A DNA stretch of 32,000 bases, from positions 120,001 to 152,000 of the forward strand of contig CAYHAA010000001.1 of the NCBI GenBank assembly GCA_964354495.1. Reading direction: 5' to 3'. The notes below the pieces were generated by a model. That model saw only the letters and a list, made by a program, of their open reading frames with translations. It did not search any database and had not been told where the DNA came from. This DNA is from an uncultured archaeon. GTDB taxonomy: Archaea; Asgardarchaeota; Thorarchaeia; Thorarchaeales; Thorarchaeaceae. Position numbers and translations under genes: made by a program. Positions 1 to 32,000 of this stretch are shown piece by piece. Numbering within the stretch: the stretch's first letter is position 1; each line of letters begins with the position of its first letter.

Positions 1-2
1 TT

Positions 3-227
3 GAGATTAGCAAAGATAAGAGAACAATCAAATTCACTGACGACCTCTGTCCGGTTTGCGAAGGCGTGGCTATCTCAGACATGCCTGGTCTTCAGTACTG
101 CGTGCTTGTGAGCGGAGTGTTCGATGCAGTCATGAAACTGCGAGGGTTCTCAGCCGATAGCTATCAGGAGTCCTGCAAGGCCGTTGGCGATGAAACCTGC
201 ACTTGGACGCTTGTTCTCCGAGACTAG
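3..227 (+). CDS. V4R/TRAPP-fold protein, C-terminal fragment (5'-truncated by window edge)
   Basis: Not in the ORF track. Frame 3 reads EISKDKRTIKFTDDLCPVCEGVAISDMPGLQYCVLVSGVFDAVMKLRGFSADSYQESCKAVGDETCTWTLVLRD* with TAG at 225-227. The C-x2-C...YC...SG...E-x-C...G...C-x-W pattern is typical of V4R domains. Confidence 0.85.
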   Translation, partial: EISKDKRTIKFTDDLCPVCEGVAISDMPGLQYCVLVSGVFDAVMKLRGFSADSYQESCKAVGDETCTWTLVLRD

Positions 228-252
228 TTCGTGACCAGCCATCCGGAATAGG

Positions 253-259
253 TATAAAA
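253..259 (+). promoter_or_regulatory. Probable archaeal TATA box for the 308 gene
   Basis: TATAAAA about 50 nt upstream of ATG 308; GGAGG at 296-300 is a plausible RBS. Confidence 0.5.
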
Positions 260-307
260 CACTTAGCGCGAAAATATCGTGTAGGCACCATCTATGGAGG
301 CTAATGA

Positions 308-826
308 ATGGGTCAAGGTCTAGGCACGATATTCGGGCTCATAGCTGCATTCGCCATTACATTCATCGTTATGACATTCGGAATCTACATGCCTGCGGAT
401 CTGATATCCCCCGTAGTTGTACAGGACTTCCTCAGTAACAGTGACCTTGAAATCAGATTAGCAGTCGTTGGCACAATCCTCTACCCGTCTGCTCTGGGCG
501 GGTCCAGTCTCGGGAGTGTAATCCACTATGGCGCTACTGGTGCATCCGTGCTAATGTTTCTCGCATGGGGCATAGCGGGTCTGATTGCGGGCCTCATGTC
601 AAGGGATTTTCTGCCAGCTATCATGGCTGCCGTGTTTGCAGCTCTCATTGGTGCTCTTTTGACATGGCTACTCATATTCGTGATTTCTCCAGATTTTGAC
701 ATCGCAGCCATTTTCGCACCTGGTTCGCTGCTCTTGATGGAGGTTGCTCTAGAGGGAGCTATCTATCCGTGTATTGCATGCATTATCGGTGCCATTCTTG
801 GCGGTGGCATTACAAGGGATCGTTAA
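308..826 (+). CDS. Uncharacterised ~4-TM membrane protein
   Basis: 172 aa, Gly/Ala-rich hydrophobic helices, upstream GGAGG; its stop overlaps the convergent gene (TTAA at 823-826). Confidence 0.8.
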   Translation: MGQGLGTIFGLIAAFAITFIVMTFGIYMPADLISPVVVQDFLSNSDLEIRLAVVGTILYPSALGGSSLGSVIHYGATGASVLMFLAWGIAGLIAGLMSRDFLPAIMAAVFAALIGALLTWLLIFVISPDFDIAAIFAPGSLLLMEVALEGAIYPCIACIIGAILGGGITRDR

Positions 827-1404
827 CCATCTGATTTCCTGAGAATTGCCCCACACTCAGAACAGATCAGTGGATTTGATTTGAAGACTGCGCCACATTG
901 ACAAACTGTTTCAATCTTCACTGGAATAGGTGGCTCTGCGGTCCCCCGCATCCTCTCAATGGCCGCTGTAATCGGAAGGGCAGTTATCATAACAAAGAGA
1001 GATGCGACCATAGAAATAGCAGACTGGTAGACTATGGCGTAATTCCTCATTGGATTCAGAGCAATATCCCAGAACAGTGGGTCCCTCAAGAGCTGAGATA
1101 TCAACGCAAAGATGGTCAGAAAGACTCCAACCCATAGAGCTGACCTGAGAGTATTCCATCCTTTCCGTGAGAAAGGTGCGATTATTGTCCCGATGATTAC
1201 CCATGATATCAGATATGCAGCGGCTGTTGGGAAATTGAAGAGACCTTGGATGGTAGATTGAAGTGCCCAACTCCCATCGAGGATGAACCATATCATATTG
1301 AATGGCTCTGGGTATGCTGGCTGTGGCGGTAGAAGTCCAGCCAAGCCAACAAATGAGCATGAACCCACGACTATTCCTAAGAGTCCACCCGCTAGGTTTC
1401 TCAT
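823..1404 (-). CDS. Membrane protein (~4 TM) with C-terminal zinc ribbon
   Basis: Start re-called to ATG at 1404 (MRNLAGG...) because AGGAGA lies just upstream. Hydrophobic helices are followed by VCQCGAVFKSNPLICSECG. Confidence 0.8.
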   Translation of the reverse strand: MRNLAGGLLGIVVGSCSFVGLAGLLPPQPAYPEPFNMIWFILDGSWALQSTIQGLFNFPTAAAYLISWVIIGTIIAPFSRKGWNTLRSALWVGVFLTIFALISQLLRDPLFWDIALNPMRNYAIVYQSAISMVASLFVMITALPITAAIERMRGTAEPPIPVKIETVCQCGAVFKSNPLICSECGAILRKSDG

Positions 1405-1579
1405 CGAATCTCCTCTTGACAGTGTCTTCATTCGTGTGGGCGGTTCCCTCTTAACAGTTTTCGATTGATTCTGACTGACAAAACACACAACACAACCACA
1501 ATCCTTTTCAGAATACTCTGAAGAATAGAGGTTGGACGAGCAGTTTTTAGTCAGGCCAGTGTCTGTGAGGTGTAGTGCA

Positions 1580-2566
1580 ATGTCCAAAAATCTGGAGCAA
1601 GCCCTATCCAAATTAAGATTTGACGATCAGGTTCTTGGTTATTCCCTGATGACGAAAATAGGTAGGCCATTTGTGAGCTTTGCATTTCCTGACGAGCTGT
1701 TTCCGCGAGTGAAAGACAGCATCAAGTTGTACAAGGCGGACCTTCGTTTAATGACAATCGATACCGAAAAAGGCCTCGTGGTCCTATCCCCTGTTGACGA
1801 GAACTGGATATTGACAGCACTATACGTTCCTGAACTTCAGCTTGGACTAGCTATCGCCAAGACTAAGAATGTCCTGCGTCTTCTTGAAGGTATTGAACTT
1901 CCGCCGCCCCCAGAAGACTTTGAGGAATCTTCAGAAATGAATATTCAGGTTCTTGAGAGCATTGCTGTCAAGGCTGCTTCTATTGAAACAACTACGCCAC
2001 CTGCTCCTACTCGTGAGGTTTCCGCTCCTGTTGTGCCCATCAAGGTCCCGGAGCAACTAAGCGTCAAGGACTTCAATGTGGGCACGACGACGGTCCCCGG
2101 AAGAGGTCCTGAGTACGCCAATTCTCTGTTACTTGATTCTGCGCTGTACAACGAGATGAAGGTTCTCTATCGCAATTTTGGCTTTGACGTGCTTATGTTG
2201 GTCGATGGAGGCAACTCCGTGGAAACCATTGCAGATTCGATGTTTCAACCGACGGATAGGATAATTGATCTTCTTAAGTGGGGAGCCACAAGAGGCATAA
2301 TTGTCGTACCACGAGTAGATGAGGTTTCGCAGGCTCCTTCAGTGGCAAGCGCGGGTGCTCAGTTAGGAAGGTATGTGAAGTGTCCAAGGTTTGAGGGTGA
2401 CCTCTCGAAAGTTGCTGGCGACGACGTCCAGATTATCAGAATGTGTGATGGAAGACTGACTCCAGAGCAAATATCTGAAAAAACGAACTTGCCCTTCCCA
2501 AAGGTTGTTCAGATTATTGCCAAGTATAGAAAAGCTGGGCTTAAGATGATTGGCAGGACCATCTAA
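1580..2566 (+). CDS. Roadblock/longin/profilin-like N-terminal domain + Pro-rich linker + two winged-helix-like domains
   Basis: Start re-called to ATG 1580 (GAGGTG upstream). The N-terminal ~100 aa show a roadblock-like alpha/beta pattern (VLGYSLMT..G..F; GLVVLSPVDENWILTALY...QLGL). Linker PPPP...TPPAPT. Two DG-x-[ST]-x-E-x-I helix-turn-helix repeats (DGGNSVETIAD; DGRLTPEQISE). Confidence 0.7.
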   Translation: MSKNLEQALSKLRFDDQVLGYSLMTKIGRPFVSFAFPDELFPRVKDSIKLYKADLRLMTIDTEKGLVVLSPVDENWILTALYVPELQLGLAIAKTKNVLRLLEGIELPPPPEDFEESSEMNIQVLESIAVKAASIETTTPPAPTREVSAPVVPIKVPEQLSVKDFNVGTTTVPGRGPEYANSLLLDSALYNEMKVLYRNFGFDVLMLVDGGNSVETIADSMFQPTDRIIDLLKWGATRGIIVVPRVDEVSQAPSVASAGAQLGRYVKCPRFEGDLSKVAGDDVQIIRMCDGRLTPEQISEKTNLPFPKVVQIIAKYRKAGLKMIGRTI

Positions 2567-2590
2567 GAGTGATTGACAGGTGCAATTCAG

Positions 2591-3064
2591 ATGTCAAAAA
2601 CAGAGAATCCCCTTCTACTCAGCCTCTATGCGCACTACGTAGACCGTGTGCTCTCCGAAACATCCAATATCGATGAAGCAAATCAGAAACTTCGTGACTT
2701 GGGTCATGAGATTGGTCAACAGATATATCTCAACACTGAAATCGTTGAGAAGACCAAAGACAGTGTCACGACGCGCGAGGATGTTGCAAAGTTAATCGAG
2801 ATAGTCTACAAGGCCCTATACGACAAACGTCCGAGTGATGTGGATATGAAGAGTGCTCGTGGGTCTGTCCGCATCAGTGATGAAAGATGTGTTTGGTGTC
2901 AAGACGTCAATTTGGAGGGCATGCGTGGCTTTGGGTACTGCGAAGTCTTCAGCGGTATACTTGAGTCGATACTCGAGTTCAAGGGTGTGGATGCCAAGGT
3001 CTTCCAAGAGCAATCACGTGCAACAGGCGCGGAAATGTGCGTCTGGAATGTGCGTCTCGTATAG
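2591..3064 (+). CDS. TRAPP Bet3-like / V4R-fold protein
   Basis: LSLYAHYVDRVLSETSNIDEANQKLRDLGHEIGQQI resembles the Bet3 N-terminal helices (..TYGALV..L.KDYE..EDVNKQL.KMGYNIG.RL). YCEVFSGILESILE resembles Bet3 YSN.LCG.LRGALE. C-terminal V4R-like RATGAEMCVW. Alternative TTG start at 2573. Confidence 0.8.
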   Translation: MSKTENPLLLSLYAHYVDRVLSETSNIDEANQKLRDLGHEIGQQIYLNTEIVEKTKDSVTTREDVAKLIEIVYKALYDKRPSDVDMKSARGSVRISDERCVWCQDVNLEGMRGFGYCEVFSGILESILEFKGVDAKVFQEQSRATGAEMCVWNVRLV

Positions 3065-3125
3065 CCTGCGATAACAAAGCACTTAACGCAGTTCCATAGT
3101 GAATCGTTCATTAGAGGACTCTCAC

Positions 3126-3683
3126 ATGTCAAAAGAGGAAAGAGTGATTCCTTGGTGGCAGGGTCGGCTGAAGGAACGTGATTTGATGTCTGCGTTCTTC
3201 GCCAAGACTTGGAACAAGATTGGCAGTCGCATTGCAGTCATGTTTCCAGATCGTGTACGCGACCTCTACTATTCAGCTGGTCGACTTGCAGGTCTTGAGG
3301 CCCAGCGAGAGTACTTCAAGGTAGGGAAACAGAAACCCCCTGGTGACTTCAAGGGCATAGTTGAGTTCATCAAGATGACTCTGGAAACACTGATTGTTCC
3401 CTTTGGTGATATCAGAATATCCAAGCTGTACAAGCTGTGGCTTGACGAGGAAGCAATCATCGAAGTCGGTGATAATCCCTATGCTTCCGGTTATGAGAGC
3501 GAAGAGCCATCGTGTTACTTCCTGAAGGGCTTCATAGAGGCAGTCTTGGAGTATCTTACTGACTTCAATAGAATTAAGTACGAGAAATTGATTGTCAGTG
3601 AGGACACTTGTATGTCTGCTGGTGCTGAGACATGCACCTTCAAAATCACACTGACGTATCCAGCGCGAGGTGCCACTCAGTAG
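3126..3683 (+). CDS. V4R (vinyl-4-reductase) domain protein
   Basis: Classic V4R C-terminus DNPYA...EPSCYFLKGFIEAV...VSEDTCMSAGAETCTFKI. ATG 3126 is preceded by GAGGA (ORF track starts at GTG 3099). Confidence 0.85.
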   Translation: MSKEERVIPWWQGRLKERDLMSAFFAKTWNKIGSRIAVMFPDRVRDLYYSAGRLAGLEAQREYFKVGKQKPPGDFKGIVEFIKMTLETLIVPFGDIRISKLYKLWLDEEAIIEVGDNPYASGYESEEPSCYFLKGFIEAVLEYLTDFNRIKYEKLIVSEDTCMSAGAETCTFKITLTYPARGATQ

Positions 3684-3751
3684 TGCATCCTTTCAACAAA
3701 CGTACTCTTTAACTACGAAATCATCATAAGCAATCTCGCGGTAGAAAACTC

Positions 3752-4555
3752 ATGAGCAGCCAAGTCACTAAAAAACTCCTCATTGGACTCTCTTTTCTCC
3801 TCATCACAGGGGGTATAGTGGGGTTTGCTCTGTCAGAATCAAGTTATGGTGATGCGGACTCGGTTGCTCCCTTTCTACCAGCTACATGGAACAATGATCA
3901 GGCTGTTTTAGATCTTGGCTTTGCCCTAGCCGTAGTCAGCAGTGGCACTATGAATTTCACTCTTGATTCAATTCTAATGTCTGGCATTGGCACACTTGAC
4001 TTCTGGACTCAGTGGACTCCTCTGTCCGCTGACACAGGGCTATGGGCATTGATCATAGGAACAATATCTCTCGAGCGTACAAGAGATCGGCGAGCTCTAA
4101 GACTCCGAGATAGAATTGTGGAGGAAGTCGCTGCTGACCCGGGTGTACATCTGCGTGAGCTTCATAGGAACATAGGATGCGCAATGGGTGCGCTCCAATA
4201 TCATCTTAAGATCTTGGAAGACGCAGGTGAGGTTGTATCGATAAGGTATGGCAATGTCCGTCATATCTTCCCTCCCGACTTCTCAGCCGAGGATAGAGTC
4301 CTTCTCCTAGCTGCACTCTCGCGAAATCCCACAGTGGGATCGATTATCTCTGAATGCATGAAGAACGGGCAGACAACACAGGCAGAGATCAGCAAGGTTC
4401 TTGATGTTGATAAAAGCTTGATTTCATACTACACGAGCGGTCTCTTGAGAGCTGACATCCTTAGATCAGTCAAGGTCTTTGGTCGCGAAAAGCCAATAAT
4501 ACTCACAGATTGGGCACGCTCCACTCTTATCAGCATGGGCATTCTAGTACAATAA
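3752..4555 (+). CDS. Membrane-anchored winged-helix transcriptional regulator (COG3398-like, two HTH)
   Basis: N-terminal hydrophobic segments, then RDRIVEEVAADPGVHLRELHRNIGCAMGALQYHLKILE and a second HTH TQAEISKVLDVDKSLISYYTSGL. Confidence 0.8.
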   Translation: MSSQVTKKLLIGLSFLLITGGIVGFALSESSYGDADSVAPFLPATWNNDQAVLDLGFALAVVSSGTMNFTLDSILMSGIGTLDFWTQWTPLSADTGLWALIIGTISLERTRDRRALRLRDRIVEEVAADPGVHLRELHRNIGCAMGALQYHLKILEDAGEVVSIRYGNVRHIFPPDFSAEDRVLLLAALSRNPTVGSIISECMKNGQTTQAEISKVLDVDKSLISYYTSGLLRADILRSVKVFGREKPIILTDWARSTLISMGILVQ

Positions 4556-4651
4556 CTGCCCAAACTCTATGCTTATCTTGGAACTAGATGCTGACCAGAT
4601 GTGCTTTCCAGAGCAGAGATGCTGGAAGCCCGATGACCGGGTGAATTGCCA

Positions 4652-5404
4652 ATGGTTGATGATGATTACCTGGATGCTGTCGAATGTACAGAGGCTGACC
4701 TGAGCGAGGATGACTTTCGAAAAGTCAAACATGCTGTGAAGCTTGTTGATGTCACACGAACATACAAGCTCGGAAGAAAGGAAATCGAAGCCCTGAAGAG
4801 AGTGAATCTGGAGGTAGCTCTGGGGGACCTTGTGGTGATTTCAGGGCGATCTGGATCAGGTAAGACAACACTACTGAACATAATCGGAGCCATTGACCTA
4901 GTCACATCTGGTCGCCTGTTTGTAATGGATGTACCGATCAATGATTATGATGAAACATTCAGGTCATCTTTCAGATTGAACAATACTGGATTCATCTTTC
5001 AAAGTTATAACTTAGTATCGACCCTGACCGCAATCGAGAATGTGCTATTTCCAATGCAGCTCTCAGCAAAGAGCTCAGACGAGCTACAAACGGAAGCAAT
5101 GGCCCTTCTGGAACGCGTCGAGATGAGTGATCGAGCAGATCATCTTCCGTGGCAACTGAGTTCAGGTGAACAACAGAGAGTGGCAATTGCCCGTGCAATG
5201 GCAAATGACCCTCCCATAATTCTTGCTGATGAACCAACTGCGAATTTGGATGGAGAGAGTGGTCAGATGATAAGGGACCTTCTTCTGGAATTGAACAGAG
5301 AAGGGAAAGCAGTCATCGTAATGACACATGACGAGCGGATCATCAACCAATCTGGTGTCCGTCGGTTCAAGATGGAATCTGGAGAGTTGCACGACAATGT
5401 CTGA
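4652..5404 (+). CDS. ABC transporter ATP-binding protein, LolD/MacB/FtsE family
   Basis: Walker A GRSGSGKT, signature [14 protein letters not shown], Walker [13 protein letters not shown]-loop VMTHD. Confidence 0.95.
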
Positions 5405-7250
5405 GTTTCAAGGATTTGCATCAAAGGATCTCAAACGCCGTCCATTCCGAAGTGTGCTTGTTCTCATATCCCTCAGTAGTGTCGTGACGTCTACGACATT
5501 CATCTTCCTCTTTGGCAATGTCCTTCTCGACGTGAATTCCTTTGCATTAGCTAGAGCCCTATCGTCATCAATGGGGATGCTTTTCTCCACATTCATCTGG
5601 TCAATTCTTCTGCTTGTCTTTGTACTAGGTGCTGTCGTTATTTCAACAACTGTATCTCTTGAAATGGTGACCCGCCGTCGCGATATTGGCCTCATGAAAG
5701 CAATGGGAACACTCACAGATTCAATCTTTGATTTCTTCATGGCTCAATCAGTAATAGTGCTTCTTGCGAGTGTTGTTCTTGGCCTAGCTTTTGGCACCCT
5801 GTTATATTTGGCAGGTATGATCTGGCTTGCAGGAGTCATGCCTGGACTTCAATTCACCCAGGAATTTCCCTGGCTTCAACTTACGTTTCTTGCTGCCTTC
5901 TATGTCATTGCAGGATACTTCTCTTCTCAGAAACCAATCTACGACACTGTTCAGGAATCACCTTCAGTCGCGCTCAACCCCGACGTGGGAGCGCGCGTCA
6001 GAAAATCTGGACTCCTAGATGGATTTGGTCTTAGCTTCCGCATTGCATCAAAAGGTATAGGTCGTCGAATCAAAGGAACAAGGAGGATCATTCTCTCCCT
6101 CTTTCTGAGTTTCACAATTGCATCCTTGTTGTGGATTGGAGGAGGCGTCGTTGAAACCACATCTCAATCCTACATGATGCGCTCTATGGGAATAAATATC
6201 GTGGCAGTAGGCAGTCCTGACATGCTGAACCAGTACTATGAAGCGTATTCATTTGATGGTTCCGCCCTCAACAGCTCATTCAACTTCCTTGCTCCAACTG
6301 ATATGATCAATGCCTCACTAGTGACTGAGCTTCAAGGAGAACTGGCAGTTTCGGCATTGGAACAGCGGCTGATTATCTTTGACGATGTACAGGAACACCC
6401 GGGGACAGTATGGAATGAGGAGCTACAGCAGTATGAGAGAATTGGCCAAGAGCGACAAGGTTCAGCGCTACTTGTCGGTGTTGATTGGACATCAACTCTC
6501 TCAGACTGGTACTATGAAGGCTCCAGAGTCAATAGCTCACAGCAAGTGTGGCTTGGAGGAACCCTTGCAAATGTACTATTCGATGATCCTTTTGTCCAGT
6601 CACTGCTGATTACTGGTAGACCACTAGAGGTCCGTGCTCAGGCCTTTGACACAATCAATGGAGGAATGATGGCAATCCTGAGCCTGACGAAGCTTCAGGA
6701 GTATTACAGCGTGACAGGCTGTAATCTTCTCCTTGTGCAGGTTGATTCGTATGATGATGCAGTTCTCAATCGAATCGAAGACCTTGCTCAGAACTATGGA
6801 CTTAGCATCTATAGACAACAGGAGGTACTCGAAGAGAACCTACAGGCCATACACGCAATATGGATTCTCCTGAATCCTCTTGCCCTCATGGCTCTGGTGA
6901 GCGCCTTTCTTGCTCTCATGAACTACATGCTCGTGTCGATATTCGGTCGATTGAGGGACTACATTATCATGCAGTCTATCGGTGCAAAGCCCTCTTTCAT
7001 CGCGAAAATAATGATAGCGGAGGGCTTGGATGTAGGAGTGCGTGCTGGCATTCCAGCACTGATTGTTGGGACCTTTCTAAGTGTCTACTCACTCATCCCC
7101 GAAGCAGCGGTGCCAACTCTGTCATACCTCCCACTCTCGATGTTGACATTGTTCGCAGCAATCATAGCTGTCATTCTTCTATCCTCGATTCCTGTCTACA
7201 TCTTCTTTATGACCAGAAATAATGTCACGGTATCAGAATTCTCATCTTGA
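5397..7250 (+). CDS. ABC transporter permease, FtsX/MacB family (two FtsX-type TM domains)
   Basis: Start re-called to ATG 5397, overlapping the ATPase stop. Coupling motifs RRRDIGLMKAMG and RLRDYIIMQSIGA; large extracytoplasmic domain between them. Confidence 0.9.
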   Translation: MSEFQGFASKDLKRRPFRSVLVLISLSSVVTSTTFIFLFGNVLLDVNSFALARALSSSMGMLFSTFIWSILLLVFVLGAVVISTTVSLEMVTRRRDIGLMKAMGTLTDSIFDFFMAQSVIVLLASVVLGLAFGTLLYLAGMIWLAGVMPGLQFTQEFPWLQLTFLAAFYVIAGYFSSQKPIYDTVQESPSVALNPDVGARVRKSGLLDGFGLSFRIASKGIGRRIKGTRRIILSLFLSFTIASLLWIGGGVVETTSQSYMMRSMGINIVAVGSPDMLNQYYEAYSFDGSALNSSFNFLAPTDMINASLVTELQGELAVSALEQRLIIFDDVQEHPGTVWNEELQQYERIGQERQGSALLVGVDWTSTLSDWYYEGSRVNSSQQVWLGGTLANVLFDDPFVQSLLITGRPLEVRAQAFDTINGGMMAILSLTKLQEYYSVTGCNLLLVQVDSYDDAVLNRIEDLAQNYGLSIYRQQEVLEENLQAIHAIWILLNPLALMALVSAFLALMNYMLVSIFGRLRDYIIMQSIGAKPSFIAKIMIAEGLDVGVRAGIPALIVGTFLSVYSLIPEAAVPTLSYLPLSMLTLFAAIIAVILLSSIPVYIFFMTRNNVTVSEFSS

Positions 7251-7298
7251 GTAACATTCTTTAGACATTAGCTGGGGGGAACATCCGAGGACTCATTG

Positions 7299-8969
7299 AT
7301 GTCATTACAAGAACTGCAAGAAGAGGAATTCTCAATACACTGGATTCGAGATGTTGTGAATAAAGTCTTGGAACGTGATGTTGACACTTACCTCATCTCA
7401 TCTGGCAAGAGCCCGAGTGGCAGCATCCATATTGGTTTTGTCCGTGAATTGATAATATGTGATGTCATTAAACGCGAACTGAAACGGATGGGAAAGAATG
7501 CCAAAACTGTCTTTGTTGTCGATGACTTTGATCCTTTGCGCTCTTTGCCTCCCTCTGCGGGTATTCCTCTTGAGACCTGGATTGGCCTTCCATACTCTGA
7601 CATCCCTGATGAGTTTGGATGCTGTGACAGCTTCGGAGATCACTGGGCAAACGAGCTTATCGAAACATTTCCTTCCTTCGGAGTCGACCCCGACATCGTA
7701 TGGACTCACAAGTTGTACGAAACTCCTGAGATGATTGACGTTGTCAGAACCTGCCTTCGAGAGACCAAAACAATACGTAAGATAATGGTCGAATTCGTTG
7801 CAAGCGACTTCGAGGAGGAACAGTCAGAGGAATACACGACCTCAATGAAAGATTGGTATCCCGCATCAGTTGTCTGCCCTGAATGTGGAAGATTGCAGTC
7901 CGGTGTAAAAGGCCAGATCTCGCCAAACCGTATCACTAGCTACAATCCGAAAAAGGATACTGTGACTTTTGAATGCAAATCCTGCGGCACCTCAGGAGAG
8001 TTTCCACTGACTGAAGTTCGTGTCAAACTCGTCTGGCGTGTTGACTGGCCGGCGAAATGGTACGTTCTGGGAGTGACATGCGAGCCTGCAGGCAAAGACC
8101 ATGCAGTAAAGGGTGGTTCATACGATACTGGGGTTGAGGTCTCTCGACGAGTCTTCAAATGGCCTGGTCCCGTGAAGGTTGCTTATGAGTGGGTTCGTAT
8201 TGGGGGCAGGGACATGAGCACCTCTCAAGGGATTGTCTTCACGCCGCGTTCTTGGTTGGAAATCGCTCCGCCTGAACTGTACCGGTATCTGATGCTAAAG
8301 ACAGATCTCTCTCGTGCCATAAACATCCAACCCGATAGGATTCCTGAACTCATTGATGAGTATGAACGGTTTGAGAGGGTCTACTATGGCATTGAAGATG
8401 CTACTGCAGAAAAGAGGGAGCTAGCCAGACTTCTCTATCCTCTCTGTGTCACCGGACCCCTGCACGAGCAGTACATTCCGAAACTCTCATTCAGATTCGC
8501 AGTAATGACCTCCCAGATGGTCGACCTACTTGGTATCTCGGCAGTCATGAGTAGATGCGAACAGGTCTTGAAAAAACAATACGGACTTGAGGTCGTTCCT
8601 CCAGAGGCGAAAGCGCTGATTCAAACCCGTCTGAACATGGCTAAGAATTGGGCTCTAGAGTTTGGTTCGGAGAGTGACCGAATAGAGGTCACCGAGAAGG
8701 TTCCCAAAGAGGTCACCGAGAGCTTGACAGCAGATGATAAGAAATTCCTGTCAGCGATGCTTTCAGTCCTTGAGGGTGATGAGCTCGATGATGAGACCTT
8801 ACAGAGTCAAGTCTTTGAACAGGCTAGAAATGTTGGCCTTAAGGAGAAACGTGCATTTGTAGTGATGTACAGAGTCCTTATCGCACGGAAATTCGGCCCA
8901 CGACTAGGTTCATTTCTGAACCTTCTTGGGTATGATTGGGTAGCAAAAAGGATTCGAAGCATTCTCTGA
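7299..8969 (+). CDS. lysS: Lysyl-tRNA synthetase, class I
   Basis: SGKSPSGSIHIG (HIGH), DDFDPLR, Zn motifs CPECG/CKSCG, WRVDWPAKW, EPAGKDH, KMSKS-like DMSTSQG, C-terminal GPRLGSF. Confidence 0.97.
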   Translation: MSLQELQEEEFSIHWIRDVVNKVLERDVDTYLISSGKSPSGSIHIGFVRELIICDVIKRELKRMGKNAKTVFVVDDFDPLRSLPPSAGIPLETWIGLPYSDIPDEFGCCDSFGDHWANELIETFPSFGVDPDIVWTHKLYETPEMIDVVRTCLRETKTIRKIMVEFVASDFEEEQSEEYTTSMKDWYPASVVCPECGRLQSGVKGQISPNRITSYNPKKDTVTFECKSCGTSGEFPLTEVRVKLVWRVDWPAKWYVLGVTCEPAGKDHAVKGGSYDTGVEVSRRVFKWPGPVKVAYEWVRIGGRDMSTSQGIVFTPRSWLEIAPPELYRYLMLKTDLSRAINIQPDRIPELIDEYERFERVYYGIEDATAEKRELARLLYPLCVTGPLHEQYIPKLSFRFAVMTSQMVDLLGISAVMSRCEQVLKKQYGLEVVPPEAKALIQTRLNMAKNWALEFGSESDRIEVTEKVPKEVTESLTADDKKFLSAMLSVLEGDELDDETLQSQVFEQARNVGLKEKRAFVVMYRVLIARKFGPRLGSFLNLLGYDWVAKRIRSIL

Positions 8970-9050
8970 TAGGTCAGCATTCCAAGAATCGTTCCGCAAC
9001 ACGTTTATTAGCACAGCAAATTGCAGCGGGCTCTGACCAGAGTTCTGGAA

Positions 9051-9776
9051 ATGAGAACCATGCTTGGAAGCCTCAGGGAACGATACCAGCGTCTTATGAT
9101 GCCAGTCGGCCGAGTCATTGCCAAGACAGGCATCACACCCAACATAATCACTGGTCTCACTCTAGTCATTGCATTAATCACTGCATGGATATTCTATCAG
9201 GGATACCTTCTCCTCGGTCTACTGTTTCTATTACTGGCAGTCGTTATGGACATGTTTGATGGGGCTGTCGCCCGAGCTGCAGGTCTTTCATCAAAATTCG
9301 GAGCGACCTTTGACCACGTTCTAGATCGCTATGCGGAGTATCTCTTCATGCTTGGGCTCATGATGGGGCCGGTCGCAGTCACATGGCCATATTCCCTTGG
9401 TGGCAGCTTCATACCATGGTTCTGGGGCTTTTTCGCACTGTTTGGCATGGTAATGGCAAGTTTCACCCGGGCAAAAGCTGAGTCTGTAGGCGGGTTGAAG
9501 AGTTGTACAGTGGGAATCGCAGAGCGCCAGGAGAAGTTGCTACTGCAGATCGTGGGTATTCTTCTGCTTGCAATTCCCTCAACTAACATCTGGATTGATC
9601 TGCTGACACCGGTGCCTCCACTCCTGAATCTCTTTGTGGCTCTGAACATCACCAACATTCTGACTCTCTGCATTGTTATTGTTGGGATTCTCTCTCATAT
9701 TACGGTAGTACAGAGACTTCTCTATGCCCACAAAATGATTCTTGCATCGGAATCGGGTGACAGACCAGATGTATGA
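9051..9776 (+). CDS. pgsA: CDP-alcohol phosphatidyltransferase, probable archaetidylinositol phosphate synthase
   Basis: Signature DMFDGAVAR...SSKFGATFDHVLDRYAE; GITPNIIT; SFTRAKAES...VGIAERQEKL as in archaeal AIPS. Alternative start at 9060. Confidence 0.85.
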   Translation: MRTMLGSLRERYQRLMMPVGRVIAKTGITPNIITGLTLVIALITAWIFYQGYLLLGLLFLLLAVVMDMFDGAVARAAGLSSKFGATFDHVLDRYAEYLFMLGLMMGPVAVTWPYSLGGSFIPWFWGFFALFGMVMASFTRAKAESVGGLKSCTVGIAERQEKLLLQIVGILLLAIPSTNIWIDLLTPVPPLLNLFVALNITNILTLCIVIVGILSHITVVQRLLYAHKMILASESGDRPDV

Positions 9777-10683
9777 CATTGTTGTGATTGGTAGTCCTTC
9801 CTTTGACAGATTTGTAAGGGGGTCTGTTTCAGACAATGGGCGTTCTCTATCTGGTCCTGCTGCATATAGCGCAAGAAGCGCAGTTCAGTTAGGTATTCAA
9901 AACATGGCAATCGTCGGGTTTCTCAGTGAACAATACCGCGACCAATTTGCTGCCCAACTTGATGAGTTGGACATTCTGGAATATTATCCGATTAACTCAC
10001 CTGAGACCGGTGGTTTTGAGATAGAGTATAATGGTGGCGCTGATGCTTCCGTCGTCTCTGTTCTCGGAGTGCTCAAGTCAATTGGAATACGGGACATTCC
10101 TGATGAGTTCCTGTCTGCACGTATTATTCTTCTGACCCCGCTTCTACAGGAAATTGGTGCAGAGCTAATCGAATGGATATGCAACTCGTCTGATGCCACG
10201 ATTCTGCTTGATCCTCAGCTACGCGATGCTGGAGTCGATATGAAACCTAGAAACACATCTGTGCTAAATGTAATTGAAAAGACATGTTCTTTCTTGGACT
10301 TCATCAAACCAAATGAGCTTGAGGCATCACTCATCACTGGTGAAACGGACATGTATCTTGCCGCTGAACTGCTTGTCGAGTCCCTAGCGGACAGCTGCAT
10401 CATAACTATGGGCAAGAATGGTAGTTTCATCTATGACGGACATAGTTTCGTGGTTGTTCCAACGTATCCGACTCAGCCAAAAGACACTCTTGAAGCAGGT
10501 GCCACATACCTCGGCGGATTTGCATCTGGCCTCTTGGAAGGATGGAACCTTGCTGATTGTGGTGCTCTGGGAGCGGCAGCAGCAAGCCAAAGAATTGAGA
10601 ATTCAGGTCTGGACTTCAGTGTTAATCGCTCTGAAGTCGAGAAAAGGGCAGCACAGATTGCTCATGATATATTGATTAAATAG
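9769..10683 (+). CDS. PfkB/ribokinase-family protein with degenerate catalytic motif
   Basis: IVVIG..SFD start, FIKPNELEA, IITMGKNGS. The PfkB signature-2 region reads DTLEAGATYLGGF instead of DTxGAGDxFxxGF. Start overlaps the upstream stop by 8 nt. Confidence 0.85.
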   Translation: MYDIVVIGSPSFDRFVRGSVSDNGRSLSGPAAYSARSAVQLGIQNMAIVGFLSEQYRDQFAAQLDELDILEYYPINSPETGGFEIEYNGGADASVVSVLGVLKSIGIRDIPDEFLSARIILLTPLLQEIGAELIEWICNSSDATILLDPQLRDAGVDMKPRNTSVLNVIEKTCSFLDFIKPNELEASLITGETDMYLAAELLVESLADSCIITMGKNGSFIYDGHSFVVVPTYPTQPKDTLEAGATYLGGFASGLLEGWNLADCGALGAAAASQRIENSGLDFSVNRSEVEKRAAQIAHDILIK

Positions 10684-10691
10684 ACATCGAC

Positions 10692-11051
10692 CTAGTCCGT
10701 CTTGTCGAATACCAAGGAGAGGGTCTTTAGAAGGAAAGCCTTCGCATCAGACATTGCAGCCCTTCCTTTTTCTGTAATGGCATAGTACTTTCGTGGCGAG
10801 TCATCAGGCTGTTGTTCTTCAATGAGCCCATCATTAATCAGACGATAGATGATGGCGTAGCCACTGACTGTGGCGGGTGAGAAACCGAATCTCTCACGAA
10901 TAAGCCGCTTGATCTCATATCCGTAGTGAGGTTTCTCTTGAAGAAGCCGTAGAATGTACATCCACAGCATCTCCTTGGTAAGCTTGCTCACAAGTCTGTT
11001 GATGGCCTTTAGCTTGTTTCCTTCACCTGATTGTTGACCCTCCGTCATCAT
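10692..11051 (-). CDS. PadR-family transcriptional regulator
   Basis: LWMYILRLLQEKPHYGYEIKRLI...SPATVSGYAIIYRLINDGLI...RKYYAITEKG. Start ATGATGA overlaps the trmY stop. Confidence 0.92.
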   Translation of the reverse strand: MMTEGQQSGEGNKLKAINRLVSKLTKEMLWMYILRLLQEKPHYGYEIKRLIRERFGFSPATVSGYAIIYRLINDGLIEEQQPDDSPRKYYAITEKGRAAMSDAKAFLLKTLSLVFDKTD

Positions 11052-11623
11052 TTGACCATCCTTTCGAATTTTGAGATAACTGAAGCGACGCAATGACTGC
11101 TGAGATAGCTTGTTTTTCCCAGTGATATTCTCGGCAGGCCATGCTTCGATACGAGCTCTTCTGCGCGGGAATCATAGCCCCTATGGTCTCCGAGCATAAA
11201 ACTATTCTGCGTTCCAGAAACCTGTATCTTGCAGTCCTTAAAGTATCTTCCTTCTTCATGAAGTACCCACAGTTGCGATCTTGATGGTTGAGTGAGGTTT
11301 CTAATCATGGACTCGAGATTGTCTTGTGTGACCCTGACATAGTCCGGTGGGTCTCCCCGTAATGCATTCTTGACAACCATTGCCCATCCTTGTTCGCCTA
11401 TTGGCATTCTCTCATTCGGTGTCTGGAAGGTCAGAAGGACTTGGTCACTGAAAAGGGCACTGAACTCAAGCTGGCTAAGAGGCCAATCAGTAGGACCCCA
11501 GTCAAAGCATGCTGCCAAGTCACGACATAAAACATCAACGCGCTTGCCTATTCCCGGTAGGTCTCTGAGAGGAAAATCGTCCGAAGGAGGAACCGCTGGC
11601 AGAAGCTGAATGAATCTCAGCAT
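11048..11623 (-). CDS. trmY: tRNA (pseudouridine-54-N1)-methyltransferase (SPOUT, DUF358)
   Basis: DFPLRDLPG.GKRVDVLCR; LHEEG; FMLGDHRG; ISLGKTSYLSSHCV. Start re-called to ATG 11623. Confidence 0.85.
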   Translation of the reverse strand: MLRFIQLLPAVPPSDDFPLRDLPGIGKRVDVLCRDLAACFDWGPTDWPLSQLEFSALFSDQVLLTFQTPNERMPIGEQGWAMVVKNALRGDPPDYVRVTQDNLESMIRNLTQPSRSQLWVLHEEGRYFKDCKIQVSGTQNSFMLGDHRGYDSRAEELVSKHGLPRISLGKTSYLSSHCVASVISKFERMVK

Positions 11624-11659
11624 AGTGGGTCTAGAGTCGAATTGCATATGGCAAACCTG

Positions 11660-12760
11660 CTAGCCAGTCTTTTTCTTCGCCCAGTAGGGTGTGACGGTTT
11701 CAAGGACCTTGTCGATTATCTCGTCGTTTGATTTCAAAATAAGTGGGTTGCTCTCTCGTTCTATCTGGTCTTCAAGTGCTGGCCTTTGCCTGCCTGCCAG
11801 TCCATCGAGGCTTGCATGGATTGACGGACCGAGTGCGAATGGATTGTAACCACCCTCTAGGACCCATACGGAGCCGAATGCGTTCAATGATTGGACCATC
11901 TTGCTAATCGAGTCACCGAATTCCCAGTAGGTTCTTGAATCAACATCCATATTGCCCACAGGGTCAGCATAGTGTGCGTCATATCCAGCTGAAACCATGA
12001 TGAGTTGAGGCTTGAATGCCTTGAGCGCAGGTTCCAGTACACGTTTGATTGCTGTCTCATAGGAAGCGTCAGGGGATGTTTCAACGAGAGGAACATTGAT
12101 GTTGGTCCCTTTTCCCTCACCATACCCTATCTCTGTATAGTGGCCTAATCCGAAGTTATCATAGTCATACTCGTGAAATGAGATATATTGAACATTCGGA
12201 TTCGTGTAGAAAATCTCGGATGTGCCATTGCCATGATGGTCATCAAAATCGACGATTGAAACGCGGCGAACTCGTTCATCCTGCATGGCATGTTTCGTTG
12301 CGATAGCGACATTGTTGAAGTAGCATAGCCCCGCTGGATCTGAGGTTGTGGCATGGTGACCAGGAGGTCTCATGAGAACAAAAGTGTGCTTGACGTTTCC
12401 TGAAAGTACAACATCAGTTCCCTTCATTGCTCCTCCCACTGCAAGAAGTGCAGTTTGAAAGAGACCCGGACTTGCATAGGCCGACTCTCCGAGTTGACCT
12501 GTTCCAATGTTGGAGAGGATTTCAACACTGTCGACAAGGTATGGCGAGTGGACAAGTAAGACGTCTTTCGTGCTTGCGCGAGGTGCTCTGAGCCTCACTG
12601 TTTGGTTGAGTACTCCACTCTTTTCCAAGTACCTCTCAGCCATCTGGTATCGTAATGGATTCTCGAAAGACTCAAGGTGTGGTTTTGGGAATGGCATCTG
12701 ATGCATGCTTGCCTTGGGGTGGGAGATGAATGCGATTTTATTCTCGGGCACATCAATCAC
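11660..12760 (-). CDS. Histone deacetylase / acetylpolyamine amidohydrolase family Zn-dependent deacylase
   Basis: HLESFENPLR, RPPGHHA, GLCYFNN, DFDDHHGNGT, SAGYDAHYADPVG, LEGGY. Confidence 0.95.
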   Translation of the reverse strand: MIDVPENKIAFISHPKASMHQMPFPKPHLESFENPLRYQMAERYLEKSGVLNQTVRLRAPRASTKDVLLVHSPYLVDSVEILSNIGTGQLGESAYASPGLFQTALLAVGGAMKGTDVVLSGNVKHTFVLMRPPGHHATTSDPAGLCYFNNVAIATKHAMQDERVRRVSIVDFDDHHGNGTSEIFYTNPNVQYISFHEYDYDNFGLGHYTEIGYGEGKGTNINVPLVETSPDASYETAIKRVLEPALKAFKPQLIMVSAGYDAHYADPVGNMDVDSRTYWEFGDSISKMVQSLNAFGSVWVLEGGYNPFALGPSIHASLDGLAGRQRPALEDQIERESNPLILKSNDEIIDKVLETVTPYWAKKKTG

Positions 12761-12771
12761 ACGAAGACACT

Positions 12772-14247
12772 CTATTGTTTAGGCTTAACTCTTGTCATTC
12801 TCTTGTGAAACTGAGGTTCTATAGGAAGTACATACCTGTAAAGGACGTTGAGGACCTGTTTTGCAAGGACACTCTGTTCCGTCACTTGTGAGAGTCCTTC
12901 TATGGTATTCTTGCCAAGAAAGTCCTCAATCATATCATTGGCACGTGTCCACTCTCTCCTCTCCTCCGAGCAGACATAGCCATCTGCCATAACGGCTTCA
13001 GGATGCGCTGATCTGAATTCTGCTGCTGCAATTTCCAGATGAACAGGAGGCCCCCTACGAAGGTATGTTGGCGTTATTATGGGGTGTTTAATGAGTAGTC
13101 CAAGGGCGTAGAGGTCATTTCTGAAATAGACCTCGGTGAGGACTTCGCCAAATCTTGGTTCCCCTGTTCGTTCATTTGTCATTTCAGTCTGCAGTCTTTT
13201 GGCCACACGATGTATCTTGTCTCGAAGAATGGTATAGTGTGTTGTTCCATCTGAAACGAATTCGTACGCGAAACCATGGTGCCTAAGCCACTTGGGCAAA
13301 TCCTTGTCTGGAATTGGTGCTTCAATTAGCTCGGCGGTAATGACCTCTTGATCACTCGAAGCCAAGAAGTTTCGAAATCTGGCTGCCCTATGCTGTATCC
13401 ATCGATATGCCCTAGGACTGAAGCTAGATGCGACGTTTCTACTCAGGTCTGTCGGATCGATCACAAAGACATAGTCATCACGAAATGCTGGTATCTCTCT
13501 GATGTCGTTGACTGTTCGCTTCAAAGGGTCAAGGGGTTCTGTATCAAGATGCTGCAGTCTGTAAAAGGCACTATCGAGATTCGGTGTGGCCACAACTATG
13601 AGTTCGAGAGAAACGCCTGTCAATCCCATTCTTCCAACTGCGCATGTATCTCCATAGGCATGACCTGCCCTGACGAATGACTTGAGGATACGTGCATCTT
13701 CTCTCTTCTTTCTTGTCAAGTGTTCTGATACGTACCGTGAATGATGGACGGTCCTGTCGACAGCGGTGATAGGTCCTTGACGGGCAAGCGTATCGGCGTC
13801 AATATCAAAACAGCCCAGAATATCGACGTCCATCCCCTGCGTTCTGAGACTGAGAAAGGGATGCTGCGAGAACGCTCTCTGTACCTTCTCGACATCGAGA
13901 TGAGCGATAGCTGGCGCGAACCACTCGTCCACTAAATCATTCATGAGTGAATCAATGGCCTGACGTCTGTCCTGCTGCGGTTTCCTAAGAGCATCTGGAT
14001 AGTCCTCCGGCCTAAGACCAACGAAAAGATCGATATCCGATGCACCCCTGAGTTGAGTCTGTTTCCTCCCTGTCGACCCCTGTGCTTCGATGAAGGAGTA
14101 TGTGTATTCGCATGACTCTGCCTGTTTGGCGAGGGCTGAGGTCAGTAGTGCTATCACTCTCTTTTGGTTCTGTACCTCTTCCTTAGTTGGCGTGATTTGC
14201 GCAAGAACTCTCTCTCTGACTGAGTCTGGCAACAGGTCGGACAACAT
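12772..14247 (-). CDS. cca: Archaeal (class I) CCA-adding enzyme
   Basis: QGSTGRKQTQLRGASDIDLF nucleotidyltransferase motif; AVDRTVHHSRYV; ARILKSF; FVIDPTDLSRNVASS; C-terminal RRGPP. Confidence 0.9.
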   Translation of the reverse strand: MLSDLLPDSVRERVLAQITPTKEEVQNQKRVIALLTSALAKQAESCEYTYSFIEAQGSTGRKQTQLRGASDIDLFVGLRPEDYPDALRKPQQDRRQAIDSLMNDLVDEWFAPAIAHLDVEKVQRAFSQHPFLSLRTQGMDVDILGCFDIDADTLARQGPITAVDRTVHHSRYVSEHLTRKKREDARILKSFVRAGHAYGDTCAVGRMGLTGVSLELIVVATPNLDSAFYRLQHLDTEPLDPLKRTVNDIREIPAFRDDYVFVIDPTDLSRNVASSFSPRAYRWIQHRAARFRNFLASSDQEVITAELIEAPIPDKDLPKWLRHHGFAYEFVSDGTTHYTILRDKIHRVAKRLQTEMTNERTGEPRFGEVLTEVYFRNDLYALGLLIKHPIITPTYLRRGPPVHLEIAAAEFRSAHPEAVMADGYVCSEERREWTRANDMIEDFLGKNTIEGLSQVTEQSVLAKQVLNVLYRYVLPIEPQFHKRMTRVKPKQ

Positions 14248-14357
14248 GTATACCCATCACTACGTCCTCGGCGCATCCTAAGAATGTTAGCCTCGTCGAA
14301 AGTCCCGCATGTTTAAAGCCAGTTGCAGACCTGTGAAACACTCGCGAGTGAACAGAG

Positions 14358-14876
14358 GTGGATGGACTGACGAAGTTGGTACCCATAGCAATCACTATTC
14401 TCTCCTGCAAAGACAGCTACCTATTCTTGAAACGTCGAAATCCCCCCTATGAGGGTCTTTGGAGTCTTGTTGGGGGAAAAGTTGCACTCGGCGAACATAT
14501 ACAAGCCGCAGCGATAAGAGAGGTCAAGGAAGAAACAGGGGCAAAACAGGTCCGCGACTATGAGTATCGTGGAATGGTGTCGGAACGACTCGTTGATAGC
14601 CGCGGAGACCTCTCTGCACATTTTTTGATTTTCGTTGGACTGGCTATCATTGATGACTTCAAGACAGACGATAGAGAGGGAAGTCTCTCTCTGTTCAAGA
14701 AGGAGGAGATTGAGGCTGCACGTGCACACTTCTTGCCATCGGATCTTGAGATGTTCAGACGATTTCTACAGAAGAGCAAAGGACCTCAAATGCATGAAGC
14801 AGAACTCCTACATGATGATAAGGGGTATCATTTAGTATACTACAGGGCGTCTACCAATGAACATCGAAGAGATTGA
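14358..14876 (+). CDS. NUDIX hydrolase
   Basis: Intact Nudix box GGKVALGEHIQAAAIREVKEETG; KRRNPPYEGLWSLVG; GTG start. Confidence 0.92.
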   Translation: MDGLTKLVPIAITILSCKDSYLFLKRRNPPYEGLWSLVGGKVALGEHIQAAAIREVKEETGAKQVRDYEYRGMVSERLVDSRGDLSAHFLIFVGLAIIDDFKTDDREGSLSLFKKEEIEAARAHFLPSDLEMFRRFLQKSKGPQMHEAELLHDDKGYHLVYYRASTNEHRRD

Positions 14877-15831
14877 AGTATCACCCCTAGCCGCCGAGAG
14901 TCTAGGTGTTCGTTCGCTATGCACCCTAGTAAGAACCCCCGATGTGAGCGTTCTCTTTGACCCCTCTGCAGCCCTTGCCAGACGGTATGGTCTTGAACCA
15001 CATCCAATGGAATACTTGGCGTTGCGAGACTCTCTTGAGCGAATAAGAGCCGCTACAAAAGATGCTGATATTGTCTCCATTTCACACTATCACTATGACC
15101 ATGTGCGTCCAGGGTTTACTAACTACCTCTATAATCTCAGCACCCGGGATGAAAGAAAGGAGACCTTGAAGGGCAAAGTTGTCTATGCAAAGGATTATCG
15201 CGAGAACATCAACTCGTCCCAGAGACGACGGGGATTCTTCTTCCAGAAAGACATCAAGTCTGTGGTCAAAGACCTTCAGTGGGCGGATGGGAGACAACTC
15301 ACCTTTGGCAATACAACGATAACATACTCACGGCCACTGCCACATGGATCCGTCGACAGTGCTCTTGGGTACGTGCTTATCACGACAATCGAACACAATG
15401 GAACCCGGTTTCTCTTTGCTCCCGACGTTCAAGGACCGATTGCCCATGAAACTCTGGCCTACATTTTGTCTCAAGAACCCGATTTGGTGATTGTTGGCGG
15501 CCCGCCCACCTACCTGAGCAATCTCAGCAAGGATGAAGTTCAATCTGCCCTCTACTCACTGTCAAACCTTGCCTCTGTAATATCCACTCTGGTTGTAGAT
15601 CATCACAACATGCGTGACTCTGCTTGGAGTGATTGGATTCGTCCGGTACTGAATGTGGCTGAAGAATCGGGAAATAAGACAATGACAATGGCAACTCTCG
15701 CGGGTCAAGACAACAGGTGTTTCGAAGCTGAACGGTCAGAGTTGTACAGAAGCAAACCGCCAAGTGAGGAGTTTCTCATTTGGTCCCGAGCCAGTGAGGA
15801 ACATAAGGTTCGGAACATGCCTCCGCTCTGA
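14857..15831 (+). CDS. Metallo-beta-lactamase-fold hydrolase, UPF0282/COG2248 family
   Basis: PLAAESLGVRS, DPSAAL, ISHYHYDH, WADG, PLPHG, APDVQGP, GGPPTYL, VVDHH. Confidence 0.9.
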   Translation: MNIEEIEVSPLAAESLGVRSLCTLVRTPDVSVLFDPSAALARRYGLEPHPMEYLALRDSLERIRAATKDADIVSISHYHYDHVRPGFTNYLYNLSTRDERKETLKGKVVYAKDYRENINSSQRRRGFFFQKDIKSVVKDLQWADGRQLTFGNTTITYSRPLPHGSVDSALGYVLITTIEHNGTRFLFAPDVQGPIAHETLAYILSQEPDLVIVGGPPTYLSNLSKDEVQSALYSLSNLASVISTLVVDHHNMRDSAWSDWIRPVLNVAEESGNKTMTMATLAGQDNRCFEAERSELYRSKPPSEEFLIWSRASEEHKVRNMPPL

Positions 15832-16011
15832 AAAGGAGTTCTAATAGGAACTACATAACATCTTATTAGAATGAGAAACATGAACTTACATAGTTGAGTC
15901 GAAGTAGTTTAGACTGACATGTCTACGTGCCAACTGGTAGCACCAGACACATAGGTCCCGAATATGTTTCTTCGGCCTCTCAAAGCGGTGTAATGGAGGT
16001 GAAAGCAGGTC

Positions 16012-16548
16012 TTGCAGGACATTGAAGGCAACAAGACGCGGGCGCTTCTTGAACGCTTCAAGAATGCAGTTGGCCGAGCTGATGAATGCCTGACTGAGGA
16101 ACAATATCAACAAGCAATGGCACTATACTATGATGCCAGCCAGTCCGCTGATGAGATGACACAGCGTTTCCTCACCCTCCTGATGAAGACAGCACCGACT
16201 ACTGCTCACAAGACCGTCTTTGTCGAGTTTCTCTCGTGGCGCCTACGTTACTATACAGCTCAGTATGACTATCATCTTGCAGTAGCCCAGACCCTCACAG
16301 GTCTACCAAGAGAAGAGTGGATAGCTCGCTTGGAGACAATCCTAGTTCTCTCTCAGAGTCTGGTGGACAAAATACTGCCGATTTATAATGAGACTGAGGA
16401 CTCTGGAATACATCTCCGAATCAAGGATTTGCTGGATGATTGGATCACTGGTATTCGAAATCTTGTCCTAAATCTAAGATCCTGGGGAATGGCGAGTGCT
16501 CAGGCATCGCGAGTGCTAGAGTGGGCAATGGATAACGGTATCGATTAG
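16012..16548 (+). CDS. Hypothetical all-helical protein
   Basis: 178 aa ORF with TTG start about 9 nt after GGAGGTGA; amphipathic helical pattern; no family recognised. Confidence 0.7.
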   Translation: MQDIEGNKTRALLERFKNAVGRADECLTEEQYQQAMALYYDASQSADEMTQRFLTLLMKTAPTTAHKTVFVEFLSWRLRYYTAQYDYHLAVAQTLTGLPREEWIARLETILVLSQSLVDKILPIYNETEDSGIHLRIKDLLDDWITGIRNLVLNLRSWGMASAQASRVLEWAMDNGID

Positions 16549-16558
16549 GTGGCCTGTT

Positions 16559-16774
16559 CTACTCTTTAGACTCACCTTTGATAAAAGCAATAGCGACCTC
16601 TGTATCTGCGAGTTGACGATGGCTATCCAAATAGCATATGAGATAATGGTTCTTGTGTTTGATTACAATAGGGGCTGGAAATCGTTTCACTTCCTTGAGC
16701 TCATCTGTCGGAACTTCCCAGTGTATCGACTCCTTGCAGACCGGACACTGGAACCATTTTAGCCCTTCAGCCAT
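16559..16774 (-). CDS. Small Cys/His (putative zinc-binding) protein
   Basis: MAEGLKWFQCPVCKESIHWEVP...KHKNHYLICYLDSH; start re-called to ATG 16774. Confidence 0.65.
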   Translation of the reverse strand: MAEGLKWFQCPVCKESIHWEVPTDELKEVKRFPAPIVIKHKNHYLICYLDSHRQLADTEVAIAFIKGESKE

Positions 16775-16884
16775 TAGAACCACCTGCCGTAACATAGGCG
16801 GGCAGTGTCAGAGTCAGCAACGACATTAAAAACGTTTTCTAGGGGAGTCACATTGCTTGCATGTGCAAGCCTAGGCTCTAGAGT

Positions 16885-17718
16885 TCAGTCCTCATCGAGA
16901 TCCAAGTCCCAAGCTCCAGGATCTTCAAGGTCCCGACTCATTATGGGCCCCTTTCGTGCTTCAAGGCTTGAGACGTCATAGCGATCTGTGTCTACCACAA
17001 GTTCGTCAGACTCCTCGTCCAAGTACGCTGGTATCAGGCCCTCCTGTATGCCTTTCTGTATCAGCATCCTGAGTTTCTTTCGCTCAAGACCGGTGCTTTG
17101 TTCCAGACCTGCAATCGTTACTGCTGCCTCTGCTTCGAGGGATGAGCGCACAAAACCTGCCAAGACGTGTGAGAATGATCTCCTGATCTTTGCGAGCCTA
17201 CCTGCATCAACAGTCCTGACTAGCTTCGACTCGATAGCACGATCCGCGTCATCGAATCGATACTCACTGAGCATCAAGGCTACGAATAGGAGCTCATCTA
17301 GACTTCCCCTAGCACTCTCTCTCACAGTCTTGATCAAGTCACGAGCGAACTCCAGATTTCCTCCAGTGATTGCGCAGAATGCACCATCAACTAGGTAGAT
17401 AAGATCCTTCTCTTCCTCCGCAGCAGAAACATATGCCTCCGCGGCAATCTGGCAGTCAATTTCGAATTTATCGTGTTCGCCCTGCCTAACCCAGGATGAG
17501 CCTGCTTCAATCATGATTGCTGCCGCCGCTGCATAGTTCTGAGATAGCATACCATGTTCGTATGCTCTCTCGTAGGCACTTGCGGCCTTCGAGAACATCT
17601 CCCATCCCTTCCAGCAGTTAGCTGCCTTGATGAATTGCGCCATAGCATCAGCATTACTACCGCTGGTAGCCATCTTCTCTGCAAGGTCCTCTTGCTTCTG
17701 GCAATCTGCTGGCTGCAT
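16885..17718 (-). CDS. SNAP/TPR-like helical-repeat protein with C-terminal PCI-like winged helix
   Basis: Ala-rich repeats ([43 protein letters not shown]). C-terminal [43 protein letters not shown] fits a PCI/WH pattern. Start re-called to ATG 17718 (GGAGG upstream). Confidence 0.7.
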
Positions 17719-17752
17719 CTGTTTCCTGCCTCCAGAAGCAATGGTCTTCTGA

Positions 17753-18430
17753 CTACCTGACCACGCCATCTTTCATATGGAGAATCTTCTTGGCAAACTT
17801 CACGAGTTCCTCGTTATGAGTGACAAGAACGACTGTCATGTTCTTCTCCTTGTTGAGTTGCGCTATGATCTTCAGAATGTTCTCGCCAGTCTTTGAGTCG
17901 AGATTACCAGTTGGTTCATCGCAGAACAGAATCGGAGGACCGTTGATTAATGCACGTGCTATTGCTATACGTTGTTGCTCTCCACCACTCATCTGTCGTG
18001 GGAAATGGTCGCGACGCTCTAGCATGTCAACTTCTCTCAGGACTTCCAATGTCCTGGCTTCCTGCTTCTCCTTTGTATAGTCCACACTGGGCCAGAGGAC
18101 TGCCTCTACATTCTCATAGGCTGTCAAGTCCTCAATGAGCAGGAACGCTTGGAATACGAAACCTATCTTCTGCATACGGACCTTGGGGAGATCCCTCTCG
18201 CTGATGAGAGTGACATCTACTCCATCGACCAGTATTCGACCCGATGTCGGTTGCTCAAGACCCGCCATGATATGAAGGAGGGTTGACTTGCCACATCCAC
18301 TTGGACCGACAACAGCCACGAATTCGCCTTTCTGAATCTCGAGGTTCACGTCCTTCAAAGCTGCTACAGTATTCTTTCCTTTGCCGTATTCCTTGTTGGC
18401 TCCTTGAACCTGTATGATTGGTTGTACCAT
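17753..18430 (-). CDS. ABC transporter ATP-binding protein, LolD/FtsE family
   Basis: [47 protein letters not shown]. Confidence 0.95.
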
Positions 18431-18432
18431 TC

Positions 18433-18975
18433 TTATTCCTCCCTTAGTGCCTTCATCGGTGGGACCGAAACAGCCCTTCGCTGAGCTATGAATAGTCCTG
18501 GTATCTGAAGTCCTAGAATCACGAAGAAAGTTGTGAACAGAGGCAGTGCGTCAATGACCACGAAATCGTATACTGCCTGAAAGAGTGATCCAGAACCTCC
18601 GGGAATATTGAAGTATGTGACTATCCCAATGATCTCAAAGCTGAGCTGAAGCATGATCAAAAAGGATGCGATTGTGACAAGCAGCACTTCTCCTATTACG
18701 AGAAGCATAACATCATTGTTTCCCCAACCTATGCATTTGAAAACTGACATATCTCGTCGTCTGTTTTGAGAGATAATAATCGCATAGAAAGTGGATACTA
18801 CTAATGCCATCAGAAGATACCACAGATAGTCTGACGATAGCAGTCCATCTGAAACAACTATGAACAGTATGGCATAAACAATCATGAAAGGAATCACTCG
18901 TTTCCTGGCGCGGAACGCGAATTTGACGCTCTTGAAGAAGACTCTGAAGTTCAAACCTCTAATCCTCCTTGTCAT
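18433..18975 (-). CDS. Minimal FtsX-like ABC permease
   Basis: RRRDMSVFKCIGW coupling motif, EVLL, C-terminal RRAVSVPPMKALREE; only 180 aa, no extracytoplasmic domain. Confidence 0.85.
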   Translation of the reverse strand: MTRRIRGLNFRVFFKSVKFAFRARKRVIPFMIVYAILFIVVSDGLLSSDYLWYLLMALVVSTFYAIIISQNRRRDMSVFKCIGWGNNDVMLLVIGEVLLVTIASFLIMLQLSFEIIGIVTYFNIPGGSGSLFQAVYDFVVIDALPLFTTFFVILGLQIPGLFIAQRRAVSVPPMKALREE

Positions 18976-19037
18976 AAGGTGATTGTGACTGTGACTTAAT
19001 ACGTTTCCTAATGTGTATTGTGGGCATCGGATCCCTA

Positions 19038-19223
19038 TTATTGTTCCTCTGACTTGTTCTCCTCAATAAGTGGGCTACCATTCTCTGGCCAGAGTTCACG
19101 TCGCAGGAGGTCTCTGATCGCCACTCTGATTGCTTCACTTCTTGACGGGTACATGCCAATCTCAACGAGCTTGTCGAGACCACTCACATAGATCTCGCTC
19201 ATCTTCACAGTCACTAGTTGCAT
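19038..19223 (-). CDS. Ribbon-helix-helix (CopG/MetJ) protein, CdrS-like
   Basis: MQLVTVKM...LDKLVEIGMYPSRSEAIRVAIRDLL; RBS GAGGT upstream; TTTATAT at 19264-19270 is a plausible TATA box. Confidence 0.9.
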   Translation of the reverse strand: MQLVTVKMSEIYVSGLDKLVEIGMYPSRSEAIRVAIRDLLRRELWPENGSPLIEENKSEEQ

Positions 19224-19482
19224 TTTCTGTACCTCACTGCAGGTGTTGAGCCGGTACTACGCGATATAAACCGATTCGACTCGGGTTCACAAACGCGCCA
19301 TCTTCCTCCCATTTGGTTTTGAAACATGAGTTTCTTCGGGGCATTAAACCCAGAAATGGCTAAATACCGACAATCCAAGTTTGAATAAGGACACTGAAGG
19401 GTGGAACAAGGTAGTGCACACTCTGTCATGTCCGAATATGGTCCAGAGCAGATACGATGCCCCTAATGGGCGAGGTGAGCAC

Positions 19483-20019
19483 TTGAGTAGTGGCGGTTTT
19501 GACTACATGCGGAAGGTCGTAATGATCGGAGCAGGTGGTAGTGGGAAGACAGCACTTGTCAACCGATTCCTCACCCACAAGTTTTCTGAAGAATATATTG
19601 TGACTATTGGTTCGCAATTCGCTGTAAAGACTGTCGCGGTTGAAACTGCGAATGGCCGCAATGTTGTTGTGAAACTGCTCGTTTGGGACCTGGCTGGTCA
19701 ACAGAGGTTCGATTTCATCCGCGGAAGTTACTATCGAGGAAGCAAGGGCGCTCTCCTGTTGTTCGACTGTACAAGAAAGAGTACATGGATTGAGCTGCCC
19801 AGGTGGATTCAGGAAACTGAAACTTCTCTCGGTGAGAGAATTCCCATAATTCTACTGGCAAACAAGGTGGACCTACTCGAAAATCGTGTCATCACCACTG
19901 AGATGGCGCTTGACTTCGTGAAGGAGAACAATCTGTCTGGATACCTAGAAACAAGTGCTCTATCTGGACAGAACGTGGAGCAAGCCTTCTATCTGCTAGC
20001 CAAATACACCCTCCAGTGA
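19483..20019 (+). CDS. Rab-like small GTPase
   Basis: G1 GAGGSGKT, G2 VTIG, G3 WDLAGQ, G4 NKVD, G5 ETSA; RabF-like IGSQF, KLLVW, RFDFIR, YYRGS, LLFDCT. Start re-called to TTG 19483 after GAGGTGA (or ATG 19507). Confidence 0.93.
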   Translation: MSSGGFDYMRKVVMIGAGGSGKTALVNRFLTHKFSEEYIVTIGSQFAVKTVAVETANGRNVVVKLLVWDLAGQQRFDFIRGSYYRGSKGALLLFDCTRKSTWIELPRWIQETETSLGERIPIILLANKVDLLENRVITTEMALDFVKENNLSGYLETSALSGQNVEQAFYLLAKYTLQ

Positions 20020-20109
20020 ATCTGCTGTGCGCTCCCTGGCCTCCATGCTAATACAAAAATGACAAAAAGGGGAACGCGTTGTTTCTGAGTACTGATTACA
20101 TCCATTGAG

Positions 20110-21258
20110 ATGAGTTCTATGACTGACTTGAAACTTGACTTGAAATTCCTCGAGACCCTCTGTAATTCGTTTGGACCCAGTGGTTACGAATACGAGGCTC
20201 AGAAGATTGTTCAAGATTACGGTAGGAAGTACGCCGACGAAGGTCTTCATGATGGTCTTGGATCGGTCATTTTCCGAAAGGGAAAGGGCGGTCCCAAAAT
20301 CATGCTTGCAGGACACGTTGACGAGATCGGCTTTGTCATTACTGAAATCAAGAAAGATGGATACCTCTCCTTCTATCAGCTTGGGGGATGGTGGGACCAG
20401 ACCCTGTTGTCACAGGAGGTAGTCATCAGTCCCATCAAGGGCGGCGCGAAGGTGATCGGTGTCATTGGTGCCACACCACCTCACATTTTGTCTCCAGAAG
20501 ACCGAGCGAAGGTCGTCACAAAAGAGAAGATGTACATTGACGTTGGTTGTTCCTCTGCGGAGGAAGTGAAGCAACTTGGTATTCAGGTTGGCGACCCCGC
20601 AGTACCTCATGCAATCTTTCGATTGATGAAGCGAACTCGAAAAGAAAAGAAAGAAGATGATAAGGATGCCAAAGAAGAGACCCGCGACGTGACACTTGGT
20701 GTAGCAAAGGCTTTTGATGATCGAATCGGGGTGTTCATCATTCTCGAGGTTCTCAAACGCATCTCAGAGAACAAGATAGCTCTCCCCAATGAAGTCTACT
20801 TCGTATCCACAACCCAAGAGGAAGTGGGTCTTCGAGGCGCACGAACTGCATCACAGATGCTTAAGCCCCAGGTCGGATTCGCTCTGGACGTTGACATCTC
20901 GGGCGACTCCCCCGGCGCTGAAGGCCTTGTGCAGAAAATGGGCAAAGGTGTTTCAATATCGGCCGGAGACGGGTCGATGGTGCCTAATCCTCGGCTCCGC
21001 AAGTTCGTGCTGGACATCGCAGAAGAGAAAGATATCAAGCATCAACCTGCTTTCCTGAAATCTGGCGGCACTGATGCAGGCATTATTCATCTCGCAGGAA
21101 TGGGTGCACCATCTCTATTCCTTGGGATTCCAACGAGGTATATTCACTCTCATCACGGGATTCTGGATTTTGACGACGTGGAGAATGCAGTCAGACTTCT
21201 CATCGAAGTCCTCCAGAAGCTTGATGAAAAAGCAGTAGCGAGTTTCACGGCAATCTGA
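20110..21258 (+). CDS. M42-family (TET) aminopeptidase
   Basis: LAGHVDEIG, AKAFDDRIG, TQEEVGLRGA, ALDVD, GGTDAG, PTRYIHS. Confidence 0.95.
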   Translation: MSSMTDLKLDLKFLETLCNSFGPSGYEYEAQKIVQDYGRKYADEGLHDGLGSVIFRKGKGGPKIMLAGHVDEIGFVITEIKKDGYLSFYQLGGWWDQTLLSQEVVISPIKGGAKVIGVIGATPPHILSPEDRAKVVTKEKMYIDVGCSSAEEVKQLGIQVGDPAVPHAIFRLMKRTRKEKKEDDKDAKEETRDVTLGVAKAFDDRIGVFIILEVLKRISENKIALPNEVYFVSTTQEEVGLRGARTASQMLKPQVGFALDVDISGDSPGAEGLVQKMGKGVSISAGDGSMVPNPRLRKFVLDIAEEKDIKHQPAFLKSGGTDAGIIHLAGMGAPSLFLGIPTRYIHSHHGILDFDDVENAVRLLIEVLQKLDEKAVASFTAI

Positions 21259-21262
21259 ACTC

Positions 21263-21300
21263 TGTGATATCAGCCCAGACTCACTCTGGGCTGGCTCACA
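21263..21300. terminator. Hairpin between convergent genes (possible bidirectional terminator)
   Basis: Perfect 9-bp stem CAGCCCAGA-ctcac-TCTGGGCTG (21271-21293), extendable by TGTGA/TCACA, in the 59-nt gap between M42 and ino1. Confidence 0.5.
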
Positions 21301-21317
21301 TCTCTATTTATCCAAAA

Positions 21318-22406
21318 TCAGCGATCTCTCTTACCCTCGATGAACTCATCGACTCTCTTCCTGCCTTCAAAATCATCAATCTGATATCTTGGGTGCTTGA
21401 AGCTGTACGAGCAAATGCTTGATAGCTCTCCGCCGATTCCGCGGTCCATTGCTATCTTGACAGCTCTGACAACATCGATGATCACGCCAGCGCTGTTTGG
21501 TGAGTCCTCTACTGAGAGCTTTAGGTCGAGGTCAATCGGTTGGTTGCCAAATGACCTTGATCTCATGCTGATGTAGCAGATCTTATTGTCTCCCAAGAAA
21601 GGTACATAGTCGCTGGGTCCAATCTTGGTTGGCAGTTCATAGTCTACGCAGCTGGTCACAGCTTCCGTCTTACTTATTCTCTTTGAGCTCAGCCTATTTT
21701 CAACCTGCATGTTCTCAAAGTCGGTATTGCCTCCGATGTTCAGCTGATAGGTGTTCTCAATAATGAGTCCTCTCTGGTCGAACAGCTGTGCAAGTACTCT
21801 GTGGAGGATTGTGGCACCCAGCTGGCTCTTGATGTCATCGCCTGCACATGGTATGCCCTTCTTCGCGAATGCCTGCTCGATTGGCGATTTGGGATCTGAA
21901 ACAACGAACTCAGGTATTGCATTGACATAGCCTATTTCCGCTTCCAACGCAGCACGAGCATAGATTCTCGTGCTTTTGGCACTGCCTACTGGCAGGTACG
22001 TGATGAACACATCTGCTTTGGACTTCCTAAGTTCTTCAACCACGTCGACTGGTTCAATCTCTTTTTCATCGTATGTGAAGAAGGACTCCTTCATATGCGG
22101 AGCGACCCCATCAGAGATAGGACCTGGAAGAACCTTGACTCCTGTCTTTGGTACATCACGGGCGTAGATTACGCAGCAATTTGGTTCTGCCCACATAGCA
22201 TCAGCAATGTCTAGACCGATCTTCTTTCTATTGACGTCAAAGGCTGCAACATACTTGAAGTCTCTCGGGAAGTAACCACCGAAATCTACATGCATCAACC
22301 CCGGCACCTCGTCTTCCGCCTTTGCGTTGCGGTAGAAGTGTGTTCCTTGGATGAGTGCCGATGCACAGTTACCAAGTCCGGCGATTGCTACACGAATGTT
22401 TCCCAT
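21318..22406 (-). CDS. ino1: myo-inositol-1-phosphate synthase
   Basis: RVAIAGLGNCAS, VAAFDV, YLPVGS, GDDIKSQLGAT, QLNIGGNTDF, SKRISKT, EDSPNSAG. Confidence 0.97.
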   Translation of the reverse strand: MGNIRVAIAGLGNCASALIQGTHFYRNAKAEDEVPGLMHVDFGGYFPRDFKYVAAFDVNRKKIGLDIADAMWAEPNCCVIYARDVPKTGVKVLPGPISDGVAPHMKESFFTYDEKEIEPVDVVEELRKSKADVFITYLPVGSAKSTRIYARAALEAEIGYVNAIPEFVVSDPKSPIEQAFAKKGIPCAGDDIKSQLGATILHRVLAQLFDQRGLIIENTYQLNIGGNTDFENMQVENRLSSKRISKTEAVTSCVDYELPTKIGPSDYVPFLGDNKICYISMRSRSFGNQPIDLDLKLSVEDSPNSAGVIIDVVRAVKIAMDRGIGGELSSICSYSFKHPRYQIDDFEGRKRVDEFIEGKRDR

Positions 22407-22468
22407 TACATATCACCTTAGCTGAGTATTCTATTACCGTAGAATTCTTTTGTCATAGAATAGTGTGG

Positions 22469-23335
22469 TCATTTAACCTTTTTGTCGGGGCCATGTTCCT
22501 CTTGAACGCTGTCTTTTGATGTATCCTGATCCTCTGAAGAGGTCTTGGAGTCATAATTGGTGTAGAGCAGCCTTCTTGCTGCTGCAATCGTCTTCGGCCC
22601 AATTCCTGCAATCTTGCCCCACTCGTCTGTGCTATTGATGACCTCGAAGGGGGTCTCGAACCGCTCTAGGAGGTCTCTTGCTCGAATGACGTTGACCCCG
22701 GGAAAACCGGCGATGAAGAACTCCTGCTCATCGTTCATGGAATCAAGCCCTTTGTGAGTGCGTACAATAGGCAACCGCTGCCCCTTCTGTTCTCTACGTT
22801 CATTATCACCAAATAGCACTCCGTAGAGAAGCCCTGCTGAATGAAGGGCGCTGTATCCCTCAAGGACCTGAATGCCCTTTTCTCTCACGCTTTGAATCAA
22901 TGCATCAAGGGAATGCGGATGGATGAAGGCAGCTCTCTCCATTGTCACAAAGAAGGGCTTTCCCTTTGTCTGTTTCGTGCTGAATGGTATGTACACGCAT
23001 CCCTTTACCGGATCTCTCCTGATAGCGAGAATATTCTCAATCAGTATGTAGGGTCTTTCATATTCCAATAATGCATCCATTTGTCTTGTGAAGCGTGGTA
23101 CGCCCGTAGCGCTCCCCTTCAACGTATTCACCAGATCGCTTACCGTCTTTCGTTCAATCGCAATGCCATCAGCACCAAGAATGTCCCCAATTGGTATCTT
23201 TTCAATAGTGTATCTAATTCCTTCCTTGTCCATCATAGTCATGAGATGCTTCACAGAATTGATGGACTTTCCCCCAGTTTCATGAATATCAATCACGATT
23301 TCGGGAACGTTTCCAAAGAGATCTGTTTGCATCAT
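22469..23335 (-). CDS. xpf: Short XPF/ERCC4 structure-specific endonuclease with C-terminal (HhH)2
   Basis: GDILGADGIAIERKTVSDL nuclease motif, ILIEN, HhH motifs FPGVNVIRA and IAGIGPKT. Confidence 0.88.
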   Translation of the reverse strand: MMQTDLFGNVPEIVIDIHETGGKSINSVKHLMTMMDKEGIRYTIEKIPIGDILGADGIAIERKTVSDLVNTLKGSATGVPRFTRQMDALLEYERPYILIENILAIRRDPVKGCVYIPFSTKQTKGKPFFVTMERAAFIHPHSLDALIQSVREKGIQVLEGYSALHSAGLLYGVLFGDNERREQKGQRLPIVRTHKGLDSMNDEQEFFIAGFPGVNVIRARDLLERFETPFEVINSTDEWGKIAGIGPKTIAAARRLLYTNYDSKTSSEDQDTSKDSVQEEHGPDKKVK

Positions 23336-23342
23336 TGAACCC

Positions 23343-23972
23343 TCAGAATAGAGTCATCACGGCAGCCATGGATACCTCGCGCGCAAGATTTGAATCACCC
23401 GCAGAACCAACCACAATCGCATCTCCATCCTCTGGACGCAGGCTCTCAATCAGCAAGAGTGCTTCCTGTTCGTACTCGAGAAGGATATGGAAGTCATCCG
23501 GAGGCATGACCAGGTCCCCTCTCTTTTGAATGAGTGTTGTCGCTCCCGCCTTTCCATAGCCTCCCTGAATTATTGCCTCATCCCTCTGTCTGATTCCGTC
23601 CGTGACCAGCTGGGCACGAGCCTTCACAAGATTGGCATAGGCATACTCATACATTACGAGTCTTCGGATATCCAGTACTCTGCCAATAGGAACATCCTTT
23701 GTCACCTGTTCGAAGAGTGACTTCCCTGTCGAAGTAAGTGTTTGACCCTGCTTTCCGTCAGCTTCAATCAAGCTGGCCTCTGAGAGTCGCTTCAGGAGTG
23801 TCCTTGCACTTCCCTCGCCGATTGACATCTTCTCACATAGCTCATATCTACCGAGGGGTTGTTCCCTACCTATCAGGACCAGCGCCACTGCGGCATGGTA
23901 CGGTTTGAAAGCTGGTGCAACTCTACCATCTGCTGGTTGCGACAACCGGACGAACTCATCCTTCCATGACAA
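23343..23972 (-). CDS. Winged-helix + DUF4443 protein (PH0730-like)
   Basis: PLGRYELCEKMSIGEGSARTLLKRL wHTH; GIRQRDEAI..G..GATTLI; AIVVGSA C-terminal domain. Confidence 0.75.
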   Translation of the reverse strand: MSWKDEFVRLSQPADGRVAPAFKPYHAAVALVLIGREQPLGRYELCEKMSIGEGSARTLLKRLSEASLIEADGKQGQTLTSTGKSLFEQVTKDVPIGRVLDIRRLVMYEYAYANLVKARAQLVTDGIRQRDEAIIQGGYGKAGATTLIQKRGDLVMPPDDFHILLEYEQEALLLIESLRPEDGDAIVVGSAGDSNLAREVSMAAVMTLF

Positions 23973-24012
23973 ACTATCCGACTCTCCATCCTCTCTTTGA
24001 AGACATCTCTTT

Positions 24013-24594
24013 TTACTCTATGCTCCCATTGCTCTCAAGACCGAACATATGGCTAATCTGTCTTTTCAGTGCCATATCGAGTTTCGGGATGACTAAGGGG
24101 AATATAATGGCGTTAGAAATGACATGAACCAGCATGAATGGTAGCCCGCTGATGAGTGCTACGGCAAATGGTACGGAGAAGGACCATGAGTATCCCATTG
24201 TAGTGATAAGGTCGAAGAATAGCGTAGCGATGGCGCCTACAAATGACAGCTCCAAGACTCCCGTGCGAGTCCATTGTCCTTCTCTTGTTCTTCCCATCAT
24301 CCATCCGGCAGTCACCATGAAGAGCCACCCTATGACTTGTGCGAGCCATATTGCAGGAATGAATGGACCCCATGGGTTGAAGAACGCAAATATGATCGAT
24401 ACGAGAAACACGCACCATACCGCCATCTGCAATCCAAAGAGATATGCCGTGACAAAGAGGACCGTCGAACCAAGCTCAACATTCGGCACCATGACTAGCG
24501 CATAGTTACCCACCAGGGCGAGAGCTGCCATTATCGCAGTCACCGCCACCCAGCGACTTCGGCTCAGATGATGACCTTGTGCGTGATTGTCCAT
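24013..24594 (-). CDS. ECF transporter S component (CbrT-like, probably cobalamin)
   Basis: TAIMAALALVG..ALVMVPNVE motif, about 6 hydrophobic helices, LPFMLVHVISN; operon context with DUF4430. Confidence 0.8.
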   Translation of the reverse strand: MDNHAQGHHLSRSRWVAVTAIMAALALVGNYALVMVPNVELGSTVLFVTAYLFGLQMAVWCVFLVSIIFAFFNPWGPFIPAIWLAQVIGWLFMVTAGWMMGRTREGQWTRTGVLELSFVGAIATLFFDLITTMGYSWSFSVPFAVALISGLPFMLVHVISNAIIFPLVIPKLDMALKRQISHMFGLESNGSIE

Positions 24595-24605
24595 CTATCT
24601 AACCT

Positions 24606-25373
24606 CTAGAACGGTTTTCTTTTCCTCATCCTGACGAGTACTATTGCGACAACGGAAACCAACACGACTATCGTCAGACCGATCAACGGGCCCAGCACGG
24701 TGCCAGCGTGGTCGATACTCAGGAAGTCTATTTCAAATCCATATGGTTCGAATGGCTCTCCAAAATCATAGCTTGTATTTGCGTGGATAAGAACTCCTGT
24801 TGATATGCTGTAGACCAAAGTCGTGTGCTGTGGCGTACCTGCGGCTGTTGGGTCCTGCTGATACTCGAACACAATGCACTCGTATTCGGTTTCATCAAGA
24901 GTCACGTTGTCATAGTATGAGAGCATGCTCCCATTGAGATAGTTCCATGCGACACGCTCAGCTGAGGCATAGGCTGTATCATTGAGCTCTTGGATGTGGC
25001 TATTGCCTATTTCGATGAAAAGCCCGGGCGAAAACTCAACGATTCCCCAGACTCCGAGTGCTAGGTCTCTGGCAATCATCGTATCGTTCGTCGTAGCTGT
25101 CATATTTCCAAGGCGAAGTTCGCCTGTGATGTCTGCCTGCACAGCACCCACTGCGAATCTCATTACTCCATCTTCTTCAGCCTGCCAGAATCCCCCATTT
25201 GACCAGTACGCACTGGTTGCGTTTTGGGGTGTTCGCACTATCCTCCAATTCACAGCCGTCATTCTGTCCATTGCGGGAGAAATCTCAACTGCAAAAGATG
25301 TAGCCTCCCCTCCGATGCTCATAGTCAGAACCAGCGCCAGAGCTGCCACAACTACGACTGATTCTCTATTCAT
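24606..25373 (-). CDS. Secreted, C-terminally anchored (glyco)protein
   Basis: Signal peptide, multiple N-x-S/T sequons (NAT, NMT, NDT, NGS, NVT, NTS), C-terminal TM followed by RMRKRKPF. Confidence 0.8.
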   Translation of the reverse strand: MNRESVVVVAALALVLTMSIGGEATSFAVEISPAMDRMTAVNWRIVRTPQNATSAYWSNGGFWQAEEDGVMRFAVGAVQADITGELRLGNMTATTNDTMIARDLALGVWGIVEFSPGLFIEIGNSHIQELNDTAYASAERVAWNYLNGSMLSYYDNVTLDETEYECIVFEYQQDPTAAGTPQHTTLVYSISTGVLIHANTSYDFGEPFEPYGFEIDFLSIDHAGTVLGPLIGLTIVVLVSVVAIVLVRMRKRKPF

Positions 25374-25882
25374 CTCGCTGTTCCTCTCCTTGACATCCTG
25401 ACATAGAGCAATAGCATGAATCCCAAACCTCCGGCTGCAAGAAGGATTCCACCTGCTATGAGAGTACTATCGATACCCGTCGATATTGTATTTTGAGAGC
25501 CGAATGCTGTGCGATTCCATAGAACAGAGTCACCGTCTTGGAGACTATACCAATTGGCCGCAACAGTGGCATAGTCCCCGTTCACCCAATACTGCCACCA
25601 ATGATTCTGATCTTGACTGACGCCATCAATCGAAACGACATAGGCAAGGACCCCTGCCCAGTTTGCTTCTACCTCAACTACCGATTCGGTCACATTCAGG
25701 ACGGTTGTGCCATTCAGTCCATTGAACGTCGAAGTTGTTCCATTGCCAAAGTCGATTCTGAGCGTGATGTCCGAAGCTGACAACGATGCTGGATGTTTCG
25801 TCTGCAGTGCAGGAGCCAATGGAAGTGTGGCTAGAATGATTGCTGCAAGAAGCACAATTGCCAATCCGGGTCTCTTTGTCAT
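25370..25882 (-). CDS. DUF4430 (transcobalamin C-terminal-like) surface protein
   Basis: Signal peptide; ITLRIDFG; YVVSIDGV...WWQYWVNG..ATVAA..YSLQDGDSVLW; C-terminal TM anchor. Confidence 0.88.
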   Translation of the reverse strand: MTKRPGLAIVLLAAIILATLPLAPALQTKHPASLSASDITLRIDFGNGTTSTFNGLNGTTVLNVTESVVEVEANWAGVLAYVVSIDGVSQDQNHWWQYWVNGDYATVAANWYSLQDGDSVLWNRTAFGSQNTISTGIDSTLIAGGILLAAGGLGFMLLLYVRMSRRGTAR

Positions 25883-25898
25883 TTCAAATCACACTGAA

Positions 25899-25915
25899 TA
25901 GGATAACATATCCTA
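25899..25915. promoter_or_regulatory. Candidate operator palindrome
   Basis: TAGGATA-aca-TATCCTA perfect 7-bp inverted repeat 17-33 nt upstream of the DUF4430 start, downstream of a minus-strand TTAAA element at about 25929-25933. Confidence 0.4.
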
Positions 25916-26009
25916 CAACATGTCGAATTTAAGAATTGCTCTCATATGATTTGGACATGTGATTCATGACCGAAGAATCTAAAACAGCACAGATTTCGAT
26001 GGATTCCAG

Positions 26010-26696
26010 ATGTCGTCTAGGAGAACTCATTGCTTGAAAGGCCGAATTGAACAGGACCTTCGAGGATTCCTCTTCGTTCTAGAGGGAATCGATGGCTCTG
26101 GCAAGTCTTGTGCATGTTCTCGGCTCAAGAAACGTCTTGCGAAAGAAGGCTACGATGTGCTGGAGCTAAGAGAGCCTACAAATGAGAGTCTGTGGGGGAA
26201 AGAAATCAGAGCTAGGTCTCCTCGAGGAGAGCTGTCGCCGTTTGAAGAGCTTGAGCTCTTCATAAAAGACCGTGAATGGAATGTTCAAAACCGCATTCTT
26301 CCTGCTCTCGAATCAGGCAAACTTGTATTGATGGATCGTTATTTCTTTGCGACTGGCGCATATCAATCAGGAGCAACTGGAGTTCCTTGGCAGGAGATAC
26401 TACGAAGGAATCGAGAGGATATACATGCTCCTGAACCTGATGTGGTTTTCATCTTGGATGTCGATGCCGAAATTGGGCTTGCTCGAGCAACCAAGCGTGA
26501 GAACATGACAAACCTACAATTCGAACGGCTGGACAGACTCGTGAAGGTGCGCCAGGCCTATCTTGAAATCGCGAAGTATGATAGTGGGAACTTCAGAATC
26601 ATTAATGCTGGGAATTCACTTGGTGCTGTTGTGACCGAAATACACAGCGTGATAATACAGACAGTCAAATGTCGGAAGAATCAATCACAAGAATGA
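26010..26696 (+). CDS. tmk: Thymidylate kinase
   Basis: FVLEGIDGSGKS P-loop, LREPT, LMDRY, PEPDVVFILDV. Confidence 0.93.
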   Translation: MSSRRTHCLKGRIEQDLRGFLFVLEGIDGSGKSCACSRLKKRLAKEGYDVLELREPTNESLWGKEIRARSPRGELSPFEELELFIKDREWNVQNRILPALESGKLVLMDRYFFATGAYQSGATGVPWQEILRRNREDIHAPEPDVVFILDVDAEIGLARATKRENMTNLQFERLDRLVKVRQAYLEIAKYDSGNFRIINAGNSLGAVVTEIHSVIIQTVKCRKNQSQE

Positions 26697-26841
26697 TATA
26701 CCTAGGCCCCTAAGGCGCTGTATATACCTGGATATTACGGTTGCGAATCGACTAGTGACAAGGTTTTAATACGTGACTACCGGAACCGTACATGCTCTGG
26801 CTTTATGCGGAACAAGCCCCAGGGACTGGGAGACAAGCGAA

Positions 26842-27981
26842 ATGCCCGTAGCGGTGCTGCTTATAGATTGGGACTCAAAGATAGGAGCAGTTCTGAAGGC
26901 GAAGGTACCTGCAGATTTTGCTGACTACTACCGTGAAGATCTTAATACAGAAATCATGCGTATCTTCACGTCTCACGCCATGGGTGATGCCACAGCCGGG
27001 TTTTCATCACTCAGTATTCGTATCGGCGGTGAGGAGTATGGTGTTGCATCGTATTATACTGGAGTAGTAAGAGAGGAAGAGCAATACTGTATTTCCCTCT
27101 TGCTGACGCCCTCAGAAGATCCGAAGATGTATGAGGCTGCTATCACATCAATTGTGACTCCTCTGACAAATGCTGTGGTTGCATTGACTGATGCCGAGCT
27201 TCAGGATGAGCTGGATAATACATACCGACGTATCATCAGACTCGCTGGGATGACTGATGAGTCTCGTCTGGCACGATTATTCTCTGACGAGGTTTCTCGG
27301 GCTGTATTTCCCAAGCTCTGGAAAGGTGGTATCTCAAAGGAAGAGCTTGAAGAATGGTTGAAGATGGTCACAGGTCTTCCGAGTGTCAGTATTGACTCCA
27401 TCATCGCCCCCTTTGAAGAACTTGGCCTCGTAAAGATGGAATGGGTCGATGAGATTGGTCGAACGTGTGTCTTCATGATAAAGGATCTCGAGATCTTCAG
27501 AGCCCCGCCGCTTGTGTCGATGGAGGCCGCTAGTGGAGTTCTGGATCCTGAGCTTGCTGCGGAGTATAAGTCAGAGGTACTGGAATTCCTGACGGAGTGG
27601 CAGAAGACTCCTGAGGACACAGTATCAGTCGCTCAAGTCTTGGCAGATCCTGACTGTTATGATACGCTCAGCGAACTCAGAAGACGCCCTGCTAACATAT
27701 CTGAACTGGAGGCTACACTGGGCATCCCTCCGAAGGAGCTCAAAGAAGCAATCCAAACGCTCAAGAAGTTCAGGGTGGTCGCAGAGAAACGCAGAAAGGG
27801 TGCCTCAGGCGAATATGACAAATGGCTATTCCTGCTCAATGACATTCGTGTGAGACTATTCTTCCCTGAGTATTTCTTGCAGACATTGGTGACAGATCTC
27901 GAAAAGACTCCTGATGATCCGAAGGCAATGGAGATGGTCCATCAACACCTCCGTCTTCTGCGAGACAACTTCCCTCGCTGA
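26842..27981 (+). CDS. Longin/uDENN (NPRL2-like) domain protein with C-terminal winged helices
   Basis: Start re-called to ATG 26842. N-terminus VAVLLIDWDSKIGAVLKAKVPADF fits the uDENN/longin start; two wHTH-like segments (ISKEELEEWL...FEELGLV; NISELEATLGIPPKELKEAIQTLKKFRVV). Confidence 0.65.
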   Translation: MPVAVLLIDWDSKIGAVLKAKVPADFADYYREDLNTEIMRIFTSHAMGDATAGFSSLSIRIGGEEYGVASYYTGVVREEEQYCISLLLTPSEDPKMYEAAITSIVTPLTNAVVALTDAELQDELDNTYRRIIRLAGMTDESRLARLFSDEVSRAVFPKLWKGGISKEELEEWLKMVTGLPSVSIDSIIAPFEELGLVKMEWVDEIGRTCVFMIKDLEIFRAPPLVSMEAASGVLDPELAAEYKSEVLEFLTEWQKTPEDTVSVAQVLADPDCYDTLSELRRRPANISELEATLGIPPKELKEAIQTLKKFRVVAEKRRKGASGEYDKWLFLLNDIRVRLFFPEYFLQTLVTDLEKTPDDPKAMEMVHQHLRLLRDNFPR

Positions 27982-28137
27982 TTGATAATCATCATACCAC
28001 GTATCATATGATTGTGCCTTTTTTTCTCATGAATGTTACAGAAAAAGACCTATCACACCTCGATTCAACAAAATGACAACGACTATCTTTTTTTGGTGAA
28101 CCAGAAAGCTTCTTATGGCGATTCGAGGTCTGTTCCA

Positions 28138-28319
28138 GTGTGAACTTCAAACGGGTGGCGGTCTTCCCCCGTCAGGAACTCGCAATACACGGTCCTACGA
28201 GTTCTAGTCCCTAATTGCAGTTGCGACTGCACTGTTCTTGCGCATAAACGAATTTTACCGCCCCCGGTTGAAGAACACGCTCCAACGGATGTTCGGGGTT
28301 CTCTGAACCCCCAACATCT
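28138..28319 (+). ncRNA. Unassigned structured intergenic element (candidate ncRNA or cis-regulatory RNA)
   Basis: 20-bp interrupted outer stem (28138-28162 with 28257-28278), internal hairpins at 28176-28204 and 28216-28231, and a 13-bp hairpin at 28288-28318. GC-rich island within AT-rich flanks. No match to RNA families I can recognise; strand tentative. Confidence 0.45.
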
Positions 28320-28430
28320 AACCTTGTTGTTTTACATGTGACAGTTATACACACACAAAACAAGTTAATCAAGACAATACTACCTTACATCATGTTACGT
28401 GAGCTTCCCTAGCATACTGCACGAACCACT

Positions 28431-30356
28431 ATGTTCACTGGTGAGGTAGCCTTGATTCACAACACCTTCCTCATACGACTCTCGACAAGAGAAGTACTTG
28501 CATCAACTAGGTATTGGCCCGTAAAGGTGTCGCAAGAAACTCTTGAAGAGTATATCAAAACAAGGGACGACCTGCTCTCCGAAGGGAGCGACGATACTGA
28601 TCTCAACAATCTAGCACTCATTATTGGTGAGCACAAATTCCATGGAGCAGAGCCGGTTTCAGATATACTCCTTCTATATGTCACAGATAAAGGCGAGAAT
28701 GAAAGTGCCATATTCAACAAGGTCGAAGCAGCCTCGAAGGCATTGAGGAAGGACCTCGCAAAGTCTGGCTTCGAATCAGTTCGCGAAAGGTATGCGAAGA
28801 TTGTCGAACCATCAGTGACTACTCGACTCAAGATTGCTCTTGTGGGTGAAGGTGGTGTAGGAAAGACTACGACACTCCATCTCCTGCTCGGTGACACACC
28901 CCCACTGCAGTATGTGCCGACCATTGCACTCAATCTCGAAACAGTTGAGAACATCAGATTCGGGAACTACAGCCTTGTCCTCTGGGATTTTGCAGGACAG
29001 GAACGTTTTCGAATGCTGTGGCGTTTCTATTTCCACGGAGCGGATGTGATATTCCTAGTCTGTGACTCTGCCCTGCGAAACGTCATAATCAGCAAGGACA
29101 TTCTCAAGCTCATCAAACGAGATGCTCCCAAGGTCCCTGTCTTTGCTCTGGCCAACAAACAAGACAAGCCAAATGCCATGAGGCCGGAGGTCGTGCAGAA
29201 GATACTTGGAATTCCAACCTACCCAATGGTCGCAATCGACAAGGCTAGACGCGACGAGATGCTCAGAATACTAATGACTGCTGCAGCTCAATATGTTGGA
29301 GTAGCACTGCCTGACCTTCCTGCATCAGATCTGCTGAAGTTTACGAATACAGCGACTGAAGAGGCAATCGCAGAAACCGATGCAATGGCTGAGAGGCGTG
29401 AGGCCGCAGAACTCAAGGAAGCCCGCAAAGAGGGTGAGTATGAAGCCATCGAGGTCGTTGAGGAGGTCTTAGTAGATGAGAGCGGTCATGTTGTCGAGAA
29501 TCCCGAGGATTATGAGGTCGTGGAGGAAGTCATCGAAGAGGTTGACGAAGGAGCCATTGATGAAGCAGAAGAGGAAGGGATCGCCGCATCGAATCAATCT
29601 GATGAGGCTTTGACTGCAGAGCCGAAAGAAGCGGAGGATGAAGTGGACATCTCCATCTCTGAACCGGGAGAAGCATTGGAACCACAAGCTCTTGATGTGG
29701 ATTTCTCAGATGAGCAATTGATTCATCGTGAGTTTGAACTCATAGAAAACCAAGCACTGAGTGATACAACGGAACCCATTGAAACTCCTGATGATACACT
29801 TGTTCAGAATGAATCTGAGCTGACCGGAGAAAAAGTACCCGAACCCATCCCCCTAGAGGAATTAGAGCGCTATGCGGAGCCCTCTGAAGCTTCCCCTGAA
29901 ATCGAAGAAGTGACGCCCTCACCAGCAATTGACACTCTTAAGGAAATAGAGCCAGCAGAAGATGTGCCTGTGATTGAGCCCGTCATCGAAGAAGACAATG
30001 GGGATGTCAAATTAGCCAAGGATATCATCTTCGAGGCACTCGGGGGCGATGATTTCATCTCTGCAGAGATTGATCTTGTTCCGCATACTGAGATTGATAA
30101 GGCGCTTGAGGCCTTCAAGAGCGATGAAGCCGTTTCCACCCGAGGCGAGTCGGAAACCCGTTTCGAGATTGATGAAGACTCTCTCAGGGAGCTTGAGTCG
30201 ATTCTTGGTCCTCTGGATCTCACTGCGGGCGGAGTCAAGTCTGAAGGCACTAGCGATGATGGCGAGAAAAAGAAGGATTTGCCTATCGATGACGAAACGC
30301 TCGACGAGCTAGATCGTCTGTTAGATTCTGTTGACTCAGGCGAAGATAAGAAATAG
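28431..30356 (+). CDS. Longin/roadblock-small GTPase (Arf-like) fusion with long acidic disordered tail
   Basis: N-terminal longin-like region. G1 GEGGVGKT, G2 YVPTI, G3 WDFAGQ, Arf-like RFRMLWRFYF, G4 NKQD, atypical G5. About 330 aa Glu/Asp-rich C-terminus. Confidence 0.88.
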   Translation: MFTGEVALIHNTFLIRLSTREVLASTRYWPVKVSQETLEEYIKTRDDLLSEGSDDTDLNNLALIIGEHKFHGAEPVSDILLLYVTDKGENESAIFNKVEAASKALRKDLAKSGFESVRERYAKIVEPSVTTRLKIALVGEGGVGKTTTLHLLLGDTPPLQYVPTIALNLETVENIRFGNYSLVLWDFAGQERFRMLWRFYFHGADVIFLVCDSALRNVIISKDILKLIKRDAPKVPVFALANKQDKPNAMRPEVVQKILGIPTYPMVAIDKARRDEMLRILMTAAAQYVGVALPDLPASDLLKFTNTATEEAIAETDAMAERREAAELKEARKEGEYEAIEVVEEVLVDESGHVVENPEDYEVVEEVIEEVDEGAIDEAEEEGIAASNQSDEALTAEPKEAEDEVDISISEPGEALEPQALDVDFSDEQLIHREFELIENQALSDTTEPIETPDDTLVQNESELTGEKVPEPIPLEELERYAEPSEASPEIEEVTPSPAIDTLKEIEPAEDVPVIEPVIEEDNGDVKLAKDIIFEALGGDDFISAEIDLVPHTEIDKALEAFKSDEAVSTRGESETRFEIDEDSLRELESILGPLDLTAGGVKSEGTSDDGEKKKDLPIDDETLDELDRLLDSVDSGEDKK

Positions 30357-30421
30357 CCATACCTGTTGTCTTGGCGATAGACTGATTTAGAGGTTTGAGC
30401 TAGCCAATAGTGTGAGTTCTC

Positions 30422-30781
30422 GTGAAGCTAGTGGAAGTTGAGCCTGGAAAGAACATCTCAAATCTAATCGTCAGAGTGATATCCGTAGCGCCGGCCAGAA
30501 TGATTCAGACACGGGCAGGACGCAAGACGATGCTAAAGGAAGTCCTTGTGGCTGATGATTCTGGTTCTGCAATTCTCTCTCTGTGGGGCTTCAATGAAGG
30601 CAATGACCTGTCTGCAGGATTGGTGATAAAGATCGAAGACGGTTGGGCAAAGGAGTGGCAGGGAAAAGTACAACTCTCATTGGGTCGCTCAGGAAAGTAC
30701 GAACAGCTCGAAGATGATGGCTCAATTCCATCTATTGCTGAGTTGGGTGCTTCAAAGGAGTCTACCATATCGGGAGAGTAG
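30422..30781 (+). CDS. ssb: Single OB-fold ssDNA-binding protein (crenarchaeal-type SSB/RPA)
   Basis: NLIVRVIS..PARMIQTRAG...EVLVADDSG...LSLWG...IKIEDGWAKEWQGKVQLSLGRSG; GTG start. Confidence 0.85.
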   Translation: MKLVEVEPGKNISNLIVRVISVAPARMIQTRAGRKTMLKEVLVADDSGSAILSLWGFNEGNDLSAGLVIKIEDGWAKEWQGKVQLSLGRSGKYEQLEDDGSIPSIAELGASKESTISGE

Positions 30782-30813
30782 AGCATCGCAGGAATCCACG
30801 GAGCCGTGCTGGT

Positions 30814-31314
30814 ATGGTTTTGGCATATCTTTCTGCGCCGATCATTCATGACACCTTGCGCAAGGATGATTTCTGTTCCACTGTGATAGGAACAATGGAG
30901 GATAATGGTGTCACAGTCTTCGCACCACAACTCTTGGCAGCACGTGAACCTAATCTTATCTACAGACGCGATGTTGAGCATGTCAGAATGTGTGATTTGC
31001 TTATCGCTGAGGTTTCAAGTCCATCGCTTGGAGTTGGGATGGAGATTATGCTGGCCATCGAACTGATGAAACCTGTGCTAATGTTTCTCCAATCCAATTC
31101 TGAACGAGTGTCCAAGATGGTGCTAGGGGCTGAGGGAAAAGTGCTTTTCAGATATGAGTCCTTGAAAGAGGTAGATCAGGTTCTTCGCTCCTTTGATGCT
31201 GAGAACTTGATAGTCCAGAAGTGTACGGCCTGTGATAGCCAAGTGGCAGAAGTCCTAGAGGACAAGACTCGTTGCATTGCATGTGGCCATACGGGCCGTA
31301 ATCCTGTGGTGTAG
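30814..31314 (+). CDS. Nucleoside 2-deoxyribosyltransferase / DNPH1-like hydrolase with C-terminal zinc ribbon
   Basis: AYLSAPI, IYRRDVEHVRMCDLLIAEVSSPSLGVGMEI catalytic pattern; C-terminal CTACD...CIACG. Confidence 0.85.
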   Translation: MVLAYLSAPIIHDTLRKDDFCSTVIGTMEDNGVTVFAPQLLAAREPNLIYRRDVEHVRMCDLLIAEVSSPSLGVGMEIMLAIELMKPVLMFLQSNSERVSKMVLGAEGKVLFRYESLKEVDQVLRSFDAENLIVQKCTACDSQVAEVLEDKTRCIACGHTGRNPVV

Positions 31315-31318
31315 GGCA

Positions 31319-32000
31319 ATGCCAACATCGAACATCGATGAATCGATAAGTGGAGCCAGAGTGGTGCTGCTGTTGATACTCTCCGTTTCGATGGTATCGA
31401 GCGCCAGTATCTTGATTACGGTGAGCACATCTCCTTCCCTCGTGAAGGTGTTTTGGAGAACACTATATGGATCTCTCTTTATGGCTGCTATCGGAGTTGT
31501 CAGAGGCGACCTCGTTGCGCTGAAAGGACCACAAACACGTGGAACTTGTCCGTGGCTTGTTGGAATCGGTGTCATTCTCTCCCTACATTTCTCGACTTGG
31601 TTTCAATCGCTCGAGATGACATCTATTTCTGCAAGTGTAGTTCTTGTGGATTCATCTCCAATCTTCGTTGCCATTCTCTCTACGCTCTTCCTAGGTGAAT
31701 CTCTGCGGAGACGTTCATGGATTGGCATTCTAGTAGCCGTTACTGGAGCCATCTTCTTGGCATGGGTCGACTACGATGGTCTAGATTTGGGCGCATTGAC
31801 CGGCGACCTTCTGGCACTTGCTGGTGCCGTATTCCTTGCAATCTACTTCATAGGCGGAAGAAGATACGCCCGAGGAGTGCCAATTACCGTCTACACTTCC
31901 ATTGTCTATCTTGCTGCGGCAATCACGACTCTGGGTCTGTGCATTCTAAGTGGATACAACGTATTAGTTTTCGAGCCATCTGAGGTCCTTATATTCATAG
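31319..32000 (+). CDS. EamA/DMT-family transporter (3'-truncated by window edge)
   Basis: Not in the ORF track. Open frame from ATG 31319: ...VFWRTLYGSLF...LSLHFSTWFQSLEMTSISASVVLVDSSPIFVAILSTLFLGESL...GDLLALAGAVFLAIY, which carries EamA signatures. Confidence 0.92.
   Translation, partial: MPTSNIDESISGARVVLLLILSVSMVSSASILITVSTSPSLVKVFWRTLYGSLFMAAIGVVRGDLVALKGPQTRGTCPWLVGIGVILSLHFSTWFQSLEMTSISASVVLVDSSPIFVAILSTLFLGESLRRRSWIGILVAVTGAIFLAWVDYDGLDLGALTGDLLALAGAVFLAIYFIGGRRYARGVPITVYTSIVYLAAAITTLGLCILSGYNVLVFEPSEVLIFI

Follow-up and report, generated by a model that had tools for sequence, protein, structure and literature searches.

The ribokinase fold is known from sugar kinases such as RbsK of E. 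coli (1RKD) and from myo-inositol kinases, namely TK2285 (3W4S, 4XF6) and the PPi-dependent TM0415 (1VK4, 5YSP), which are functionally tied to the supply of inositol phosphate. The fold can also serve without catalysis: the plant plastid fructokinase-like proteins FLN1 and FLN2 are PfkB pseudoenzymes that keep it for the non-catalytic binding of partners in the plastid RNA polymerase complex. In the ribokinase family, the Asp of the GXGD motif is the catalytic residue, and its two Gly recognise the phosphates of the donor (PMC5931981). With regard to inositol lipids, neither a review of archaeal lipids (PMC9385802) nor a preprint on the inositol lipids of Bacteroidetes mentions any kinase partner, and nothing on a pair formed by an archaetidylinositol phosphate synthase (AIPS) or PIPS gene and a PfkB gene was found in the literature searchable here.

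Such a pair is present in the window, by which we mean the whole stretch of Thorarchaeial DNA that was analysed (32,000 nucleotides). Its parts are collected in Table 1. The stop codon of the AIPS-like gene, TGA, occupies positions 9774-9776, and the ATG of the PfkB gene starts at 9769. The overlap of 8 nt between the two genes, the altered N-terminal motif LSGPAAY and the presence of ino1 had all been reported in an earlier, sequence-only reading of this DNA, and all were found as described.

Table 1. The AIPS-PfkB pair and its context in the window (positions are those of the window).
Feature	Position	Strand	Evidence
AIPS-like CDP-alcohol phosphatidyltransferase, 241 aa	9051..9776	+	Pfam PF01066 55.8 bits; NCBIfam archin_ph_syn 135 bits
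Shine-Dalgarno-like GGGTGA, within the AIPS 3' end, 7 nt ahead of the PfkB ATG	9756..9761	+	
8-nt start/stop overlap ATGTATGA (PfkB Met-Tyr and AIPS stop)	9769..9776	+	
PfkB/ribokinase-fold protein, 304 aa, without catalytic Asp, putative pseudokinase	9769..10683	+	Pfam, HMMER, AlphaFold, Foldseek
L-S-G-P-A-A-Y in place of canonical L-S-G-C-S-T-N; ribokinase N46-equivalent Asn replaced by Tyr	9847..9867	+	Alignment
E128, ribokinase E143 equivalent (sugar ligand); invariant in all family members, Thor included	10150..10152	+	Alignment
NxxE motif N-E-L-E (N182-E185), Mg/phosphate site, retained	10312..10323	+	
D-T-L-E-A-G-A in place of D-P-T-G-A-G-D; catalytic Asp replaced by Ala (GCC), first anion-hole Gly by Glu (GAA)	10483..10503	+	
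MIPS (ino1), myo-inositol-1-phosphate synthase, de novo source of the AIPS substrate; context, without physical link to the pair	21318..22406	-	Pfam Inos-1-P_synth 114.6 bits

The second protein of the pair belongs to the PfkB family (PF00294, 82.5 bits vs a Pfam cut-off of 25.8 bits). Its AlphaFold model (pLDDT 92.9) predicts an intact fold, and Foldseek places this model in the ribokinase fold with a probability of 1.00 to ribokinases. HMMER aligns the stretch D239-T-L-E242-A-G-A245 (gac act ctt gaa gca ggt gcc) with DTIGAGD of E. coli YdjH, DPTGAGD of MJ0406 and DTTAAGD of the Thermotoga ribokinase; A245 is therefore assigned to the catalytic Asp and E242 to the first Gly of GXGD, which confirms the two substitutions noted earlier. 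The NxxE motif of the ribokinase family is present (N182-E-L-E185), and the place of GXGD is taken by E242-A-G-A245. By structure the protein belongs to the PfkB/ribokinase family, but by its motifs it does not qualify for the enzyme class. The further claim that the rest of the fold is intact stands for NELE, ITMGKNG and the uninterrupted frame, all of which were found in the translation together with LSGPAAY, but not for the active site, where the N46 equivalent is Y33 and canonical invariants are degraded across the Thor clade. Among the ligands of the substrate hydroxyls, D13 and E128 are present and the N33 position is Tyr; the D13 position alternates between H, D, L and F across the window genus, and hence it is not conserved. 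By sequence alignment, and with 1RKD as the reference, D13, N33 and E128 probably correspond to D16, N46 and E143 of ribokinase. No NCBIfam equivalog was matched, either by the Thor protein or by the canonical members described below. The same genome holds four other PfkB paralogues with an assembled GXGD region, all of them GAGD or GCGD, and a fifth match, cut to its N-terminal part where a contig ends; a TM0415-like PfkB is a separate paralogue (contig C7:95067-95945).

As for the first protein, the best NCBIfam model is that of archaetidylinositol phosphate synthase (NF040950), with a score under the curated cut-off of 180 bits, followed by the PIPS model at 102 bits; the AIPS partners from other phyla reach 145-166 bits. 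It carries the CAPT motif DxxDGxxAR...GxxxDxxxD as D67-M-F-D-G-A-V-A-R...G84-A-T-F-D-H-V-L-D92, and is 59-90% identical across Thorarchaeia. The gene is AIPS-like, and from these profile and motif matches its product is a putative archaetidylinositol phosphate synthase, which would convert CDP-archaeol and 1L-myo-inositol-1-phosphate to AIP. A second AIPS-like gene of the genome (contig C12:88034-88600) scores 115 bits. MIPS was found in all 10 other pair-bearing genomes tested, so that a replacement of MIPS by the kinase was rejected. It was also rejected as a part of the module, because at the Thor and other-Asgard loci searched no MIPS gene was found at 2.5-3 kb or less from the pair; among the loci from other phyla there is one only (L173), a distant relative.

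How general is the pair? In all 47 Thorarchaeia loci the AIPS gene lies directly 5' of the PfkB orthologue. The linkage of orthologues to AIPS, on which the sequence-only reading had made its proposal depend, also extends well beyond Thorarchaeia: the two genes adjoin, in two gene orders, at 17 of the 18 orthologue loci of other Asgard archaea (families f24-f29), and AIPS or PIPS adjoins PfkB at about 48 of 53 loci from other phyla. The pair thus recurs in five other Asgard families, Bathyarchaeia, euryarchaeal MAGs, Chloroflexota and one Myxococcota MAG. At the Thor loci the junction itself is conserved, with the 8-nt overlap in 37/47, the identical octamer ATGTATGA in 35/47 and a Shine-Dalgarno-like motif in 31/47, which within the window genus is of the GGTGA/GGAGA type and stands at equal distance. 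No fused AIPS-PfkB protein came up among proteins of more than 533 aa, which is a weak negative.

Outside the main Thor family (f1), the PfkB partner looks like a regular kinase. A canonical set of 72 sequences was compared, from Asgard families f24-f29 (f26 Njord, f28 Hod), Bathyarchaeia, Methanomicrobia and Thermococci MAGs, Chloroflexota and Myxococcota, with the row of Thor genus g17 counted within it. All ten scored substrate, Mg and catalytic positions (D13, N33, E128, N182, E185, T213, G218 and GxGD) are canonical in 70 of the 72, the exceptions being one Chloroflexota sequence with D13N and the g17 row, for which two readings of D13/N33 conflict. The catalytic Asp, D245, is retained in every one. 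The motifs GNPVYD, LSGCSTN, GPILxE, (P/A)NExE, VTLAExGS and DPTG(A/C)GD are near-invariant in this set, from which the window protein departs with GSPSFD, LSGPAAY, TPLLQE, NELE and KDTLEAGA. In the tree, the Thor clade joins the canonical sequences via genus g17, whose motifs are still canonical, and its stem branch is long (0.58, support 100). Judged from these sequences, the window gene appears as the Thorarchaeial descendant of a widespread, uncharacterised kinase of the ribokinase family whose gene adjoins, and mostly overlaps, that of AIPS in archaea or of a PIPS-like counterpart in Chloroflexota. An inositol-related substrate may be proposed for this ancestral kinase.

Departures from the canonical residues occur only in f1, where 25 of the canonical invariant positions are degraded and the tree requires a minimum of 7 changes of motif state. 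The equivalents of the sugar-binding Asp and Asn are degraded in every f1 genus. The catalytic Asp is lost in 18 of 21 window-genus genomes, in genus g2 (WTGA, WAGA or WTGS) and in genus g4 (YTDS), and NxxE is lost in g9 and g4. In the window genus, position 245 is A in 10 genomes, S in 7, P in 1 and D in 3; in the same 21 genomes N182 is conserved in 20, E185 in 19, T213 and G218 in all, and G244 in 20. Most Asp-less orthologues read GAGA or GAGS, others DASS, WTGA or GAEP, and where the first Gly is gone, E, C, F, D, W or Y takes its place depending on the lineage. Glu at this Gly is present in three of the 21 genus genomes and in a scattered minority of metagenome orthologues, and the change is recurrent in Asp-less sub-lineages (P0011, P0018, P0047, P0062, P0064, P0069, P0086, L022).

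The EAGA of the window also occurs in another genus genome (G030, 85% identity), with differing Ala and Gly codons, as well as in two metagenome proteins (P0003 and P0004), and its recurrence with other codons led us to reject a sequencing error or the decay of a single genome. GAGD in close orthologues had been named earlier as the sign of such error or decay. GAGD is indeed present in three genus genomes and absent from the closest orthologues (85% and 70% identity); this pattern points to repeated erosion and not to error or recent decay.

In other genera the gene is gone altogether. A clean deletion between the AIPS gene and a PadR gene was found in g3, g7, g8, g10, g14, g15 and g16, and in parts of g6 and g12. 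The window genus keeps the orthologue in 22 of 27 genomes; of the five with no match, AIPS is likewise undetected in two, and in two others its gene lies right at the end of a contig. This dispensability, and the GAGD of three genus genomes, were counted against the reading preferred below, and activity could still matter in some lineages.

Where the gene persists, it is under purifying selection. For PfkB, dN/dS is 0.06-0.16 in Asp-less clades, where dS reaches 1 and more, and 0.11-0.18 where the Asp is retained; for AIPS it is 0.04-0.17. No frameshift or stop was found in the orthologue across the 47 loci. The ratio of PfkB to AIPS divergence, about 1.0 elsewhere, amounts to about 2.3 within Thor f1. 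About a dozen clade-specific invariant residues are new in f1, and E71, E113, F114, L115, E132, W136, E200, V203 and F227 are invariant only there.

On these data, we lean, with due reserve, towards a catalytically dead PfkB derivative that is kept for a non-catalytic role with AIPS, by analogy with Asp mutants of other enzymes of the ribokinase family. The pseudokinase proposed in the sequence-only reading fits these data. Most genus genomes share the loss of the Asp, and they do so under purifying selection. The residues that hold a sugar or polyol substrate would have been lost first, when the main Thor family arose; in the window genus the general-base Asp would have gone next, along a codon path GAY→GCN→TCN or CCT. 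It is because of these two successive losses that the window protein is read as dead, or nearly so. The two proteins would still be co-translated from the conserved ATGTATGA junction. What selection appears to have kept is the fold, NxxE, TxGxxG, the A-G phosphate-binding elements and E128, to which the clade would have added an invariant set of its own. Most likely, the product would be a soluble partner that binds a nucleotide or a phosphorylated ligand, and that stabilises, regulates or feeds AIPS at the membrane.

Could the protein instead still be an enzyme? With the donor-phosphate site kept, a slow kinase or an altered chemistry can be imagined, acting on a new acceptor that needs no general base (e.g., a phosphate or carboxylate) or relying on a different base. 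The phosphate and Mg motifs are indeed well kept in the genus (N182, E185, T213, G218, G244) and dN/dS is low; moreover, changes in the pocket residues preceded the loss of the Asp and new invariants arose, as expected for a switch of substrate. However, position 245 toggles between A, S, P and D within one genus, the first Gly is replaced by any of six residues, no single conserved replacement residue stands near the motif, and in sister genera NxxE or the whole GxGD is destroyed while gene and coupling persist. An altered enzyme is, to our mind, rather unlikely. Far less probable, and hardly to be expected, is the active inositol-salvage kinase suggested earlier, with Glu242 as general base instead of Asp245. 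This Glu lies three residues ahead of the lost Asp, and Gly to Glu recurs across several Asp-less sub-lineages, but it is found in only 3/21 genus genomes and most Asp-less orthologues keep Gly; the site is that of the anion-hole Gly, through which the phosphates of the donor are recognised (PMC5931981), and the window protein has lost the substrate-binding Asn as well.

A different view is that the gene is a redundant accessory that slowly decays: the function of the ancestral kinase would have become dispensable in Thorarchaeia, and the gene would last only until its deletion. The clean losses with preserved flanking synteny in at least seven genera agree with this, as do the faster evolution relative to AIPS and the independent erosion of motifs in several lineages, and the TM0415-like paralogue elsewhere in the genome could cover the phosphorylation of inositol. 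Against decay stand the low dN/dS of the Asp-less lineages, the frames free of lesions, the orthologue kept in most genomes of the genus, the clade-specific invariants gained and the exactly conserved overlap junction. We judge it unlikely.

A tight two-gene module, composed of an inositol-phosphate lipid synthase and a kinase of the ribokinase family, is conserved across archaeal phyla and Chloroflexota and is undescribed in the searchable literature; it suggests that the making of archaetidylinositol or phosphatidylinositol includes a step or control point not yet described, be it inositol salvage, substrate feeding or regulation. Thorarchaeia offer a natural series, from an active-looking kinase, through the loss of substrate and catalytic residues under purifying selection, to the loss of the gene. 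The neighbour and the translational coupling are constant along it, which makes a clean system for asking why a pseudoenzyme is kept. As a broader and more tentative idea, one that we would doubt sooner than defend, the PfkB protein beside AIPS or PIPS may be an unrecognised, widely conserved component of prokaryotic inositol-lipid synthesis that forms a physical complex with the membrane synthase, and the Thor lineage may show a kinase-independent regulatory or scaffolding function outliving catalysis. Phosphoinositides are central to the identity of eukaryotic membranes, and the inositol lipids of Asgard archaea are of interest in that regard; no link to it is shown here.

Compared with the known systems, the window protein has the same fold as the ribokinase/PfkB kinases RbsK, TM0960 of T. 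maritima (1VM7) and YdjH (3H49), with a Foldseek E of 3e-19 and TM of 0.77-0.80. It shares with ribokinases the NxxE motif, the strand-turn with TxGxxG, the helix that follows the anion hole and the Glu equivalent to E143; unlike them, it has EAGA for GXGD, and so neither the general base nor the first anion-hole Gly, and Tyr at the N46 equivalent. Its gene is coupled to a membrane lipid synthase and not to sugar catabolism. TK2285 and TM0415 also have this fold (Foldseek rank 5 and ranks 19-20, TMt 0.83-0.84), and their sequence relation is only generic: the family profile finds TM0415 at E = 2.5e-21 and TK2285 at E = 4.4e-9, the latter over residues 5-150 only, both behind ribokinases, and phmmer with the window protein gave nothing for TK2285 at E <= 0.01. 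The link to TK2285 drawn earlier is therefore weak and confined to the N-terminal half. The window protein has no RxGRGD motif, for which reason a PPi-dependent kinase was rejected. FLN1 and FLN2 come from an unrelated lineage and bind a different partner, and the binding of the Thor protein to its neighbour is putative. The closest relation is one of direct ancestry, with the canonical AIPS/PIPS-linked PfkB orthogroup of Njord-, Hod- and Odin-like Asgard archaea, Bathyarchaeia, Chloroflexus, relatives of Roseiflexus, Oscillochloris and Anaerolineae. No characterised member of this orthogroup was found, the nearest solved structure being 3KD6 from Chlorobium tepidum. The Thor clade nests beside it, with a length of about 300 aa in both and the same AIPS-like neighbour, whose start and stop often overlap in the orthogroup too; against it, the window protein has lost 25 invariant positions and has evolved about 2.3 times faster relative to AIPS.

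At the GXGD site of the window's PfkB-family protein (P0001), the sequence-only reading had reported the loss of the catalytic Asp, and both the motif itself and its alignments bear this out. HMMER alignments to solved structures set DTLEAGA against DTIGAGD (YdjH), DPTGAGD (MJ0406) and DTTAAGD (Thermotoga ribokinase), so that Ala245 occupies the catalytic-Asp position and Glu242 that of the first Gly. The Asp of GXGD is the catalytic residue, and its two Gly recognise the donor phosphates (PMC5931981). A sequencing error or a change confined to a single genome does not account for EAGA, which another genome of the genus also carries, encoded by other Ala and Gly codons. Homologues of P0001 form ∼115 protein clusters (31-89% identity, nearly all labelled Thorarchaeota), and the expectation that orthologues share the loss holds for most of them (GAGA, GAGS, EAGA, DASS and similar); it fails for a few close relatives and for more distant homologues, to which GAGD is restricted. 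Within the window's genome, all four other PfkB paralogues with an assembled GXGD region keep GAGD or GCGD, a count that leaves out a sixth PF00294 match, of which only the N-terminal part is present, next to a contig end. A further PfkB-family ORF lies ∼1.3 kb before the window start.

Features of the AIPS-PfkB locus and related loci (plain positions refer to the window; C, contigs of its genome; L, fetched loci)
Feature	Position	Strand	Remarks
Class I lysyl-tRNA synthetase	7296-8969		adjoins the pair
AIPS-like CDP-alcohol phosphatidyltransferase (P0002)	9051-9776	+	full DxxDGxxAR...GxxxDxxxD motif
PfkB-family ORF, 304 aa (P0001)	9769-10683	+	Pfam PfkB, 82.5 bits
D-T-L-E-A-G-A motif	10483-10503	+	gac act ctt gaa gca ggt gcc, read from sequence
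PadR-family regulator, SAM-dependent RNA methyltransferase (PF04013), histone-deacetylase-family block	10692-12760	-	3' of the pair
MIPS (ino1)	21318-22406	-	found in the window
Further PfkB-family ORF	C1:117794-118654 (L006:1321-2436)		open frame ∼370 aa, N-terminal extension, CGAGD, only 51.5 bits to Pfam PfkB
PfkB paralogue	C7:95067-95945 (L005:1456-2364)		GCGD
Second AIPS-like CDP-alcohol transferase	C12:88034-88600		115 bits to AIPS model, below cut-off
Lysyl-tRNA synthetase, Odin-like f29	L079:4142-5797		adjoins the pair
Pair, Chloroflexus sp. MS-G	L109:2986-4599
Pair, Bathyarchaeia	L126:2383-3927

The neighbouring gene matches the NCBIfam model for archaetidylinositol phosphate synthase (AIPS) best, at 135 bits, below the 180-bit cut-off. 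The 8-nt overlap between its stop and the PfkB ATG (ATGTATGA), described earlier, is present, with GGGTGA 7 nt 5' of that ATG. Beyond this 3.3-Mb genome, a whole-genome search (E <= 1e-20) found the PfkB orthologue in 50 of 87 Thorarchaeia genomes, and the proposed linkage is complete: AIPS stands directly upstream on the same strand in 47/47 loci examined, overlapping by 8 nt in 37 and with exactly ATGTATGA at the junction in 35. AIPS was found in 17/17 Thorarchaeia genera; PfkB is missing in g3, g7, g8, g10, g14, g15, g16 and parts of g6 and g12. In these genomes the next genes after AIPS are those that lie 3' of the window PfkB (PadR, RNA methyltransferase and deacetylase), which means that PfkB was either cleanly deleted or never inserted. 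Synteny of this block is held across Thorarchaeia, PfkB-less genomes included. Lysyl-tRNA synthetase adjoins the pair both here and in an Odin-like genome of f29, which may reflect an older synteny or be coincidental.

Thorarchaeial AIPS bears two insertions (∼12 and ∼24 aa, at about aa 107-118 and 179-202 of P0002) that AIPS partners in other phyla lack. Both occur with or without PfkB; the second appears better conserved in PfkB-bearing genomes, in a sample dominated by one genus. The window's genome also encodes a second AIPS-like enzyme, so that by sequence alone both genes are only candidate makers of archaetidylinositol phosphate.

How far does this pairing extend? Searched with a profile, 400 Asgard genomes gave high-scoring orthologues in families f24-f29, with an AIPS-like gene adjacent in 17/18 loci, in the order AIPS→PfkB in f28 and f29 and PfkB→AIPS in f24, f26 and f27, stop and start often overlapping or abutting. 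Lower-scoring matches in f30 and f19 (two) look TK2285-like and have no AIPS neighbour. When A2, an alignment of canonical-type sequences, was run against prokaryotic genomes, one per species, f26 proved to belong to Njordarchaeota and f28 to Hodarchaeota, and relatives at 37-47% identity were recovered in archaea (Bathyarchaeia, Methanomicrobia and Thermococci MAGs, Methanomethylicota) and in bacteria (one Myxococcota MAG and many Chloroflexota: Chloroflexus, Roseiflexaceae, Oscillochloris, Kouleothrix, Anaerolineae). A homologue of AIPS or its counterpart PIPS is directly adjacent in ∼48 of the 53 best loci, the AIPS model being the partners' best match (145-166 bits). Even for bacterial partners the archaeal AIPS model beats the PIPS model (145 vs 107 bits). 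Kinase motifs are invariant in these pairs (L094-L146). No NCBIfam equivalog covers the AIPS-linked kinase, whether Thorarchaeial or canonical, nothing on the pair was found in the searchable literature, and sequence comparison puts 3KD6, an uncharacterised protein, closest among solved structures. De novo inositol supply within the window, as noted before, is provided for by MIPS; since MIPS was found in 10/10 pair-bearing genomes tested, the kinase is not a substitute for de novo synthesis.

Against 72 canonical sequences (AIPS/PIPS-linked kinases outside the main Thorarchaeia family, f1), we scored NxxE, TxGxxG, GxGD and the equivalents of ribokinase D16, N46 and E143 (D13, N33, E128). Everything is kept in 70/72, the exceptions being a Chloroflexota D13N and a Thorarchaeial g17 row whose D13/N33 calls conflict between alignments; D245 is kept in 72/72. 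In f1, the substrate ligands D13 and N33 are degraded in every genus, with at least one replaced in every sequence, GAGD-keeping genera included. D245 is lost in the window's genus g1 (A 10, S 7, P 1, D 3), g2 (5/5) and g4, NxxE is destroyed in g9 and g4, and E128 never changes. Codon 245 changed by single-step paths, GAY to GCN, then TCN or CCT. With the motif columns left out and the canonical sequences as root, the tree shows f1 as a fully supported clade with a long stem (support 100, length 0.58) and requires at least 7 Asp/non-Asp changes. The family lost 25 canonical-invariant positions, and about a dozen are invariant in it only, among them E71, E113, F114, L115, E132, W136, E200, V203 and F227.

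For PfkB, Asp-less clades have pairwise Nei-Gojobori dN/dS values of 0.06-0.16 and Asp-bearing Thorarchaeial clades values of 0.11-0.18 (AIPS, same pairs, 0.04-0.17). Because these values are low while the PfkB/AIPS divergence ratio is ∼2.3 within f1 against ∼1.0 among canonical pairs, constraint on PfkB was lowered or redirected at the base of f1, yet is still strong.

The most economical reading of this history has four steps: an ancestral kinase would have been coupled to AIPS, with inositol the obvious candidate substrate by association only; its original substrate pocket would have been lost at the base of f1; catalytic residues would then have disappeared several times independently; and the gene itself would have been lost in some genera. 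We class P0001 as a putative pseudoenzyme derivative inside an undescribed yet recognisably PfkB orthogroup.

What might such a protein do? We lean, with some reserve, towards a non-catalytic, ligand-binding partner of AIPS, because the gene in the window's genus is under purifying selection, stays translationally coupled, keeps its phosphate-site motifs and has gained invariant residues of its own; the pseudokinase branch of the earlier proposal fits an Asp-less gene kept in this way. Residual or altered catalysis is unlikely. Slow decay of a redundant gene, in line with its patchy distribution, seems rather improbable; no frameshifts or stops in PfkB were seen in any Thorarchaeia locus examined (n=47). 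The earlier alternative of a kinase using Glu as base, which the Glu of EAGA had suggested, is disfavoured to the point of being very improbable, as Glu242 occurs in just 3/21 genomes of the genus.

The AlphaFold model of P0001 (pLDDT 92.9, pTM 0.93, 91 homologues in the input) has ribokinases as its top Foldseek matches. The paralogue on C7 has TM0415, the Thermotoga myo-inositol kinase, as its best solved relative over the full length (E = 6.7e-17), and it may be the genuine inositol kinase of this genome; second-tier matches like it occur in most Asgard genomes searched. For P0001 itself, TK2285 (rank 5) and TM0415 (ranks 19-20), both inositol kinases, are mixed among many PfkB enzymes, and the fold is therefore no discriminator of substrate.

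What the first reader, a model, noticed from the sequence alone, without database searches (positions are those of the whole stretch)
28138..28319. Unexplained multi-stem, potentially bistable structured element in a 450-bp intergenic gap between two GTPase-module genes
Seen: the largest non-coding gap in the window has a GC-rich core between AT-rich flanks. Outer stem GTGT-gaa-CTTCAA-a-CGGG-t-GGCGGT (28138-62) pairs with ACCGCC-CCCG-g-TTGAAG-a-ACAC (28257-78), 20 Watson-Crick pairs with a purine-rich GAA/A internal loop on the + strand. It encloses hairpins GAACTCG/CGAGTTC (28176-82/28198-204) and TGCAGT-tgcg-ACTGCA (28216-31). It is followed by GATGTT-c-GGGGTTC-tct-GAACCCC-c-AACATC (28288-318) and a T-rich tract. 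A mutually exclusive alternative also exists: ACGGG 28151-55 with CCCGT 28168-72, plus TGTTCTT 28233-39 with AAGAACA 28271-77. I could not match it to tRNA, 5S, SRP, RNase P or common riboswitch cores. Inference: a novel ncRNA, or a switch-like leader/attenuator for the GTPase-ssb-DNPH1-EamA operon. Alternative DNA-level reading: GTTCCAGTG...G-string at 28132-58 resembles an archaeal ORB motif, with an inverted G-string partner, although no cdc6/orc1 is nearby.
Basis: partly seen in the sequence, partly recalled or inferred. Interest (0 to 1): 0.7.

Follow-up and report, generated by a model that had tools for sequence, protein, structure and literature searches.

The report
New structured RNA gene in Thorarchaeia
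The flagged gap holds a real, previously uncatalogued gene for a roughly 195-base folded RNA, present once per genome across one family of Asgard (Thor) archaea. It is a free-standing RNA gene rather than a switch in front of the GTPase gene, and its function is still unknown.

Summary
The region folds far better than shuffled sequence (z -4.95 on the + strand).

The element is a single-copy, + strand RNA gene at about 28138-28333. It has a conserved archaeal BRE/TATA promoter (28103-28117) and ends in a hairpin plus U-rich tract.

A covariance model finds one full-length copy in 68 of 85 other genomes of the same family. Weaker copies sit at the same locus in four more genera. None was found in 118 genomes of other Asgard families.

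All four helices covary: 42 of 47 pairs show double substitutions, and 93% of cells are paired against about 43% in slid controls. The junction strands are nearly invariant.

There is no Rfam, tRNA or repeat match. The proposed bistable alternative fold has no compensatory support.

In three genera a convergent gene follows the RNA, so it is not a leader or riboswitch of the GTPase. The ORB and MITE readings also fail.

Function is inferred only. The RNA shows two or three unpaired (C/U)GGUCCC loops. These are complementary to a conserved GGGACCG next to the Shine-Dalgarno sequence of the adjacent NPRL2-like gene, in 11 of 14 genera. This is a post hoc lead, not proof. No transcript evidence could be obtained.

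The parts
28103..28117 (+). BRE/TATA-type promoter AGAAAGCTTCTTATG of the RNA gene
   Evidence: It is conserved as (C/T)AGAAAG(C/G)TTC(A/T)TATG upstream of the RNA in most of the genera examined, while the flanks vary. In three of the representatives printed only the TTCATA(T/A)G half is recognisable, and in two no such box is visible. It resembles the GAAA-nC-TTTAWA boxes upstream of this genome's tRNA genes. This exact 15-mer class occurs only once in the genome. The expected start, about 22-27 nt downstream, falls at 28138-28142. This start is inferred, with no transcript data.
28138..28333 (+). The ncRNA gene (about 195 nt)
   Evidence: Covariance-model hits are full length (model positions 1-192), with 205 bits in this genome. 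The strand is assigned from the promoter, the 3' U-tract and many G-U pairs that would be A-C on the other strand.
28138..28162 (+). P1, 5' arm (pairs with 28257-28278)
   Evidence: 20 Watson-Crick pairs here. All 19 P1 pairs show double substitutions across genera (helices 1-3).
28163..28174 (+). J1/2, CUUCCCCCGUCA, an unpaired and nearly invariant junction strand
   Evidence: Its columns are invariant in the alignments. CCCCGUC is kept in almost every genus examined.
28175..28205 (+). P2 hairpin (GGAACUCG/CGAGUUCU). Its loop, 28183-28197, carries motif 1, CACGGUCCUA (CACGGUCCCA in relatives)
   Evidence: helix 4: 96% paired. The most diverged copy (genus g36) replaces the stem by AAACCUGU/ACAGGUUU. 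The loop motif (C/U)GGUCCC is conserved.
28206..28215 (+). J2/3, AGUCCCUAAU. This is motif 2: CUAGUCCCU here, CAUUGGUCCCC in most other genera
28216..28231 (+). P3 hairpin (UGCAGU-UGCG-ACUGCA), variable in sequence
   Evidence: All 6 pairs show double substitutions and 99% of cells are paired (helix 5). Some genera have one or two longer hairpins here.
28232..28256 (+). J3/1, containing the conserved UCUUGCGCAU and AAUUUU
   Evidence: CUUGCGCAU is nearly invariant across genera.
28257..28278 (+). P1, 3' arm
28279..28286 (+). Linker GCUCCAAC. Together with the start of P4 it forms the conserved block GCUCCA-CGGAUG
   Evidence: ACGG (28285-88) could pair with CCGU (28169-72), as RNAalifold predicted. 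Both sides are invariant, so this cannot be tested by covariation.
28287..28319 (+). P4, the 3' terminal hairpin
   Evidence: 11 of 14 pairs show double substitutions (helices 6-7). Several genera have an extended version.
28320..28334 (+). AAC followed by a U-rich tract (UUGUUGUUUU), the likely archaeal terminator
   Evidence: U-runs follow P4 in many relatives, for example CCAACAUUUUU. This is inferred, with no 3'-end data.
26822..26833 (+). GGGACUGGGAGA in the leader of the upstream gene, a candidate pairing site for the RNA loops
   Evidence: (A/U)GGGAC(C/U)(N)GGAG lies at -22 to -9 before the ATG in 11 of the 14 RNA-bearing genera. It is the reverse complement of CGGUCCC / CYAGUCCCU. This is a hypothesis, not a demonstrated interaction.
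26842..27981 (+). Upstream neighbour: a 379-aa longin plus tandem winged-helix protein (NPRL2/FLCN-like)
   Evidence: AlphaFold2 pLDDT 93.3. Foldseek hits are GATOR1 NPRL2/3, the SEA complex, FLCN-FNIP and DENN. The protein is 82-98% identical across the family and always lies upstream of the RNA.
28431..30356 (+). Downstream neighbour: an Arf-like small GTPase with a long acidic tail
   Evidence: Pfam Arf, 4.8e-21. It is syntenic but not always adjacent to the RNA.

Best explanation
A free-standing, single-copy gene encodes a stable, folded RNA of about 195 nt (190-250 nt in relatives).

Anatomy: transcription starts about 22-27 nt after a conserved BRE/TATA box. The 5' end pairs with a downstream segment to form a 20-bp closing helix, P1. 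P1 encloses a three-way junction (P2, P3) whose junction strands are nearly invariant. A short conserved linker and a terminal hairpin (P4) followed by a U-tract end the transcript.

Proposed mode of action: the RNA acts in trans through its conserved unpaired parts. These are chiefly two to three C-rich loops, (C/U)GGUCCC, plus CCCCGUC.

Best-supported partner: the 5' leader of the mRNA of the gene immediately upstream, which encodes an NPRL2/FLCN-like longin GAP-type protein. In that leader, GGGAC(C/U)G sits directly 5' of the Shine-Dalgarno GGAG. Pairing there would change translation or stability of that mRNA.

What is shown: the RNA structure, its conservation, single-copy status and synteny, and that it is not a 5' leader.
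What is inferred: transcription start and end, trans action and the target.
For: Structure:
- The minimum-free-energy fold has z -4.95.
- Independent folds of 19 orthologues, and of 13 genus representatives, give the same architecture.
- On the model alignment of 28 sequences from 11 genera, 93.4% of cells are paired against 36-45% with partners slid. 42 of 47 pairs have double substitutions, and 0 of 500 shuffles reach this. The within-genus alignment gives 95.2% and 33 of 47.

Gene status:
- Conserved promoter.
- G-U pairs fix the + strand.
- One copy per genome in 68 of 85 other genomes of the family. Weaker copies lie at the same locus in g2, g5 (G031), g31 and g36.
- The RNA always lies downstream of the same gene.

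Not a leader: a convergent gene follows the RNA in three genera.

Pairing lead:
- The leader GGGACCGGAG is conserved in 11 of 14 RNA-bearing genera.
- It is complementary to loop motif 1, CGGUCCC.
- Where the leader reads GGGACU (genus g1 and g8), an AGUCCC loop is present in several g1 lineages (L035-L043, L055, L056) and in g8. No AGUCCC motif was seen at that position in genomes with a GGGACC leader.
- L038 and L041 have a perfect 9-nt match; for L038, 0.6% of shuffles reached this length.
- The sister-family genome G037 has neither an RNA at this locus nor the leader motif.
- The combined GGGACY..GGAG motif stands before a plausible gene start only at this gene in the genome.
Against: - No transcript evidence. 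The only RNA run that held part of the locus did not cover the gap.
- The pairing was found post hoc. My own rough estimate is a 2-5% chance of such a 7-mer coincidence.
- Per-genome duplex energies between leader and RNA are not better than for shuffled leaders (p 0.05-0.8).
- Three RNA-bearing genera (g5, g32, g36) and one g33 genome lack GGGACC in the leader yet keep the GGUCCC loops. This target therefore cannot be the only reason the loops are conserved.
- Three g1 genomes have GGGACA, which mismatches the loops.
- Leaders in this genome are not enriched in GGGACY.
- It is not shown that the leader's transcription start lies upstream of GGGACC.
- A three-way junction with invariant joints and a 20-bp closing stem is more elaborate than most base-pairing sRNAs. 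It fits a protein- or ligand-binding RNA equally well.
Confidence: 0.4

Rival explanations
1. The RNA is the scaffold or ligand of a ribonucleoprotein, or a protein-sequestering RNA. The repeated GGUCCC loops, the invariant junction strands and the AUUUU stretch are protein-binding sites. The complementarity to the neighbouring leader is coincidence.
For: - A conserved core with variable peripheral hairpins: a 5' hairpin, and inserts in the P2 loop, P3, the linker and P4. This is the pattern of RNP RNAs.
- The loop motif is repeated 2-3 times.
- The loops stay conserved in genera whose leader lacks GGGACC.
- The closing stem is 20 bp long, unlike typical switching helices.
Against: - No known protein-binding module was recognised. 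By inspection I found no K-turn, C/D or H/ACA boxes, and there are no Rfam hits.
- The conserved neighbour folds as an NPRL2/FLCN-type longin plus winged-helix protein, not as a known RNA binder.
- There is no TROVE/Ro60 gene in the genome.
- No partner is identified.
Confidence: 0.3
2. The RNA is a ligand-sensing or catalytic RNA acting on its own, such as an aptamer-like three-way junction or a trans-acting riboswitch-type RNA. Its invariant junction nucleotides would form a binding pocket.
For: The invariant junction strands enclosed by covarying helices resemble riboswitch aptamer cores. A possible long-range CCGU/ACGG contact exists.
Against: - No match to any riboswitch or ribozyme family, even at E<=10.
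- No downstream gene is consistently placed to be regulated.
- No conserved alternative fold.
Confidence: 0.12
3. The element is a cis-acting 5' leader, attenuator or riboswitch of the downstream Arf-like GTPase operon.
For: In this genus the RNA is co-oriented with the GTPase gene and lies 112 nt upstream of it. It ends in a hairpin plus U-tract that looks like an attenuator.
Against: - In g5, g9 and g10 a 314-326 aa gene on the opposite strand lies directly after the RNA. The GTPase then starts about 1.1-2.4 kb further on.
- The proposed alternative pairings show 0 compensatory changes and are no better paired than shuffled.
- A separate conserved A/T-rich box lies between the RNA and the GTPase start in this genus.
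Confidence: 0.04
4. The element works at the DNA level, as a replication-origin ORB, as transcription-factor operators (GGTCCC/GGGACC sites read on either strand), or as a MITE.
For: At the DNA level GGGACC before the upstream gene and GGTCCC in the RNA gene are the same site in opposite orientation. The GGGACT/AGTCCC change would fit co-evolving operators as well. The upstream protein has ArsR-like winged helices by weak profile matches.
Against: - Compensatory changes preserve pairing rather than sequence in 42 of 47 pairs. That signature is specific to RNA.
- The copy is unique in the genome, so it is not a MITE.
- The 'ORB' bases 28132-37 vary among close relatives.
- The motifs sit in the loops of a conserved fold.
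Confidence: 0.04

Closest known systems
C-rich-loop base-pairing sRNAs of Staphylococcus aureus (RNAIII, RsaE and other Rsa RNAs with unpaired UCCC motifs). This comparison rests on my own knowledge.
   Same: A stand-alone gene with promoter and terminator. Several unpaired UCCC-containing loops are displayed on stable stems. There is candidate pairing to a G-rich stretch at the ribosome-binding region of an mRNA.
   Different: This RNA is archaeal and unrelated in sequence and fold. It is built on a three-way junction closed by a 20-bp helix. Pairing and regulation are not demonstrated, and the only candidate target is the neighbouring gene.
Archaeal trans-acting sRNAs that mask 5' UTRs or ribosome-binding sites (for example Methanosarcina mazei sRNA162). 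This comparison rests on my own knowledge.
   Same: An archaeal, independently transcribed small RNA with a proposed interaction at the 5' leader of an mRNA.
   Different: There is no homology. This RNA is far more conserved in structure, with four covarying helices across a family. Its conserved core goes beyond what a pairing seed needs.
Riboswitch aptamers built on three-way junctions (purine and TPP classes, Rfam)
   Same: A closing P1 helix, two hairpins, and nearly invariant junction nucleotides flanked by covarying stems.
   Different: There is no Rfam match. It is not in a 5' UTR in three genera. P1 is 20 bp long, and there is no conserved alternative fold.
Orphan structured ncRNAs of unknown function (for example the Rfam Hgc/SscA RNAs of methanogens, and the bacterial OLE/raiA class)
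   Same: A conserved, covarying, stand-alone structured RNA restricted to one lineage, with no assigned function.
   Different: There is no sequence or structure match to any of them. It is much smaller than OLE or raiA, and it is restricted to one Asgard family.

Membership tests
Any Rfam 15 family (tRNA, 5S, SRP, RNase P, riboswitches, ribozymes, Y RNA, sRNAs) | Covariance-model score at or above the family's gathering threshold | tested here: not met
   There are no matches in the whole window at gathering thresholds. At E<=10 on 27950-28450 there are only two chance hits of 14.7 bits each. ARAGORN finds no tRNA.
RNase P RNA / SRP RNA (diverged copy) | It would be the genome's only candidate for that essential RNA | tested here: not met
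   The genome has RNase P RNA elsewhere (157.5 bits, C7). It also has an SRP RNA candidate elsewhere (91.6 bits, just under the 96.5-bit cut-off, C3).
Riboswitch / transcription attenuator | Lies in the 5' UTR of, and co-oriented with, the regulated gene in all members | tested here: not met
   A convergent 314-326 aa gene directly follows the RNA in L066, L067 and L070.
Riboswitch / transcription attenuator | A conserved, mutually exclusive alternative pairing (expression platform) | tested here: not met
   The alternative fold has 0 pairs with double changes and 76.9% paired against a shuffled mean of 76.7%.
Riboswitch / transcription attenuator | Specific ligand binding | not testable with these tools
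   This needs in-line probing or SHAPE with ligands.
MITE / IS end | Multiple copies per genome with terminal inverted repeats of conserved sequence | tested here: not met
   There is one copy in a 97.7% complete genome and one per genome in relatives. The inverted repeat covaries as an RNA stem.
Archaeal replication origin (ORB elements) | Repeated conserved ORB boxes around an A/T-rich unwinding element, usually beside orc1/cdc6 | tested here: not met
   The sequence is unique. Bases 28132-37 are not conserved among close relatives. The neighbours are tmk, a longin/winged-helix protein and a GTPase.
Y RNA | A Ro60/TROVE protein encoded in the genome, and a conserved Ro-binding helix | tested here: not met
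   There is no TROVE match in the genome and no Rfam Y_RNA hit.
C/D box or H/ACA guide sRNA | C (RUGAUGA) and D (CUGA) boxes with a K-turn, or a pseudouridylation pocket with a 3' ACA | tested here: not met
   By inspection of the alignments there are no conserved boxes. The P4 internal loop is 2x1 nt. ACA after P4 is absent in this genus group. There is no Rfam hit.
Trans-acting base-pairing sRNA (functional class, not a homology family) | An independent transcription unit with its own promoter and terminator | tested here: inconclusive
   The promoter motif and U-tract are conserved. No reads cover the gap.
Trans-acting base-pairing sRNA (functional class, not a homology family) | A conserved unpaired seed complementary to a conserved site in a target mRNA, with compensatory change | tested here: inconclusive
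   CGGUCCC in the loop matches GGGACCG in the leader in 11 of 14 genera, and AGUCCC appears only where the leader reads GGGACU. Against this, three genera lack the site, and duplex energies are not better than for shuffled leaders.

The most novel reading that the evidence does not exclude
A dedicated structured RNA is an integral part of an Asgard GAP-GTPase module resembling the GATOR1/folliculin-type longin GAPs and Arf/Rag-type GTPases of eukaryotes. It has been kept between the NPRL2-like gene and the Arf-related GTPase gene throughout Thorarchaeaceae. It would control the GAP-like protein post-transcriptionally by pairing with its mRNA leader, or join the proteins in an RNP. This would be an RNA layer on a eukaryote-like small-GTPase signalling system.
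Probability: 0.25. Interest if true: 0.75.

Novelty: new variant of a known kind. Interest (0 to 1): 0.55.

Why it matters
Very few non-coding RNAs are known from Asgard archaea beyond the universal ones. This one has strong comparative support, with four covarying helices across at least 11 genera. It is single copy and lies at a fixed position between two genes of a eukaryote-like longin-GAP / Arf-family GTPase module.

The Asgard longin GAP-type proteins and Arf-related GTPases are under active study as precursors of eukaryotic membrane-traffic and nutrient-signalling machinery (PMC12290439). An RNA that regulates or joins this module would be an unexpected extra component. The hypothesis is directly testable by gel shift with compensatory mutants, or with a leader-reporter assay.

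Even if the link to the neighbours is only positional, the alignment and covariance model define a new RNA family. That family could be added to Rfam and used for annotating Thorarchaeia genomes.

Tried and rejected
- Transcript evidence: sequencing runs were searched and four were laid on 26700-30400. The one metatranscriptome run (X20) and the DNA runs held only diverged relatives of the coding parts. Nothing covered 27975-28435, so this says nothing about expression.
- Metagenome pattern scan: the pattern CCCCGTC..CTCGCA..GGTCCC was too loose.
- Plain MAFFT plus RNAalifold on 19 sequences recovered only P2 and a few pairs, because the variable stems were misaligned. I replaced it with model-based alignments. 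These lean towards the model, so I checked them against independent single-sequence folds.
- Pseudoknot CCGU (28169-72) with ACGG (28285-88): both sides are invariant, and g9 has CCGG there. It is untestable and was left open.
- Pairing of UUGCGCAU with the 5' arm of P4 (AUGCG): there is no covariation when P4 changes, so I dropped it.
- Leader-RNA duplex energies against shuffled leaders: not significant in most genomes. Full-length duplexfold against 120-nt gene-start regions (-60 to +60 around the start codon) was uninformative.
- Genome-wide regulon search: GGGACY is not enriched in -35..-5 leaders. GGGACY..GGAG is no more frequent than control patterns.
- RNP with the upstream protein: its fold is NPRL2/FLCN-like with weak ArsR-type winged-helix profile hits. 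This gives no positive evidence of RNA binding. I ran no complex prediction because the tool takes proteins only.
- Y RNA idea: there is no TROVE gene.
- By inspection I rejected K-turn, tRNA-like, 5S-like and BHB/circularisation readings.
- Literature searches found no description of this RNA.

Full report
**1. The observation**

The 449-bp gap 27982-28430 lies between two + strand ORFs, 26773-27981 and 28431-30356.
- Outer stem 28138-62 with 28257-78: 20 Watson-Crick pairs.
- Hairpin 28175-82 with 28198-205: 8 bp.
- Hairpin 28216-21 with 28226-31: 6 bp.
- Terminal hairpin 28287-28319: 14 bp.

The minimum-free-energy fold of 28130-28325 reproduces this architecture. It gives -71.6 kcal/mol against -49.9 +/- 4.4 for shuffles, z -4.95. 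The reverse strand also folds well, z -5.97, as expected for a set of hairpins. Energy alone therefore does not assign the strand.

**2. Not a known RNA and not a repeat**

- Rfam 15 gives nothing in the window at gathering thresholds. At E<=10 it gives only two 14.7-bit chance hits.
- ARAGORN finds no tRNA.
- The sequence is unique in its 97.7% complete genome, which excludes a MITE.
- The genome has RNase P RNA and an SRP RNA candidate elsewhere.
- It has no Ro60/TROVE gene.

**3. Conservation and structure**

BLASTN found homologues in 20 of 27 genomes of the same genus. All lie between orthologues of the same two genes.

Single-sequence folds of 19 orthologues give the same architecture, even though the stems differ in sequence. 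For example, the outer stem is GGCGGU/ACCGCC here and GCAUGG/CCAUGC in another group.

I built a covariance model from nine close sequences with the stems above. I used it to align 21 sequences:
- 95.2% of pair cells are standard pairs.
- 33 of 47 pairs show changes on both sides.
- The same pairs slid by 1-3 columns give 39-47% paired.
- No shuffle reaches the observed values.

A second model found exactly one full-length match in 68 of 85 other genomes of the family, covering 11 of 17 genera of the class. It found none in 118 genomes of other Asgard families in the sample searched.

With filters off, weaker copies appeared directly downstream of the same gene in G031 (genus g5) and in genera g2 and g31. 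By eye, a more diverged copy is present in g36, where P2 is AAACCUGU/ACAGGUUU. I saw none at that locus in the single genome of the sister family.

On 28 sequences from 11 genera:
- 93.4% of cells are paired.
- 42 of 47 pairs have double substitutions.
- Every helix is supported.

These alignments are fitted to the model and the genomes are related, so the shuffle counts are not probabilities. The slid controls and the independent folds argue that the signal is real.

**4. Anatomy**

The helices vary in sequence. The unpaired strands are nearly invariant:
- J1/2: CUUCCCCCGUCA.
- P2 loop: CACGGUCCCA.
- J2/3: CAUUGGUCCCC in most genera, CUAGUCCCU here.
- J3/1: CUUGCGCAU and AUUUU.
- Linker: GCUCCA-CGGAUG.

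Peripheral hairpins come and go. There is a 5' hairpin in several genera and in two genomes of this genus. Some genera have an insert before P2, one in the P2 loop, longer or doubled P3, a hairpin in the linker, or an extended P4.

**5. Strand, start and end**

A motif, (C/T)AGAAAG(C/G)TTC(A/T)TATG, lies upstream in most of the genera examined, while its surroundings vary. In three of the representatives printed only the TTCATA(T/A)G half is recognisable, and in two I could not see a box at all. The motif resembles the GAAA-nC-TTTAWA boxes 25-35 nt before this genome's tRNA genes. As a 15-mer class it is unique in the genome.

Here it ends at 28117, which predicts a start at about 28138-28142, the first base of P1. 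Many G-U pairs would be A-C on the other strand. P4 is followed by a U-rich tract. I therefore assign the + strand and ends near 28138 and 28333. These ends are inferred, because no reads covered the gap.

**6. What it is not**

- *Leader or riboswitch of the GTPase.* In g5, g9 and g10 a gene of 314-326 aa on the opposite strand lies directly behind the RNA. The GTPase gene then starts about 1.1-2.4 kb further on.
- *Bistable switch.* The two alternative pairings exist in this sequence. Across 21 sequences they show no double substitution and are no better paired than shuffled, 76.9% against 76.7%.
- *Origin ORB.* The bases 28132-37 vary among close relatives. The element is unique, and its 'G-strings' covary as stem partners.

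**7. Neighbours**

The upstream protein is most likely 379 aa starting at 26842, as its homologues are 379 aa. It has no Pfam match. It folds with pLDDT 93.3 into an N-terminal longin-type alpha/beta domain followed by helical linkers and two winged-helix-like modules (reading the secondary-structure string). Its best structural matches are the NPRL2/NPRL3 subunits of GATOR1, the SEA complex, FLCN-FNIP and DENN.

It also fits the published finding that Asgard archaea encode GAP-type longins beside Arf-related and Rag GTPases (PMC12290439).

The protein is 82-98% identical across the family. By comparison, thymidylate kinase next door is 55-62% identical, and the G-domain half (about residues 4-304) of the GTPase is mostly 68-89% (56-60% in genus g9). 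The downstream protein has an Arf-family G domain.

**8. A functional lead**

The leader of the upstream gene carries (A/U)GGGAC(C/U)(N)GGAG at -22 to -9 in 11 of the 14 RNA-bearing genera. GGGACCG is the reverse complement of the P2-loop motif CGGUCCC.

Genus g1 and g8 have GGGACU instead. There an AGUCCC loop occurs, in several g1 lineages and as an extra loop in g8. I found no AGUCCC at that position in genomes whose leader has GGGACC. Two g1 genomes have a perfect 9-nt match, CCAGUCCCU with AGGGACUGG; for the one tested (L038), 0.6% of shuffles reach this length.

The sister-family genome has neither the RNA at this locus nor the leader motif. In this genome the combined motif stands before a credible start codon only at this gene.

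Evidence against the lead:
- It was found after looking at only two leaders. I estimate a chance of a few percent.
- Per-genome duplex energies are not better than for shuffled leaders.
- g5, g32 and g36 keep the loops but lack the leader site.
- Three g1 genomes have a mismatching GGGACA.
- GGGACY is not enriched in leaders genome-wide.
- It is unproven that the mRNA starts upstream of the site.
- At the DNA level the same observation could be read as shared operator sites.

I therefore treat pairing with this leader as the best available hypothesis, at roughly 30%, and not as a finding.

**9. Verdict**

The 'novel ncRNA' reading is supported. The switch, leader and ORB readings are not.

What is shown is a new family of structured RNA genes. 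It is single copy, restricted (as far as searched) to one family of Thorarchaeia, and fixed downstream of an NPRL2-like gene.

What is inferred is the transcription unit, and that the conserved unpaired C-rich loops are the working parts. Whether they bind an mRNA leader, a protein or a small ligand remains open.

Noticed in passing
own genome G000:C7:28603-28942 and C7:31249-31574 (outside the window): Two RNase P RNA matches (157.5 and 110 bits) lie 2.3 kb apart on the same strand. Their first ~200 nt are identical, then they diverge. This may be a partial tandem duplication or an assembly artefact.
   Followed up: partly
window 26842-27981: The upstream longin plus double winged-helix protein (NPRL2/FLCN-like fold, pLDDT 93) is 82-98% identical across a whole archaeal family, far more conserved than its neighbours. 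Each genome also has 25-28% identical paralogues. Some database homologues sit at the C-terminus of giant proteins of 1351-2548 aa (P0065, P0088, P0116, P0117).
   Followed up: partly
L066 4534-5478 (-), L067 3220-4164 (-), L070 3193-4173 (-): In genera g9, g10 and g5 a 314-326 aa gene on the opposite strand is inserted between the RNA and the GTPase gene. Its stop abuts the RNA's 3' end. I did not identify it.
   Followed up: no
L018/L021 (G008, G022) and L025/L028/L059/L060 (G021, G004, G019, G018): There are lineage-specific insertions in the RNA within the same genus. One is a duplicated 5' hairpin (GAAUCUUCAUGAAARUGAAGAUU). The other is an extra hairpin, CAUGUUUCGAAAGAAACAAG, between J1/2 and P2.
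   Followed up: partly
own genome, ARAGORN list (C5:88752-90682, C6:25944-26505, C7:73844-73934): ARAGORN calls only 33 tRNAs, and no Thr, Val, Ile, Phe, Tyr, Trp or Asn. Two calls have very long 'introns' of 1.9 kb and 0.5 kb. Many tRNA genes probably carry non-canonical introns.
   Followed up: no
window 27801-27834 and 30332-30365: A 34-nt direct repeat (79% identical) links the last part of the NPRL2-like gene with the very end of the GTPase gene. This may reflect a shared C-terminal peptide motif.
   Followed up: no
window 28340-28400 and orthologous positions: A conserved A/T-rich box and an ACACAC..CAAGTTAATC / GCTTAATCTA block lie between the RNA and the GTPase start within this genus. 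This is probably the GTPase gene's own promoter and leader.
   Followed up: no
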